Below, one piece after another: positions 1-63,004 of a stretch of 63,004 nucleotides of DNA. The stretch is from a virus (lineage: Duplodnaviria; Caudoviricetes). The DNA is taken from IMG/VR virus record IMGVR_UViG_3300010354_000089, positions 1 to 63,004 of that record; one strand, given 5' to 3'. A program made the translations under genes and the position numbers. The notes beneath the pieces were generated by a model, which saw nothing but the letters and a program-made list of their open reading frames with translations, made no database searches and was not told where the DNA came from. The first letter of the stretch is position 1; each line of letters opens with the position of its first letter.

Positions 1-104
1 AAAATTCCTACTGATGTAAGAAGAAGAATTGTTCCAAGAGTTAATCCTAGAATAAACTTTAATCTTGCATCAAGATCTGCTGGTGTTAATCTTTCTTTAG
101 CCAT
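1..104 (-). CDS. Small membrane protein, runs off the window edge (MAKERLTPADLDARLKFILGLTLGTILLLTSVGI...)
   Basis: Manual translation; ATG at 104 overlaps the end of the upstream lipoprotein ORF; hydrophobic helix. Confidence 0.6.
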   Translation of the reverse strand, partial: MAKERLTPADLDARLKFILGLTLGTILLLTSVGI

Positions 105-318
105 TTTTTACCTTACTATTCTGGTATTTATTCCATATTTGTTCGCCAACAATATCTCTACTACATGTTCCTGTTGTCTCACATATTGGAGGATTGCACT
201 CTGCTTTATCCCAATTTGCCTGATCTTGGCAAGGATATCTAAAGCTACCCTGATAACCACAAGAACTTAGGGTTAAGGCTAGCATTAAACTTGACAATGA
301 GGCAACTATTTTTCTCAT
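97..318 (-). CDS. Small Cys-rich lipoprotein
   Basis: Signal peptide with lipobox LSSC; four further Cys; ATG 6 nt after TGCTATAAT. Confidence 0.7.
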   Translation of the reverse strand: MRKIVASLSSLMLALTLSSCGYQGSFRYPCQDQANWDKAECNPPICETTGTCSRDIVGEQIWNKYQNSKVKNG

Positions 319-324
319 AGCCCT

Positions 325-334
325 ATTATAGCAT
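325..334 (-). promoter_or_regulatory. Extended -10 promoter (TGCTATAAT), probably leaderless
   Basis: Plus strand attatagcat; 6 nt to the ATG at 318. Confidence 0.65.
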
Positions 335-532
335 TTACTCTTCTTCTTTTCGAAGTGGGATGGTTATAAGCCATATAATTGTAGCCAAAATAGTAGCTAT
401 TCCAACCACGTCCTGGGCTGTTCCAGTTAGGGTAAGCCAGGCAATAAAGAATCCAAGAAGGGTCCAAACCTGGGCTATACTTTCCTTAATGGCTTCCCAA
501 ATCCACTTTATAAAGCCTTTAATTATTTTCAT
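335..532 (-). CDS. Small 2-TM membrane protein (holin-like topology possible)
   Basis: Start re-assigned to ATG at 532 (TAATG overlap with upstream stop); two hydrophobic segments and a charged C-terminus. Confidence 0.65.
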   Translation of the reverse strand: MKIIKGFIKWIWEAIKESIAQVWTLLGFFIAWLTLTGTAQDVVGIATILATIIWLITIPLRKEEE

Positions 533-2535
533 TATATCCTCCTTGTCATGGCTGCTGCCACAATATTTGCTGCGATTACTACTGGCACAATTACTTCCTG
601 CGCTTTTTCTCTTTGATCGTCGGTCATGTCTTTGCCCCATTCTGATGGGCTAAGTAATTTTTCAAAATCTATATCTGCAATTGCACCTATTGGGTCTGAT
701 AAAAATGCCTCTGTAGCTACTTCTGTTGTTGCATCAGCTAAAGTATATGGCATTGGTGCATTTATATTTTCTTTAATTCTATCACCAAATTCTTCTAAAG
801 CTTTTGCAATTGTTGGCTCTGACGCTGCTAAGGCCACTACTTTTAATAACTCTTCTGATTTAATTCCAAGCCCTTCTGCAACCGCTGCTTTTTGTTCTGG
901 GGTTAGTTTGGTCAAAGTATCTTTACTTGTTAAGTCTGCAATTAGATTTGCTGTTTCCTCTGTGATAGTATTAGTTTGTGATGGTTCTTCAGAAGGTTCA
1001 GCAGGAGTTGGCTCTGGTTCAGGAGTTGGCTCTTGATCTATATCCGTTGGCTGAGGTGAAGGCTCTTGTTCTGGCTCTGGAGAAGTCTCAGGCTCAGGGG
1101 TTGGTTCTGGTGTCGCCTCATCTGTGGTTTCAGGAGTTGGCTCTGGAGTGGGGTCGTGTGGTTGAGTTTGCTCAGGCGATGGCTCTGGAGAAGGTTCAGG
1201 CGTAGGGTCAACTGTTACATCTGGTGTTGGCTGTGGTTGATTTGCCATAGCTGCAGCAATAGCGGCAGCAACTCGTTGCTGTTCTTCAAATAAATAAGTT
1301 TCATTATATAAATCCCAAGCATCTTCTATTGCATCATTCATATCAATAATTGCTTGATCGTATACCGCAATTGCGTTATTTTTATTTGATAATGCTGTTG
1401 TTAGGTTTGATTGAGCAGTTATGAGGTTTTGCTCTTTTGTTGTGAGGTTTTGATTGGCAGTTGTTAGGTTTTGAACCTCTTGATTATATATAGATAATTT
1501 ATCATTACGTACTTCCAATTTAGTATTATAAGTTTGTTGAGCTGTATATTGTGCCTGTTGTGCAGCAGTTAAATTATCTATTTGCTGTTGTGTTGCACCA
1601 GATCCATAAGAAAATGTATTAAGGTTACAGCTAAATCCTACGCCCCAGCCACCAGTATAGGCACATCCTGCCGTTGTCCAGCCTCCAGGAATTGACCACC
1701 CAAGAAGGTAAGAACCTGGACCTCCGCCGTTGTACCACCATATCTCTACATCCAAACTTTTATCTTGGCTTACATCATATATTGGAGAGTATGGACTCCA
1801 TGTAGCACCCTGCTCAACCCAATTATTTATCGCAAGATTTCCATTTACATACATTCTAAATCCATCGTCTGTATATCCTGCAAAATAAACATTATTCCAA
1901 CTTGATGGCACTGTAATTTTTCCAGTAAATTTAACAATAATATCTGAATAGTGTCCACAAACTGGAAGGTTCATGGAAGCGGAATTCCAAACACCAGTGC
2001 ATATAATAGAGCCAGGTACTGCTACGTGCTGTCCATTAACATAGCCATCTCTTAATAAGTGGTAAACAGTATATTGTAGTCCTGCTGACCCAGCATTGTT
2101 TACTGCTTCTTGAGCTGTCTGAAGGTTTGAATTTGCTGTATTTAAATTAATTGTGGCTACATCTAACTCGTCTTGAGAATTATTTTTATGTGTAAGAGCA
2201 GTTGCAACTGTTACAGTTTGTCCATCTACTGCAGATTGTGCAGCAATCTTTTCAGATAATGCAGTAGCCTCTGCAGAAACTGCAGTATCATATTCCGCAT
2301 ATGCTGTGTCTCTTGCCTGTTTTGCAGCAACGGCTGCATCATATTTATCTTCTGCTATATCTATTAAGGCTCTAGTTTCAGCCTCTTCTGTAAGATTTAA
2401 TACTTTTTCGTTTAGTTCCGCTATTTCTTGAGCAGCAGCTGAAAGCGGATCATCGCTATAAGCAGGTGTTAGGAATAGCCAACCAAACCCTAAAATGGCT
2501 GCTAATGACAATCTCCATAATTTAGTCCTAGTCAA
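532..2535 (-). CDS. Secreted/surface protein: signal peptide, coiled coil, PA14 domain, coiled coil, Pro/Glu/Thr-rich stalk
   Basis: PA14 motifs TDDGFRMYVNG and WWYNGGGPG; PEPTP repeats; hydrophobic C-terminus. Confidence 0.75.
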   Translation of the reverse strand: MTRTKLWRLSLAAILGFGWLFLTPAYSDDPLSAAAQEIAELNEKVLNLTEEAETRALIDIAEDKYDAAVAAKQARDTAYAEYDTAVSAEATALSEKIAAQSAVDGQTVTVATALTHKNNSQDELDVATINLNTANSNLQTAQEAVNNAGSAGLQYTVYHLLRDGYVNGQHVAVPGSIICTGVWNSASMNLPVCGHYSDIIVKFTGKITVPSSWNNVYFAGYTDDGFRMYVNGNLAINNWVEQGATWSPYSPIYDVSQDKSLDVEIWWYNGGGPGSYLLGWSIPGGWTTAGCAYTGGWGVGFSCNLNTFSYGSGATQQQIDNLTAAQQAQYTAQQTYNTKLEVRNDKLSIYNQEVQNLTTANQNLTTKEQNLITAQSNLTTALSNKNNAIAVYDQAIIDMNDAIEDAWDLYNETYLFEEQQRVAAAIAAAMANQPQPTPDVTVDPTPEPSPEPSPEQTQPHDPTPEPTPETTDEATPEPTPEPETSPEPEQEPSPQPTDIDQEPTPEPEPTPAEPSEEPSQTNTITEETANLIADLTSKDTLTKLTPEQKAAVAEGLGIKSEELLKVVALAASEPTIAKALEEFGDRIKENINAPMPYTLADATTEVATEAFLSDPIGAIADIDFEKLLSPSEWGKDMTDDQREKAQEVIVPVVIAANIVAAAMTRRI
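980..1240 (-). repeat. Low-complexity coding repeat (PEPS/PEPT/PTPE units)
   Basis: Recurrent ggctctgg/ggttcagg units; translation PTPEPSPEPSPE...; approximate boundaries. Confidence 0.75.
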
Positions 2536-2545
2536 CTAATAGCTC

Positions 2546-2580
2546 CTTGTTATAAATCTTATAACAAGTTAATTATATCA
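2546..2580 (-). promoter_or_regulatory. Extended -10 promoter (TGATATAAT) followed by a perfect 10-bp inverted repeat abutting the SD
   Basis: cttgttataa-atc-ttataacaag at 2546-2568; -10 at 2572-2577. Confidence 0.6.
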
Positions 2581-2585
2581 TTAAA

Positions 2586-2768
2586 TCATTTAGGGTTATC
2601 TGTTTTATAAAAGCCTGTACCCTTAAACTGAATTCCAAATGTTCCAAACTGCTTTACCATAGCAGCACCACATTTATCACAAAGCTCTGTCATACTAGAT
2701 TCACTAATTGGCTTGTTAACCTCTTTAGTGTGTTCACAAATTATACATTTATAATCATAAGCTGGCAC
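2586..2768 (-). CDS. FmdB-family zinc-ribbon protein
   Basis: MPAYDYKC..C, CDKCG and FKGTGFYKTD signature. Confidence 0.85.
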   Translation of the reverse strand: MPAYDYKCIICEHTKEVNKPISESSMTELCDKCGAAMVKQFGTFGIQFKGTGFYKTDNPK

Positions 2769-3534
2769 TTTGAATCTCCAAAAATCTTTTTGTCATAGCA
2801 TGTATTCTATACTCTTGATCGTCATCAGGATGTCTAGATATTAGAACATCTGTTATACCTAACATATTCATTTTTTTTATTTTATTTATTACTTCTTCTT
2901 CAGTACCAAAAATAGTAGAGTCTTTCATCATCTGACTTTGCTCTTCGGCAAACAGCTTTTTAGCCTCTTCATTTGAGTCTCTAACAATAACCCTACATGC
3001 AGCTATTTTTCTTTTTGTATTTACATTAAGTCCTTCAAGATAGCTTGACCTCATGGCAAGATGAGCATCAGCATATTTTTCTGAATTCTTTATAGTTTTT
3101 AAAGATGTACCGCTTACAACTATCTCTGGCTTATCGTTTAAATATGTTAAAGATGTAAATTTCTCTAGCCATTGAGATGTATAATCTACTCTTTTTTCAT
3201 ATGTATCTAGCAAATCTTTTATAGCCACAACGTCATTAACGCTAGTTTCTTCACTTTTTAAATCACCAGCAGCAACATTTAATATAACCCTATTTTTACT
3301 AATCATATCAAAAGCTTTGCACATCATTGCACAATATTCTGGGCTGACTGAGTATGTTCTAACTGCAAACATATACTTTAACTTATGCTCTTTATTAATA
3401 ATATTTGCAACTCTAACCATATAGTCTGGTATTAAAGAATGATAAACTAATAGAACAGACTCATATCCAGCATAATCTAAAACATTTGAAAGAATTCTTA
3501 GATTCTCTGGCGTATCGTCGCTATGCTGCCTCAT
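2755..3534 (-). CDS. Luciferase-like (LLM) flavin-dependent monooxygenase
   Basis: AGYESVLL, LKYMFAVR..SP, NRVILNVAAG and FGTEEEV motifs typical of the SsuD/LLM TIM barrel; frame stays open about 9 codons upstream (..IKLHW). Confidence 0.7.
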   Translation of the reverse strand: MRQHSDDTPENLRILSNVLDYAGYESVLLVYHSLIPDYMVRVANIINKEHKLKYMFAVRTYSVSPEYCAMMCKAFDMISKNRVILNVAAGDLKSEETSVNDVVAIKDLLDTYEKRVDYTSQWLEKFTSLTYLNDKPEIVVSGTSLKTIKNSEKYADAHLAMRSSYLEGLNVNTKRKIAACRVIVRDSNEEAKKLFAEEQSQMMKDSTIFGTEEEVINKIKKMNMLGITDVLISRHPDDDQEYRIHAMTKRFLEIQSASL

Positions 3535-3569
3535 CCAATGAAGTTTAATTTTTATACCTATCTAATAAT

Positions 3570-3650
3570 GGGAGCAGTTTAGCCACATGCTCAGGTGGAT
3601 CCTAGGCAACTATGCCCGCATCTGCGACTCCCCAGTGACGGGGTGCAGAC
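3570..3650 (-). ncRNA. Putative structured RNA or leader: two hairpins plus an H-type pseudoknot
   Basis: GC-rich island after TATAAT (3655-3660); stems UCUGC/GCAGA, CCCC/GGGG, GGCA/UGCC, CCAC/GUGG; loop GAGCA can pair with downstream UGCUC. Confidence 0.55.
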
Positions 3651-3662
3651 TTCTATTATACA

Positions 3663-4082
3663 TTATTTAATTTTGATTGTCTTCGGTTTCTTTTCTTCTG
3701 GGATGTTTCTTTCCACAAAGATATCAAGAATGCCGTCTGCCATTTCAGCACGATCAACCTCCATATACTCTCCAAGAGCAAAGGTGCGTGTGAATTTTCT
3801 GGCTGCGATACCTCTATGTAGTACTTCTTGAGAAGACTCTTCGGATTTCTCACCCTTGATTACTAAGCTTCCATTATCCACAGAAACCTCAACTTCACTC
3901 TTGCTAAATCCAGCAAGAGCTAAAGACAACTTGTAAGTATCATCATCAATCTTTACCAAGTTATATGGTGGATATGATTGATGAATTGACTCACGATGGA
4001 TATTTGAAAGACGGTCCAACTCTCTGTTGAAACCAATAAAAAACGGATCATTAAAAAGATCCAATGAAAAATGTGTTACCAT
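3663..4082 (-). CDS. hsp20: Small heat-shock protein (Hsp20/IbpA-like)
   Basis: YPPYNL, ALAGF, HRGIAARKFTRTF and DGIL motifs. Confidence 0.95.
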   Translation of the reverse strand: MVTHFSLDLFNDPFFIGFNRELDRLSNIHRESIHQSYPPYNLVKIDDDTYKLSLALAGFSKSEVEVSVDNGSLVIKGEKSEESSQEVLHRGIAARKFTRTFALGEYMEVDRAEMADGILDIFVERNIPEEKKPKTIKIK

Positions 4083-4141
4083 TTTATTCCTCCTTTAAGC
4101 GAATAAATTAATATACGGGCCCCGTTAGGCGACCCGTATAT
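4083..4141 (-). promoter_or_regulatory. hsp20 5'UTR: stable hairpin plus a ROSE-like thermometer hairpin sequestering the SD
   Basis: AUAUACGGG...CCCGUAUAU stem, then UUUAUUCGCU-UAA-AGGAGGAAUAAA; promoter TGATATAAT at about 4142-4150. Confidence 0.6.
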
Positions 4142-4156
4142 ATTATATCAAATGTA

Positions 4157-4411
4157 TTAATTTTTGCCAAATATTTTTTTAACTTTTGGAACACAATTTG
4201 GGACACGCTTTCCGTCCTTTGTTTTCCATCCAATTTGCTCATAACCTTCCCAGCATGGGTTAGCCTTTTCAACTTCATTAGCGTACAAGGCTCTCATATG
4301 AGCTTTAGCTTTAGATTCGCTTTCGTGACACCCAACAAGCTCTCCAGTGTCTTCTTTTACAACTGCGTATCCGCTGCAACCTGCTGCCCCTCTTTTAATA
4401 TTCCAAGGCAT
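4157..4411 (-). CDS. Hypothetical protein with a CWEGY...VPNCVP motif
   Basis: ORF track; tight spacing to neighbours; two Cys pairs. Confidence 0.65.
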   Translation of the reverse strand: MPWNIKRGAAGCSGYAVVKEDTGELVGCHESESKAKAHMRALYANEVEKANPCWEGYEQIGWKTKDGKRVPNCVPKVKKIFGKN

Positions 4412-4413
4412 GA

Positions 4414-4617
4414 TTACTTCTTCTTTGTAGTTTTCTTAACTGTCTTCTTGGCTGCTGGCTTGGCTGCTGGTGCCTTAGTAGCTGGAGCCTTCTTTGTTAC
4501 CTTCTTCTTTGCTGGCATTATTTTTTCCTCCTTATCAATTTCTTCAATAAACGTATCAGCGCTTATTACTGGTTGTGGAAATCCAAACCATGTTTTAAAT
4601 CTTTTTCTTAATGACAT
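4414..4617 (-). CDS. Small protein with a histone H1/HupB-like Lys-Ala-Pro tail
   Basis: C-terminus PAKKKVTKKAPATKAPAAKPAAKKTVKKTTKKK; SD AAGGAGG and TGGTATAAT upstream. Confidence 0.7.
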   Translation of the reverse strand: MSLRKRFKTWFGFPQPVISADTFIEEIDKEEKIMPAKKKVTKKAPATKAPAAKPAAKKTVKKTTKKK

Positions 4618-4647
4618 TTTATCCTCCTTTCATATTATACCATTGCG

Positions 4648-4720
4648 AGCCTCGTAACAGAATTGAACTGTTGACCTACGCATTACAAGTGCGTCGCTCT
4701 ACCATCTGAGCTAACAAGGC
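4648..4720 (-). tRNA. tRNA-Thr(UGU)
   Basis: Cloverleaf GCCTTGT/ACGAGGC; anticodon arm ACGCA-CTTGTAA-TGCGT; T-loop TTCAATT; no CCA. Confidence 0.92.
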
Positions 4721-4721
4721 G

Positions 4722-4794
4722 TACCCCTAGTTGGATTCGAACCAACGCTGTCACGATTTTAAGTCGTGTGCCTCTACCACTGGGCTATAAGGGC
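4722..4794 (-). tRNA. tRNA-Leu(UAA) with a short variable loop
   Basis: GCCCTTA/TAGGGGT, discriminator A; CACGA-CTTAAAA-TCGTG; T arm GTTGG-TTCGAAT-CCAAC; 73 nt. Confidence 0.88.
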
Positions 4795-4960
4795 AGATGC
4801 CATTCATGCTATCACAGTTCTACTCGCTGTCCTTAAGCTAATGGCTGTTTATCCTAGTAGGTTAGCAGAGCAATCTCCTTCGGCCTGAACACCTTCGTAT
4901 GATGCGCCTACAGGGTAGGTTTCGGATAAACGATCTCCACATAAATTATTCAGATTTATG
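4795..4960 (-). ncRNA. Putative multi-branched structured RNA embedded in the tRNA array
   Basis: Helices GUUUAUCC/GGAUAAAC, CCUAC/GUAGG, GCCAUU/AAUGGC, ACAG/CUGU, AGAU/AUCU; no ORF in the track. Confidence 0.5.
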
Positions 4961-4967
4961 TTTTGAG

Positions 4968-5040
4968 CTGGACCACCTGGACTCGAACCAGGGACCTAGA
5001 AGTTAACAGCTTCCCGCTCTGCCTGCTGAGCTATGGTCCA
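4968..5040 (-). tRNA. tRNA-Asn(GUU)
   Basis: TGGACCA/TGGTCCA plus G73; GGAAG-CTGTTAA-CTTCT; TTCGAGT. Confidence 0.93.
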
Positions 5041-5044
5041 ATTG

Positions 5045-5117
5045 CGCCTTTGGCAGGAGTCGAACCTGCGACCAAGACCTTAGAAGAGTCCTGCTCTGTC
5101 CTCTGAGCTACAAAGGC
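5045..5117 (-). tRNA. tRNA-Arg(UCU)
   Basis: GCCTTTG/CAAAGGC; GGACT-CTTCTAA-GGTCT; TTCGACT. Confidence 0.93.
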
Positions 5118-5410
5118 TAGTCGTCTTCTGGGATTAATCCCATTTCTTTTAATGCTTTTTCGCCTTCTTCTGATAATGAAATAGATGCATTAAGATCTTC
5201 ATCATATTCAACATTTAATAAACCTTTTTCTAATAAGGAAATAAGGCTATCGTCAATATGCTTTCTATGAGCTTCCCATAATTCTGGGGCTAAAAACTCT
5301 GCTTTTTCTGTAATCTTAAACAAAATTTCTCCGTCCTCGTCTACACCAGTAGCTTCTATAGCTCCAATTTCAAGATAGTAATCTATGCTTGGCAATTCAA
5401 AATCTTCCAT
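5117..5410 (-). CDS. Acidic hypothetical protein (possible winged-helix-like repeats)
   Basis: SD GGAG and TATAAT upstream; ORF track. Confidence 0.7.
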   Translation of the reverse strand: MEDFELPSIDYYLEIGAIEATGVDEDGEILFKITEKAEFLAPELWEAHRKHIDDSLISLLEKGLLNVEYDEDLNASISLSEEGEKALKEMGLIPEDD

Positions 5411-5442
5411 TTCATCTCCTAATTATAATATACTAACCTGAT

Positions 5443-6483
5443 CTAGTCAATATCTTTTACAAAATTTAATTCATTTATAATTTCTTCTATATTATTTGAA
5501 ACATTATGATAATCTATAAAATTAAAGTTTTTAAATTTATATATTTCTTTATAATTAAACCTATTTGTATAACCTGCTATTAAATTTAATTCAATTATAT
5601 TAGTATTTTCTTTTGCTGCTAATAAGTTGACCCAAGCACTACCATTTAGTCCTGCAATATGGGTTGCATTATAGAATAAGTTTAATTGGTCTAACAGTGG
5701 CATACCTTCTAAGCATACACTTTGATATCCTATTGAATTAAAATATTTTTCTATTGAATCCTCTTCATCAAAGACACGAATTATTGGATTGGCTAGTGGA
5801 TTATTTGTTGGACTCTGTTTTAATTCATTTTTATATCTTATATTATTTAGTTTTCTTGAAATATAAATTTTTTTAGGAAGGTTTTTTTCTTCACACAAAT
5901 TAGATAAATATTCAGACATAGACTTTATATCTCTATGCTTTGAGTAGTCTCTTCCAGCAAATGGAGTTGGTAAGTCTACAGCAACATAAAAGTTTTCAAA
6001 TAATAAATTATCAGATTCTATTGTATAGATTTGTCTATCAGGAGAAAAAATATTAACAAGTTCTCTTGTATATTCATGATAATTTATTTCATTATATTTC
6101 CTCATACCAAACGGATATCTATATAGATAGTCTAAATAAGTATCAACTGATCTATCTTCAAAATCATCTCTCCATATTGGACTTTTACCCATCATGGAAT
6201 TAAAGTAGCACTTTAAATCTGGGACATGTGACCTTATAAAAAAATATTCTCCCATCATATCTAGCATGCTGTGATGATAAAAGTAATGTAAGGTGGCTAG
6301 AAAACAATCTCCTTCAAATTTTATTTGTGGCTTTTTGCTATTTGGGTTGATTCTTAAATTCTTAAATTTAACTATATGAGATATTGAAGTTTCGTTTAAA
6401 CCTCTCTCTGCTCTACTATCTACAAAACCAACTTCTTGTATTTCTACTCCGTCAGCTTCCCATTTTATTCTTTTAGCTTCCAT
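5443..6483 (-). CDS. Glycosyltransferase family 61 (DUF563-like)
   Basis: HYFYHH, KIYISRK and DQLNLFYNATHIAGLNGSAWVNLL GT61 signature. Confidence 0.8.
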   Translation of the reverse strand: MEAKRIKWEADGVEIQEVGFVDSRAERGLNETSISHIVKFKNLRINPNSKKPQIKFEGDCFLATLHYFYHHSMLDMMGEYFFIRSHVPDLKCYFNSMMGKSPIWRDDFEDRSVDTYLDYLYRYPFGMRKYNEINYHEYTRELVNIFSPDRQIYTIESDNLLFENFYVAVDLPTPFAGRDYSKHRDIKSMSEYLSNLCEEKNLPKKIYISRKLNNIRYKNELKQSPTNNPLANPIIRVFDEEDSIEKYFNSIGYQSVCLEGMPLLDQLNLFYNATHIAGLNGSAWVNLLAAKENTNIIELNLIAGYTNRFNYKEIYKFKNFNFIDYHNVSNNIEEIINELNFVKDID

Positions 6484-7957
6484 AGCTTCCTCCAATAATT
6501 TTTGTATTATACTCTTTTTCCCAATTAATTATATCCAGCTTATCATTTAATAAAGGCTGACCTTTTATATTTAAACTAGTATTTAGTAGGACTGGAACCC
6601 CTGTCATTGCATACCAATTCGCCAACACTTCATACAAACCTGGGTGTTGAATTTTATTTACAGTTTGAACTCTTGACGTACCGTCTTTGTGCACTACAGA
6701 TGGTATTTTGTCTGGCTGTAAGCATTCAACAGCATACTGCATGTACGGACTTGTAAAATTCATTTTAAACCATTTGTGTGCATACTCTTCCATAACCACT
6801 GGAGCAAATGGCCTAAAGAGTTCTCTTTTTTTAATAAGATTAACTTTATCTTTAATATTTGGATCTCTAGGGTCTGCCAATATGCTTCTGTTTCCTAATG
6901 CCCTTGGTCCGTATTCTGCTCTTCCAGTTGCAACCGCAGCTATTTTATTTTTTAATAGCTCAGTAATTATTTGTGTTACTGGATACGGTCCGCCAAGATC
7001 GTGACCAAGGTATGGGTTTTCCCACTCTACGTGTTTTCCATATAAAGCTGCAGCAGCTCCTAAAGAACTTCCAGCATCTCCTGGATTTGGCATTATCCAG
7101 ATGTCCTCATATATATCCCATAGTTTTGTATTTGCTGAACAGTTTAAAGCACACCCGCCCATAAAAACTAAATTTTTCTTTTTAGTTATAAGTTTTGCAT
7201 ATCTCATAAATTCTATAAGCCTTAATTGATATACTTTTTGAACTGCTGCTGCGAGATCAAATTTTCTTTGATCAAACCACTCTTTAACATAAGGCGTACC
7301 AATTTGTCCAACCATACAAGGCACCATGCCCCAATCAAAATCATGTATTCCTTTATGAAAATTATATTTTTGTTGATTAAAAACTGGGAAGTATTCATTT
7401 ACTTTATCAAAGTATCTATCTGGATTTCCATAAGCAGCCATCCCCATCATTATGTATTCTTCTTCATTTGGTTTTAAGCCAACAAGTTGCGTAAATGCTG
7501 AGTAAAACAATCCAAAACTTATTGGATATTTTTGACTATATACCTCTTTTATTTTTGATCCTTCTCCGACCCATATTGTAGAGGTATCCCACTCCCCAAT
7601 AGCATCTAGGACTACAATAACAGCGTCATTAAACTTGCTTGTATAGTAGCCAGCAGCGGCATGAGATTTATGATGTTTAAAATATTTTACTGGTACGTCA
7701 AATGGTATGTTTGGCTTCCAATCGCTTGCCCCACCTTTTAGCATTAGCCTAGATTTTTTTAGCAAAGGCTTTTCGTAATAGGCTATATGAGTAGGTGTGC
7801 CATAGTTAAGTACATCTAAATATATTTCTTTATTATTATACCAATCGTTTTTTTGTTTACTATATCTTTCAGCATGACTAGCAAACAAAACTTTTCCATC
7901 TTTAATTAAAGATACAGATGCATCGTGAGATGTTTCATTGATTCCTAAAATTATCAT
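6473..7957 (-). CDS. Carbamoyltransferase (NodU/CmcH family)
   Basis: SHDAS, ERYSK.K, HHKSHAA, GGCALN, GDAGSSLG, EYGPRALGNRS, RPFAP and LLNTSLN. Confidence 0.95.
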   Translation of the reverse strand: MIILGINETSHDASVSLIKDGKVLFASHAERYSKQKNDWYNNKEIYLDVLNYGTPTHIAYYEKPLLKKSRLMLKGGASDWKPNIPFDVPVKYFKHHKSHAAAGYYTSKFNDAVIVVLDAIGEWDTSTIWVGEGSKIKEVYSQKYPISFGLFYSAFTQLVGLKPNEEEYIMMGMAAYGNPDRYFDKVNEYFPVFNQQKYNFHKGIHDFDWGMVPCMVGQIGTPYVKEWFDQRKFDLAAAVQKVYQLRLIEFMRYAKLITKKKNLVFMGGCALNCSANTKLWDIYEDIWIMPNPGDAGSSLGAAAALYGKHVEWENPYLGHDLGGPYPVTQIITELLKNKIAAVATGRAEYGPRALGNRSILADPRDPNIKDKVNLIKKRELFRPFAPVVMEEYAHKWFKMNFTSPYMQYAVECLQPDKIPSVVHKDGTSRVQTVNKIQHPGLYEVLANWYAMTGVPVLLNTSLNIKGQPLLNDKLDIINWEKEYNTKIIGGSYGS

Positions 7958-8058
7958 TAATATACAAACCTATCCCAATCATCTTTTTTCTTTTTTTTAA
8001 ATTTGTTTTTAATTTTAATAATAATGTAATAAATATTTAAAAAAATATTTTTTATCAT
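7957..8058 (-). CDS. 33-aa basic peptide ending FVY (not in ORF track)
   Basis: MIKNIFLNIYYIIIKIKNKFKKKKKDDWDRFVY; ATGA and TAATG coupling to both neighbours. Confidence 0.7.
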   Translation of the reverse strand: MIKNIFLNIYYIIIKIKNKFKKKKKDDWDRFVY

Positions 8059-9053
8059 ATGCCCCAGTTTTCTTTCATATACTCTAAAACAATTTCTGCA
8101 ACATGAGCATTTCTATGTGTTCCCCAATGTGCAAATGCATCTGAGTCTACCCTGGTTCTCTTTCCATACTTAAATCTATCCATAGCTGCATCAAATATTA
8201 TTGGATACTCTTCTTTTAATTCCCTATGGCAATCTTCTCCAATTTTATCAATGTAATTTTCATAATCATATTTCCATTTTCTAAAAGGGATGTCAATAAA
8301 AGTTTTGTACCCTAGGCCTCTATTTTTTAAATCAATTATAGTATCTGGCATTCCGCTCCAAGTTGCCCAAGTAGACCAAGCAAAATTAATACCAACTGCT
8401 TCACAATATTGTTCTAGTATTAATAAACTTTGAGCTTGCCAAAAATGTATTGATTCTAAATTAATAACCTCTCCTGGAACAAATGGGGCCTTTTGTATTT
8501 TATCGTATTCCCCATTGTATGTTGCAACAAGTATTGGAGAAAATAAATCTCTATTTTTTGGATTAGCGTTTTTAATATCCTCTAATAAAAATCTTTCAAG
8601 ATCTGGGACAACCTCAAATCTTTCAAATGGAGGCATCATGCAATAAATGCTTTTAGGATTTCCAAACTGTTTTATATATGAAAAAATAAGCCTTACAATT
8701 CCACTTACTGAATTACCAGGAAATGCAATATTATGAACTGACTGTGTTGTATTATTTTGTATTAAATCAGAAAATCTATATTCTTTTGGTATGCCAACAC
8801 CCCAGGTTTGCGAACAACCTGATATTAAAATATCTGCACACTCTGTGAAGTCTTCATCTCTAAATCCGTAGTTATTGTATGTATACATTACTCCGTGAGA
8901 CTCAATGCTGGCTTTAGGATTCTTAAAATGATCTCCTTCATTTAAAGTTCTATTACCTTGAAATTTTTGATTCTTTAATAAATTTAAATACACAGACTCA
9001 ATCATATATTTATTATTGTTTCTGTCGTAGTCGTCGTAAAAAAATCTACCCAT
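8055..9053 (-). CDS. SGNH/GDSL-like hydrolase-fold protein, paralog 1
   Basis: N.YGFR, GCSQTWG block I, NIAFPG block II, C-terminal HWG. Confidence 0.7.
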   Translation of the reverse strand: MGRFFYDDYDRNNNKYMIESVYLNLLKNQKFQGNRTLNEGDHFKNPKASIESHGVMYTYNNYGFRDEDFTECADILISGCSQTWGVGIPKEYRFSDLIQNNTTQSVHNIAFPGNSVSGIVRLIFSYIKQFGNPKSIYCMMPPFERFEVVPDLERFLLEDIKNANPKNRDLFSPILVATYNGEYDKIQKAPFVPGEVINLESIHFWQAQSLLILEQYCEAVGINFAWSTWATWSGMPDTIIDLKNRGLGYKTFIDIPFRKWKYDYENYIDKIGEDCHRELKEEYPIIFDAAMDRFKYGKRTRVDSDAFAHWGTHRNAHVAEIVLEYMKENWGI

Positions 9054-10062
9054 TAAATACAGCTTTCTCAAATGCTTCTGCTATATGAATATGCTTATGA
9101 ACTCCTATATGAGCATTTCCTTTTAGTGGATTAAAGTCATTTGCTCTTTCCCAAAAAAATTCATTTTCATTATTTTTTTGATCTTCATGACAATAAGATT
9201 TATCCATATAATATTCTTTTCCATCATTAGGATTAAATATATGCCAATTATGAGGCTCTAGATCTACATAGTTTTTATAGTATCTTTTATCTACTACTTT
9301 GAAGAAATGATACGCACTTATATCCCATGTTCCATACTTTAAAGTAATTCCAGCGACTTCGCAATATTGCTCCAGCATTCTAATATACTGCAATGCCTGC
9401 CATATAGTTATCTCTCCAGTCATAACTTCTTCCATAAAGTAAGGAGTTTTAAAATATTTTGGTTTTTGTGAAAGTAATCTTGTTTCTCCTAAATTAGTGT
9501 TTGCAATCATAGGCTGATCTTTTTCAGGATATTCTGTTTCTACAAGAACATTTTTTGTATGCATTAGATTTGCAGTAGTTGGAAACATCATTCTATAAAG
9601 ATCTGGAAACGCTACAAAAACATATTTTGGATTTCCAATTTCTCTAAAATAGCAAAACAAAATCTCAACTATACCAGCAATAGATTTACCATAGTATGCA
9701 ACATTATGTAATGATTTATTAGTTTTTGCTTTTATAATTTGAGGCCAAATAAACTCATCTGGAATTCCAGAGCCCCATGTTTGAGAGCAACCAGCAGTAA
9801 CTATTTCTGCTGGCTCTGAACCAAATTCTTCTCCTCTGTATCCAAGTTCATTAATTGTATAATTTTTCCCAAAAGAGTTAATTGCTTCTGGAAATCTATT
9901 TCTTTGATTCTCATCCCAGAGTGTTGGCTTATGTATTCTGCTTGCAAAGGCACAATTTTTTAAAGTTGGATATAATAAAACAGAAGCATCTTTTTCTGTA
10001 TAGATGTACTGTCCTTCTTGAATTAAAGCATTATGAACTTCATAGTCTACATTTTTAGCCAT
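9046..10062 (-). CDS. SGNH/GDSL-like hydrolase-fold protein, paralog 2
   Basis: NELGYR, GCSQTWG, NVAYYG and HIG..H; collinear with paralog 1. Confidence 0.7.
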   Translation of the reverse strand: MAKNVDYEVHNALIQEGQYIYTEKDASVLLYPTLKNCAFASRIHKPTLWDENQRNRFPEAINSFGKNYTINELGYRGEEFGSEPAEIVTAGCSQTWGSGIPDEFIWPQIIKAKTNKSLHNVAYYGKSIAGIVEILFCYFREIGNPKYVFVAFPDLYRMMFPTTANLMHTKNVLVETEYPEKDQPMIANTNLGETRLLSQKPKYFKTPYFMEEVMTGEITIWQALQYIRMLEQYCEVAGITLKYGTWDISAYHFFKVVDKRYYKNYVDLEPHNWHIFNPNDGKEYYMDKSYCHEDQKNNENEFFWERANDFNPLKGNAHIGVHKHIHIAEAFEKAVFNG

Positions 10063-10145
10063 TAGTATACAAATCCCTTTGGTTTTCTTTTCTTATCTTT
10101 CTTTCTGTAAAAAAAGATATAAACTCTATAAAATATTTTTTTCAT
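10062..10145 (-). CDS. 27-aa basic peptide ending FVY (not in ORF track)
   Basis: MKKIFYRVYIFFYRKKDKKRKPKGFVY; stop overlaps the SGNH2 start (TAATG). Confidence 0.65.
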   Translation of the reverse strand: MKKIFYRVYIFFYRKKDKKRKPKGFVY

Positions 10146-10371
10146 TAGATATAGACTCCTCTACTATTTGCTGCACATATTCAGAAAAATGTTTTCTTAT
10201 ACTTCCTGCTGGCCTTGATCCAGTGCTAGTCCACAACCTTTTATATTCATTTACATTTGCAAATGTTGTTGGACATAGTGATATTCCATTATATTCTTTG
10301 AGTATTGTTGGTAGCGGAACATGCTTACCACAACATTTACATTCCTTTGCTCTTTCTTGATAAACACTCAT
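10126..10371 (-). CDS. Hypothetical protein (Cys-containing)
   Basis: ATGA-coupled to terL; CKCC and LCPT. Confidence 0.7.
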   Translation of the reverse strand: MSVYQERAKECKCCGKHVPLPTILKEYNGISLCPTTFANVNEYKRLWTSTGSRPAGSIRKHFSEYVQQIVEESISNEKNIL

Positions 10372-12167
10372 ATTATTTGCATCCTATCTACCGCTTCTCT
10401 TAACTGTTCTGGCATATGTGGAGCCCTTATTAAATTAATGGCCTCTGGTCCTTTTTCTAAAGGATTGAAGTCGTTGTCATACGACATTGATTCATATGTA
10501 TGAACTTTGATTTCTTGATTTGAATCAAACCTAGTTCTGCTTATAGAGTTAAAAATAGATCCACAAACTGCATCCGCCAAGTCTTTAGATCCTTTTCTTG
10601 GGTGATCAACTTTATCACGCATTATTTTTAACTGCAATAGTTCATCAATTAATAAAGGTATGTGTGGGCCGTTTAACCTTTCTTCTAAAACAACCATTGC
10701 CATATCATCATAATGTTTCTTTGCAACTGATAATATTTCTGTATTAATTCCATAAGCTTTTAGCTGCTGCATCATGTCATGAGAATTCCAGCGATCAAAT
10801 GTACAAACTCTAATTTTAAATCCACGAGTTCTAAGAGATAGAATATAATCTTTTACTTCTGTAAAGTCAACAGATCTATCTGGTGTCGGTGTCCAATATC
10901 TAACAGCATCTACTTCAACAATTGGAGCTGGCTGAGAGTAGGTGTCAGTTACTTTTACGTTTACCCATCTTTGAACGTGTGCCATAGCAACTGCACAATG
11001 GTCATGTTTTTGTGCAAGGTCAACGTGTATAAAATATTCTTTATCTGGGTCTGGGGCAAACCAGTCTTCTAAACGTCCAAACTGATCCACGGCTAAAGTA
11101 GTTTTATTAAAAGCTTTTTCTACCTTTTCACGAGACTTAAAAAATGCATCTATCATTTCTGGTGGCATGCAGGCAAATCTTCCAAGTGCATCTAAAGAAT
11201 TTTTATAGAATGATGTTTTAAAATCATCTATACTTCTTGTTGGATTGACTTCCCATGTTGGTCTTTTTAAAGCGTATACTTTAGGAACCGAATATGATTT
11301 GATGTGGTCTTCTTCCCATTCAATTTCAAACTCATTTCCATCTGTGTTATCTGGAAGGTCTTCGTCCATTTTAAATTTATGAGACCTAATAATAACTTCT
11401 TTTTCTGCAATAGCTGAATCATAGAACTTTTGAATAGGATCGTTTTTAAAGCGTGGGAAAGACAGCAAAATAACCTTACCAAAGTCTGGAAAACGGGAAT
11501 CTACTGAGGCCCTATACATTTCATATATCGCATCTGCTGTCTTTGCCTGATCATGTCCAGTTGTATTTTCTATAGCAAATCCAGATATCTCATCAAGAAT
11601 AACTGCTATAACGTTATAGCCTTCCCAAGCTTCTCTTTCTGAGTGACCAGAATGAACTGTTACTGATTTATCAAATTTAATCTCTGAAGCTTTAGATTCA
11701 TACTTTCCAGCAAACCATGGAGACCTATCTATTCTTTGTTTAAACCCTTTAAAGAAAACATTGTTTGCCTGCTGTGCGTTAATAGCAATGTTCAAAATAT
11801 CTATTGAATCTCCAGGTGGCTTATTGTAATATGTGGCAGGATCTTTTAAACATAATAGTAAATATACTATATATGACACAGCAATGGTAGAACAATAATC
11901 TTTACCAGATCCTTTGCCAAGCTGAGCAATAACTTCAGTTGCTGTTTGCTTATATAGTCTTTGTCCTTCTTCTTCTCCAAATAATTTAATTAGAGTTGAC
12001 TCTTTGTATATTTGAGAACTTTTTTCAATCAAAGTATATTGTAAAGTAGATAGCGGAGGCAGTCCAAGATAGTCTGGATGGGTAACAAATGTTTTTAAAT
12101 CGACTGGTCTTTGATCAAATTCTTCGCCATCGAGTATATCTATAAAGTCATTAAAGTTAAGATCCAC
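10368..12167 (-). CDS. terL: Terminase large subunit
   Basis: Walker A GKGSGKD, Walker B VILDE, nuclease HVDLA and KDLADA; probable GTG start at 12167. Confidence 0.9.
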   Translation of the reverse strand: MDLNFNDFIDILDGEEFDQRPVDLKTFVTHPDYLGLPPLSTLQYTLIEKSSQIYKESTLIKLFGEEEGQRLYKQTATEVIAQLGKGSGKDYCSTIAVSYIVYLLLCLKDPATYYNKPPGDSIDILNIAINAQQANNVFFKGFKQRIDRSPWFAGKYESKASEIKFDKSVTVHSGHSEREAWEGYNVIAVILDEISGFAIENTTGHDQAKTADAIYEMYRASVDSRFPDFGKVILLSFPRFKNDPIQKFYDSAIAEKEVIIRSHKFKMDEDLPDNTDGNEFEIEWEEDHIKSYSVPKVYALKRPTWEVNPTRSIDDFKTSFYKNSLDALGRFACMPPEMIDAFFKSREKVEKAFNKTTLAVDQFGRLEDWFAPDPDKEYFIHVDLAQKHDHCAVAMAHVQRWVNVKVTDTYSQPAPIVEVDAVRYWTPTPDRSVDFTEVKDYILSLRTRGFKIRVCTFDRWNSHDMMQQLKAYGINTEILSVAKKHYDDMAMVVLEERLNGPHIPLLIDELLQLKIMRDKVDHPRKGSKDLADAVCGSIFNSISRTRFDSNQEIKVHTYESMSYDNDFNPLEKGPEAINLIRAPHMPEQLREAVDRMQII

Positions 12168-12699
12168 TGACCTGCTCTGCATCTATTACTACTGGCTCAA
12201 CTATACCAGTTATTTGAGACAATCTTTTTGCTACTTCTAATTTACATTTTGAACAAGTAGAAGTAACTTCTTTTAATATCCCAACAAGAATTTCTTGTTT
12301 TCTTTCCGCCTCTGCTACTTGACCAGCTATTTCATTATTTTCTAAAACGCCTACGGACTGCAGCATACCTATTCTTTTTGTTTCAATATCTGAAATTAAC
12401 TTAAGAGCATTTGCTTTTACATTAAGCTGCCCTGCTTGGTCAGCATCTTCTACAGTTTTCCATGCTTCTTTAATAAGCATTGCATAATGTTGATCCGCTC
12501 CAGAAACGGCTTCCTTAGCCCTTTCTCTCATATTAATATCATTATGGACAACAGACTTCCATTCGTCTATATATCCCAAAACTTCTTTACGAGAGAATCC
12601 AGTAAGGGTAGCAATTTGTGTAGCTGAGTTTCCTTTTAAAAGCTCCTCAACAACCTTATTCATTCTGTCAAAGTGGACAGCAGGCTCTAAATCAGACAT
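12157..12699 (-). CDS. Probable terminase small subunit (N-terminal HTH, coiled coil)
   Basis: HTH-like GNSATQIATLTGFSRKEV; directly upstream of terL; TGGTATACT 6 nt before the ATG. Confidence 0.6.
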   Translation of the reverse strand: MSDLEPAVHFDRMNKVVEELLKGNSATQIATLTGFSRKEVLGYIDEWKSVVHNDINMRERAKEAVSGADQHYAMLIKEAWKTVEDADQAGQLNVKANALKLISDIETKRIGMLQSVGVLENNEIAGQVAEAERKQEILVGILKEVTSTCSKCKLEVAKRLSQITGIVEPVVIDAEQVSGS

Positions 12700-12726
12700 A
12701 TATTAAGTATACCACATTCTAGTTGA

Positions 12727-13050
12727 CTAAGACTGCTTTGCTATTTTTAATAGAATTAAATATCCAATTAGATCATCAATATCGTTATCTCCTGGATATT
12801 CTGTACCCTTCATTAGTCTGTTTAACTTATCATCAATACGAACATGTAGCTGCTCTCTAGGTCCCGCCTTTGAAAATATACGTACAGGGTCAAGGGCTGA
12901 ATTGCCGTAAGCAATATTTTTCTTGACAAGCATATGTGCAATTTCATGGCAGGTCTGTAGAATTTCTTTACCTGCTTCTGTACCTACTGTTAATAGATAT
13001 AAGTCATCGCATTCAAAATGATCTCTATCTGGAAATACTGGTTCAAGCAT
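12727..13050 (-). CDS. DUF1599 / nucleotide-modification-associated domain protein
   Basis: KKNIAYGNS...RIDDKLNRL...DLIGY motif. Confidence 0.75.
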   Translation of the reverse strand: MLEPVFPDRDHFECDDLYLLTVGTEAGKEILQTCHEIAHMLVKKNIAYGNSALDPVRIFSKAGPREQLHVRIDDKLNRLMKGTEYPGDNDIDDLIGYLILLKIAKQS

Positions 13051-13708
13051 TATCCATCTCCTTGTATAATTGTTTTAATCCTTTTAACGTTCCAATATCC
13101 ATATATTGTCCGCCTGGTTTTACTGCCTTTATATTTATTTTATTATTTATCCATTCTTCTAATTGCTTACCTGGATGTTCTAGCTTTGGATCTATGTATT
13201 TTACCATATTGTTTCTGAATAGTATAGCCCCCCACATATCCATATAATTACAATTAATTGATTTATCTTGTGAACCAATTACCTTATCGTTAAATAAAAG
13301 TATTTGTCCCACTTTGCCCTTTAGATCTTCGGTACAGTCCCATGATCCAAGCACAATATCAGCGTCTTTTTCCTTTAACATTTCTTTATATGGGTTATTA
13401 ATAGAATTTAATATAAAGGTGTCTGGCATCCCAACCAATACATTTTCATCATCCCCAGCTACAAACTTAATTGCATCAGACATTGTTGATGGTTCACGAA
13501 TAATAATTTTAATATTCATATCCATATTTTGAATTATAGGAACCCATTCTGATCTTGTGGCGACACGAACTTCATCACAAACCTCTAACATTTTTTCAAC
13601 ATGCCATTGTATTAATGATCTTTCATCTGATATTGGTATGCAAAATTTTGGAATGCCTCCTATTCTGGAGGCTTTTCCTGAAGCTGGGAGTACGCCGACT
13701 ATGCTCAT
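13043..13708 (-). CDS. Sugar-phosphate nucleotidyltransferase-like protein
   Basis: VLPASGKASRIGGIPK, GMPDT and YMDIGT motifs. Confidence 0.8.
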   Translation of the reverse strand: MSIVGVLPASGKASRIGGIPKFCIPISDERSLIQWHVEKMLEVCDEVRVATRSEWVPIIQNMDMNIKIIIREPSTMSDAIKFVAGDDENVLVGMPDTFILNSINNPYKEMLKEKDADIVLGSWDCTEDLKGKVGQILLFNDKVIGSQDKSINCNYMDMWGAILFRNNMVKYIDPKLEHPGKQLEEWINNKINIKAVKPGGQYMDIGTLKGLKQLYKEMDNA

Positions 13709-13851
13709 CTTTTTTTAATAAAACCAAACTTATCTAAATATCTTTGGATGGTCATAGCAGAAACACCACACTCTGTTCCAATTTCTGTGACTGTTTTCTT
13801 TTGGATTACATATCTTCTATATAACCAATCTTTATTTTGATATAGTTTCAT
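13705..13851 (-). CDS. Small HTH DNA-binding protein, 48 aa (not in ORF track)
   Basis: MKLYQNKDWLYRRYVIQKKTVTEIGTECGVSAMTIQRYLDKFGFIKKR; ATGA overlaps on both sides. Confidence 0.75.
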   Translation of the reverse strand: MKLYQNKDWLYRRYVIQKKTVTEIGTECGVSAMTIQRYLDKFGFIKKR

Positions 13852-14414
13852 CTTTCTGTCAGCACCTTATTTGCATAATGTGCAATACCAAAGCTATCTG
13901 CAACATCAAAATCAATTACCTTTAAATTATATTTATTATTAAAATAATCTGCCGTTCTTTGCTTTCTCATATTTCTTAATTTATTTTGATACCATGAATC
14001 AGCATATCCTGGATTTTGAACTCTGATGGCCTGCTTTTCTTCTTTAGTAGGATTTTTATTTCCAATGTAAGCTTGCCAAGATGAAGGGCTGACTGTTAAT
14101 ACTTTTGTTCCAGTTGCCATGAGTTCTGCAATAACAACGCCATAAACATAAGATAATTTAATTACAGCATCAGCTGATTTAACAAAAACTGCACCTTCTA
14201 TAGCAATGTAGTCTGCCTTTAGCTCATTAATCATTGCATGTGTTTTGACTTTAGCATCATATATTTTTTCATATATATCGTTACCAGTTAATTCTATCTT
14301 GCCCCATTTTACAGGAGCATCGTCTTCCATTAAGCAAAATGCAATAGACGAAGTAGATGCATCTATGCCAAGCACCTTGTTTGCTTTTGTTTTAACTAAA
14401 TCAGCTAACGTCAT
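13848..14414 (-). CDS. ruvC: RuvC-like Holliday junction resolvase
   Basis: VLGIDAS, IAIEG and DVADSFGIA acidic residues. Confidence 0.8.
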   Translation of the reverse strand: MTLADLVKTKANKVLGIDASTSSIAFCLMEDDAPVKWGKIELTGNDIYEKIYDAKVKTHAMINELKADYIAIEGAVFVKSADAVIKLSYVYGVVIAELMATGTKVLTVSPSSWQAYIGNKNPTKEEKQAIRVQNPGYADSWYQNKLRNMRKQRTADYFNNKYNLKVIDFDVADSFGIAHYANKVLTER

Positions 14415-14679
14415 TAATCATCCCTAACATTTTATCTCTGTTTTTAAGACTACTATTTTTTTCACATGAAGAACACAAATTAGATTTATTGTATCTACTT
14501 AACTGAACGTTGCACTTTTTGCATGGCCTATATGCACCATTTCTAATTGCTTTCTTTTCATAATATTTTTCCATAATTCTTTTATTTGTAGCTACTCTGC
14601 AGCATTCATCTGAGCAGTACTTTTGATTATGGGTTTTAGGAGTAAAATCTTTTTTACATGACTCATTAGAACATATCAT
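14401..14679 (-). CDS. Cys-rich zinc-finger protein
   Basis: CxxxxC...KYCSDEC, CKKC and CSSC. Confidence 0.7.
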   Translation of the reverse strand: MICSNESCKKDFTPKTHNQKYCSDECCRVATNKRIMEKYYEKKAIRNGAYRPCKKCNVQLSRYNKSNLCSSCEKNSSLKNRDKMLGMINDVS

Positions 14680-15461
14680 AACTGTGGAACCTTATATGAT
14701 TCAATCTGAACTGTCCCTAGCAGGCCAGCATAACATTCCTTTTTGACTGGACAGTAGGTGCAAGGCATTTTAGATTTAGTTGAACCTGCTGGTCGCATAG
14801 GAAGATCTCCATTTTGAAAATTATCCCAAACTTCTTGCATCCATATAAATAAGCCTTCTATAATCTCTTTATTTTTATCGTTCATAGATATTGGAATGAT
14901 TAGAAGCTCTTGTGTATTTTTATTTTCATAAACAAAGAATCCTTCTTTGGCATTTCTTAACTTCATATAGGTAAGCAATTGAAGCATATGATTTGCTGTT
15001 GGCTTCATCTCTGCTTGTCTTCCGTCCCATACTTCTTGCTTAGCCGTCTTTATTTCTCCAATAACCTCTTCATTGTCGTAAGACATAACAAGATCAATAA
15101 ACCCTCTAATTGGAGGATATTCATTTAATATTTCTACTTCAGTATCAACTAGCTCTGGCATAGTTCCAATAAGCTTTTGCAATCTTTCATGAGCCTGTGT
15201 TCCCTGAGCCATGTTTGCTACAGCAACGGAATCATTATCGTCAATAAAGACTGCCCCGCTAAATGCCATATACCAATACCTTGGACAGGTTCCATGGCCA
15301 TACCCTAGTGTGCTTGGGCTAAATGATTTCTTTGTCATTTCGCCGTCTGCTCTTTTAGTTTTTAAATATGCATCATCAATTAATGCAGCAAATTTTTCTG
15401 GGTCGAAAGACTTACCTTCATGCTTTTTAAACTTTAAATTTTTTACTATCTTTCTACCCAT
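14676..15461 (-). CDS. Cas4/RecB-like PD-(D/E)XK exonuclease
   Basis: CPRYW, GFIDL...EIKT, QLLTY and CTYCPVKKEC Fe-S Cys cluster. Confidence 0.85.
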   Translation of the reverse strand: MGRKIVKNLKFKKHEGKSFDPEKFAALIDDAYLKTKRADGEMTKKSFSPSTLGYGHGTCPRYWYMAFSGAVFIDDNDSVAVANMAQGTQAHERLQKLIGTMPELVDTEVEILNEYPPIRGFIDLVMSYDNEEVIGEIKTAKQEVWDGRQAEMKPTANHMLQLLTYMKLRNAKEGFFVYENKNTQELLIIPISMNDKNKEIIEGLFIWMQEVWDNFQNGDLPMRPAGSTKSKMPCTYCPVKKECYAGLLGTVQIESYKVPQL

Positions 15462-15789
15462 TGTAACGAACGACATACTTGAGAGCGTCTACAAGCTTGT
15501 CGATTGCCTCCTTTGCTGAATAATATATGTTCTTCTTATTGTTATTTACTGTACCTGCTTTATCTTTAGCAATTGTAGAATATACAGAAGCCATCATAGA
15601 AAATTTAGTAGACATCGCTTGCAATTCAATAATTAGATGCGGTGCCTTTGCTGCAGGAACATCTGGATTCATTAATAGTTTTACAACAATAGCTAATGCC
15701 TTGTCTAGCTGTTCATCTTTCATGTACTCATGAAGATCATTGAACTCTGTGATAGAGCTAATTAATTCTAAAGTGTTTTTATCTTCCAT
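15454..15789 (-). CDS. Hypothetical helical protein
   Basis: Start re-assigned to MEDKN (TAATG coupling). Confidence 0.7.
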   Translation of the reverse strand: MEDKNTLELISSITEFNDLHEYMKDEQLDKALAIVVKLLMNPDVPAAKAPHLIIELQAMSTKFSMMASVYSTIAKDKAGTVNNNKKNIYYSAKEAIDKLVDALKYVVRYNG

Positions 15790-15944
15790 TAAATAAACCT
15801 CGTAACTATTGCATATCCTATCCATAAACCTACAATACCCATTAGGCCAGCAAATACTGGAGGAGCTGGTATCGGCAACTTAAATGCGCTAAATATTCCG
15901 CCTACAATTGCTCCAACAAATGTAGTCATTAAAATGTCTCTCAT
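15789..15944 (-). CDS. XapX/DUF1427-domain small membrane protein
   Basis: GAIVGGIFSAFKLPIPAPPVFAGLMGIVGLWIGY matches the XapX pattern. Confidence 0.75.
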   Translation of the reverse strand: MRDILMTTFVGAIVGGIFSAFKLPIPAPPVFAGLMGIVGLWIGYAIVTRFI

Positions 15945-16240
15945 TGTTCCCACTTTTCTATTAGTTGTTCCAGTAATGACCATTCAATTACTGCAAGCCT
16001 CGTTTTGCTATTGTCCTTGCCAAGGATGAGTTTGAGTACAGGATACTTATCCCTACTGACTTTAAAAGTATCTGTACAAACCTTAGCCCAAATACTTTGC
16101 GAGATAGAGATCGATTTTTCGTATTCTTTATAATCCACCACGAAAGATTTCCACGTAGCGTCACCCTTCTGATAATTACCACGTCCACTGTTTTTTTGCT
16201 GCTTGGCACCATCACGCTTCGCCTCCGATCTTTCTGACAT
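15941..16240 (-). CDS. Hjc-like PD-(D/E)XK nuclease/resolvase
   Basis: SE..A...NSGRG..KGDA...VDYKE. Confidence 0.6.
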   Translation of the reverse strand: MSERSEAKRDGAKQQKNSGRGNYQKGDATWKSFVVDYKEYEKSISISQSIWAKVCTDTFKVSRDKYPVLKLILGKDNSKTRLAVIEWSLLEQLIEKWEQ

Positions 16241-17067
16241 TATTTTATAATTTCTCCATCTAATCCTACTGAGTATATCTCAGCAGATACTGCAATAGTT
16301 TGCTTTTCATCTCTTAAATAATCATACATGTCTTGCTCATATGAGTCTGCACTACTCTCGTCTACCCATTCTTCTGGGTTATCGTAATTTATAAATGTTC
16401 TTAGAAAATGTCTGTCAAACTTATCGTATGATAATACTGCATGATAAAACGGTGATGTTGATGGCATCACAACAGCATCTCCTGGAGCAGGCTTATACTT
16501 ATAATTTTTGTTAGACAAAGAATCATAGGCACATATTTCTCCACCAGTATACTCATCATTTAAGTAATAATTAATTGTTATAACTTTTCTTTGATTTACC
16601 TTTTCATCTTTTACTGGAAATTCATCTACATGATAATCCATCATTAAACTTCCACTGTCAGGATAATTTTTACGCTTGCTCTCAATCATATAGTGGAAAT
16701 AATCAAAGCCATAATAGTTTTGAACTCTATCTAATTGATCCCAGTTTTTTATAAAGCTTGGCCAAATTCCTTTATCCCTACCGAACTCATTAAAATAGTC
16801 TTTATGAATAAAGTCTGTTGCTTCTGACAATTCTCTTATATAAGACTCTTCTTTTTGTAAGTATTCTGATCCTTTGCTTGGAATGGGATCATTCTTTAAA
16901 AACATAAAGTCTTTTCTTATTCCATTGCCATACCATGGTACTGACTTACTAAAGAGGGAGTGAGGATGATCTGTTTTTAATAAATTAATTAGTTCTTTGC
17001 TATGTTTAAAAATATTTCTATACACAACAATTTGTGGAGCAATAATAATTTTTTTTATGTCATTCAT
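16240..17067 (-). CDS. 2OG-Fe(II) oxygenase (P4H-like)
   Basis: HVD, YLNDEYTGGE, KPAPGD..PS and HAV. Confidence 0.85.
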   Translation of the reverse strand: MNDIKKIIIAPQIVVYRNIFKHSKELINLLKTDHPHSLFSKSVPWYGNGIRKDFMFLKNDPIPSKGSEYLQKEESYIRELSEATDFIHKDYFNEFGRDKGIWPSFIKNWDQLDRVQNYYGFDYFHYMIESKRKNYPDSGSLMMDYHVDEFPVKDEKVNQRKVITINYYLNDEYTGGEICAYDSLSNKNYKYKPAPGDAVVMPSTSPFYHAVLSYDKFDRHFLRTFINYDNPEEWVDESSADSYEQDMYDYLRDEKQTIAVSAEIYSVGLDGEIIK

Positions 17068-17253
17068 TTAGCTCATCCTATGTATTGTTTCATGACCCTT
17101 GGAACACTTCCAATACATCAATAGCTCCACTGGATCCCACTTAGCTCCATTAACATCCTCATCACATTTCAAGCATGCTCTAATGCCAGGAAGATCTTCT
17201 AAATCGTAATCCTTTGGATTATTGTTGTTTAAGAATTCGCTAAGATCTGGCAT
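17068..17253 (-). CDS. Small zinc-binding hypothetical protein
   Basis: CLKC...CSKGH. Confidence 0.6.
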   Translation of the reverse strand: MPDLSEFLNNNNPKDYDLEDLPGIRACLKCDEDVNGAKWDPVELLMYWKCSKGHETIHRMS

Positions 17254-18244
17254 TTATTTCCTCAATAAGATTTAAAACTTCTTCTGGATTATCTCTGAGG
17301 TACTGTACTGCCTTGGCTCGTCCTTGAAAACGCTCTTTATTGATTGTATACCATGCTCCACCTTTTTCTACAATGCCACACATTTCTGCAACATCTAAAG
17401 TCTCTCCAACACGATCTACTCCGACGGCTTCTCCTTGGTAGTAGAAATCATATTGCCCAGATAAATTTGGTGGGGATACTTTGCTGTAATCAACAATCCA
17501 GTTAACTGGTCGCCCAACTCTTTGTTCAATAATTTTATCGCCAACCTTAATGCCAGCCTTGATAGCATTAGCCTCAGCTTCGGAAGACCAAAGCTTAATG
17601 ACTGTGGTAGAGAAGAATTTGACTGCCATTCCTCCCGTAGGTATGTGGCTGGCATGCATAGACCCAAATTGGTTTCTTTGTTGGGAAATGAGAACAAGTA
17701 ATGTATTTTTGTTTGCATAGTTTAACATCTTGACTGCGTGAGTCATATCCTTTGCTTCAGCGCCTATCTGCTTAGTGTCTTGTAAGTCTTTTAATTCATT
17801 GCCATCTTTTTCAAAATAAATAGCTGGTAGCAAAGCAGATATAGAGTCCACGACAATTAAATCAACTTCTGCTTCCATTAATTTAGTTGCAACATCAACC
17901 ATATCATTTACGGTTTTTGCTGGTGAGTAGATAAGTTTTTCTGAATCTACTCCTAGTTGTTCTGCCCATGCTGGATCATAAGAGGCTTCAGCGTCAATCC
18001 AAGCACAAACTTTTCCTTCTTTTTGTGCCATTGCAATCATCTGTAGGCAGAAAGAAGATTTTCCAGCAGACTTATTTCCCCAAACAAGAACTTGACGTCC
18101 ATATGGAAGACCTCCACGCAAAGCCATATTCAAGCCAATACTTGGTGTTGCCTGCTTATGTACTTGAACTTCTTGTGCTGACTGAACTCTTGCTCTTGTT
18201 TTTGGATCTAGTTTTGCTAATATATCATCTAATACAATTGTCAT
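17240..18244 (-). CDS. recA: RecA/UvsX-like recombinase
   Basis: GGLPYGR, GNKSAGKS, WIDAE, IVVDS, PTGG.A.KF and KGGAWY. Confidence 0.93.
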   Translation of the reverse strand: MTIVLDDILAKLDPKTRARVQSAQEVQVHKQATPSIGLNMALRGGLPYGRQVLVWGNKSAGKSSFCLQMIAMAQKEGKVCAWIDAEASYDPAWAEQLGVDSEKLIYSPAKTVNDMVDVATKLMEAEVDLIVVDSISALLPAIYFEKDGNELKDLQDTKQIGAEAKDMTHAVKMLNYANKNTLLVLISQQRNQFGSMHASHIPTGGMAVKFFSTTVIKLWSSEAEANAIKAGIKVGDKIIEQRVGRPVNWIVDYSKVSPPNLSGQYDFYYQGEAVGVDRVGETLDVAEMCGIVEKGGAWYTINKERFQGRAKAVQYLRDNPEEVLNLIEEINARS

Positions 18245-18277
18245 TTATTAATCTTTCTTCTTTCTCCTATTATAGCA

Positions 18278-18625
18278 TTAAAAACGGTTGCCGTGAAGTC
18301 TTGATCTAGACTTATTTATATTAACCTTTTGTTCTAATATCTCATCTAGACTATCGTTTGTCCACCCATGATTTTGTAAAGCTGCGTAAAGATCTAACGT
18401 TCTAATCAATATGTCAGCCATTTCTTCTACAATCTCTATGGTTGGTTTATTCTTTCTTATTGCTTCTAGTACTTCTGTTACTTCAGAATGAACTAAAGCT
18501 AACTTTGTGCAAACAATGTTAGTATCAATTTCATTTGGCCAAAACCCTTTTTCAATTGCATTCTCATGCAACATTGCTGCTAGCGCATCCAAGCCATAAT
18601 CAGTTAGAATCTGGTTGCTGTTCAC
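18278..18625 (-). CDS. MazG-like nucleotide pyrophosphohydrolase
   Basis: LALVHSEVTEVLEA...EEMADILIR; HGNRF. Confidence 0.85.
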   Translation of the reverse strand: MNSNQILTDYGLDALAAMLHENAIEKGFWPNEIDTNIVCTKLALVHSEVTEVLEAIRKNKPTIEIVEEMADILIRTLDLYAALQNHGWTNDSLDEILEQKVNINKSRSRLHGNRF

Positions 18626-18827
18626 TGTTTACCTTTTCCTTTAATTGAAATCTGAAAGACTGTGTGTCTCCATTATAATCAATATTTAGCTCACGATTTT
18701 CCATGTCTAAATTAACAAATGTGTCTGTTGGCACATCTACATGCTTTATTGTTTCTAAGATAGATATTAGAACTCTTGTAGCGTTCATAGAGCTCATAAC
18801 ATCTTCTGGCTTTATGTTTTCTGTCAC
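18600..18827 (-). CDS. Hypothetical protein
   Basis: GTGA-coupled to dnaE. Confidence 0.65.
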   Translation of the reverse strand: MTENIKPEDVMSSMNATRVLISILETIKHVDVPTDTFVNLDMENRELNIDYNGDTQSFRFQLKEKVNSEQQPDSN

Positions 18828-21800
18828 TTTATTTCCTTTATCATTAATGTCCCATCATCTAATTTAGATAATACTGGCTTACATTTCATACCCTCACGCA
18901 TCTTGGCCAAGGTAAATTTATACATGCTTGGGAAAGCAATTGCTCTTGTTAACTCTTTATTTCTATTTGTCATAACTATATGGCTCATTGTTTTACCAGC
19001 TTTTGTAGTATATGGGGTAAAGTTAATTACCATATACTCGTCATCTTCTAGGTCATACTCTTTTCTATATAAGTAGTCAACAAATATATCAGACTTATTA
19101 GGATCGATTTCTGATACCTTTATATATCTAGCAATTCTATTATCACCTACAAGAACAAAGTACATCTGCCCAGTTTCTATTTGTGTTTGTTCGTTATGGA
19201 ATAAACCTATTGAACCAGTCTCATCTACCAATTCTACTCTTGCCCAGCCAGTTCCTCTTTTAATATTTTTAACCATACCAAACATTACAAATGATCCAAG
19301 CTCATCAAACTCTTCAATTGGTCTACACTGAGACTTAATTCTTGGTGGCAAATCTAAATTAAAAGTAGGTATGCCTAAGTATTCGTAGTATTTTTCTTTT
19401 TCTGTTCCTGTGCGTGGATTATCGTCAAAAGCAGCACCACCAATGGCATTGAGAGCAGAGACAGCCCTGCTGTTAATACCGCTACCTTTTTTAGACGACT
19501 TTTCAATAAAGTCTGCATAGCTTTTAAACGGCCTCTTTTCAATTATCTTGTTAGCTATACCATCAGAAATAAATTTTATTTCTGCTAAACCAAAAACAAT
19601 TTTATCTTTTTGTAATGAAAAATAAACATCTGATTCATTAATATGAGGCAAAGAAATTCTAAGACCTAGTCTTTTTGCTTCAATTAAATATTCTGTTCTA
19701 GCGTCTTTGTCGTTTTCGTTTTTAAGAATTGAAAACATAAACTCAAGAGGGTAATAAACCTTGAGCCAAGCTGTATAATAACTAAGCATGGAATAAGCAA
19801 TAGCATGAGAGCGATTAAAAGAATAACCTGCGTGAGCTTCAAACATATGCCAAAGGGTTTCTGCTTGTTTCTTAGAAATGTGCTTTGAAGCCCCATCAAC
19901 AAACTTATCTTTGAACTGGTCAAATTCTTTTGCATCTTTTTTCTTACCAATGATCTTTCGAACTTTGTCAGCCTCAGACCAAGTCATCCCTCCTAGGTAC
20001 ACGCATGCCTGCATGACCTGCTCCTGATATATAATAACACCATATGTGTTTTCTGTAAAAGGCTTCATGATTGGATGAATGTAGCTTACTGCTTCATTTC
20101 CATGCTTTCTTTTAATATATGATGCGCCAACAGTATTCATAGCACCAGGTCTTACAAGAGCATTAGAAGCAGCAAGATCTTCAAACTTGTCTACTCCCAT
20201 TTTAATTAATAAGTTAGTATATGGAGTCGCTTCTGCCTGAAACACTCCTTTTGTATAACCTTCGCTAAGGGTCTTATACACTGCTGGATCGTCTAGGGAC
20301 ATGGAAGATAAATCTATGACCTTGCCAGTTCTTTCCTTAATAGATTTAACTGTATCAGAAATCACAGATAAAGTTTTTAGGCCTAGAGCATCGAGCTTGA
20401 TTAGTCCAATATCTGCAACAGTATCCATGTCATAAGCAACAACTGGTATTCTTCCAGAGACTTTATCCTGAGCATCTTCTCGTGACTCTACTGGAGCAAA
20501 GTTTCTTATGTCATCCTTTGCTACTACAACACCAGCAGCATGAACTCCAACAGATCTTATTCTTCCCCTTAAGCTTTCTGCTAGCCATAAAACTTCTGGG
20601 TACTTCATCCTAAATTCTTTTGTGTTAGGCGACTCCATAAAGTCTTCAAATGTATCAACTTGTTTTAATGCTTTATTTACGTCTCCTAGTGGGACCATAA
20701 AAACTCTTGAGGCGTCACGAATTACACCCTTATCTTTAAAATAAGTAAATGTAGAAATAGATGCAACGTGCTTAAACTTCTTCTTTAGATAATCTTTAAC
20801 TTCTTTGCGACGACGGTCTTCAAAGTCTGTATCGATATCTGGAAAATCGTTACGCTCTGGATTAATAAATCGGAAGAATAGAAGATCGTACTTAATTGGG
20901 TCAACGTCTGTAATTCCAAGAGCATAGCAAACTAAAGAGCCTGCTGCTGATCCACGACCTGGACCTACTAATATGCCTTCGCTCTTAGCCCAGTTAATCA
21001 TGTCTGCTACAACAAGAAAATATGAAGCAAAATTCTTATCTTTAATTATAGATAATTCTTCTTCAAGCCTGTCTACGTAGACCTTATCCTTATCCAGAGA
21101 TAGCCTTTTAAGGCCTTCAGAGGCCATTTGAGCCAGTTTCTGGTCTGCGTTAGTCTTCGGTACTGGCAACAAGTCTAACCCTCTATTGAACTCATATGGC
21201 TCAATTTGGTCAGATATCATTACAGTGTTATCAAATATATCAGTTCTATTTATGCCAGCTTTTTTAAAATCTGCCTCAATTTCTTCACGGCTTTGTATAA
21301 ATAAATTGTAATCTTGGAAAGTAATTCTTCTATCTGGATACAGGTAGTTTAGTCTTTCATTAATATCTTTAATGTTTCTAGACATCTCAAAGTCTGCTTC
21401 TTTATCTGCCTTTGGTGAGGTTGATAAAATAAGCATAGCTTCTTCTAGAACCCTGTCTTTTTCTTTTGCAAAATGTGCATCTCCAGTAGCAACTGCTTTT
21501 ATTTTAAATTCATCAGCTAACTTTAATAAAGTTTCATTTACTTCTTTTGGGTTATGAGCTTGAACTTCAACATATAAATTTTTGCCAAAGGTTTTACTAA
21601 AATCTTTGAGTAGAAGTTTGGCATCCGATAAATCGCCACGTTCGATACACTTACTAATAAGCCCATTAAGACATCCAGTAAGTACAATAATATCTTCCGC
21701 ATATTCTTTTAAAACCTCTCTATCAATTCTTGGCTTATGATAAAAGCCTTCGTTCCATGCAATTTCTTGAAGAGCATGAATATTCTTTAGCCCATTTTGA

Positions 21801-22090
21801 TTTTTTGCTAAAAGAATAATATGGTTGTAAGCCTGAATAGATTTGTCTGTTGAGGAAGATCTATCAAATCTATCTGTTGGAGAAATGTATGCCTCTACTC
21901 CAAGTATTGGTTTAATTCCAACTTCTTTGCAGGATAACTGAAATTCTCTATGTGAACTTAATGTGCCGTGGTCTGTTATTGCTATTGCATTTTGTCCAGC
22001 ATCTTTTGCTGCCTGTGCAAGCTCTAGTGGGGAATTTAGTCCGTCCATCAAAGAATAATATGAGTGGACATGTAGATGTGTAAATGACAT
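18824..22090 (-). CDS. dnaE: DNA polymerase III alpha subunit (PHP, catalytic and OB domains)
   Basis: HLHVHS..S..DG, GRGSAAGS, PDIDTDF, HAAG, KLDALGL and YSFNRSH. Confidence 0.97.
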   Translation of the reverse strand: MSFTHLHVHSYYSLMDGLNSPLELAQAAKDAGQNAIAITDHGTLSSHREFQLSCKEVGIKPILGVEAYISPTDRFDRSSSTDKSIQAYNHIILLAKNQNGLKNIHALQEIAWNEGFYHKPRIDREVLKEYAEDIIVLTGCLNGLISKCIERGDLSDAKLLLKDFSKTFGKNLYVEVQAHNPKEVNETLLKLADEFKIKAVATGDAHFAKEKDRVLEEAMLILSTSPKADKEADFEMSRNIKDINERLNYLYPDRRITFQDYNLFIQSREEIEADFKKAGINRTDIFDNTVMISDQIEPYEFNRGLDLLPVPKTNADQKLAQMASEGLKRLSLDKDKVYVDRLEEELSIIKDKNFASYFLVVADMINWAKSEGILVGPGRGSAAGSLVCYALGITDVDPIKYDLLFFRFINPERNDFPDIDTDFEDRRRKEVKDYLKKKFKHVASISTFTYFKDKGVIRDASRVFMVPLGDVNKALKQVDTFEDFMESPNTKEFRMKYPEVLWLAESLRGRIRSVGVHAAGVVVAKDDIRNFAPVESREDAQDKVSGRIPVVAYDMDTVADIGLIKLDALGLKTLSVISDTVKSIKERTGKVIDLSSMSLDDPAVYKTLSEGYTKGVFQAEATPYTNLLIKMGVDKFEDLAASNALVRPGAMNTVGASYIKRKHGNEAVSYIHPIMKPFTENTYGVIIYQEQVMQACVYLGGMTWSEADKVRKIIGKKKDAKEFDQFKDKFVDGASKHISKKQAETLWHMFEAHAGYSFNRSHAIAYSMLSYYTAWLKVYYPLEFMFSILKNENDKDARTEYLIEAKRLGLRISLPHINESDVYFSLQKDKIVFGLAEIKFISDGIANKIIEKRPFKSYADFIEKSSKKGSGINSRAVSALNAIGGAAFDDNPRTGTEKEKYYEYLGIPTFNLDLPPRIKSQCRPIEEFDELGSFVMFGMVKNIKRGTGWARVELVDETGSIGLFHNEQTQIETGQMYFVLVGDNRIARYIKVSEIDPNKSDIFVDYLYRKEYDLEDDEYMVINFTPYTTKAGKTMSHIVMTNRNKELTRAIAFPSMYKFTLAKMREGMKCKPVLSKLDDGTLMIKEIK

Positions 22091-22290
22091 TAGTATCCTC
22101 CTAAGCAAATGTTTCTTGTATGAAATAGTCTTGTAGACTTTAAAGTTTTTCTAGTAGGGGCATATATGTCTTCCTGACAACATCCACACTTCATGTGCCA
22201 TTCACGAGCAAAACGATTGTAAGTAACATATCTTTTTCTCTTAGAGACAAAAGCTGTAAATGGGTCTGGTATTTCTAAATTATATTTCAT
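22090..22290 (-). CDS. Hypothetical protein
   Basis: TAATG-coupled to dnaE; TAGAAT upstream. Confidence 0.65.
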   Translation of the reverse strand: MKYNLEIPDPFTAFVSKRKRYVTYNRFAREWHMKCGCCQEDIYAPTRKTLKSTRLFHTRNICLGGY

Positions 22291-22311
22291 ATCCGCCTTA
22301 TTCTACTAAAT

Positions 22312-22344
22312 AACCTGGGGCCAGTCAATGACTGGCCCCAAGTT
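22312..22344 (-). terminator. Probable intrinsic terminator after ssb
   Basis: tggggccagtca-a-tgactggcccca inverted repeat at 22316-22340. Confidence 0.75.
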
Positions 22345-22348
22345 TATA

Positions 22349-23020
22349 TTACCAATCTAAGCTACTCGCTGTAGCGGATTGCTCTTCTGTTTTTTCTGCA
22401 TCCCCTAAATAAAATGCTTCTTGTTCAGCATAAGGGACTTGTCTAACCGCAACCTTTTCAAGTTCAAACAATTCAAAGGATGATGAGTCGAAAGGGGTCT
22501 CGTCCTTTGCTAGAGGGATGATTGTATAACTTGTATCGGTCTTTGCACCATTACGCTTGATTCTCCACATCAAATTTGTAATGGAACCCATTTCTCCAGC
22601 GTATTCAATTAAGGTAGGAGTAATTGTTTTACCACTGGTTCCTTGTGAAAGAATGGCTACAAATGGCTCTTCTTTGCCATCATCCACTAGGACGTTTGTA
22701 TAAAGTCTGGTTCTTGCTTTCCAGCCAGCCTTTGGTTCTTTACGGTGATTTTCACAACCATAGCACTTGCCCTGATCTTCCATAGAGCAAAGAGCTTTTC
22801 GTCTGTAATCTTTAGGATTGGTGTGTTCTAATGCAATAAATCCACAACCAAGCTTATCATTATAATTTGGTGAGTCTGGGTCTAACTCTTGTAGAAAACG
22901 AATCTTGACGCTTTCTCCATCTTCAATCTTTAGCCAGCGACCCTTGTTTTCATCTCCGCCGTTATATGCAGGCTTGTCTAGTGCCTTGTTTAGGTCCTTT
23001 AGACCTTTTACTATACTCAT
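22349..23020 (-). CDS. Single-stranded DNA-binding protein (gp32-like)
   Basis: WLKIEDGESVKIRF, H/C/CxxC zinc ligands, IKRNG..DTSY and acidic tail ending LDW. Confidence 0.8.
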   Translation of the reverse strand: MSIVKGLKDLNKALDKPAYNGGDENKGRWLKIEDGESVKIRFLQELDPDSPNYNDKLGCGFIALEHTNPKDYRRKALCSMEDQGKCYGCENHRKEPKAGWKARTRLYTNVLVDDGKEEPFVAILSQGTSGKTITPTLIEYAGEMGSITNLMWRIKRNGAKTDTSYTIIPLAKDETPFDSSSFELFELEKVAVRQVPYAEQEAFYLGDAEKTEEQSATASSLDW

Positions 23021-23072
23021 TTATATTCTCCTTTATAGTTGACGGTATAGATCCGTCTGTATTTTTATTATA

Positions 23073-24071
23073 TCACGAGTTCCAAGATCTGTATTCAATA
23101 TCTGAAACAGAGTTCTTAATACAAGCTTTTATTTCCTCATCGGTCAAATCGCCAGCATCTTTTGCATCATGTTGGTATATCTTACCATATTCATATGAAG
23201 CCCACAAGAGGGTTTTGTTAAAAAGTTTTGAGCATATACGCTTTCCTAGCTCTCTACCAGCAGAATCCGCATCAGTCATTATTGTAATTTTATTAAAATA
23301 TCTATTTAATAATTTAATGTTGTCATCAGATATATGACCGCCAAGAGTAGCCACAACGTTTGGGAATCCAGCTTGATGAACACGTATTGCATCAAAATTA
23401 GATTCAACAATAATTACATGGTCTCCAATTCTTTTTGCCCTGTGTATATTAAACATGGTTTTATTTTTTGGCAAGTTTGTACTATTCTTAAAAGACTTGC
23501 CTTCAATAGATCTGCCAACAATTCCTACCGCTATTCCGTCTGGGCTGTGTACAGGGGTAACGACCATGTTCATTTTATCAGAATATCCTAATTTAAAATA
23601 ATGCATAGAGTCTTCTGTTATTCCACGAGATATTAAATATTCCCTAGCCTTTTCTGATGATCCAAGACCGTTGTATAAATTATCCAACACATCTTTTGGG
23701 AACTCAATAAAGTCAGGCTTATCTGCAAACATTTCATTTAAAGTATCTTCAAATGCATCATATGTTTGAAATTCATCTGACATTATGTATCTCATTGCTT
23801 GAAAATCATTTTTATCAAGAATCTTTTTTACCATATCTGTCAGTGTTCCAGTTTCTCCACAGGACGGATTAAAGCATATCCAGACACCAGAAGATTTATT
23901 TATGCTACAGCTTGGACTATTTGTATTGTTATGAAAAGGACAATAAAACCCTATCTCAATATTTGTTTCGTGAGATATACTAACTCCAATTGATTTCAAT
24001 ACAGATTTTACTTGGTTGGGTGCAAATTGCGTGGTATCAATTTGTTTTGTGATATTCCTTCCACCTGACAT
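23073..24071 (-). CDS. dnaG: DNA primase (CHC2 zinc finger and TOPRIM)
   Basis: CPFH...SCS...CFNPSC; IVESNFDA; MTDADSAG. Confidence 0.9.
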   Translation of the reverse strand: MSGGRNITKQIDTTQFAPNQVKSVLKSIGVSISHETNIEIGFYCPFHNNTNSPSCSINKSSGVWICFNPSCGETGTLTDMVKKILDKNDFQAMRYIMSDEFQTYDAFEDTLNEMFADKPDFIEFPKDVLDNLYNGLGSSEKAREYLISRGITEDSMHYFKLGYSDKMNMVVTPVHSPDGIAVGIVGRSIEGKSFKNSTNLPKNKTMFNIHRAKRIGDHVIIVESNFDAIRVHQAGFPNVVATLGGHISDDNIKLLNRYFNKITIMTDADSAGRELGKRICSKLFNKTLLWASYEYGKIYQHDAKDAGDLTDEEIKACIKNSVSDIEYRSWNS

Positions 24072-24301
24072 GCCTTCCTCCTTCCAACATATACTCCATG
24101 AATAGTCATTAAAAACTTCCATGTCTCACCAGTAAATTCTACTGAAAAAGCTGGGTCTATGTCAAGAACTCTGACATAACCTTTTGATCTCATCTGCTGT
24201 GTTAACAAACTTTCATATTGAGCTTTTAATCTTATCATATCTGAATCGTCTAAAAACTCTACATCAATTTGAAACCTTTTAATTCTTTTGTGTGTCGTCA
24301 T
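24008..24301 (-). CDS. Hypothetical protein
   Basis: Between helicase and primase, overlapping both; GYVRVLDIDP. Confidence 0.65.
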   Translation of the reverse strand: MTTHKRIKRFQIDVEFLDDSDMIRLKAQYESLLTQQMRSKGYVRVLDIDPAFSVEFTGETWKFLMTIHGVYVGRRKACQVEGISQNKLIPRNLHPTK

Positions 24302-25532
24302 TCTTCATGTTGGGAAGATTTTCGTAAATTTCTTTTACGATACCTCTATTTATATCCCAGTCAAGATAGAAGTCAAATTCATGTCCATGACGATTTTTAC
24401 GACTTACCACTTCAATCATGTTTGTATTTGGATATCTATGAATAGCCATAGCCATGTCAGCATCATACTCAATAGCTTTAGACCAAGCAACCTGAGACAT
24501 CATTGGAGGATCATCTTGGTCAGAGATGTCATCTGCTGTTGCTGCAGTAATATCAATTACTGGAATATTGTTTGCAACAGCAAGGAGCTTGAACTCACGA
24601 GAAATATTTCTATTTCTCTCAACCTCAGAGTTGCTTCTTTTATTATCATTAAAAAGCTGATGGTAGTCTAAAATAACTAGGTCTGGCTTGTGCTGGTCAA
24701 TCTTTCCTTGAACTGTTGCTGGTGTGACTTCCGCAGTGCCTTCATTAGAAATAAGGACAAACGAGTTCTTCCCTTCAAATTTTTTCTTTCCCCATGATTT
24801 GAAATCATCTAAATTAATATCTCCTTTTGATAAATCGCTTGCTCTAAATAATCCAGAACCAAGCATTGTATAAATACGGTCACGCATATTCTCTGGTGAC
24901 ATTTCCAAAGAAATAATCATTGGCTTAAATCCCTGCTCCCATGCTTTACATGCAAGGTATGAGGTAAACCATGTCTTACCTTTTCCTGGCCAACCAATAG
25001 CAACTATAAGGTGTCCTGGTGCCATTCCAGTAGGATATGCTTTATCAATAGCATCAAACCCAGTTAAGATTCCTGGACTTCCGCCCATTGCAATTGATCT
25101 TTCCTTAACAGACTGATAGTGTCTTTCTGCAGATTCTAGGTCTGTAACATCTACGTCTCTTACGTTATTAGTAAATTTTGCAAGTGTTGCTAACTTGCTT
25201 TGCATTTCTGCCAAGACTCTGCTTGCTGCATTTTCTTTTAACAAAGATCCAGATTGCAAAATAACATTTTTTAGTCTGGCTGTTAAGTACTCATTTTTTA
25301 GTTTGTCTAGGTAGTAGCCTGTCTCAGCTTTAGTCTCAACTGGATCAAAGTCCTTGTGCCTTTCCATAAGCACACCAATATCTGGAACTGCTTTAAACTT
25401 ATAATAATATGATTTAAGGCTATCCCAAATATCTTTATGGGAAGTAAATATTTCATCTACATTATCAGCAAGCAAAGTGCTTATATCTTTGTTTTTACAT
25501 ACTGCAGATATTAATTCTGCTTCTGTGTTCAT
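24279..25532 (-). CDS. dnaB: Replicative DnaB-like helicase
   Basis: GWPGKGKT, SLEM, LDYH, IEYDAD and KNRHG. Confidence 0.93.
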   Translation of the reverse strand: MNTEAELISAVCKNKDISTLLADNVDEIFTSHKDIWDSLKSYYYKFKAVPDIGVLMERHKDFDPVETKAETGYYLDKLKNEYLTARLKNVILQSGSLLKENAASRVLAEMQSKLATLAKFTNNVRDVDVTDLESAERHYQSVKERSIAMGGSPGILTGFDAIDKAYPTGMAPGHLIVAIGWPGKGKTWFTSYLACKAWEQGFKPMIISLEMSPENMRDRIYTMLGSGLFRASDLSKGDINLDDFKSWGKKKFEGKNSFVLISNEGTAEVTPATVQGKIDQHKPDLVILDYHQLFNDNKRSNSEVERNRNISREFKLLAVANNIPVIDITAATADDISDQDDPPMMSQVAWSKAIEYDADMAMAIHRYPNTNMIEVVSRKNRHGHEFDFYLDWDINRGIVKEIYENLPNMKNDDTQKN

Positions 25533-25846
25533 TCTCCGCCCTCCACAAGCTTCTTTGTTTCTTCACGTAGGTGTTCCCTATGAATCCTATCATTTTCTAT
25601 ATCTCTTTGCATCTTATCAATTCTATCAAAATTATAAAAAAAGAACTGAAGTGGGTGATTAAACTTAGTTGTTTTAAAATAATATTCAATCAACTCTTTT
25701 GCTCTTTCAAATCCAACACTGTCTATAACATCTTGCATAGCCCACTTTTCACGAAACTTATTAAGCTTAGGCTTTTTATTATACTTTTCAACATACAATG
25801 TTTCGTAGAGGGATATCAGAATGTATGGACCTTTATTGTTTGCCAC
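25529..25846 (-). CDS. Hypothetical protein (possible helicase loader or initiator partner)
   Basis: Coupled to dnaB. Confidence 0.65.
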   Translation of the reverse strand: MANNKGPYILISLYETLYVEKYNKKPKLNKFREKWAMQDVIDSVGFERAKELIEYYFKTTKFNHPLQFFFYNFDRIDKMQRDIENDRIHREHLREETKKLVEGGE

Positions 25847-26039
25847 TCTTTAGTTCCTCTTCAACCTCACGAGTCTTTTCAATAAGCTTTGACTCAACAA
25901 ATTTATATACTCTTTCAGTTGCAGCATTAACGTTTTCATTAGACCTGACGTCGTCTTCTACTCCGATGCCTATTTTAATTGATTCGTAATTTCCAAGATT
26001 ACGTGTAAAAGAAAGATCAACCTTTACTCTAGTTGTCAC
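25833..26039 (-). CDS. Hypothetical phage protein (RNLGNYES motif)
   Basis: ORF track; overlapping junctions. Confidence 0.7.
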   Translation of the reverse strand: MTTRVKVDLSFTRNLGNYESIKIGIGVEDDVRSNENVNAATERVYKFVESKLIEKTREVEEELKSGKQ

Positions 26040-26146
26040 TTATGCTCCGCCTTTCTGTGTCTGGATAATGTATCATGACCGAATATGCCCCAACGTAATT
26101 CCATTTCCTTGTTGCATATTTCACATACAACAACTCTACTAGACAT
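26036..26146 (-). CDS. 36-aa C2H2-type zinc-finger peptide (not in ORF track)
   Basis: MSSRVVVCEICNKEMELRWGIFGHDTLSRHRKAEHK; TAATG and GTGA coupling. Confidence 0.65.
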   Translation of the reverse strand: MSSRVVVCEICNKEMELRWGIFGHDTLSRHRKAEHK

Positions 26147-26628
26147 TAGTCCGCCTTCCATACTGGTACGAATCCGCTATCGGTCTTAGTATACAATATA
26201 ATGTTGTGTTTGAAAAGAGCTAGCAATTCCGCCTTAGACGGAATATCTTTAGAATGTCCTGAATCTAATATATGTTCATGAATGTCCAATATGTCCTTTT
26301 CACTAAACAGATACTTTGACCATTTTGTATTTTCTGGATTACTGATTGGATAAATTTTTTGAGGGACACGAACCTTGCCCTCTAATATATAATCCTCAAT
26401 TGTAATCTTATGCTTATTTAAAAGCTCTGCAACCTCATTAATAGTGTATGCTCTAGACATATACTTTTCAACCTGTGCATAAGAATACAACATTCTTTTT
26501 TTATCTGGGTAGCACCAAGCAATTAGTTCATCCTTTGCTCTTGAGCCTCTCAGAACCTTATGTATTTTTTCGTTTAAGAAGAAATACCGTATGTTTTTGA
26601 GTTTGTTTGCTCTTGGTCGTTTAGCCAT
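26146..26628 (-). CDS. MerR/excisionase-like HTH protein
   Basis: AYTINEVAELLNKHKITIEDY..EG.V. Confidence 0.65.
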   Translation of the reverse strand: MAKRPRANKLKNIRYFFLNEKIHKVLRGSRAKDELIAWCYPDKKRMLYSYAQVEKYMSRAYTINEVAELLNKHKITIEDYILEGKVRVPQKIYPISNPENTKWSKYLFSEKDILDIHEHILDSGHSKDIPSKAELLALFKHNIILYTKTDSGFVPVWKAD

Positions 26629-26762
26629 TTACCGAACCTATTGCTTTCTTTATTGATCATCCATCTCTTTCCACATAGAATACAGAATAGCTCTATATGC
26701 AGTTTTTGAGAAAAAACTCTATCAACAAAAACTCTACCATTACACCTTTGGCACTTCATCAT
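26574..26762 (-). CDS. Zinc-ribbon protein
   Basis: CQRC and CILCG. Confidence 0.7.
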   Translation of the reverse strand: MMKCQRCNGRVFVDRVFSQKLHIELFCILCGKRWMINKESNRFGKWLNDQEQTNSKTYGISS

Positions 26763-27559
26763 AACTTAAACACCTTCCCATCTACAACACAAGAATAATC
26801 TGGGGCTACGTGAATCATTTGAATATGAGGGTAGTCATTTACAATATGAGCAATTGCAAATCCCTTTTGCCAATCATGATGTTGTGTATACTTCATGCCT
26901 GGGCCTTTTTCATCACACATGTGACCGATTTCGTAGCCACGAAGAGTTTCTCCATCTCCATTATTTCTTAATTCATAAGTTACAAGGTGAGATGCAATTC
27001 TATGAGAATGTCCACGAATTAAAGATACCTGTAAGTCTTCCATATCTTTACGAACAGACCCAGTTGCAGCAATTGAAATTCCATGATGAACATGGATGTC
27101 CCCAAAGCGACGCTTAGGAAGTTCATTATAATAAATATATTCATATCCCAATGAGTCTAATGACCAAAGAGATTCTGGTGTTACCTCGTTTATATAGTCT
27201 GGAAGCTTTGCATCCACATAATTAAAAATTCTTACGTCATGGTTTCCGAGTGCTGAAAATAACTGTGCGTCGGGAAGCATCTCACGAGTCTTTGCATAAA
27301 AATCTCTTGCGCCTTTTGCTTCATGTCGCATCATTGGAACAATAAGATCTTTACTGTCAGTCTTATGTAAATTTAAAAATTCTGCAGAACGACCTTCAGT
27401 ATACTTGCTATAGCATGCTTGATCATCTGTATCTCCAAGATAATCTACAACGTCTGGCTTAAACCACTTCATTACCTTAAACCAAAGCTCAATCATCTTG
27501 TCATCTTGATATGGGAATTGCTGATCGGATGATAGCATCCACTTTAAATCGTTGCTCAT
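26759..27559 (-). CDS. Calcineurin-like metallophosphoesterase
   Basis: SDQQ, LGDTDD, GNHD, HHG and GHSH. Confidence 0.88.
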   Translation of the reverse strand: MSNDLKWMLSSDQQFPYQDDKMIELWFKVMKWFKPDVVDYLGDTDDQACYSKYTEGRSAEFLNLHKTDSKDLIVPMMRHEAKGARDFYAKTREMLPDAQLFSALGNHDVRIFNYVDAKLPDYINEVTPESLWSLDSLGYEYIYYNELPKRRFGDIHVHHGISIAATGSVRKDMEDLQVSLIRGHSHRIASHLVTYELRNNGDGETLRGYEIGHMCDEKGPGMKYTQHHDWQKGFAIAHIVNDYPHIQMIHVAPDYSCVVDGKVFKL

Positions 27560-27575
27560 TAGTTACCTTAATATT

Positions 27576-27639
27576 AAAAAAGTCACGGTGCGTGACTTTA
27601 ATGCTACAGGAATTGTAGCATATAGTTTTGGGTTGTCAA
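27576..27639 (-). promoter_or_regulatory. Sigma70-type promoter (TTGACA-16-TACAAT, extended TG) with two stacked inverted repeats
   Basis: -35 at 27634-27639, -10 at 27612-27617; IR atgctaca/tgtagcat at 27601-27621; IR aaagtcacg/cgtgacttt at 27579-27599. Confidence 0.65.
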
Positions 27640-27641
27640 TA

Positions 27642-28088
27642 CTATACAGAAGCTATAGCAAAGTAATGTAATTTAACTCCAGTAAAAGTTCTTAAAGATG
27701 TAGCAACTGAAGTCTTTTCTGTTCCTGCAACTCTATTAAAAGCAAAAGTAAATCCAGTATTACTATACCCTGGCTTTAAATATCCAATTAGATCTGCGTC
27801 GCCATAACTTGTCTCAATCGTACAGATAATTGCTGCTGGTGTGCTTGTTAGAGGGTTTTTAAATGTTACTGATTTTGTTATTTCTTTATCTACAATATTT
27901 AAGTTTCCAATATTTGCTATGCCTGCGGTCATTCTTTGTGCAATTGCAGTATTTGCTAAATTGCTGTACTGACTTGGAAGTGTTAATGTTTCAGCATTAA
28001 TTTGATTTAAATATGTTACTAATTGATTTAATTTAGTAGCATCAAGCGGTGCGCCTGGATCAAATGTTAGATTTATTGGGGTAGGCAT
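27642..28088 (-). CDS. Putative minor tail/virion protein
   Basis: End of the tail operon; GAPLDATKLNQL N-terminus and beta-rich C-terminus. Confidence 0.55.
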   Translation of the reverse strand: MPTPINLTFDPGAPLDATKLNQLVTYLNQINAETLTLPSQYSNLANTAIAQRMTAGIANIGNLNIVDKEITKSVTFKNPLTSTPAAIICTIETSYGDADLIGYLKPGYSNTGFTFAFNRVAGTEKTSVATSLRTFTGVKLHYFAIASV

Positions 28089-28480
28089 AGTTCATCTCCT
28101 TCATCATGCATTGCTGCATCAACCTTACTTACTTCTATAATCTTAGATCTATCAAGACCATATCTTACGAATACTTCTGGGTCCGTAATGTGCCTTCTTT
28201 TATTCTGAGATATCAAATACAGTTTACCATCTGATATATCTTTAATCAAAGTGCCATCCCTAAACCCTAATTTACCAGCCAATTTAAAATTTTTAATAGC
28301 TGAGTCTGTTGCATTTACCGTAGGAAAGCTCCATGAGGTTGCTGCTTTATCAGATATTAACTTAAACCTTTTACCGTCTTTAATCCAATAAGTTCCGCTT
28401 TCAGTTCTTATTGCAAGACCAGATGGGAAATTAGTTGGTGACGTTATTAAGGGACTGGGAGTACTCTTGAATAGCCTCAT
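28073..28480 (-). CDS. Hypothetical protein with a duplicated G.L.K..YLI...KR motif
   Basis: Internal repeat (TYWIKDGKRFKL / LYLISQNKRRHI). Confidence 0.6.
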   Translation of the reverse strand: MRLFKSTPSPLITSPTNFPSGLAIRTESGTYWIKDGKRFKLISDKAATSWSFPTVNATDSAIKNFKLAGKLGFRDGTLIKDISDGKLYLISQNKRRHITDPEVFVRYGLDRSKIIEVSKVDAAMHDEGDELCLPQ

Positions 28481-28613
28481 CTTTAGCCTTTTTTTCATCT
28501 ATAAGCTGTGTAATCTCTGCTCGCAATATAGCAATTTGGACTTCGTAGTTTGAAACTAGTTCTCCAATTTTTTGCTGCAGCGCTGCCACAACTAGTTCTG
28601 CTTTGTCTGCCAA
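28431..28613 (-). CDS. Small coiled-coil protein
   Basis: Heptad pattern; TTG start. Confidence 0.6.
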   Translation of the reverse strand: MADKAELVVAALQQKIGELVSNYEVQIAILRAEITQLIDEKKAKDEAIQEYSQSLNNVTN

Positions 28614-28629
28614 AATAGTCTCTATTCTA

Positions 28630-28848
28630 TTATGCTTCTAGCTCAGCCTTTGCTGCAAGAAGTGCATTCTTTTTTGTTGTTACAGCAGTAACCTTAGCTT
28701 GTACGCTAGAGATTACAGCTTGGTCTACTGGTGTTACAGCATTAGCTTCAATTAAATCTAACTCATAATTAAATAATGAGTATTCAACTGTCTTTAAATG
28801 CTGATCAATGATAGCAATTTTTTCTTCTGGTGTTAACTCTACTGTCAT
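28630..28848 (-). CDS. Small coiled-coil protein, paralog A
   Basis: Own TGATATAAT promoter and SD; similar to 28880..29110. Confidence 0.7.
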   Translation of the reverse strand: MTVELTPEEKIAIIDQHLKTVEYSLFNYELDLIEANAVTPVDQAVISSVQAKVTAVTTKKNALLAAKAELEA

Positions 28849-28879
28849 GTCTACCCTCCTTCTGTATTATATCAGTATC

Positions 28880-29110
28880 TTAGCTATTTGACAATAGCTG
28901 GTCTTTTTCAGCCTGTAAAAAAGCTAATTTAAGCAAAGCATTTGATTTATATAACTGTATATTCTGTACTGGCTCTCTATCAGGATCCACCCCTTGCTCT
29001 AAGGCGAACATTTGAAGGTCTAGGTCATAGTTATATATAGTTTCATTCAAGAATCTAATTTTAGAATCAAGAATAAATAATTTATCTTCTAGTGTCAGCT
29101 CTGTGCTCAT
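28880..29110 (-). CDS. Small coiled-coil protein, paralog B
   Basis: Own TGATATACT promoter and SD; ELTxExK...NYxLDL shared with paralog A. Confidence 0.7.
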   Translation of the reverse strand: MSTELTLEDKLFILDSKIRFLNETIYNYDLDLQMFALEQGVDPDREPVQNIQLYKSNALLKLAFLQAEKDQLLSNS

Positions 29111-29139
29111 TTAATCTCCTTTTGATTAAGTATATCATT

Positions 29140-32100
29140 TTAAATTCCAGCTGTCCATGGGCCAGTATATTCGTTTCCGTCTGTTCCAAATTGATATGGC
29201 TGGATGCTTCCATATCTTGCAGCTGTGCTATATGTTACATCTCCTCTGAGAGAGGACACAAGGTACGGTCTAAATACTCCCTGGACTGAGGTATATGTAT
29301 CATTTGTTGTTGTATAGCTTCTAAATGTGCTAGTTGTTCTGGCAGTTCCTGCTGCTAACTGAGTTGAGTTTGGACCATTAAAATTCCATCCTCTACTAGT
29401 TCCAATACTTCCACTAAAGCTAAATGTTCCATTTGTCCATCCCCACTTATAGTTAGCAGTTCCAGTTGTTATTCTTTGGAAGTTAGATCCTGCAGTCCAT
29501 CCAGGCATAGTTCCGTTCCACTGTGGAGTAACAAATACAGCATTCCAAATAGCTGTAGCTGTGGCATTTGCAGATCCAAATGTATATGATCCTCCACCAG
29601 AATATGTAACACCACCAATATTCCATCCTCCAAAAGTAAATCCAGAACGAGTTCCAGCTCCAGATGCCAAAGTAATTGTTTGACCTGCTGTTCCAGTTTG
29701 TGACGTTGGTGTGGTGCTTCCTCCATTAGCGCTATATGTTAATGTATATGTTGTAACAGTTAATGCTGTTCCGCTTGCGGTTGCTTGAACTGTTTGATAT
29801 CCAGATAAAGCTTTTGAAACTGTTACTGTTGAAGAAGCTCCCGAACCTAAACCACTTGCTGTAATTGCTCCGCTTGTAGAGTTTACTGTAGCTGACCCAG
29901 CTGTTGCAGATACAAAGCTATATGTTGCACCAGTTTGTGCACCAGAATTAATAGAAGCAGTCCACCCTCCAGCTGCAGATGTAGACGTACCATAAGTAAA
30001 AGCTACTCCATCAGCAAATGCAGATGTTATTTGATTACTATAAAAGTAATAAGTTGTTCCATTTGTTCCTACTACAGTATCTCTAACCGCAAAAATATAC
30101 GGAGATCCTGCTGGGTCTGCTGTTGATATTGCGTATGGGTTTGCTGTCCTAGTTGCAGTATTAGTATTTCCACCAGGGGCTTGTACGTTTGCTGCCGAAG
30201 TTGAGTATACCAAAACAGATGTTACGCTTGAAGCATTTGTATAAGTTCCTCCTCCCCAAGTTATGCTATCTAAATACTTAACAGTTGTTGTTGAATTTGT
30301 AGCAGTTGCTCTTGCAAATGGAGAAGTTGTTTGTGATGGAGCTGGTATGACAACACCTACTGCAGATGGGGATCTTGTCCATCCAGACCAAGTGCTTCCT
30401 CCATTTGATGCAGATACAAAAAAGAAATAAGTTGATCCACTTGCAGGCTGAGATCCATTTTTATCAGGATCTCCTGGGCCCCAATCCCAAGAGCCAGAAG
30501 TAGATGTTATTGTTGAACCATTTACTAATTTTTCCTCATCAAATGTTGTTGCAGCAGACCCTGGGGTAGTACCACTTGTATTCCAATAAATTCTATATCT
30601 ATCAGCATTTGTTGCTCCTGACCAACTAGCAGTTATTGTTGTTGAACTTCCGTTATTAGCTGCGCTTACCGATGTTGGAGCAGTAGCAACAGCTGGAATA
30701 AATACAGAAACTCTAGTCGTACCATAAGAACTTACGTCAGACCCTATAGTATTTGATGTTGCTGTTAGGGCTGATCTAACCCAGAAATAATATGTTGTAT
30801 TAGGTGTAGGAGTAAATCCTGGGGTATATGTTATTGTTGTTGTGTTTTGCGTAGCAGTACCACTATCAAATCCAGTTCCATCTGCGGGATATGTTCCGCT
30901 TGTGTTGTACCAAGACTGGAACCATGGACCAGATCCTCCAGAATAAGTAATAATAAACGATGTTCCGTTCCAAACTACTGAACTAGGGGTTGGAGCGGTT
31001 AAGCTATTAACACCAACAGTAAAGCTTCCAGAACCATTTCTAGGTCTTGTATATCCAACTAAAGTTTTATTACCAGTAGTAGAATAAGATTTTGTCAGTG
31101 TTCTTGTAATTGGAGTTCCACTACCTGCAGTTATGCTTTGCCATCCACTGTCTGTGCCGTCTCCATAATATACTATAAATTCTCTTGGATATGCAACGTT
31201 TGGAGATGGGGAACCACCCAAGCTAACTGTAATTGTGGTGTTAGAATTTAATCCAACATTTGCTGGAGTTGCAGATAAAGATATTGTTGGAGCTGCCGAT
31301 ATATCGTAATCATGGTAGTAGGTAGTTGTTTGTCCACTTTTAATAGCAGAAACTTCTATTTCTAAGTTCCATCTAGGACTTCCGCCACTATATGTTGATC
31401 CATTAAATGTGGCATCTAGGCTAAATGTATCATATATTGTGGCAACTCCATTTGCTATAGTCACACTTGATATGTTTCCAGAACCACTTGCATTTGCTGT
31501 ATATGTTAGCCAAGCCCCAGTCCCTGCAGCATCTGTTGCAGTAACCGTTCCTGGATTCCAATATATACCAGTTTGCCAATTGTAAACCCTATACCTAACT
31601 CTATATGTGGTTAAGCTATTTACATTTTCTATTCTGGCATATGTTCTTAAAAATGTGCTTGTTGGAACTCTAAGAAGATTATCTAATCCATTTTCATAAT
31701 TTACATCTTGTATGTCTGAAGTTATTACTATTGCTCCACTAACAGGAGCACCTTCGCTAATTCCTTGAGAAGTATTTTCATTATAATACCTAGAGTATGA
31801 GTTTGTTGGCAAAACTTCAAAAACAATGTAAGATCCAATATCAGCACTTGTTATTGTATATGGATATGAACCGCTAATAGTTGTGCTATTATTTGTTGTA
31901 GCAGCGTCAAAAAATAAATCTTCTTTTAATAATACCCCACCTGGTGTTCCAGCAGAGGGAGACCTCCACCATCTAACTACAGAAAGCATCTGATCTGGTT
32001 TATTATACCAATAATTCTCAAACGCAAATCTTCCTTGTAAAGTATTTCCTACTGATGTTCCATTACCTGTAAAATCAAATTGAGTATTAACCATTTGTCT

Positions 32101-32607
32101 TTTAATCATATATACTGGATCAGATGTAGGCTTAATAAAATCTGAGTTATTTTCAACTTTCATTTCATAAAAAACATACATCTCGTCAGCCATCTCTTGA
32201 TTAGATTGTACATTTAAAATATCATCACCATAGCTACTTGTAGAGGTTTCTAAATCTATTCTTTCTCCAAGAGCTGTTGTTGCGTATGTCCATTTTCTAC
32301 CGCTTTTTATTGTCCAGTTTGTATATTCTCCGTCATGACCATATAGCGTAGTATTTATATATTGTGGGCTGGTGGCAACTGTTCCGTTGTAGCTTCCAAG
32401 CCTAATTGATATTACATCTGATGTTGGCTGTGGAAGATCTGCATTATAAAATATTTCTCTCCAAGCATTGGTTCCAGAAGCAGCAACTTTTGCCCACATT
32501 CTTGTAACCTTTTTCCAAATATTTTCTCCAGTTACTTTTACAAATATATTATCAACCTGGCTAAATTGTGTAGACGGGTTTGTTTTTACCCACATATTTC
32601 TAGACAT
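29140..32607 (-). CDS. Tail fibre/adhesin with PKD, FN3 and InlB B-repeat-like domains
   Basis: Thr/Ser/Gly-rich; YYGDGT (PKD); TYYFWVRS (FN3); TYSANGGS...TRSGFTFGGW (B-repeat). Confidence 0.7.
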   Translation of the reverse strand: MSRNMWVKTNPSTQFSQVDNIFVKVTGENIWKKVTRMWAKVAASGTNAWREIFYNADLPQPTSDVISIRLGSYNGTVATSPQYINTTLYGHDGEYTNWTIKSGRKWTYATTALGERIDLETSTSSYGDDILNVQSNQEMADEMYVFYEMKVENNSDFIKPTSDPVYMIKRQMVNTQFDFTGNGTSVGNTLQGRFAFENYWYNKPDQMLSVVRWWRSPSAGTPGGVLLKEDLFFDAATTNNSTTISGSYPYTITSADIGSYIVFEVLPTNSYSRYYNENTSQGISEGAPVSGAIVITSDIQDVNYENGLDNLLRVPTSTFLRTYARIENVNSLTTYRVRYRVYNWQTGIYWNPGTVTATDAAGTGAWLTYTANASGSGNISSVTIANGVATIYDTFSLDATFNGSTYSGGSPRWNLEIEVSAIKSGQTTTYYHDYDISAAPTISLSATPANVGLNSNTTITVSLGGSPSPNVAYPREFIVYYGDGTDSGWQSITAGSGTPITRTLTKSYSTTGNKTLVGYTRPRNGSGSFTVGVNSLTAPTPSSVVWNGTSFIITYSGGSGPWFQSWYNTSGTYPADGTGFDSGTATQNTTTITYTPGFTPTPNTTYYFWVRSALTATSNTIGSDVSSYGTTRVSVFIPAVATAPTSVSAANNGSSTTITASWSGATNADRYRIYWNTSGTTPGSAATTFDEEKLVNGSTITSTSGSWDWGPGDPDKNGSQPASGSTYFFFVSASNGGSTWSGWTRSPSAVGVVIPAPSQTTSPFARATATNSTTTVKYLDSITWGGGTYTNASSVTSVLVYSTSAANVQAPGGNTNTATRTANPYAISTADPAGSPYIFAVRDTVVGTNGTTYYFYSNQITSAFADGVAFTYGTSTSAAGGWTASINSGAQTGATYSFVSATAGSATVNSTSGAITASGLGSGASSTVTVSKALSGYQTVQATASGTALTVTTYTLTYSANGGSTTPTSQTGTAGQTITLASGAGTRSGFTFGGWNIGGVTYSGGGSYTFGSANATATAIWNAVFVTPQWNGTMPGWTAGSNFQRITTGTANYKWGWTNGTFSFSGSIGTSRGWNFNGPNSTQLAAGTARTTSTFRSYTTTNDTYTSVQGVFRPYLVSSLRGDVTYSTAARYGSIQPYQFGTDGNEYTGPWTAGI

Positions 32608-35198
32608 TACGCCCAGCTAACCCAAAGATCTCCAGTACGACCAGTTGAAGCACCTGGGGCACTAGTTCTTTGTCCATAATAAACTCCCATTCCAAGAAGT
32701 GTCTGACCAGTAACTGGATCTTCTACAAGCATTCTTTGTCTTGGGACTCCACCTAATGGAGATGCATATCTATATGAAAATGGAGAATAGTCTGTCATGT
32801 CAATATCTCCTTGAGTTGGAATTCCATATATAGAAACTCCTGATGTTGCATCAATAATAATTTTTGCTCCGCCAGAATATGCTCTAACGTCAGACCAGTT
32901 ATTTATGTTAGTTGTTCTTCCTTGTAAAACTATATTTGATGTATTGGCTTGTAAATAAGTAGATGAAGCATTTCCAGCAAAGAATGTTCCATTAATGTCT
33001 GCTCCTGTTGCAAATAATTTACCAGTTGCATCAACTCTAAAATTTGCTCCTGATCTGCTTGCAATGCTTGTCTGTCCAGCCCATAAAACAATATCTGATG
33101 TTGAGGTAGGAGCATCAATTCCAGCAGAATATCCTAATGAATTTAATGTTGTTGATACGCTAACGTAACCTCCTGCAGAATCTAATATAATTCCGTTTTT
33201 TGTAATTTGGGTTCCAGTAACATCCCATCCAGCAATAGACCCTCTACTAAAAACAGCATTACCTGTATTGTTAGATATTGAAAATACTTCTGTTGCTCCA
33301 TCGTACCCAAATAAGCCATTTAATGTCATCTTAACACGACGGCCAGATCCAGAGTCTGCACCTGCAAATATTGAGGCTGATGCTCCAGTTACACCAAGTT
33401 CTCCAGTTGTAATGTAGCTACTTCCTGTTACAGTAAACCCTCCAGTTACAGCAAGAGTAGAGCCGTTCCATGTTAATTTGTCTCCTAAGCTAAACCTACC
33501 AACGCCAGAAGAGTTTGCTAAATAAACTGGAGTGTTTGCATTTGCATAAGTTCCAGTTCCTATATATATAGCTGGGTCTACTGCAGTTCCATCAATTACT
33601 ACTTTCCCAGATCCGCCAACATTTATTTTACCAGTTATAATGCTATTAGTTTTTAATCTATCTGCATCTAAAGTGTTAGCAATTATCTTATCACCAACAA
33701 TTGTATTTCCAGCAATAAGATCTCCAACAATAGTTCCGCTTGTAATTGCTGTTTGTGCATTTATTGTTCCAGGTGTAGCGCTTGCTATAGAAGAATAAGG
33801 TCCAACATTTCCAGAAGAATCTATTGCTCTTACTCGTACATAATATGTTGTTCCAGTTGTTAAGCCAGTAAATGTTGCAACTGTTCCAGTTATTGTTTGA
33901 TCTTGTATAATTGTGCTAAATAAATTAGAGGCAGATAACTGAAACTGATATGTTCCTCTTCCTAAATCAACATCTGATTCTAAATTTCTTGACCAATATG
34001 CAACTATATTATTAAATCCTGCTACAGCAACAAGTCCTGTCGGAGCAACTGGGGCAGTTGTATCTCCTGGAACTGTAACTGCAACTGGAGTAGCTGGAAT
34101 AAATCCACTGTCATTAACTCCATCATTTGCAGCAATTTGAAAATAATATGTTACTCCAGATCTTAAATTATCTAGTCTTCCAGATGTTCCATTAAATGTA
34201 ATATACGTACTTAAATCATTTGAAGCTCTACCAAATTTAACTGTATATGTTTTAACGTCTGGTGATGATGAAGCAGTCCATGAAAGAATTATGTACCCAG
34301 TATTTCCAGAAGGATCGCTTGAATCATTGTACCCAACTCCAGATAGTGTACCTGGTTCAGTTGGTGGGGTTACGTCACTAGCATCTGCGCTAGTTGGTTT
34401 TACAGAAACTATATTACTGTATGCAGATTGAGATCCGTTTGCATCAACAAAATATGCTCTTACCCACCGCTTTGATGTGTTTGCAGAAACAGTAATTGGA
34501 TTATCAATAGACTTCTTTTTAAAAGTATAACCTCCCGCAGGAGCAGTCATTGAATCGCTAATTACTTCTTCAATATAAACTCCTTCAAGAATATCCTCAT
34601 CTTGTGTGTTCCAAGATACGTTATAAGAATTCTCTCCAGGCGTTACAGATATGATTGGAGCTGAAAGCGGAGTTCCGTACATATCAGAAGTTATTGTTAC
34701 AGGTGTGCTTTCTGTATTATAAAAATCTATTGCTGTTACTGTTATAATAAATTGAGATTTAAATAAACCAAAATCCCTTTTATTTGTTAAAGAGTCTAGT
34801 TGCCACTCTTGGGTTGTAGTTGATTTATTTGCTACTTGAGTATATGTTTTTGATATACCTCCTGAAACTAAAACTATTCTGTAAGAGGAAACAAAAGTAT
34901 TATTAAAAGATCCACTATTTAATCCTGTATCATGTGTAAACGAAACCTTTAGTGCGCCTTTAGAAGTCCATGTTCCAGTAAGATTTGTAACTGAACTAGG
35001 TTTTGCTCTTCCTGCAGTTGTAAACTTATATATATTTGACCAGTTGTTTCCTACTTTAGTATTTAAAGCAGCATCAGCAAAAATCCATTGAAATTGCAGA
35101 TTATATTCTGTTGCAGGCAGCAAATTTGATACCGTTAGATTATAATAATTCTTATCTGACGGATCTACTGAGCCTGTAAAAGATAAATCTGCTGACAT
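32607..35198 (-). CDS. Minor tail protein with multiple FN3 domains
   Basis: DVTPPTEP, LRSGVTYYFQI and LTTGTTYYVRVRAID; I.A.KI.A repeats. Confidence 0.8.
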   Translation of the reverse strand: MSADLSFTGSVDPSDKNYYNLTVSNLLPATEYNLQFQWIFADAALNTKVGNNWSNIYKFTTAGRAKPSSVTNLTGTWTSKGALKVSFTHDTGLNSGSFNNTFVSSYRIVLVSGGISKTYTQVANKSTTTQEWQLDSLTNKRDFGLFKSQFIITVTAIDFYNTESTPVTITSDMYGTPLSAPIISVTPGENSYNVSWNTQDEDILEGVYIEEVISDSMTAPAGGYTFKKKSIDNPITVSANTSKRWVRAYFVDANGSQSAYSNIVSVKPTSADASDVTPPTEPGTLSGVGYNDSSDPSGNTGYIILSWTASSSPDVKTYTVKFGRASNDLSTYITFNGTSGRLDNLRSGVTYYFQIAANDGVNDSGFIPATPVAVTVPGDTTAPVAPTGLVAVAGFNNIVAYWSRNLESDVDLGRGTYQFQLSASNLFSTIIQDQTITGTVATFTGLTTGTTYYVRVRAIDSSGNVGPYSSIASATPGTINAQTAITSGTIVGDLIAGNTIVGDKIIANTLDADRLKTNSIITGKINVGGSGKVVIDGTAVDPAIYIGTGTYANANTPVYLANSSGVGRFSLGDKLTWNGSTLAVTGGFTVTGSSYITTGELGVTGASASIFAGADSGSGRRVKMTLNGLFGYDGATEVFSISNNTGNAVFSRGSIAGWDVTGTQITKNGIILDSAGGYVSVSTTLNSLGYSAGIDAPTSTSDIVLWAGQTSIASRSGANFRVDATGKLFATGADINGTFFAGNASSTYLQANTSNIVLQGRTTNINNWSDVRAYSGGAKIIIDATSGVSIYGIPTQGDIDMTDYSPFSYRYASPLGGVPRQRMLVEDPVTGQTLLGMGVYYGQRTSAPGASTGRTGDLWVSWA

Positions 35199-36094
35199 TA
35201 TGAGAAGTTAATTCCTATCCTGTACTCTATGTCCACTGGTCTACCTGCTGGTTTTTCTAGTGGTGTAGTTAAAACAGATCTTGATATTAAACCAAACTTA
35301 GGATCAAATGTATCTTCGTCATTAATTCTTAATCCATCAAAGTATACGGATGAAGACCCTGAGCTTTTTGCATTTATTTCTATTCCAATTTTTGTGATAA
35401 TTGATGTAGGAGATCCAGATGTTTGTATAGTAGACAAAGATCTGTTTAAAATTTTATTTCCTGTTCCTGTGTTTATATCGGTACCACTAAATGTAATGTA
35501 ATGATAAGCAGTGTCTGAGCTATAGAACTTTACAGTAATGCTATTTAAATTTAAATCTTCTTGATTAAAAGCTAAGCTTAAAGAATCATTGCTACTATAT
35601 CCTGATATATCAAAGTTTGCTATTTGAGCAATATACTCTTTTGATGTACTTGCTGCTGCTGTTGATTTAATTAAATAAGCTCCAACTCTTGGTAAAGTTA
35701 AATCTGTTGTAGTTTCAACTAAGGCTGGTCTTAATCCAGATGAATCCGCCCACAATAAATGATTTTCAAAATCAGAAAGAAACTTACTATCAAAATTATT
35801 TATAGATTCTCGTGACGAAGGGTACAAGCCAATTTCTCTAATTACACCAGCAACATCTTGAGGTAAAGTTGTTTTATAAATAACCCCATAAGTAGTATTG
35901 CCAAGACCATCTGTCTGTATGTCTATGCTTCCAAATGTAGCTGGAAGTCTATAAAACTCAAACCCTAGTCTTGTATCATTACCAGAAGAGTCTGGTGTTA
36001 TAGATGATATCCCTATAGCTAAATCTTGTTTTGGAAAAGAAACAAGCCCAGCTAAGTAGGATGTTAGAAATCTTTTTCCGAATTTTGTAATCAT
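35198..36094 (-). CDS. Minor tail/baseplate protein
   Basis: MITKFGKRFL..YLAG and IREIGLY; position in tail module. Confidence 0.7.
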   Translation of the reverse strand: MITKFGKRFLTSYLAGLVSFPKQDLAIGISSITPDSSGNDTRLGFEFYRLPATFGSIDIQTDGLGNTTYGVIYKTTLPQDVAGVIREIGLYPSSRESINNFDSKFLSDFENHLLWADSSGLRPALVETTTDLTLPRVGAYLIKSTAAASTSKEYIAQIANFDISGYSSNDSLSLAFNQEDLNLNSITVKFYSSDTAYHYITFSGTDINTGTGNKILNRSLSTIQTSGSPTSIITKIGIEINAKSSGSSSVYFDGLRINDEDTFDPKFGLISRSVLTTPLEKPAGRPVDIEYRIGINFS

Positions 36095-36465
36095 GATGGT
36101 TTCTTGCCTTTCATACCTACGATAGTTTTACCAGTAGAGTTTTTAATTTTTAACACAACAGTAACTGTTGGTGGGTTTGTATTATAGTTTACAGTTTGAG
36201 ATTTAATTGTTATATCTCCAAGCTGCGGCAGCAATGCTGCTATTTCGCCAGGAAGCTCTGGATCTTCTGGCGGTATATAAATAACGTCTGTATCCTGGTT
36301 TCCGAAGCTTGTTGAGTATCCATATAGCTGTTTAAATTTATCTACAACTTCGCCTTGTATTGGCCTAACAATACTTAGGTCTGCGTCCTGTATTGCCTTA
36401 TCCCCTGGGAGTAAGAACAGGACATCATTTTTATCAATTTGCGATGAGGATATTTTTTCTTTCAT
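36091..36465 (-). CDS. Hypothetical tail-module protein
   Basis: TGGTATAAT 6 nt before the ATG. Confidence 0.6.
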   Translation of the reverse strand: MKEKISSSQIDKNDVLFLLPGDKAIQDADLSIVRPIQGEVVDKFKQLYGYSTSFGNQDTDVIYIPPEDPELPGEIAALLPQLGDITIKSQTVNYNTNPPTVTVVLKIKNSTGKTIVGMKGKKPS

Positions 36466-36484
36466 TTTTTTATTATACCATTTA

Positions 36485-38224
36485 TTAGCTATAAATTGAT
36501 CTAGCCTGTATAGTGGTTTCTAATCCTCCGTCCCATGATTGATTTACATTTGTTACCAAAAACTTTTCAGTTCCAGAAAGCTCGCTTAAAGAATGAGATA
36601 TTGATATAACATCTCCTACTGATATTAATGGGTTTCCAAAAACATTTATCAAAACCTTTAATTGTTGATTTTTAAGCTGACCCTTAATCCATGTTGATAA
36701 ATTTTTTGCATCATCATATTTTTGTATCCATTTTGAATTAAATGTAATTGGTTCTTGTGTTACATATTGATTAATTTCTTCGTCCATATATTCTAACGGA
36801 CTACTTTGGTCAATAGAGTTTCCTAATATACTTACGGTAGTTTTAGTATCACTGTTTAATGGAATATAGGTTCCAGCATTATTTAATAAATACATTTCTG
36901 CATTAAAAGAAGACAAGTTAGTTCCTAATATTTTTACAAACTTATTTGCTGCTGTTGTTGGGTACTTTGGAAAAGCAGGGGTTGTTGAATATCTAAACTG
37001 AATATTTCTAATTTCCCTAGCTACTGGACCAAACTCCTGAATAAATGGCTTGTCTGATCCAACATTTGTATTTGCTAAACCAGTTATAAATAAATCTCCA
37101 TAAGCAATAGAACTTGTAGCAGATGCAAAGTCGTCATCATATATATTTACTAATTCTGAATTATTATATTTATCTGCAGTTATGGGCATTGCATAAACGT
37201 AATCAAAATTAGTAGTTCCTAAAGATGCGTACAAAGCTATATTAGATGTTCTTGGCAATATGTCGTTAACAATAGACGAAGGATTTTTTTGCGTGTCTGA
37301 GGCGGTTATCTTAAATCCATTAACAAAAATAATAAAGCTAATTTTTGAATCTGTTACCTTAACATTTATGTCTATTTTATATGACTGTGGTCCATAAATT
37401 CCTTTTATCTGACTTGCTGTATTGAGAACCTGCGAGTCTGGAATATTTATGTTGTTTCCTTTATTTACTTTAATTAGTTTAACTTCTGTGTCTCCACGAG
37501 TACTTGCTGTTTCTGTTGTTCTAATATTTAAAAAGTATCCAGTATTTCCAGTCTGATTAACAAAAAACCCTATCCCTCCGCTTTGTTTTGATTCTGCTGT
37601 TGTGGCTTTAAAAAACATTGTGGTGCCAAATGCATAATGCGCTGGCTTGCTTCCAGAAACATTGATATTTGTATTTTTAATAGCCATTGATATTGTTTGA
37701 GGATCTTCATTGTTTTTGCTAATTGTAAGTAATGATTTTGATACGGTTCCAGCATTTCCTATAGTAATCCCAGTATCTATCTCCTTTAAATCTTCTTGCT
37801 CTTGCTGCTGATTATTTGCCGCTGCATTTTGAAGCAATGTGTTTAGAGTAGCTCTTGTCATAGCATCTTCTGTTCCATTGTAAGAATACGTGCTTGTATT
37901 GCCTTGAGAAATAAGAGAGTTTGTAACAACTGGAACATACACAGAAAAGTATTGATAAGCCCCTCCAGTACCTGACCCGTTAGAGCCAGAATAAGCTTTA
38001 GTTCTTATGCTGTATATTCCTCCTGGAGCAAGATTTGATGCTATATACGAACCTTGACCATTTGTTAAGTTAACAGTGGTTTCAGCATAAGATCCATTAA
38101 ATGGATAAGAAAGCCTTCCAACAACAACACTCTGTGTATCTGTTGATGCAACTATTGCTATAGTACCAGATGTTTGAGAATCTATATCTAATTCAAAACC
38201 TATTGCAGATACTGTAAGAGTCAT
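36485..38224 (-). CDS. Minor tail protein (tail tip, C-terminal hub-like part)
   Basis: FGNPLISVGDVI motif typical of hub C-termini. Confidence 0.65.
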   Translation of the reverse strand: MTLTVSAIGFELDIDSQTSGTIAIVASTDTQSVVVGRLSYPFNGSYAETTVNLTNGQGSYIASNLAPGGIYSIRTKAYSGSNGSGTGGAYQYFSVYVPVVTNSLISQGNTSTYSYNGTEDAMTRATLNTLLQNAAANNQQQEQEDLKEIDTGITIGNAGTVSKSLLTISKNNEDPQTISMAIKNTNINVSGSKPAHYAFGTTMFFKATTAESKQSGGIGFFVNQTGNTGYFLNIRTTETASTRGDTEVKLIKVNKGNNINIPDSQVLNTASQIKGIYGPQSYKIDINVKVTDSKISFIIFVNGFKITASDTQKNPSSIVNDILPRTSNIALYASLGTTNFDYVYAMPITADKYNNSELVNIYDDDFASATSSIAYGDLFITGLANTNVGSDKPFIQEFGPVAREIRNIQFRYSTTPAFPKYPTTAANKFVKILGTNLSSFNAEMYLLNNAGTYIPLNSDTKTTVSILGNSIDQSSPLEYMDEEINQYVTQEPITFNSKWIQKYDDAKNLSTWIKGQLKNQQLKVLINVFGNPLISVGDVISISHSLSELSGTEKFLVTNVNQSWDGGLETTIQARSIYS

Positions 38225-40239
38225 GTTGTAGCCCACCTAACATTTATTTTTCCAATCCAACCATCAAGAGAATCTACAGAGCTAACGTAGTGACTTGTTT
38301 TAGTTGTTCCTAAAGCCCCTCTTGTTTTAACTCTGTATCTGCCAGTTGGCTTTATTGATGGTACATATGCTGTGCCGTCTGGTGTTTGATTTACAAAAGC
38401 ATCACCTTTATATTTTAATAAATCGCTTGGACCAGTTATGTCTACATACTTTGTTTGAAAAGTATTTACCTGTGTATAAGAGTATTCTATTGCATCATAT
38501 TCTACAATTTCTGAGTTAATTAAAATATAACCAGAAAAACTATACAAAACATCATCTTTATTAATAGCATTTTCATATAAATCTATTGGCTCTAATGTCA
38601 TATAATGCTTAGAGTTTGGCGTGATAGCTGGGTCTGCGGTTGCCAATAAATTATCTTTTAGCGATGCTGCAGCCAGCCAAGTATCTCCAGAATCCCAAAT
38701 TTTATGACTGCTATTTTCATATGTCGATATTGCAGTTGTATAGTATATTACTTTTACTTGATTTGCTGTAGGCAAAACTTCTTTTTGTAACTTTACTATG
38801 TTTGCTAACTCTGATCCATTATTTGTATTTCTAAAAGTCCAGTCTATTGCTCTTGCATTATCGTATAAATAATCTCTTGTATAAAATTGCAATACGTTGT
38901 TCTCGTCCACAACTGCGCTTATTTGAGCATCTCTACATAACTCTTGTATGTTAGACCAAACTGTTTGAGTGCTATCGCTCCACCAATAATTTGGAGATAT
39001 AATAGAGGTGTCAGAAATATTTCCAGCAGATATCTTATAGTTAAAATTATAATTTACAAATCCAACAGAATCAAGCATTTGTCTGAGGATGGCAGCCGAA
39101 GAATACTTTTCACAAACCATGTCTGGGCAAATTGTATCTTGCAATATCTTAGCAGAATCTAAAGCAAATATTTGTGTTTCTCCATATTCACCAATTGACC
39201 AACTGTCTAGTAAGAATGTGCCTTGATTTACTTTGAAATACTTTCCAGCAGAATCTTGTAGATTCCCTTGTGAATCATAAATTTTAATAAAAGATTTTAT
39301 TTCAGCTCCTTTTAACAAGTATATTCTGTCTGCCGATATTGTGTCTGTGTTTAAGTATGTTTTAAATTTTATTGTATTTTGTTGATAAGCGTTTAAGTCA
39401 ACAGTACATGAGTTTGCTGTTACAGTTCCAACTGGAAGCAAATCTTCTGTGCTAGATGAACTTTCTTTGTTAATCTGCATAGACACTAGATGGGTAGAAA
39501 GATCTTGAACCCAGTGTGGTGCTATCTCAACAACTCCAATATATCCGCCTGGATTTGTTGCAGAAAGAGATATGTTATTAAATGATTTTGTTGCTGAAAG
39601 ATTTAGAGTAGACTCGTCTGTAGACCAAGTAGTTCCATTATAATATAAAGATAATGTTCCAGCCTCATATTGATTTGATGTAAAGCTTACTATCTGTGAG
39701 GATGTTCCAGAAGCAACTGACTGACCGTCCAAAGAAACCGTCCAGGCAGAAGGTGTTGCATGTGATATTTCAAACTTAATTACAATTTTATTTGCTAAAA
39801 CATTTTTTGCAGAAGCGTTTGCATTTTTGTAAGATATTGTTATTCCAGCATTTGTATTTAAAGGGGTAATCCAATATTTATAGTACACATCTGCTGATGG
39901 ATAATACACTCTATACTTAGTATTTAGCTTAGGGTTATATGTTAAATTTTTTGGATCAGTCCATGTACCTGCTGGAATATCTCCATCTATAGCGTACTTA
40001 ACTCCAGCACCTGTTGGTCGATAGCTTTTAACTATGGTGTCTAGTGGGAAAAGCTTTTTAAAAGGCTGACGTCCGTTGATTGTTGTGTAATTACTTGTAC
40101 TTGTAATTGTTGAATAATTAAAGTCAACCATTGAATTAATGTTAATGTCATACAAACAACCAATGTTTGAGCTTACGCTAACATTATTTTTTAATATAGT
40201 TTGTACTCTATTTGTAGAGTCTCCTGGAACGGTGATCAT
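38221..40239 (-). CDS. Minor tail protein (tail tip/hub)
   Basis: Follows the distal tail gene; TVWSNIQEL...VDENNVLQF. Confidence 0.7.
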   Translation of the reverse strand: MITVPGDSTNRVQTILKNNVSVSSNIGCLYDININSMVDFNYSTITSTSNYTTINGRQPFKKLFPLDTIVKSYRPTGAGVKYAIDGDIPAGTWTDPKNLTYNPKLNTKYRVYYPSADVYYKYWITPLNTNAGITISYKNANASAKNVLANKIVIKFEISHATPSAWTVSLDGQSVASGTSSQIVSFTSNQYEAGTLSLYYNGTTWSTDESTLNLSATKSFNNISLSATNPGGYIGVVEIAPHWVQDLSTHLVSMQINKESSSSTEDLLPVGTVTANSCTVDLNAYQQNTIKFKTYLNTDTISADRIYLLKGAEIKSFIKIYDSQGNLQDSAGKYFKVNQGTFLLDSWSIGEYGETQIFALDSAKILQDTICPDMVCEKYSSAAILRQMLDSVGFVNYNFNYKISAGNISDTSIISPNYWWSDSTQTVWSNIQELCRDAQISAVVDENNVLQFYTRDYLYDNARAIDWTFRNTNNGSELANIVKLQKEVLPTANQVKVIYYTTAISTYENSSHKIWDSGDTWLAAASLKDNLLATADPAITPNSKHYMTLEPIDLYENAINKDDVLYSFSGYILINSEIVEYDAIEYSYTQVNTFQTKYVDITGPSDLLKYKGDAFVNQTPDGTAYVPSIKPTGRYRVKTRGALGTTKTSHYVSSVDSLDGWIGKINVRWATT

Positions 40240-40710
40240 TTACACCTCTTCCATTGTTAATGAAACATCCCAGAATGGTTGTGTTCCACGCTTTACAACA
40301 CTAAAAGAACAATCTGTAAATGAAACTGAATACTCCTCATAACCTGAAGATTCTTGACTCTGTCCAGTTTTTGCAAGATTTACTCTTATTAAAAAAGAAC
40401 CTTGACCTTCTACGCTGTCATAGAAAGATCTTAAATCTTCTGCTCCCCATGCTCCGTCTACTGTAAACGTTCTGTATGATGGAAGCATTGTCCAAGATAG
40501 ATTAAATCTATTTTTATCAGCAACAAAATATTTTCTTAAATTGCCATTAGACATTCTTTGAGATTTTTCAAATCTTATTGGGTCTATGCTAAATTCTTTT
40601 CTATTATGTTCTGTTACTTTATTCCAAACTAATGTGGTGCCAGCAGGAGTTGCAAGCAAGTCTTTTGCTTGTATTAATAATATAGAACCTCTTGGTAGTG
40701 ATCCTGGCAT
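40240..40710 (-). CDS. Distal tail protein-like
   Basis: Immediately after TMP; RMSNG.LR..., FNLSW..LP and VSLTMEEV. Confidence 0.65.
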   Translation of the reverse strand: MPGSLPRGSILLIQAKDLLATPAGTTLVWNKVTEHNRKEFSIDPIRFEKSQRMSNGNLRKYFVADKNRFNLSWTMLPSYRTFTVDGAWGAEDLRSFYDSVEGQGSFLIRVNLAKTGQSQESSGYEEYSVSFTDCSFSVVKRGTQPFWDVSLTMEEV

Positions 40711-43700
40711 TATGCATTTCCTCCATAAGATATATTTGCTCCGCCTTGTCTAATAGACCTTGCAGTTTTTGTTTCAATCATATTAACAGCAATTGTTGCT
40801 ATCTCTCTTGCATCTTGACCTGGCTGTGCATATACAGACATATTGTTTACAATATTGACTGGGCCTGATGATGAGTCTGGCATTCCGCTAAAATTAATTT
40901 TTGATTTTGTTGGGACATCAAATGCTGGCATACCCATTCTACCAAGTTTATGTAAAAATTCAAGATTGTCATAGCCAATATTTCTTGCCGCTAACTCGCT
41001 AAACATATATTCGCCATTAGAAGCCATAATAGGAATACTATCTGATGTCCCTGTTCCTGGGCCTTTTATCAGACCAGCAGTTGCATACTTCTTTCTTCCA
41101 ATAAGCCCGCCCATTGCAAAGCCGCCCATCTTTGTTTCTACAAGCATTATATTGCCATCTGGCTGAACTCTAAATTTATATTCTTTGTATGTCTTATCTG
41201 ACTTATTTCCAGAAGCTAGCGTGAAGTGATCTCCAGACATAAAGCCTTGTCTTTCAGCATATTTTTTAATTTGCTCTCTTGTGCTATTCATTCCAACTCC
41301 ACCAAATGGTGTCTGCCAGCTCTGCGGAGAAAGACCTGCAACTCTACCCATTGCAAAAGGCTTTGCGCTTGTTCCATCACCAGTAAGATTATTTCTAGCA
41401 AATTTATCAACAGCATTAACAAATTTATCCACTGCAGAGCTAAATGCTCCTGACTCAGCTTTATCTGATGTGAGGTTAATTAAAGACTGGAGTAACTTAA
41501 ATTGTCCAGTTACGCTTCCCTTACCATCAATTCCAAACTGCTTTTTAATTCTTTCAGCTTCTGCCTTTGCAACTCCGCCAGCATCAATTAATGCTTTAAG
41601 TGCTCTATCAACAGCACCAGCAATTTCTTGTGAAGCATTTTTATCTTTCATTTTAGCAGCAAGAGTTTTTGGAGTTTCTCCAGCTAATATTCCAGAAATA
41701 GTAGTTCTAAATGTTCCCAGTGCTGCTTGTGCTGCTGCATTATTTTGAGCAGCTGTATTTTGATTTGTTGCTGCTAACTGTGCACCACTAGCCTTATCTG
41801 ACAAAGCCTCTCTCTGCTTTTCAAGCTTCTTCAATTCAGCATCAGACTTATCAATTATAGCTTGACGAGCAAGCTCTCTTGCTCTATCATCCATAAGCTT
41901 TTGAATATTAAGTTTAGCTCTTGCAGCAGCGGCCATATCTCCAACTGCAACAGCTTGCTGATACTCAATTTGTGCATCTTGAATTTCTTTTTCAATGTCA
42001 GCATTCTTTTGCTGTACATCTAATGCCTTTAATCTAGCGTCTGTTTCTTCTTTAATCTTTTTAATTAATCTATCAATAGCTTTTATTTGATCATCGATGC
42101 TCTTTGTATTTGATAAATTCTTTGCAGCTGTAGTAGCATTTTTAATTGATGTTGTAAGGTCATTATACTTTTTATTTAATGACGACAATGGACCCTTTAC
42201 GTCTTCTGTTGCTGCTGTGGCCGCTGATCCCCATGCCTGCATACCGCTTGCAATATCTGCTGCTGTATTTGAATCCATATTAGATAGATTTAATTTTCCA
42301 CCAAATCCATTTAATAAAAGTTGTGCTTTTGCATATACGCCAAGCAAAGTTTCATTCTTATTAAGAACAGATCCCAGTACAAGATTTTGAGATTTAATTT
42401 GATCTACAGTTTTTTCATCAAGCTTTAGATTGCTTCCCTTTATTCCTCTAATTTTATCAAGAGTAATCTGGACAGCCTTTGTTTGAGTTATTAACTCATT
42501 GTTTTTATCTTTTGTTCCAACTAGCGATTGCTGGTATGACATCAATGCATTTAGCATGTTATCTATTCCCATTGCTAATTCTTCTGCATTAAAACTCTTT
42601 TTGTCAGATAATGTCTTTATTAGAAGTTCTACTTGATATTGTGCAGCACTAGCTTTATCTGTAATTGCTGTAAATGCTTCTGATGTTATAGCACCTATTG
42701 CATAAGCTCCCTTATTAGATGCTTTAATTAAAGCATAAATTTTATTTGTAGCTTCTTCTACGCTCATTCCAGCAGAAATATATTGTTGCTTCAATGAAGC
42801 TGCTAGTCTTAGAACATCTTGTCTTCCACTTAACTTATTAAAGTTTTGAATGGTATCTTTTGCAATTTCTTTTGCATCAGCAATTGCTTCATTCAATTCT
42901 TTAATAGTAAGAGTTAAGCCGCTAACCCCAGTTTTATTTAAAGCTTGGAATGCAGAAATATTAGCTTCTCTTGTAAGCTTTAATTGATCTTGTACCTCTT
43001 TTAACTTATCTGTAAACGATACATATGTAAGCCCAACCTCAGACATTGTTTTTTCAGTTGGAGCAAATGCTGCTCTATTTGCTTTACCCACATCTTCATA
43101 ATGCTTCTTTAGCTTCATTAAGCCTGCGCCAACACCAAGAATTGTTGTTATAACTGCTACTGGTGGTGCGAGTCTTCCTAATAATCCAGCAATAGACTTT
43201 AAAGCACTTCCGCTTGAAGCAATACCTTTTATTGCAGAAAATACTCTATGTATTGGAAGGAATGATGCTGCTAGCCCAGCCATTTGGATTGCCTGTCCTG
43301 TTTGTCCACCAACCATTGAACCAGCAACTGTTGCACCTAAACCTATTCCAATTTGTGCACCAACGCCAGAGCCCATTCCAGAAGCTGCAGAACCAAAGCT
43401 AGTCATTCTTCTAGTAGAGTATCTTGCGTTTGCCATAAAGCCTTCGCTTGCTGCTGGCCTTACTAGATCTCCGTCTTGCAAATACTGAACTCCCTTTACC
43501 ATTCCGCCATTATTAAATCTAACTCTTCTAGGCATTGGGGCTCTTGAAAGCTTAGCTTGAAGTGTTTTTAATAATAAATTGTATCTTGAAGGAGCAATCT
43601 TTGGACCAATATGGCCACGCTCAGATCCAAAAACCTGAGTTATAGTTGATCCTCTTCCAAGTGGACCAGTATATCTATTTGCAGGAGTTTCATCATAAAG

Positions 43701-46700
43701 CTCTTGAGCTAAATTAAAATGAGTTAAATTTTGTCCGCCAGAGAATCCACTACCAGTTCCTACTAAATGTCTTGGCATTGTTACATTATCAAATCCTACA
43801 TTTCTTAAGGAGCCTTTAAGAATTCCCTTTCCAGATTCATTTCTCTGGTGTCCCATCATTAAAAGCTCTTCTGCGAATCTAACTCTTCTTCCTAGAGTAG
43901 GACTTACTCTTGAAACACCCTTAAGATATTTCATTGCAATTCCGCCTGCTACTTTTTCAAAATACTTATTATTTACCTTAACATTTCCTTTAGCAGAAAA
44001 TGTTCTAACTATATCTCTGTAGGCTAACTTTAATGCTCTTTGCAAATCTGTTTTATCATAACCAAGTCTTAATCCTTGTTCATAAAACATTGCCATTGGA
44101 TGCAAGCCTCTTGCATGCAACTGCTGTAAATCATCTGCTAAAAATGCACCAGTTAAATTAATTGATGGTCTGTTTCCAGCTAAAGCTTGGTTTGCTTCTC
44201 TTCCCTGATGTATCATCATTGCTGGCATAAATCCGCTTCCGCCTTCATTGATTGCTCTTAAAAGTGGAAGTGTTGTTTGATTAACTGCATCTTTTCTAAC
44301 AACGAATTCTCCTGGGGTAAGCATTGCTGGAACCTTGTCTGTATTTCCAGATCCAGGAACAATGTCTCCAGTAGCAAATCTCTTTGGTCTTGTAGTTTCA
44401 ATACTGTATGGTGCACCAAATGTTTTGACTCCTAAACCTCTAGCAATTTTATTTAGTAGGTCTCTTGTTCTTCCTGGTCTAGCCAGCTCTTTCATGTTAG
44501 ACTTACCTTCTGGATTTACAATTGGCTGATTTAAAAGAGGAACAGAAGTCATGTTTATTGTTCTTCCTTGTTGAGCAGCAATATCTGCAGCGCTTTGAGC
44601 AATCATCATTTCTATTTGTTTGTTTAAAGCAATAATCTTTGCTCTTGCTTGATCTACTGTTATTTTGCCAGCTTGTAATTGAGCAACAATTGCTGCTGAT
44701 TCTTGAGCTGCCTTTTGAGTTAATGTAGTCATAGAAGGCAATAAAGCTTGATAAGAATCAGAAAGTTCTGCTGTTATCAATCCTGTTGTTGCTACTTCTT
44801 TCTTTAGCTTTGCTATTTCTGCTTGTGATTGCATTGCTAAAGCACCAGTCATTGCATGCCACTTTGCCGCTTCTTCTGCAACTATACCTGTAGAAACTCC
44901 CTTTATTGATGTTAGTCCTGGAACCTTTGGTAAATCTCCTTGCATGTATATCTGCGGGTTTGCACCAATTCTTTGATTTACTTTAGGTGCACCAGGAACA
45001 ACACCAAATATAGTTTGAGCCAATCTTTCGTCCTGGGTCATTCCAGCAACAGGATTTAAATGAGACATAGACCTTGTGTCCTGTGCGCTAATTAATGGAT
45101 GGTTTGGATCAACTACTCTTGAACCAATCAAAGGATTTCCAGCCATAGTAGTAAATGCTGGTGCTAGTGATATTGCTCCACTTTTTGCCTTTTGCTCAAG
45201 TAAAGTAAATTCTGCAATTAATGCCTCTATAGATGTTTTTAAAACAGATGCTGCTTTTGCATCACTATAAAATGTTTTTTCTACTAGGCTGCCAGCTTTT
45301 TCTGCAGCAAGTATTTCTGGGGTAAGCATGCGCCAACCTTCGCCGCCTTTAAACAATGCTTTAAAATGAGCAACTCCTTTAATTATATATCCAAAGAAGT
45401 TTGCTAAAACACCAGTTAACATAATTACTGGTCCTATGATTGCAGTAAGTCCTCCAGCAAATGTTAATATTTGTTTAATTGGTCCAGGTAAATTATTAAC
45501 AAATTTAACAATACTATCTGTTACATTAATAAAGAATGTCTGTACCTTTAAAAATTCTTCGCCAATTTCTGCAAGGTTGGCTCTTAGAGACTCAATTGCT
45601 CTATTATATTTACCAGCCGCAGACTCTGTAACTGCTTTTAATTCTCGATCAGCGATTGCTCCTAGTTCTTGAGTACTGGCTTTCATTAGCTCTAATACTT
45701 GTAAAGTCTGGCTTCCCTCTTTTCCTAAATTATTAAATAAAGCATTTAGTCTTGAAAACTGGAATTTTCCAAACAACTGCTCAATAGCCTGTTGCTTTTG
45801 TAGCGGATCTAGTTTATCTAGCGCTGCTTGTAGCTCTAATAGTGTTGCTGTTAAGTTTCCAGCATTATTTGTTACAATCCCCTTTAGATCAATTCCAAGC
45901 TCTGCAAACTTTTCTGTTGCAACTTTTGTTGGATTAATTAAAGAAGCAAGTGATGACTTTAATGCGTTAGCGCCTTCTGTTGCATTTACTCCACCTTCAC
46001 GCATAGCTGTTAGGTATAATGCTAAATCTTGTACGCTTCCACCAAGACCTTGAATAACTGGTCCAGCTTTAGGAATAGCTTCTACTAAATCTGCTAGAGT
46101 TGTTGATGTCTGGTTTTCAACTGCGTTAAGGAAGTTAATTGAGTCAGAAAGTTGATCTGTATTTTGCTTAAATGCACTTTGAACTGCAAGTGTTGCTTTC
46201 ATGGCTTCTTGTCTATCTACTTCACCAAGAACTGCAAGCCTACTTGTTTCTTTTAATGAGCCTAGTAATTCAGTACCTTCTTTTCCAGTTGCTGCAATAT
46301 CTGCAGCAAGAGAAATACTTTCTTTAAATGATACACCGTAACCAGCAGACAATTCTTTTGCGGTTGCAGCTACATCTTCTCTAATTCTAGCTAGTTCCTC
46401 AGAAGATGTTCTTGCTAGACCACCGTAGACCTTTGTTAATCTTGTTAATTCTGCATCTGCTTCTCTAAATGCTTTTGCTGCTGCAACGCCAAATGCGGCA
46501 AGCGGTACAGTTAAACCAACAGTAAGCTGACGACCTGCCCACTGAGTGTTCTTACCCCAGTTAATTAATTGAACTCCGCCATCTTGAATTACTCTATTCA
46601 TGATAGCTAGTTCTTGTCTAGCTAAAGCTGTTTTATTTTTAACTTCATTTAAGCCTTGTGGGATATGCACGTTATACTGCATAAGTCCCTCAGCATTTTT

Positions 46701-47081
46701 ACCAAGTGGCTGAATAACTGCATTTTGTAAAGCAACTTGCTGTTTTGCAAGCTCTCTAATTAACCCGCCAGATGTTTTAGTATGCTCTTGAAATGTTCTG
46801 AAATAGTCTCTTAACTTTAATTTTCCGCCATCAAGATTTTTACCAAACTTTTCTACGTCTGATGTTAGTGTTACGAAGTGTGTAGAGAACTGTCCAGTTC
46901 TTCTTAAGCTTTCAGCAAAGGATCTATTAACTAATGCAACCTGATTAGTTAACTTAACATCAGATTGTATAATTTGTTGCTGTAATTTAGATAGCGACGC
47001 TGTAACCCTATTGACATTTGCAATAAGGTCTGAGAAGTCGGCATTAGCGACTATATTCGTAACTATTCTTTCATCAGCCAT
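40710..47081 (-). CDS. Tape measure protein, 2123 aa
   Basis: Length; TP901-type core (AIPKAGPV...EGANALKS); follows the tail chaperones. Confidence 0.93.
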   Translation of the reverse strand: MADERIVTNIVANADFSDLIANVNRVTASLSKLQQQIIQSDVKLTNQVALVNRSFAESLRRTGQFSTHFVTLTSDVEKFGKNLDGGKLKLRDYFRTFQEHTKTSGGLIRELAKQQVALQNAVIQPLGKNAEGLMQYNVHIPQGLNEVKNKTALARQELAIMNRVIQDGGVQLINWGKNTQWAGRQLTVGLTVPLAAFGVAAAKAFREADAELTRLTKVYGGLARTSSEELARIREDVAATAKELSAGYGVSFKESISLAADIAATGKEGTELLGSLKETSRLAVLGEVDRQEAMKATLAVQSAFKQNTDQLSDSINFLNAVENQTSTTLADLVEAIPKAGPVIQGLGGSVQDLALYLTAMREGGVNATEGANALKSSLASLINPTKVATEKFAELGIDLKGIVTNNAGNLTATLLELQAALDKLDPLQKQQAIEQLFGKFQFSRLNALFNNLGKEGSQTLQVLELMKASTQELGAIADRELKAVTESAAGKYNRAIESLRANLAEIGEEFLKVQTFFINVTDSIVKFVNNLPGPIKQILTFAGGLTAIIGPVIMLTGVLANFFGYIIKGVAHFKALFKGGEGWRMLTPEILAAEKAGSLVEKTFYSDAKAASVLKTSIEALIAEFTLLEQKAKSGAISLAPAFTTMAGNPLIGSRVVDPNHPLISAQDTRSMSHLNPVAGMTQDERLAQTIFGVVPGAPKVNQRIGANPQIYMQGDLPKVPGLTSIKGVSTGIVAEEAAKWHAMTGALAMQSQAEIAKLKKEVATTGLITAELSDSYQALLPSMTTLTQKAAQESAAIVAQLQAGKITVDQARAKIIALNKQIEMMIAQSAADIAAQQGRTINMTSVPLLNQPIVNPEGKSNMKELARPGRTRDLLNKIARGLGVKTFGAPYSIETTRPKRFATGDIVPGSGNTDKVPAMLTPGEFVVRKDAVNQTTLPLLRAINEGGSGFMPAMMIHQGREANQALAGNRPSINLTGAFLADDLQQLHARGLHPMAMFYEQGLRLGYDKTDLQRALKLAYRDIVRTFSAKGNVKVNNKYFEKVAGGIAMKYLKGVSRVSPTLGRRVRFAEELLMMGHQRNESGKGILKGSLRNVGFDNVTMPRHLVGTGSGFSGGQNLTHFNLAQELYDETPANRYTGPLGRGSTITQVFGSERGHIGPKIAPSRYNLLLKTLQAKLSRAPMPRRVRFNNGGMVKGVQYLQDGDLVRPAASEGFMANARYSTRRMTSFGSAASGMGSGVGAQIGIGLGATVAGSMVGGQTGQAIQMAGLAASFLPIHRVFSAIKGIASSGSALKSIAGLLGRLAPPVAVITTILGVGAGLMKLKKHYEDVGKANRAAFAPTEKTMSEVGLTYVSFTDKLKEVQDQLKLTREANISAFQALNKTGVSGLTLTIKELNEAIADAKEIAKDTIQNFNKLSGRQDVLRLAASLKQQYISAGMSVEEATNKIYALIKASNKGAYAIGAITSEAFTAITDKASAAQYQVELLIKTLSDKKSFNAEELAMGIDNMLNALMSYQQSLVGTKDKNNELITQTKAVQITLDKIRGIKGSNLKLDEKTVDQIKSQNLVLGSVLNKNETLLGVYAKAQLLLNGFGGKLNLSNMDSNTAADIASGMQAWGSAATAATEDVKGPLSSLNKKYNDLTTSIKNATTAAKNLSNTKSIDDQIKAIDRLIKKIKEETDARLKALDVQQKNADIEKEIQDAQIEYQQAVAVGDMAAAARAKLNIQKLMDDRARELARQAIIDKSDAELKKLEKQREALSDKASGAQLAATNQNTAAQNNAAAQAALGTFRTTISGILAGETPKTLAAKMKDKNASQEIAGAVDRALKALIDAGGVAKAEAERIKKQFGIDGKGSVTGQFKLLQSLINLTSDKAESGAFSSAVDKFVNAVDKFARNNLTGDGTSAKPFAMGRVAGLSPQSWQTPFGGVGMNSTREQIKKYAERQGFMSGDHFTLASGNKSDKTYKEYKFRVQPDGNIMLVETKMGGFAMGGLIGRKKYATAGLIKGPGTGTSDSIPIMASNGEYMFSELAARNIGYDNLEFLHKLGRMGMPAFDVPTKSKINFSGMPDSSSGPVNIVNNMSVYAQPGQDAREIATIAVNMIETKTARSIRQGGANISYGGNA

Positions 47082-47091
47082 TTATAGACGA

Positions 47092-47463
47092 TTACTCCTT
47101 GCTGTATCCTAATCCCATTCCAATTCCAAATCCAGCATTCTGTGCTAAACCTCCTTGCAATGATACTACGTCATCACTGCTAGTATTTATACCTAATGCC
47201 CGTCTTTGAATATCTTCAAAGGAAGGACCTTCTTTTTCTTCTTCTTCATCTTCCATCTTAATTCCTTTAAGACTTGCTAAGAACTTTCTATCCTCGTGTT
47301 CCTTTTTCTTAAAGGCTTTCAATGTTTGAATAAGTTCTGGCATTGAAAGATTTTCTTCTAGCTCTTCGTAATTTTTCCAATTACCTAAAAGAAAAACTTC
47401 TCCTTCTAAAGCGGCTAGATCTAGTTCTGACCAGCCAGAACTGCTGCCGCTAGTAGGTTTGGG
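47092..47463 (-). CDS. Tail assembly chaperone, frameshifted extension (G-T)
   Basis: -1 frame entered at slippery C CCA AAC; no good start of its own. Confidence 0.75.
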   Translation of the reverse strand, partial: PKPTSGSSSGWSELDLAALEGEVFLLGNWKNYEELEENLSMPELIQTLKAFKKKEHEDRKFLASLKGIKMEDEEEEKEGPSFEDIQRRALGINTSSDDVVSLQGGLAQNAGFGIGMGLGYSKE

Positions 47464-47753
47464 TCGTCTAGTTTGATTCCCCCGCAAACTTCAAGAATGC
47501 GATTAATAGTTGGTACATCAAGTGCGTCTTCTAATGCATCTCTATTGCTGACTAATTCTGGCAATTGCTTTTCTAAAGCTACTGCACAAGCGTCAATTAA
47601 TATTGTTAGAGTTTCTTCTTCAGAAGTAATTTCTGCTGTCTTTTGAATTACCACCATGAACTTTCTAAGCTCTTTAATGGTAAGCGGTTTTAATTTAACA
47701 ACTGCTCCATTTTGTAGGGTAATTTCTTCTATGTTATATACCGTATTGGCCAA
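47421..47753 (-). CDS. Tail assembly chaperone (G)
   Basis: TTG start at 47753 after AGGAGG; between major tail and TMP. Confidence 0.8.
   Translation of the reverse strand: MANTVYNIEEITLQNGAVVKLKPLTIKELRKFMVVIQKTAEITSEEETLTILIDACAVALEKQLPELVSNRDALEDALDVPTINRILEVCGGIKLDDPNLLAAAVLAGQN
47457..47463 (-). other. Programmed -1 ribosomal frameshift site C CCA AAC
   Basis: XXXYYYZ heptamer in phase; the -1 frame reads PKPTSGSSSGWSELD; downstream hairpin. Confidence 0.75.
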
Positions 47754-47809
47754 TTTAATCCTCCTAGGATCTAGTCTCAATTATTATAACATATAGGTTT
47801 TAATACTAC

Positions 47810-47847
47810 AAGCAAAAAGCCCTCAATATTATATTGAGGGCCTTGCT
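47810..47847 (-). terminator. Intrinsic terminator after major tail gene
   Basis: gccctcaata/tattgagggc stem followed by UUUUU on the minus strand. Confidence 0.75.
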
Positions 47848-47859
47848 CACTTAATTAAA

Positions 47860-48543
47860 TTAAGCTGGGGTCCATGTACGGTCGATAATCTTTCCGTACT
47901 CTGATCCTGAGTAATTCGAATCTGCAAGCAGACGGAATGTTACTGGGAATGTTGTTGGGGTATTACGTGCAAGTGAGAATTGTGACTGTTGTACAGACAA
48001 TACACGACGTGCATAATAAATACGCTCTGATGTAGAAGATGTTACAGTTGGAGCCTGTCCAATTGCAATCAACTGACGCTCTGTTGGCTGAACACCAAGA
48101 GCACCTGCTTCTAGTCCCAAAGTGCTTCCTGATAGAGTTGATTGACCCTGTCCGAAAACAACTAGAACGTTTTCTAGTGTACCTTCGGCCATTTCTGTTG
48201 CAATCATAACTTCCATCGCAGACTTGAACAGCTTAGCTGTATCAAGTAACTGGTCAACAGTAACGGAATCGTATGTTGGGTTATATGTGATCTGAAGACC
48301 ATTGTTTGTATAACCTACGTTACGGTATGCGTTCTCTGTGTCATTTTGTCCTGCATCAAGAGTTACACGATAAGATGCTGCAGCATTGTAAGCTGGAACT
48401 TTGTCCTTCTTACCTGTTGCGCCTGCTCGTGATACGCCTGGCTCCATATTTTCAACATAGTTTGCACCTGCTGTTGAATCAGCATTTGTAATATAGAGAG
48501 GTGATGCACCGACAAGAATATTTTTGGCTGAGTTAAATGCCAT
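47860..48543 (-). CDS. Major tail tube protein
   Basis: NILVGA...VGYTNNGL...VDQ; position; SD AGGAGG. Confidence 0.85.
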   Translation of the reverse strand: MAFNSAKNILVGASPLYITNADSTAGANYVENMEPGVSRAGATGKKDKVPAYNAAASYRVTLDAGQNDTENAYRNVGYTNNGLQITYNPTYDSVTVDQLLDTAKLFKSAMEVMIATEMAEGTLENVLVVFGQGQSTLSGSTLGLEAGALGVQPTERQLIAIGQAPTVTSSTSERIYYARRVLSVQQSQFSLARNTPTTFPVTFRLLADSNYSGSEYGKIIDRTWTPA

Positions 48544-48633
48544 TATTTCTTACCTCCTGTTTTCAAGAATATATATATATATTATTGTTTCAATCTTTCG
48601 ATCTTGGCTGGCTAGGCCCTTTCCTCTAGGATA

Positions 48634-48662
48634 ATTTTAATGTATAATCTGCCCCAAGGCAA
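48634..48662 (-). promoter_or_regulatory. Promoter TTGCCT-17-TAAAAT for the major tail gene
   Basis: Exact 17-nt spacer; same architecture as 54260-54288. Confidence 0.55.
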
Positions 48663-48663
48663 A

Positions 48664-49176
48664 TCATAAAAATCTGCCGTCTGTGCCTACGTGCCTTGAG
48701 TATTTGACCTCTAAAACTATGTCTGATGAGAAAAACCCAGCTAGCTCTTCAGATGGGGAGGTCTCTGAAATGTCTGCTATGAATATACTGTAGAATTTAA
48801 ACTTATTGGAAATGCCAGAAAATCTATTTGTGTCTGCTGCTGACTCGTCCATTCTTCTATATTGATCCGTTATAAAGTTCCTAATTTCTGCTATCTCAGA
48901 ATAGTCTGTAGCATAAATTGTTAGTAGTATCTGCTCGCAACATATAACCCAGTTCTCTTCATATGACATTCCTATCTTGTCATATATGATGTGCTTTTTA
49001 CCACTTAAAAATTGGTCAAGCTCTGGCTGCTGCTGGACTGGAAGTATGGGGACGATATTAGCATTTAAATTTTCGCTATAATAATCTTCCTCGTTAAATA
49101 TATTAGCACTAGTAAGTCCGCTCCACAAATGCTTTCTTAAATCAGACATCATATCTATTTTATAATCTATTGTCAT
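48664..49176 (-). CDS. Putative tail terminator/completion protein
   Basis: Synteny: last gene before major tail. Confidence 0.55.
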   Translation of the reverse strand: MTIDYKIDMMSDLRKHLWSGLTSANIFNEEDYYSENLNANIVPILPVQQQPELDQFLSGKKHIIYDKIGMSYEENWVICCEQILLTIYATDYSEIAEIRNFITDQYRRMDESAADTNRFSGISNKFKFYSIFIADISETSPSEELAGFFSSDIVLEVKYSRHVGTDGRFL

Positions 49177-49177
49177 T

Positions 49178-49954
49178 TTATCCTCCGAATGCCATCTTTA
49201 ATGCAGTATCTGATTGAACATTTAAACTATTTGCAGAAAAAGAATATTTAACTTTTTTTACATCAAATGGCAACTTTAATGCCTTTCCAAGATTTGATGA
49301 AAATATTTGCTGGAATCCAGATCTTTTAATAGAAAGACTTACTAGGTTACCTGTAAAGAATCTTGCATAGGCGATTTGAAATCTTCCTGAAGCTTTGCCT
49401 CCACCTGGCTTTCTAACAGTAACAGATCTTCCTTCTGGCATAAATACAATATCATCATCTATTTTAAATACTAATCTTTTTGCATTGCGTGGTCTAATAA
49501 CAATAGGATTGCCTGCTTCCATTACGCTTGCCTTGTTTGCAAATACATATCTAGATTTTCCAATAGAAGATGGAACCATACTTTTTGATAAAAGAAAATC
49601 TGCTTTTATTGAAAATGAAAGACCTTCTGCAGAGTTTACTACTAGCTTAAACAATCTGCTATTGCTTTGTCCTACCCTTTTCCATTCATACATATGATGT
49701 AAAGATTTAGGATTTGATCTTGCCTGTGCATCTATATATTCAGAAAAATCTTTTTCTATTTGTTTAAATAAAATAGTTCTAAACTTTTCTTGAAAACCTT
49801 TATTTGTAGTAACCTTTGCTATTGTTGTTGCTTGATAATATATTGCAGCAGATATTTGGGCTACGGTACTATCTTTTAAAACCGTTCCCTTTGCGCCAGA
49901 TAAATTTCTTTGCAATCCGCTGGCAGCTTGTACTAATAATGGGCTAGTATCCAA
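49178..49954 (-). CDS. Putative neck/tail-completion protein
   Basis: Synteny; HHMYEW and IRP..AK.L.F. Confidence 0.55.
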   Translation of the reverse strand: MDTSPLLVQAASGLQRNLSGAKGTVLKDSTVAQISAAIYYQATTIAKVTTNKGFQEKFRTILFKQIEKDFSEYIDAQARSNPKSLHHMYEWKRVGQSNSRLFKLVVNSAEGLSFSIKADFLLSKSMVPSSIGKSRYVFANKASVMEAGNPIVIRPRNAKRLVFKIDDDIVFMPEGRSVTVRKPGGGKASGRFQIAYARFFTGNLVSLSIKRSGFQQIFSSNLGKALKLPFDVKKVKYSFSANSLNVQSDTALKMAFGG

Positions 49955-50375
49955 TTTTCTGATTTTCCGATCTCATTATTGTATTGTTATATCCCACAAC
50001 ATTTCCAAAAGGGTCTGTCATTGGTGTTATTCCTATAATTTCAAATACTGTAGGGCTTTCTGTTGGAAAATTTATTTCTGACCAAATAACGTTACCTGCT
50101 GAATCTTTTATGTTAGTTATTTTAATTCTATAAGTTAATCTTTCATTTGTTCTAACTTGTAAAATTTGCTCGTTATTATACTTTGCTCCAAATGATTGTT
50201 GATTTCCAGATCTAGCTGTTGATGAAGTATTACTTATATTACCTTTTGCATGGCAAGGTATTGTTTTATAATAAGTCCATTCTTTTTTTATTTCACCAGT
50301 GTCTTCATTTTGACTATTTGTCTGTCTGTATATATCCATAGACATGGTAAGAATTGAATCAACAATATCATACAT
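49944..50375 (-). CDS. Putative head closure/stopper protein
   Basis: Synteny; Q...TGEIKKEW and DPFG motifs. Confidence 0.6.
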   Translation of the reverse strand: MYDIVDSILTMSMDIYRQTNSQNEDTGEIKKEWTYYKTIPCHAKGNISNTSSTARSGNQQSFGAKYNNEQILQVRTNERLTYRIKITNIKDSAGNVIWSEINFPTESPTVFEIIGITPMTDPFGNVVGYNNTIMRSENQKIGY

Positions 50376-51358
50376 TACACTATAACCATCTGAGTTAAGA
50401 CATACGATTCTAGGAGTTTGTCTACGTAGTTATTTCCTGTTCCGCTAAACGTATCCGCTCCGTATTTAAAACTCCAGTCAAATGATTGAACAGACTCTAG
50501 GTATTTATTTCTCCATACTTTATCTTTAGAAAAATAATCCTTCATCAATTCAATACACGCTAGCTCAATTTCGTCTGGTATTTCTTCCCACCCAAAACGG
50601 CCATGCACTTTATACTGAACACCTTCTCTAAATACTCCAGCAGAGTCATGAATTGTTGGAGGAACCATTCCGTTAGCAACATATACAGTATTGTCTAACA
50701 TACTGGCACGATTAATTCTTATTCCAAAACCACTTTCTGAAATAATCGTATCGTATCCCCAATTATTTATTGCTGGTGTGGCTATGTTATCTACCATTAA
50801 TAAATCATTAGCATAAACATCATATATTCTATCTATCTTTTGAGGAAGAGGCAAAATATCTGTACCGTTTCCATAAACTACATAAGTGTCCTCATATAGA
50901 TAAAAATTTTGCCCAGTAAAATTTTCTATAACTTTTCTTGCATATCTTTCTGCAGCCAACAAATCCTTATATGATTTCCAGTTTGGATCAGAAGGATCTG
51001 AGCCGAAGCCTAGGTCATCTATAGCTTGCTGAACATCCGTGTATGGGGTAACAACATAAAGCTTATGAGTTTTATTTACTTGTTGTCCTTGAACAGAATA
51101 TGCCCATGACAATTTAAGATCTCTACTTTTTGAAGTTGCATCAATTGGAAGAAATACTTGATATACACCTATATCTGTTTCTACTTTTTCAGCAGTTAAT
51201 GTGTATAAAACAGAATTTACTGGAATTGGTGGAACAGTTAGAGGATCTAAAGTAACATCGTAAACTGTAACAATTGGCATGGCATCAGCATCAACGGACT
51301 CTCCTCGCCAAAATACCTTGTGTTCAATCCCTGGGTTTGTACCTACTAATAGTTCCAT
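50375..51358 (-). CDS. Head-to-tail adaptor
   Basis: IENFTGQNF, GWEEIPDEIELAC and TGNNYVD.LL. Confidence 0.7.
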   Translation of the reverse strand: MELLVGTNPGIEHKVFWRGESVDADAMPIVTVYDVTLDPLTVPPIPVNSVLYTLTAEKVETDIGVYQVFLPIDATSKSRDLKLSWAYSVQGQQVNKTHKLYVVTPYTDVQQAIDDLGFGSDPSDPNWKSYKDLLAAERYARKVIENFTGQNFYLYEDTYVVYGNGTDILPLPQKIDRIYDVYANDLLMVDNIATPAINNWGYDTIISESGFGIRINRASMLDNTVYVANGMVPPTIHDSAGVFREGVQYKVHGRFGWEEIPDEIELACIELMKDYFSKDKVWRNKYLESVQSFDWSFKYGADTFSGTGNNYVDKLLESYVLTQMVIV

Positions 51359-51367
51359 TTAAATGGA

Positions 51368-51766
51368 TTAAGAGTAATACTCCTGTACTTCCTTTGGAGT
51401 AGCTAATCTAAATCCTTCCTCCTTGTCAAAAATTTCCTGAGCCTTTTCTTCAGACATAGCAACAAATGGATGATCTTTTGTAAAAGTATATCCCATTATG
51501 TCATATCTAAAGTTTTCTCTAGTCATTCTTACTAATACTTCATCTTTAGCAATTTCTTTTTTTGAATCAAATCTTGGAAGGATTTCATCTGCTACGTCTT
51601 CTGCTTCTTCTAAATCTTTTTGAGTTTTTTGGTAAACAGACCAAGTAACTCCTTCTTCTGATAGGGCAGCAATTATGTCCGCTTTGTTTTTTAATCCTTC
51701 TACTTCAACCGCAAAATCTTCTGCAATTTGCTTTAGCTCTGCGACCTTTAACGCTTCAAAAGACAT
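51368..51766 (-). CDS. Hypothetical protein with an N-terminal Rho-N/HeH-like motif
   Basis: LKVAELKQIA...KADIIAAL; start re-assigned after SD AAGGAG. Confidence 0.6.
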   Translation of the reverse strand: MSFEALKVAELKQIAEDFAVEVEGLKNKADIIAALSEEGVTWSVYQKTQKDLEEAEDVADEILPRFDSKKEIAKDEVLVRMTRENFRYDIMGYTFTKDHPFVAMSEEKAQEIFDKEEGFRLATPKEVQEYYS

Positions 51767-51816
51767 ATAATCTCCTTTGTCTAGGTTATTCAATTATAGC
51801 ATTGATAAATTTAAAT

Positions 51817-51848
51817 GAAAAGCCCCTAATAAAAATTAGGGGCCTTTC
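51817..51848 (-). terminator. Intrinsic terminator after major capsid gene
   Basis: gcccctaat-aaaa-attaggggc plus U tract. Confidence 0.8.
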
Positions 51849-51873
51849 TTGCAAATCTACTTCAAAAATTAAA

Positions 51874-52923
51874 TTATGAAGCGACCTTAACGTTCTTAAC
51901 GACTACCCAAGCGTCAGCCTGCTCGATTTGTACGCCTACACGTGTGTATAGAGTGTACTCGATGCTGTCCTTGCGTGGCCAGAAGAAGCGGTAAACAGTT
52001 ACGTCACGCTTGATACCAATAACTACGTTATTTGGGAATGTCAAGTGGATATCACCGTGTGAACCAGCTGCTCCTGAGTATGAACCAGTTTGTGTCTCTG
52101 GAAGAAGTGGAACTTCAACAATTGGAATACCGAAAGCATATGGTGCTACGTATCCTGCTGGACCTCCAAGAACTGGGACATCACCACGGATAATGCCAGA
52201 AGCAATATCTTGTGGGTTAACATTTTGAATGTTTTGTGAAGTTGCATATAGATAATCCTGAATCAAGTTTGAACCTGAAAGGAATCTAAGATCTGTACGG
52301 CGCTGCTTGTACTTACGAGGAAGTGCCTTTAGCGCTGAGTTGAATACTGCACGGGAGATATTAGCTCCTGCTGCATCAACTACGTGTGCACTGGTCTTTG
52401 CCTTCTTTACAACACCATTAAATGACTTGTAAAGTGCATCACCTGTGAGGGCTGTGTCACCGTTAAGAATAACATCTTCGATGTCATTTCCTGCCTGTGT
52501 TGCCATCAAACGTGCAATATGATCTTCTAGATCAGCACCTTCAATATTGTCTTCAAGAGACTCTGTTGAAAGTTCCCAATCCATGCGAAGCTTCTTTGTT
52601 GTGAGAGAGATCTTTGAGAAAGTTACTGCTGAGTTAGCAGCATCATTATCTCCTTCGGTTGCAAGCTTCATAAGCTTCTCACCAACGGACATACGATCAA
52701 TCTCGGTTGTGTCTGCCTTCATTCGAACTGTACGTGCTACTTTACCGATAACGGTTGCATCGAACATGTAATCAAGGAAGCGAGCAGACTGTTCTGGGTT
52801 TAGGAGACCGCCGTTGCCAGCTTCGCTAGCTACGTGTACTCCAGTACCACCAGTTGTAGAGGCAAATGTACCAGTGGCTGTTGTGCCAGCGGCAATTGCT
52901 TTCTCTAATGTTTCATTGCTCAT
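51874..52923 (-). CDS. Major capsid protein (HK97 fold)
   Basis: GGLLNPEQ, LEDNIEG, LPRKYK and FGIPIVEVP; followed by a terminator. Confidence 0.92.
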   Translation of the reverse strand: MSNETLEKAIAAGTTATGTFASTTGGTGVHVASEAGNGGLLNPEQSARFLDYMFDATVIGKVARTVRMKADTTEIDRMSVGEKLMKLATEGDNDAANSAVTFSKISLTTKKLRMDWELSTESLEDNIEGADLEDHIARLMATQAGNDIEDVILNGDTALTGDALYKSFNGVVKKAKTSAHVVDAAGANISRAVFNSALKALPRKYKQRRTDLRFLSGSNLIQDYLYATSQNIQNVNPQDIASGIIRGDVPVLGGPAGYVAPYAFGIPIVEVPLLPETQTGSYSGAAGSHGDIHLTFPNNVVIGIKRDVTVYRFFWPRKDSIEYTLYTRVGVQIEQADAWVVVKNVKVAS

Positions 52924-52944
52924 TTATTTTTCACCTACCTTATT

Positions 52945-54252
52945 TTAGTTGAATATATCATTCACGGAACCGAGGAAAGAACCGTTCCATTTGGATTTCT
53001 TGATTGTTACTTCCTGAGACCCGCCAAGGTCCGAGGACTTCTTAATTGCAGTCTCTGATTCTACTGCATCGACACGCTTTTGTACACCATCAATCGTGTT
53101 CTTGATGTCATTTACAGCATTTGATAATGCTGTGTGTTGTTCTGCCAACTCTGAAATTCTTACATCAACGCTCTTGCTGAATGTTTCTACTGTTTCTTTA
53201 ATAGCGGAAACCTGAGCAGCATTTGCTTCTGATGCCTTTGTAAGAGTGTCTGAGAAAAAGCCTTTAAGATCGCCTAACATCTTTGCAAAATCAGGTTCAT
53301 CAACCTCAACTTCTGATACGTCGGCTGCTTTTTCCAGAGTTTCGGCAGAAGCGTCTGCTACTGCTTCAGCAGGAGCTTCAGCTACTACTTCTGCAGCAAC
53401 TGGTGTTTCTTCTGCAGCTACAGCTGTTTCTTCAACTGCTGCTACTGCTTCTGTATTTTCTGACACTTCGTTACCTCCTTCTGCGTTTGCCTGTTTTGCT
53501 AATTGTGTATCAGGCAACGTAAATCTTGATTGCTTATGTGCATCAAGAATCTTTTGTATTTCTTTTGCTTTATTGACATCTGTTTTTTCAACCCAACCTA
53601 TTAGCTCTGCTGGCTTTCCAGATACTGGTGACTCAAATGTTTTTTCTGTTGAAAGAAAAACTGAATCGCTGTCTTCGCAATAAAAAATATTTTCTGTTAT
53701 TGTCTCTGCAGCAATCCCTTTAAATAAAAGTTGACCATTCATTTTTTGAATGGAAAGAATGTTACAAAGCTCATTTGCTGGTGAGTCTACTACTGACAAC
53801 TCCATCAATGCATAATCTTTAATAAATCTTACTGTTTGACCTGTAGACTTATTTACTTCATTATCTGATTCGATAATTTTTCCGCCAATAGAAAATCCTG
53901 ATAGTGTGCCGTCAAGAATCTTTTCCCATGTGTCTTGTGCGCCTTTTGAAATATATGCATCGACATATACTCCATTATAAAATTCTCCGCTCTTTGGATC
54001 ATAAAATGTTTCTGGTTTAAATGAAACCATCTTACCAACTGCATTAGATCCATGCATCTCACGAATATTGCCACGGAAATTTTCAAATGCTTTTAAAGAA
54101 GCTTCGGCTGTAACCATATCTCCAGTTTGATCAACGTTGTCTAACGTTGCAAATCCAGACACAGTTCTCTTTTCACGGTTGACCTTAGTAAAAGGCACAG
54201 ACAAGCTAATGTTGTCGCCGTGGCTAGACCATAAAGATTTCTCAATATTCAT
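52945..54252 (-). CDS. Prohead protease with an acidic C-terminal scaffold region
   Basis: IREMH, GFSIGG and ELSVVDSPAN; Glu/Ala-rich linker and coiled coil. Confidence 0.88.
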   Translation of the reverse strand: MNIEKSLWSSHGDNISLSVPFTKVNREKRTVSGFATLDNVDQTGDMVTAEASLKAFENFRGNIREMHGSNAVGKMVSFKPETFYDPKSGEFYNGVYVDAYISKGAQDTWEKILDGTLSGFSIGGKIIESDNEVNKSTGQTVRFIKDYALMELSVVDSPANELCNILSIQKMNGQLLFKGIAAETITENIFYCEDSDSVFLSTEKTFESPVSGKPAELIGWVEKTDVNKAKEIQKILDAHKQSRFTLPDTQLAKQANAEGGNEVSENTEAVAAVEETAVAAEETPVAAEVVAEAPAEAVADASAETLEKAADVSEVEVDEPDFAKMLGDLKGFFSDTLTKASEANAAQVSAIKETVETFSKSVDVRISELAEQHTALSNAVNDIKNTIDGVQKRVDAVESETAIKKSSDLGGSQEVTIKKSKWNGSFLGSVNDIFN

Positions 54253-54259
54253 ATGCTTT

Positions 54260-54288
54260 ATTTTATACTTTTATATATCATAACGCAA
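54260..54288 (-). promoter_or_regulatory. Promoter TTGCGT-17-TAAAAT, probably leaderless, for protease and capsid genes
   Basis: 17-nt spacer; ATG 7 nt after the -10. Confidence 0.55.
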
Positions 54289-54305
54289 ATAATAGTTAAC
54301 TAGGT

Positions 54306-55883
54306 CTAGTCGACTTGCCGTCCGTCGCCCTTGGCATTTCGGCCTTCTCCAGAAACATCTGGGGCATTTGCCTCTCTATCCTGAGACCTTTGTCTACTAT
54401 TCATGGCTTGAGCTTTAATTTCTGCTGCCTGGGCTTGAAGGTCTACAACCTTATCCCCGCCCTCTAAAGGAATCATACCCTTTCTAATTCTAACTTCATT
54501 AGGGGTAATTACCTGCATTCTTAAATATCTTTCGTCAATCTTGGACTGAGTATCTTCATCTGTCAAGGTCAATTCATTGAATTTAAGTACTAGGGCATCT
54601 GTTTTTTCTTCAAATATCTTATTTATTTTCTTTTCAAGAATTAATTGTGCTGGTCTGCATACCTGCTCTTTAAACATCTTATCTGCGTCTCTGGCTGATG
54701 CAAGACTAACTCCCTCTGGAACTCCAATTTTATTTATTGGAACTCTGTGGGCTAACAATATTTCATCTCTATTTGATTTACGATATTTTTCAAACGAGCC
54801 TTCTTGATTTCCTGCTTCAATTGGCTCCATCTTAAATTCAACTTTTGAATCTTGGGTATCAGCTGGAAGCGGAACATACAAAGATCTATGGTTTTTGCCT
54901 TTTAGACCAACCTGGAAGAATTCTAATAATTTACGCTCAGACTCTGGGGAAAGCTTTGCACCCTTAACAGTAATAATATATCTTGGAACAGCTTTATTTT
55001 CAAAATAGTCTAAGTTGTATCTTCCCGAAAGCTCATTTCCAGTAAGAGCAATTTGTGAAGCTATGATATCTGGAATACCATAGTAGTTGTTCATTGGGGT
55101 ATACTTCTTTAAATGTATAATTTCATTAGGTCTATCTTCTTGCCCAGCAATAGGATTCTCAGTATCAGAATCTCCAAAGTTTCTAAAGAACACCGCCTTG
55201 CCGTAAAGAAGCTGGACAAACCCATCTCTTAATCTACGAACTCTCATAGTTTTTGCTGGGATGTGTCCAATATATCCTATGTTGCCTGTTGCTGTTCTGC
55301 CAATTTCAATAAAACCATTTCCAGTAGCTTCTAAGTCAGTATATACCTTAATTAAAGTTTGAGTAAATGTATCTTCATCATTAGTTTCATCTAGCCAGTT
55401 GTGTAGATCCTGTCTTAATTTATTTAACTTTCTACGTGCTCTTTCTAGCTGCTTTTCATCTGTAATGGAGTCAAATGCATCATTTGTTTTCTTTGTTTCA
55501 ATAAAATCGTAACCAAGTCCTACAATATTTGCAACCTTAGCATTAATTGCTGCATAGTTGTATGTAGAAATTTCATAAACTTTTGATAAATATTCAAGGT
55601 TATATGGAGGCTCAATAAGATCAAACATTGCATAACCAGTAATTGCTTGTGCCAAAAGATTTTGTTGTGTCTTAGCACCTTCTTGACCAGTAAGAGCTTT
55701 TGAAAAATCTCTATTTACTTTTCTTCTAAATGAGGCCCCAAGTCCTTTTACCTTTTTTAATTCATCTAGGCCTACAGCAAATGGATCAGAAGTAACTTCC
55801 TCTTTTTTAAAAGAGAACCAGTCTGATGTGTTTGTTATATCAATTATATTTTGGTTATTGTCGTCTTCTTCAATAGAGATCAT
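54306..55883 (-). CDS. Portal protein
   Basis: TGNGFIEI, NEIIH, YYGIPD, YFEN.A.P and ITPNEVR. Confidence 0.92.
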   Translation of the reverse strand: MISIEEDDNNQNIIDITNTSDWFSFKKEEVTSDPFAVGLDELKKVKGLGASFRRKVNRDFSKALTGQEGAKTQQNLLAQAITGYAMFDLIEPPYNLEYLSKVYEISTYNYAAINAKVANIVGLGYDFIETKKTNDAFDSITDEKQLERARRKLNKLRQDLHNWLDETNDEDTFTQTLIKVYTDLEATGNGFIEIGRTATGNIGYIGHIPAKTMRVRRLRDGFVQLLYGKAVFFRNFGDSDTENPIAGQEDRPNEIIHLKKYTPMNNYYGIPDIIASQIALTGNELSGRYNLDYFENKAVPRYIITVKGAKLSPESERKLLEFFQVGLKGKNHRSLYVPLPADTQDSKVEFKMEPIEAGNQEGSFEKYRKSNRDEILLAHRVPINKIGVPEGVSLASARDADKMFKEQVCRPAQLILEKKINKIFEEKTDALVLKFNELTLTDEDTQSKIDERYLRMQVITPNEVRIRKGMIPLEGGDKVVDLQAQAAEIKAQAMNSRQRSQDREANAPDVSGEGRNAKGDGRQVD

Positions 55884-56218
55884 TTCTTGCCCCACTTTTT
55901 CATTTCATCTTTATAGTTGCCAATATCCAATGGATCTGGAACTAGGCCCCACTCAAGTCTTTGCTTTTGATGCTCAAACTCTTCGTCATCAATCTTTCTT
56001 CTTCCTGACAAAAATTTTGGCTGACCGTCGTGAATACCGTAAGATCTAACTTCTCTAGCTAAGGCATCTATGCGGGACCTGTTTCCCTTTTTAGATGTTA
56101 TTGATAAGAAGTTCCCATCGTCGTCGCCTATCCATCTTCCATCAGGCATCTCCCAGACATATATGCCTAGTGTGCTCTCTTCGTCAAGAACTTTTGTACT
56201 TAATTTGTTAAGGTCCAT
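55880..56218 (-). CDS. Hypothetical protein upstream of portal
   Basis: ATGA-coupled to portal; TGGTAGAAT upstream. Confidence 0.7.
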   Translation of the reverse strand: MDLNKLSTKVLDEESTLGIYVWEMPDGRWIGDDDGNFLSITSKKGNRSRIDALAREVRSYGIHDGQPKFLSGRRKIDDEEFEHQKQRLEWGLVPDPLDIGNYKDEMKKWGKK

Positions 56219-56280
56219 AGGATATCATTCTACCATCTTATATGACCAAAGTCCATATTTTGGTACAAGAATGTGACAAA

Positions 56281-58020
56281 TTATATTGTTGAAAACACAA
56301 CCCAGTCATTATTATAGTATTCAGGAGCCGATTCTGTAATCGTAAGTGACGTATCTTCTGATCTAACCCCTGGCCTTTCAATATAAAGATTAAAATGGCC
56401 TAAAGCTTTAGACACGGTCAGTTCTGTTTGATATACTGCTATACAGTTATAAAGATTTGACGGTCCAGAGCTATTAAAAGAAATATCCCCAGAAACGGGA
56501 TTTGAAAATACTAATACAATATGACTCATATTGTCAACATTTAATAGATTAGATATATTTGTTTGTGCTGTTTTATCTACTCCATTTATGTATATTTTTG
56601 ATATATTAGTTTTAGATATTGCCCCAGAACCGTTCCAAGATAGGTTAGAAGCCGCATATGACCCGTTTGCGACAGTTGATATTAATGTTGTAGCAGATAG
56701 TGCAGAAGGTGTTAAAAACATCTCTATTGACCTTACAGCCTCATCTACGGGTATTTTAAAACCTCCCGTGGAAGAAGTTTTTAAGCCATTAGTTAAATGT
56801 CTTGAAAGTACTGGGAAATTAAAAGACCCTAAATCATATTCTTTATCTGAAGTTATTTTAAATCCATAGTTATCAGCGTAAACATCTTTACTAGCGTAAA
56901 ATCTAATTCTAAATAAAGATAACTTTGGTAGATATTTAGATGCGTCAGATGTTGACATTGTAATTTTAATATAAAGTGGTCCTGGGGTTATTGCTGATTC
57001 TTTGGTATATCCTGGAACAGCTGCTCCGTTCACACATGGACTATAGGTAATTCCATCTGAGCTTACCTCTACAGATATACCATTGTTGCCACGCCATTCT
57101 ATTTTAGACGAAGATATTGGTAGCTGTAGGGGAACCATTAATATATCATTAATGATAAATTCTTTTGTTTGAGCGTCGTCTGTTCTATAAAATGAAATAT
57201 AGTTTTGCTCATTATTATAATATACATCTTCTGTAATTAATTTTCTAAATTTATTTTCAGTATATTCATATTTAAAAAGGACATCCATATTTTCATCATT
57301 TAATGTAAATAGCTTACCCCCATCTGGCTTTACTACGTGAAGAGGATTTATGCTTGAAGATCCGTTTTTAAAATGATCAAGGCATTGAATTAGATTTAAT
57401 CCATACCTATAAATAGCTGGTGCGTCTGCTATAAAGTAGTCTGTAGAAATTGTTGTGGGGCCTAATGATGGAGAGAACGAGCTATTAGTAAATTTAAAAT
57501 CCTCTAATGTTTTTGAAGCAACTGGGTACCCGTCAACATATAAAGTCATTGAAGAGGTAGAGTATACTCCAATTAAATGAACTGCTTTGTCTAAATAATT
57601 TAGTGTATAGTATAACTCTTCATTTTGAAGTTTAAATACAATTGATCCTTTTTCATAGTAAAGACCTATTCCATTTGAATTATCTGCAAAAATAATTGTT
57701 CTTGAGGATGAGGATATCTTAGGATACACCCAGACTTCAATAGAAAAATCATTGTCTGAAGATCCTGATTTTGCCATACCTCCGCCTACCGATACTCCAT
57801 AATAATTTTTATTTACATTAAAATTAACATAAGAAGTATTTGTAATCTTTGTTCCTACAGATCCACCAGAAACTAAAGGCAGTATATCTTGAGATATTGC
57901 TCCTACGTAAGTCCCATTATTTTGGCATCCAGAGTAATCGACAGCAGTGGTTCCAGAGGTTTCATCTAGATGCCAGAAACCTACTGGATTGTCTTTAATT
58001 ACTTTTAGCTGATAGGACAT
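56281..58020 (-). CDS. LamG/concanavalin A-like virion protein
   Basis: DNPVGFWHLDETSGT, FSIEVWV and LYVDG. Confidence 0.75.
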   Translation of the reverse strand: MSYQLKVIKDNPVGFWHLDETSGTTAVDYSGCQNNGTYVGAISQDILPLVSGGSVGTKITNTSYVNFNVNKNYYGVSVGGGMAKSGSSDNDFSIEVWVYPKISSSSRTIIFADNSNGIGLYYEKGSIVFKLQNEELYYTLNYLDKAVHLIGVYSTSSMTLYVDGYPVASKTLEDFKFTNSSFSPSLGPTTISTDYFIADAPAIYRYGLNLIQCLDHFKNGSSSINPLHVVKPDGGKLFTLNDENMDVLFKYEYTENKFRKLITEDVYYNNEQNYISFYRTDDAQTKEFIINDILMVPLQLPISSSKIEWRGNNGISVEVSSDGITYSPCVNGAAVPGYTKESAITPGPLYIKITMSTSDASKYLPKLSLFRIRFYASKDVYADNYGFKITSDKEYDLGSFNFPVLSRHLTNGLKTSSTGGFKIPVDEAVRSIEMFLTPSALSATTLISTVANGSYAASNLSWNGSGAISKTNISKIYINGVDKTAQTNISNLLNVDNMSHIVLVFSNPVSGDISFNSSGPSNLYNCIAVYQTELTVSKALGHFNLYIERPGVRSEDTSLTITESAPEYYNNDWVVFSTI

Positions 58021-58042
58021 ATTTAATATTATATACCATTAT

Positions 58043-58639
58043 TTATCTTGTAAAGAAAAACAACGGAATCATATACTTGGTTCCAGAAGTAGTAGGTTTT
58101 GGATCATGTAAACATCCAACTGATGGGAAAACTACTGCGCTGCCTGCCTCTGGCTTGATTGATATGCCATGGTCTGGGAACTCAATTTCTCCTCCTTCAT
58201 ATTCGTCATTTAAATAGATTACCATTGAAACAGAAGACTTGTCATCTGCGCCGTACCCAGAATCAACATGAGGGCCCATATATACGCCAACATCGTATTT
58301 ATTTATTCCAAAATAAACTGGTAGATATCCTAGATCCATATCGTGATCTTTTGCATATTCTTCTGCCATAGTCAAAGCAAGATATGACACCATTGAGCAA
58401 ACTTTTGAGTTATGTCTGTCTACGTCATTGTTGTTTGCAAATAGATTTAGATATGCTCTCTTAACTTTTCCATAAATTACATCTGGACTTGAATGAGGTG
58501 TCCAAGTTTCCCATTTAGATATTTGAGACCCAAAAGACTGATTAGAGTCCATGTCTTCAATTTCTTTTATTAATTCATTAACATTAGGAATAATGTTAGT
58601 GTAGTAATATATGTCTGGGTGTAGGACTTGTTTATTCAT
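58043..58639 (-). CDS. 2OG-Fe(II) oxygenase (P4H-like)
   Basis: HVD, YLNDEYEGGE, FPS...H and KY. Confidence 0.88.
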   Translation of the reverse strand: MNKQVLHPDIYYYTNIIPNVNELIKEIEDMDSNQSFGSQISKWETWTPHSSPDVIYGKVKRAYLNLFANNNDVDRHNSKVCSMVSYLALTMAEEYAKDHDMDLGYLPVYFGINKYDVGVYMGPHVDSGYGADDKSSVSMVIYLNDEYEGGEIEFPDHGISIKPEAGSAVVFPSVGCLHDPKPTTSGTKYMIPLFFFTR

Positions 58640-59339
58640 ACTTACCCTTATATTGTGGAATCAAACCTTTCTTAGTGTTTTCTTCCCACTCTTTATAGGT
58701 TTCTTCTTGCTCTGCTCTAGTCTGCTTTAATTCGGCTTCCCATTCTGCAATTTGTTCTGGTGTGTATACAGCGTCTGCGTTATCCCAAAAAGAACCTACA
58801 GTATATCTTTCGCCATTTTTAACTGTTGTTACCTCATGCTCATTTCCATGACCACCCTTAAAAAATGCTAGTCTTCCTGGCTTTGCTTTTATTGTAATCT
58901 CATGATGTTTAAAGTTTAAAAATCCACCATCAAAATTATCATTTAAATACAAAAATCCAGCATACTTACTTTTATAAAAAGCGGAAGGGCTACCGTCTTC
59001 ATGAGTATTATCTGAGTGGAATCCAGCAAATGCTCCTTCTACCCACTTTTGAGCGTGATAACTTACCTCGGACAACTCCCTACCAAAACACTCTTCTCCA
59101 GCCTTTTTAATTTTTTCTTTTAATTGTGAAAAGTAATCTCTTGGTAATCCAAATAAAAGAAGGTTGTCATCGTATGGCCAATATCCCATAGCAAATGATC
59201 CATAAAATGAAATTTGATTCCAGTCTAGGTAGCCAGCTTCAACTATCTTATCAAGATAAGCTATGATAGCCTTGCACTCTTGATCAGTAATTAGATTGTC
59301 TACTACAAATACATCATCTTTTAAAGATACAATTTCCAT
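58632..59339 (-). CDS. 2OG-Fe(II) oxygenase (P4H-like)
   Basis: HSD, YLNDNFDGG and HEV...RY. Confidence 0.88.
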   Translation of the reverse strand: MEIVSLKDDVFVVDNLITDQECKAIIAYLDKIVEAGYLDWNQISFYGSFAMGYWPYDDNLLLFGLPRDYFSQLKEKIKKAGEECFGRELSEVSYHAQKWVEGAFAGFHSDNTHEDGSPSAFYKSKYAGFLYLNDNFDGGFLNFKHHEITIKAKPGRLAFFKGGHGNEHEVTTVKNGERYTVGSFWDNADAVYTPEQIAEWEAELKQTRAEQEETYKEWEENTKKGLIPQYKGKYE

Positions 59340-60181
59340 TAGCATTCAGTCTTTTCTTTTTCAGCAAGATAGTCCATATGAATATCAATCTCTTCTTTAG
59401 TTGGCTCTACCTTTACTCCATTTCTAAATACAAGGTTTCCACCATAAATATCTGCGTCTACTCTTTTCTTTTCCATCTCTAACCACTTTATGGCTCCATA
59501 CTCTATTTGATTAGCAAGCCATTCTGGTGAACCTGGATATGGATAGATCATAAAGTTTCTGATTAGGTACTTGTTGCCTTTAGTTGCTGTTCTCACTCCA
59601 TGATAATATGGTTCTCCAGAAGGGAATACCATAATATCTCCAGCTTCTGGCTTATAGGCTGGAACAAATTCTCCATCTACATAGAACTCAATTTCTCCAC
59701 CTTCGTAATCATCGTTTATGTAAACTGTGCATGTTAAGAAAAACTGTCTACCAGGCATGTCTTTTTCGCTTTGCTTAAAGTCTGTATGATATTGCATAGT
59801 TAGATTATTTTTTAAGGTATCTACGTTTGTATCATATTTACAAAATGAAGAAGATCCAAGCTCGCACTTTTCTGGCAACTCTACATTATATTTTGCAATA
59901 TAGTCTTTTATTGCAACATTATATGCATCATAAACAGTTTCTGCTGCCCAGTATTCCTTATCAAATGTTTCATTTTTACCCAGTTGATCTTGAACTGCAC
60001 CTTTAAATTTTGTACTAGCGTATGTACCAAAAGCACTCCATCTAGTCCATTCATTAAAATAATGCTCTCCAGTACCATTTTCAGTTGATTTAATAACTTC
60101 AAAAATTTCTTTGTGGTCTGGCAGCAATCCCTTATATACCTCTATTCTAGGGTATAAAGTTTTTGTTGTGTAGTCTGGCAT
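59339..60181 (-). CDS. 2OG-Fe(II) oxygenase (P4H-like)
   Basis: HTD, YINDDYEGGE and HGV...KY. Confidence 0.88.
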   Translation of the reverse strand: MPDYTTKTLYPRIEVYKGLLPDHKEIFEVIKSTENGTGEHYFNEWTRWSAFGTYASTKFKGAVQDQLGKNETFDKEYWAAETVYDAYNVAIKDYIAKYNVELPEKCELGSSSFCKYDTNVDTLKNNLTMQYHTDFKQSEKDMPGRQFFLTCTVYINDDYEGGEIEFYVDGEFVPAYKPEAGDIMVFPSGEPYYHGVRTATKGNKYLIRNFMIYPYPGSPEWLANQIEYGAIKWLEMEKKRVDADIYGGNLVFRNGVKVEPTKEEIDIHMDYLAEKEKTEC

Positions 60182-60849
60182 TATTTGTTCCTTCCTAATT
60201 TTGTAATCGTCCAAAACCAAGGGGATGTATATCTTACTCCACTTGTAATTACATCTACTCCATGAATATAATTTAAGTCTCCTGGGAAAAAGTAAGCAGC
60301 TTTTTTCTTAGGTCTAATTGCAACATCTTGTTTTGGAAAATGTAGTCTGCCACCTTCGTAATCATCATTTAAATAAAATATTGTTCCAAGGTCATACCAT
60401 GGGAAGTTTCCAGGCTTTCCAGCATCAGGACCTTCATGCAACTCTTTATCTGCATGTGGCCACTGCATAGATCCTACTGGCCATCTTACTAAACATGGCC
60501 CTGTTGGCAAAACTTCTACATCAAAATGATCCTCAATAATTGGTCTAAGTCTTTCAATAATTTCTTCTAGCATAGTTACAACTTTTGGATCACCTTTTTC
60601 TAAAGATGCTTTTGTAGCTACACGATCTTTCCAAACGTTATGCTGATAGATAATAGTACCGTTTTCATTATAAACATCTTCTCCGCCATCCCAAATAGTA
60701 TTATTCTTTGTATAGTTTAATAAATACTCACACTCTTCATCTGTTAAAAAATTCTCTACTTCAACAATATGTTCTTTACCTGAACCAAAATACCCAGATG
60801 GAGTTATTGATGTTCTATGATCTCTTACGTCTGATATACTCTTATGCAT
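60181..60849 (-). CDS. 2OG-Fe(II) oxygenase (P4H-like)
   Basis: HAD, YLNDDYEGG and HGV...RY. Confidence 0.88.
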   Translation of the reverse strand: MHKSISDVRDHRTSITPSGYFGSGKEHIVEVENFLTDEECEYLLNYTKNNTIWDGGEDVYNENGTIIYQHNVWKDRVATKASLEKGDPKVVTMLEEIIERLRPIIEDHFDVEVLPTGPCLVRWPVGSMQWPHADKELHEGPDAGKPGNFPWYDLGTIFYLNDDYEGGRLHFPKQDVAIRPKKKAAYFFPGDLNYIHGVDVITSGVRYTSPWFWTITKLGRNK

Positions 60850-60857
60850 TTTTTCTC

Positions 60858-61571
60858 CTATTCATATTTTTTTGGAACCCAAGTTTCTCTTTTATAGACT
60901 CCACCTTCTATTGTTCTATAAATTGCTGTGTGCGCCTCATGCCTTTTTATCATTTCTTCTTCAGTAAAAAGGTTAAATTCAGATGTCCAAGTTTCTCTCT
61001 TATATGGGATAACCTGAACATACGGGGTTCCCTTTTTAATAATCCCAGTAAAACCCTCACGAATGAAAAACGGTATAAGACCTGGTGCCCCATACTTATC
61101 ACTATCAATTATACCTGCTGTTGTTAAAAAAGGTAACTCAAAGTGATTTATAGGCTGAACCACAAGTGCGCTATATCCTTCTGGCAAAGTAAATCCCCAA
61201 TTTGGATACCAATGATAACCAAATTTATAATACCCCTCTGGGTAATGGAACTCACCCATATGAGGCCTTATCTCACAAAATCCTTCAAACCCTAATTCAG
61301 GTTGAGCATAAACAACACCTTCATATTCAAACACGCTAATATCACAAGGAGTTGTAAACATATAGCCAGAAGTAAATATATCATGTAAAGCTGGGCAAGA
61401 TTTAAATCCTGGACCTTTTTCGTTTTCTGGTGGCATCTTAATTGGTATACCATTTTCATCAGTCCAATATTTACTTGCATTCTTAAACCATTCTGGAGTT
61501 GTTTTTTTAGCAGGCTTAGGGACTGTGTCTTCTGTGTTATATGATCTATTAGAATTAAAAGTTATTTTCAT
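60858..61571 (-). CDS. Hypothetical protein, DUF6065-related (dUTPase-like beta fold possible)
   Basis: P.W...K.CP..D...GY; GIIDSD; KGTP..Q.IP. Confidence 0.55.
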   Translation of the reverse strand: MKITFNSNRSYNTEDTVPKPAKKTTPEWFKNASKYWTDENGIPIKMPPENEKGPGFKSCPALHDIFTSGYMFTTPCDISVFEYEGVVYAQPELGFEGFCEIRPHMGEFHYPEGYYKFGYHWYPNWGFTLPEGYSALVVQPINHFELPFLTTAGIIDSDKYGAPGLIPFFIREGFTGIIKKGTPYVQVIPYKRETWTSEFNLFTEEEMIKRHEAHTAIYRTIEGGVYKRETWVPKKYE

Positions 61572-62284
61572 TAAAATTTCTTTTCTACATTTAGTCTAAT
61601 TGCCTTTACTTCGTGCTCTCCAAGCTTATTACCCATATAGTCAACAGCATCCCTATAGTAATCTGTCCATTCTCCAGCAGCATTAGCCTTTGCTGCTGCC
61701 TCCATAGCTCCCTCCATTGTAAGAGGAATTTCTCTTTCAATTGTAGGAGCCATATGACCTGGATACATATTTGCTGTTGAGTTATTTAACTCTGTCAAAG
61801 ATATTGGCATTACTGCAATAAATGGTTCATTAGCTTTAATTGTTATTGGAGAAAATGGCTTTGTAATTTTCCATGCAACAGTTAGTGGACCTTCAAAAAA
61901 AGATGAACTTAATAATGTTGTTACTGCTTGAGCACCGTCAACAAATTGATTTGGCACAGGAAATGAAAGCAATGTATAGTTTGGATCAGTCCTAAATATT
62001 AAATCAGTTTCAAAATTAATTACTGCATGCCCTCTGCTTGTTTTACAATATTTTTCTCCTGCCAAAACTTTAACATTATCTGGATAAGTTGTTATCTGAC
62101 CATCCCACATAAACGTAATATCTTCTGGAAAAGAAAGGCCCCATCCCAATTGATTGCTTAATGTAAGAGGAAAACATCTATATGCATGCTTTTCTGCAGT
62201 AGCGTCCATCCAATCACGTTTTGCAGAAAGAGGAGCTATGTTCGCTGAGTTATCAGAAACCTTATAGACATTTAAATTTATCAT
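61571..62284 (-). CDS. DUF6065-family protein
   Basis: RDWMD.T...AYRCFPL..SNQLGW signature. Confidence 0.7.
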   Translation of the reverse strand: MINLNVYKVSDNSANIAPLSAKRDWMDATAEKHAYRCFPLTLSNQLGWGLSFPEDITFMWDGQITTYPDNVKVLAGEKYCKTSRGHAVINFETDLIFRTDPNYTLLSFPVPNQFVDGAQAVTTLLSSSFFEGPLTVAWKITKPFSPITIKANEPFIAVMPISLTELNNSTANMYPGHMAPTIEREIPLTMEGAMEAAAKANAAGEWTDYYRDAVDYMGNKLGEHEVKAIRLNVEKKF

Positions 62285-63003
62285 GAAGATCTCTGTTCTG
62301 CTGGTACAAACTTCTTTCCTTCTGTTATATGGTTGTACTCATAGCTTGCCTCTATTTCTCTATACAAAGGTGTATGAGGTGCTTCTTGATAATCCAACAT
62401 TGTAACTACAGAATACTTTACCCCAGATTTTACTGGCATGGCTGCATGTGAATAGATAAATGATGATGGGAATAAATACAGGTCTCCAGCTTTTGGCTTT
62501 ACATTAACTCCTAATTTATCAAAAAATAGTTCTCCGCCCTCATAGTCATCATTAATATATCCTACTGAAGATAGCACACACACATAGGAATAACCATGGT
62601 CTGAGTGTACCTGAAAATGTTGATCTTTTGCATATTTAATAAAATTAAAAGACTCCCAGTAATTTAATGGTGGGATCTGAAACATTTTCATGTAATCTTC
62701 TACTGCTGCTAGCTGCAAACCTTTTGCTTCTCTCCAAATTTGTCTTAATTCTATTTCGTCTTCAGTAAAATCTTCTGGATCTACATGTATGCCATTTCCT
62801 AACATTAAAGATCCGCCATTATTTTCTTTAATTTTAAAATCCCAAGCATCCCTATAATCTTTATTTAAGTTATCATATCCGACCTGAGCTAGGTTCCAAT
62901 GCTTCTTTCCTTCTGTTTTTGAAAGAACAGCCTCTAGCCTTTCAGCAAATCTATATTCTTTTGGGAAAACATTGCGATAAACAATAATTCCAGGATATAT
63001 GGT
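62281..63003 (-). CDS. 2OG-Fe(II) oxygenase, 5'-truncated by the window
   Basis: Frame open to the window end (..IYPGIIVYRNVF..); HSD, YINDDYEGGE and HAA...KY. Confidence 0.85.
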   Translation of the reverse strand, partial: TIYPGIIVYRNVFPKEYRFAERLEAVLSKTEGKKHWNLAQVGYDNLNKDYRDAWDFKIKENNGGSLMLGNGIHVDPEDFTEDEIELRQIWREAKGLQLAAVEDYMKMFQIPPLNYWESFNFIKYAKDQHFQVHSDHGYSYVCVLSSVGYINDDYEGGELFFDKLGVNVKPKAGDLYLFPSSFIYSHAAMPVKSGVKYSVVTMLDYQEAPHTPLYREIEASYEYNHITEGKKFVPAEQRSS

Positions 63004-63004
63004 T

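Follow-up and report, generated by a model that had tools for sequence, protein, structure and literature searches.

Four tRNA genes lie on the minus strand of the window, which here means the whole 63,004-nt stretch of viral DNA that was analysed (IMG/VR record IMGVR_UViG_3300010354_000089). The question raised by this locus was what occupies the 172 nt (4966-4795, minus strand) between tRNA-Asn and tRNA-Leu, when the Arg-Asn and Leu-Thr spacers measured 3 and 0 nt, respectively. An earlier sequence-only reading had remarked on a gap of about 170 nt among spacers of a few nt, on its GC-richness, on the lack of an ORF and on a 3' end adjoining tRNA-Leu +1, and all these remarks were borne out. 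The GC content was 0.45-0.49 across the gap versus approximately 0.29-0.37 in the adjacent genes immediately preceding the array, no ORF of at least 40 aa was found on the minus strand of the gap, and tRNA-Leu started at 4794, directly after the last base of the gap. Within 4795-4966, neither ARAGORN nor the Rfam tRNA model at E ≤ 10 called a tRNA. When folded as a single sequence, the gap was not unusual (z = -0.85), with 43 of 200 shuffles being equally stable. Since the gap folds no more stably than its shuffles, the support for an RNA comes from homologs and not from thermodynamics.

The surroundings of the array were also inspected. An ORF at 5410-5117 ends at tRNA-Arg, and a promoter-like site upstream of it (Table 1) is consistent with one transcript covering this ORF and the array, although the site is a consensus match only and the region has 8 such sites versus 7.1 expected. 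The array is flanked by auxiliary-type genes (2755-7957), namely Hsp20, a luciferase-like monooxygenase, a glycosyltransferase 61 and a Nol-like carbamoyltransferase, and the large terminase at 10368-12182 was 63% identical to the terminases of Streptomyces phages. Just downstream of the array, a 67-aa lysine/alanine-rich ORF was observed at 4414-4617 (minus strand). Between the Hsp20 and luciferase-like monooxygenase genes lies a GC-richer intergenic stretch of 128 nt (3535-3662, minus strand), for which the fold was not exceptional (z = -0.49) and no Rfam match was obtained.

A family of elements in phage tRNA arrays

Copies of the element were sought with exact and degenerate pattern scans of IMG/VR, GTDB genomes and metagenome contigs, and each copy was confirmed with R1, a covariance model built on a MAFFT alignment of 22 copies (A2). 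R1 gave 98 matches (53 + 45), 73 of which were distinct, with scores of 92.6-191 bits. The copies came from IMG/VR, metagenome contigs and one MAG contig; the only true copy from the GTDB genome scan was flanked by tRNAs and lay on a MAG contig of 10.7 kb. Full-length copies measured 149-173 nt and lay on the tRNA strand. The window contained a single copy, which matched model positions 1-167 with 173.8 bits (E = 7e-33). Six pattern hits (L162, L177, L182, L183, L196 and L211) were discarded as chance matches, since R1 did not match them. When the gap was compared by blastn with 50,697 phage records, no match was found at E ≤ 1; at that sensitivity, none of the cultured phages in this collection appears to carry the element.

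No Rfam family matched the element either. At the gathering score, Rfam 15 recognized only the four tRNAs in the window, and at E ≤ 10 the only overlap was SNORD121A noise (20.2 bits versus a gathering score of 44). When nine other copies were searched, no match overlapping the element was obtained at E ≤ 5.

The placement of the copies was strict. Among the 73 distinct copies, 70 had enough upstream flank and 70 enough downstream flank to be evaluated. On the upstream side, 64 of the 70 had a same-strand tRNA ending 0-1 nt ahead of the model match. On the downstream side, a tRNA started -1 to +2 nt from the match in 63 of the 70 and 56 nt from it in three, and no tRNA was called in four. The identity of the neighbours was variable, with at least 10 different tRNAs upstream (including Asp, Asn, Met, Arg, Gly, Glu, Ile and Leu) and at least 11 downstream (including Thr, Leu, Trp, Gly, Met, Gln, Ile, Asn, Ser and Asp).

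Related loci were collected via two neighbouring proteins of the window. The nearest relative was the contig L002/L082, whose neighbouring proteins were 97-100% identical and whose array reads Arg<3>Asn<3>Leu<0>Thr (spacers in nt), with the element absent. Another locus, L003, carried a 167-nt homolog between tRNA-Arg and tRNA-Leu. When R1 was run over 99 other loci of window-related tRNA arrays, no further copy was found. Accordingly, the element is accessory and dispensable between near relatives. In the five complete genomes that were searched (98-120 kb), exactly one copy was present in each. Compared with that of the window, the large terminases of these five carriers were 82%, 59% and 56% identical in three cases and undetectable in two; thus, the element occurs in unrelated phage lineages.

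To look for a protein partner, 2,982 ORFs were compared with one another by all-against-all BLAST; they came from 97 loci with the element, 127 loci without it and the first 12 kb of the window. No protein family was common to most of the 97 element loci when these were compared with the 127 element-free loci. The best element-only cluster, a 126-aa ORF (L133_1 and 19 others) judged HNH-endonuclease-like from motifs read by eye, occurred in 20 of 97 element loci and 0 of 127 element-free loci. This distribution is likely a lineage effect, or it may reflect a link to array mobility. Within the window, no antisense target of the invariant core of the element was found.

Six RNA libraries held a small share of the sampled words of the region. 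Four of these, from four studies, were aligned, and pieces of the element were found in contigs of all four, which speaks to presence only and not to ends, strand or level, with DNA carry-over being possible. The contigs covered 4798-4883 and 4854-4946 in X16, 4814-4915 at a depth of 32.7 in X17, and 4853-4908 in X15, while one in X18 (4694-4842) crossed the boundary between the element and tRNA-Leu and represents either an unprocessed precursor or DNA. Each piece differed from the window at 1-3 positions. In these four libraries, contig cover was absent over 4544-4651 and 5264-5450, which says nothing on whether the flanks are silent. One contig of X17 had an odd repeated joint, and the low-complexity part (4435-4513) of the 67-aa ORF had high-depth matches among the RNA-library contigs, and these probably stem from unrelated basic proteins. 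The DNA datasets that shared words with the region were mostly labelled freshwater, aquatic, lake or river, which is a hint of habitat only.

Fold of the element and its covariation

The fold was derived from the homologs. RNAalifold, applied to an independent MAFFT alignment, predicted 39 pairs, of which 21 had compensatory changes. In the alignment of 73 sequences (A5), 98.9% of the cells of 45 pairs were standard pairs and 29 of the 45 pairs had changes on both sides, counts that lean towards the structure because A3-A5 were fitted to model R1. When the partners were slid by 1-3 columns, the double changes numbered 7-12, and none of 500 shuffles reached the observed values on any measure. 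The column pairs with the highest mutual information all belonged to the proposed structure, and the same scan gave nothing convincing in the way of further tertiary pairs beyond it.

The fold consists of seven helices and a 6-bp loop-loop pairing of CUGAAY in L1 with RUUCAG in L5 (Table 1). This pairing was added by hand after it was noticed that CUGAAC of the P1 loop and GUUCAG of the P5 loop are exactly complementary. Pair 19-84 was formed in all of 72 sequences, 65 of which had C-G, 4 U-A and 3 U-G. The U-A pairs belong to two different subfamilies with U-G intermediates near each, and the window itself has U-G. Sequence conservation was distributed unevenly: GCAUCAUACGAAG, RUUCAG and GAWGGAGAUUGCUCUG were near-invariant, whereas stems P1, P2, P3 and P7 varied freely. 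The segments GCAUCAUACGAAG (P4 5' strand and J4/5 region, 4894..4905) and GGAGAUUGCUCUG (J5/6, P6 and the P4 3' strand GC, 4865..4881) were each conserved in at least 97% of the sequences, and the invariant junction and hairpin core amounted to approximately 45 nt.

The secondary structure first proposed from the window's letters proved about half right. Its arm GUUUAUCC/GGAUAAAC is P2 and its arm GCCAUU/AAUGGC is the base of P7, both being real helices with compensatory changes. In the case of CCUAC/GUAGG, the first CCUAC is not the partner, and the second, which had been offered as an alternative, pairs with GUAGG as P3; L003 has GUGAG/CUCAC at this helix, and its first site, CCGAC, cannot pair. 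Two further pairings did not hold. GCAUC/GGUGU was wrong, as GG(U) belongs to the covarying 3-bp hairpin GGN-RUUCAG-N'CC (P5), and the closure of the junction by AGAU/AUCU was not conserved, with the 3' tail AUCU present in a single one of the 73 sequences. The proposal had missed both the hairpin at the 5' end (4961-4939) and the pairing of its loop with that of the internal hairpin.

Two ideas on the 5' part of the element were set aside. A length compensation between P1 and P2 was suggested by a 7-bp P1 always occurring with a 9-bp P2 (14/14), yet a 9-bp P2 with an 8-bp P1 was found in 16 copies. L1 (CUGAACA) was also considered as a mimic of an anticodon loop, and this was dropped as the loop covaries with L5.

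Table 1. The tRNA array of the window, the parts of the element between tRNA-Asn and tRNA-Leu, and other inter-tRNA elements located in element-bearing arrays (positions are those of the window unless a locus is named; fractions refer to copies or base pairs)
Feature	Position	Strand	Remarks
Promoter-like site TTGACT-17-TATAAT	5422..5450	minus	upstream of ORF 5410-5117 and the tRNA array
tRNA-Arg(tct)	5117-5044	minus	ARAGORN and Rfam
tRNA-Asn(gtt), upstream neighbour of element	5040-4967	minus	ARAGORN and Rfam
The element as a whole (172 nt), a single member of the tRNA-array kissing-loop RNA family	4795..4966	minus	R1 match
5' leader UCAAA, right after tRNA-Asn	4962..4966	minus	UCAAA in 31/73; variants UCGAA, CAGAA
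P1 hairpin, 8 bp ACAUAAAU/AUUUAUGU, 7-nt loop L1 CUGAAUA (4953-4947)	4939..4961	minus	both-side changes in 7/8 pairs; 98.6% of cells pair (73 sequences)
L1 bases CUGAAU, loop-loop partner of L5	4948..4953	minus	100% of cells pair
Linker GGAGAUC, P1 to P2	4932..4938	minus	GGAGAU in most, not all, copies
P2 5' strand GUUUAUCC	4924..4931	minus	partner 4847-4854; both-side changes in 5/8 pairs; first sign, three compensatory changes versus L003
J2/3 GAAACCUACCCU, 12-nt linker holding the first CCUAC	4912..4923	minus	length nearly constant, sequence variable; only the leading GAA conserved
P3 5' strand GUAGG	4907..4911	minus	partner CCUAC at 4857-4861; both-side changes in 5/5 pairs
P4 5' strand GC and 3' strand	4904-4905; 4866-4865	minus	pair 69-109: G-C 66, G-U 5, A-U 2
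J4/5 AUCAUACGAA	4894-4903	minus	invariant
P5 hairpin GGU-GUUCAG-GCC; loop L5 (4885-4890) pairs with L1	4882..4893	minus	100% of cells pair; pair 83-90: U-A 26, G-C 22, C-G 19, U-G 6
J5/6 GAA	4881-4879	minus	
P6 hairpin GGAG-AUUG-CUCU	4878-4867	minus	invariant; 99.7% of cells pair, no double changes
J UAA, P3 3' strand CCUAC, UA bulge, P2 3' strand GGAUAAAC	4847..4864	minus	
P7, variable-length 3' hairpin, base GCCAUU/AAUGGC	4799..4845	minus	both-side changes in 8/9 pairs; short and long forms both present; ACAG/CUGU inside a variable extension missing from many copies
3' tail AUCU, ends at tRNA-Leu +1	4795..4798	minus	last base U in 48/73
tRNA-Leu(taa), downstream neighbour of element	4794-4721	minus	ARAGORN and Rfam
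tRNA-Thr(tgt)	4720-4647	minus	ARAGORN and Rfam
manA RNAs flush between tRNA genes	L141:1453-1634; L143:90-271; L149:1730-1916; L181:12051-12235; L198:11768-11949; L219:2703-2888; L228:1612-1793		
Further family, about 138-164 nt	L175:7801-7964; L188:602-761; L160:443-604		
Further family, about 124-131 nt	L175:8037-8160; L188:834-961; L195:8506-8634		
Further family, 173 nt	L143:344-516; L228:1367-1539		

Comparison with known phage RNAs and other occupants of the arrays

The element was compared with RNAs known from phages. We know of no function for rnaC and rnaD of phage T4. These stable non-tRNA RNAs (species 1, 139 nt, and species 2, 119 nt) lie in the tRNA cluster of the phage, on the same strand and 1-6 nt from a neighbouring tRNA or RNA gene (annotation of NC_000866), and they are in this respect like the element. 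However, rnaC ends in tRNA-like T-arm/acceptor sequence, which the element does not have, and both T4 genes stand at the end of the cluster whereas the element lies between two tRNAs. No homology to rnaC/rnaD (70908-71171) was detected when R1 was run with filters off over T4 68000-76000, with no match at E ≤ 10. The two cases may share a common logic of biogenesis, as small RNAs made within a tRNA cluster.

A likeness in setting was also seen with manA (RF01745), a phage RNA of approximately 185-215 nt with loop-loop complementarities that directly adjoins tRNAs on both sides in the same arrays. In sequence and fold it differs from the element, and it is catalogued in Rfam; its model (gathering score 55.2 bits) gave no match at E ≤ 10 over 3400-5300 of the window. 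Copies of manA with 56-69 bits were found in slots neighbouring the element in 7 of 15 loci scanned (Table 1), with the array of L141 reading Asn-[manA]-Asp-[element]-Thr. In the available portion of PMC2864571, manA is described as a putative, probable cis-regulatory element. Its position flush between tRNAs fits better with a free, processed RNA than with that published reading. According to the accessible part of a 2026 preprint (10.64898/2026.07.01.735769), manA RNAs form RNA cages of 8, 10 and 60 subunits through intermolecular kissing loops, whereas the L1-L5 pairing of the element is known from covariation alone.

Two other comparisons concern RNAs that are larger or have a known role. 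ROOL is several times longer than the element. The pRNA of phi29-like phages is essential and is part of their packaging motor. Like the element, pRNA is a phage RNA of approximately 120-174 nt with two mutually complementary loops (PMC4201828, in the part available), but the element is dispensable between close relatives, is found in tRNA arrays and has no Rfam match. GOLLD and ROOL are phage or prophage RNAs with intricate covarying folds, often near tRNA islands, and form RNA-only cages by cryo-EM, with GOLLD several times longer than the element and often >800 nt (all from the available text of PMC12286853); the element has no Rfam match to them or to any other family. No description of the element family was found in full-text searches of the literature, although an unnamed entry is possible among the 8,495 candidate RNAs catalogued from IMG/VR, of which the source (PMC10690425) was available in part. 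The element family is a real, uncatalogued kissing-loop RNA embedded in tRNA arrays.

The arrays that carry the element were also observed to hold other gap elements of 120-215 nt, and the inter-tRNA gaps in element loci fell into two size classes, one of 0-20 nt and one of about 120-200 nt. Besides manA, at least three recurrent inter-tRNA families without an Rfam match at gathering score were distinguished (Table 1). In a complete 98-kb phage (G001), the long gaps at L133:1689-1790 and L133 about 1260-1389 share the motif GUGUGCAAAC...CGUUAAAAAC and may be another small RNA type. A different 141-nt element occupies an Asn-Gly slot at L108:4538-4678, whereas L106 has Asn<3>Gly; here too, a tRNA-slot element is polymorphic in its presence. 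An array gene at L143:1998-2083 scored 47.8 bits with the selenocysteine-tRNA model, against a gathering score of 47, and may be only a long-arm tRNA.

Proposed role of the element and its meaning

The family has a conserved covarying fold, a strict placement between tRNAs, one copy per genome and a spread across lineages. We consider that the gap probably encodes a free-standing RNA, small and structured and from an uncatalogued family, that occupies a "tRNA slot" of phage arrays and acts in trans through a core that serves as a binding surface. The RNA would be transcribed within the polycistronic tRNA precursor, its 3' end being created by the RNase P cut at tRNA-Leu +1 and its 5' end by 3'-end processing of tRNA-Asn. 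The sequence-only reading had likewise suggested a novel ncRNA released by tRNA processing, and this is supported by the covarying family, the lack of an Rfam match, the flush tRNAs and the RNA-library contigs.

As judged from covariation, the long stem P2-P3-P4 ends in a three-way junction carrying the 3-bp P5 and the invariant P6, and the P1 loop CUGAAY forms 6 bp with the P5 loop RUUCAG; the variable P7 then follows. The loop-loop pairing appears to be the keystone of the fold and is most likely intramolecular. In such a compact fold, a stack of P5, the kissing pairing and P1 (16-17 bp) would lie beside P4-P3-P2 (15-16 bp), the two being tied by the linker of 7-9 nt. The RNA would act in trans, with the invariant junction and P6 core presenting a sequence-specific binding surface to a protein, an RNA or a small ligand common to the hosts.

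The first alternative keeps the fold but places the pairing of L1 with L5 between molecules, so that the RNA would assemble head-to-tail into a ring, cage or filament like manA RNAs and phi29 pRNA. Covariation is blind to whether the pairing forms within one molecule or between molecules, and each molecule carries two loops with perfect complementarity over 6 bases, which covary. The manA RNAs, which score above the RF01745 gathering score in arrays with the element and are reported to multimerize through such loops, point the same way, as do the cages reported for ROOL and GOLLD near tRNA islands. On the other hand, the element is not homologous to manA, and the helix lengths given above permit closure within one molecule, which is a geometric inference and was not computed. 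We regard assembly between molecules as a serious, though less favoured, reading. It is possible, if less likely, that head-to-tail L1-L5' kissing builds an RNA-only ring, cage or filament, in which case the arrays would be cassettes of self-assembling RNAs released by RNase P.

An action in cis, in which the element governs how the adjacent tRNA is processed or expressed, for instance as a ligand-sensing switch, was judged unlikely. The element always adjoins tRNAs with which it would be co-transcribed, and the conserved junction could serve as a ligand pocket. However, the diversity of the flanking tRNAs, with at least 11 identities downstream and at least 10 upstream, leaves no specific client, and the top mutual-information pairs contained no signal of alternative pairing as expected for a switch.

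Small ribozymes adjoining phage tRNAs are known, and the sequence-only reading had also proposed a processing ribozyme. The element lies flush against tRNA ends, which a self-cleaving or processing ribozyme could trim, and its invariant junction core and complex tertiary fold are ribozyme-like. Nevertheless, no self-cleaving family matched the element at E ≤ 10 or nine other copies at E ≤ 5, the Rfam models searched including hammerhead, HDV-like, twister, twister-sister, pistol, hatchet and hairpin. The core motifs of hammerhead, HDV and twister were not visible in the consensus, and in most of the related phages the same tRNAs are processed from arrays that lack the element. The proposal thus found no support, and we consider it quite improbable.

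It is hardly credible that the gap is non-functional DNA, such as degenerate tRNA genes, the scar left by an insertion or a short protein-coding ORF: presence/absence between close relatives and a length of about two tRNAs would suit this reading, but compensatory changes were strong across 73 distinct, not near-identical recent, sequences, the tRNA model and ARAGORN both had no match in the gap, and the 26-codon open frame of the window is lost in relatives through 1-nt indels in stems. A short coding frame with SD-like GGAGAU repeats was rejected in the same way, neither being conserved as a coding or start signal.

Returning to the free-standing RNA that we favour, the finding bears on how phage tRNA arrays are read. 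Phage tRNA islands hold RNAs of no known role, including T4 rnaC/rnaD, GOLLD, ROOL and manA, several of which are reported as RNA-only cages. The element family is a compact example of 150-170 nt, and its covariation, kissing pairing and invariant core make it tractable for structural and assembly tests. Near-identical phages with and without it provide natural isogenic pairs for asking what role such RNAs have. The finding also shows that a long gap in a phage tRNA array deserves annotation as an RNA gene and not as a spacer. If self-assembly proved true, then, together with manA and the other array families, the tRNA arrays would be expression cassettes for a toolkit of self-assembling RNAs.
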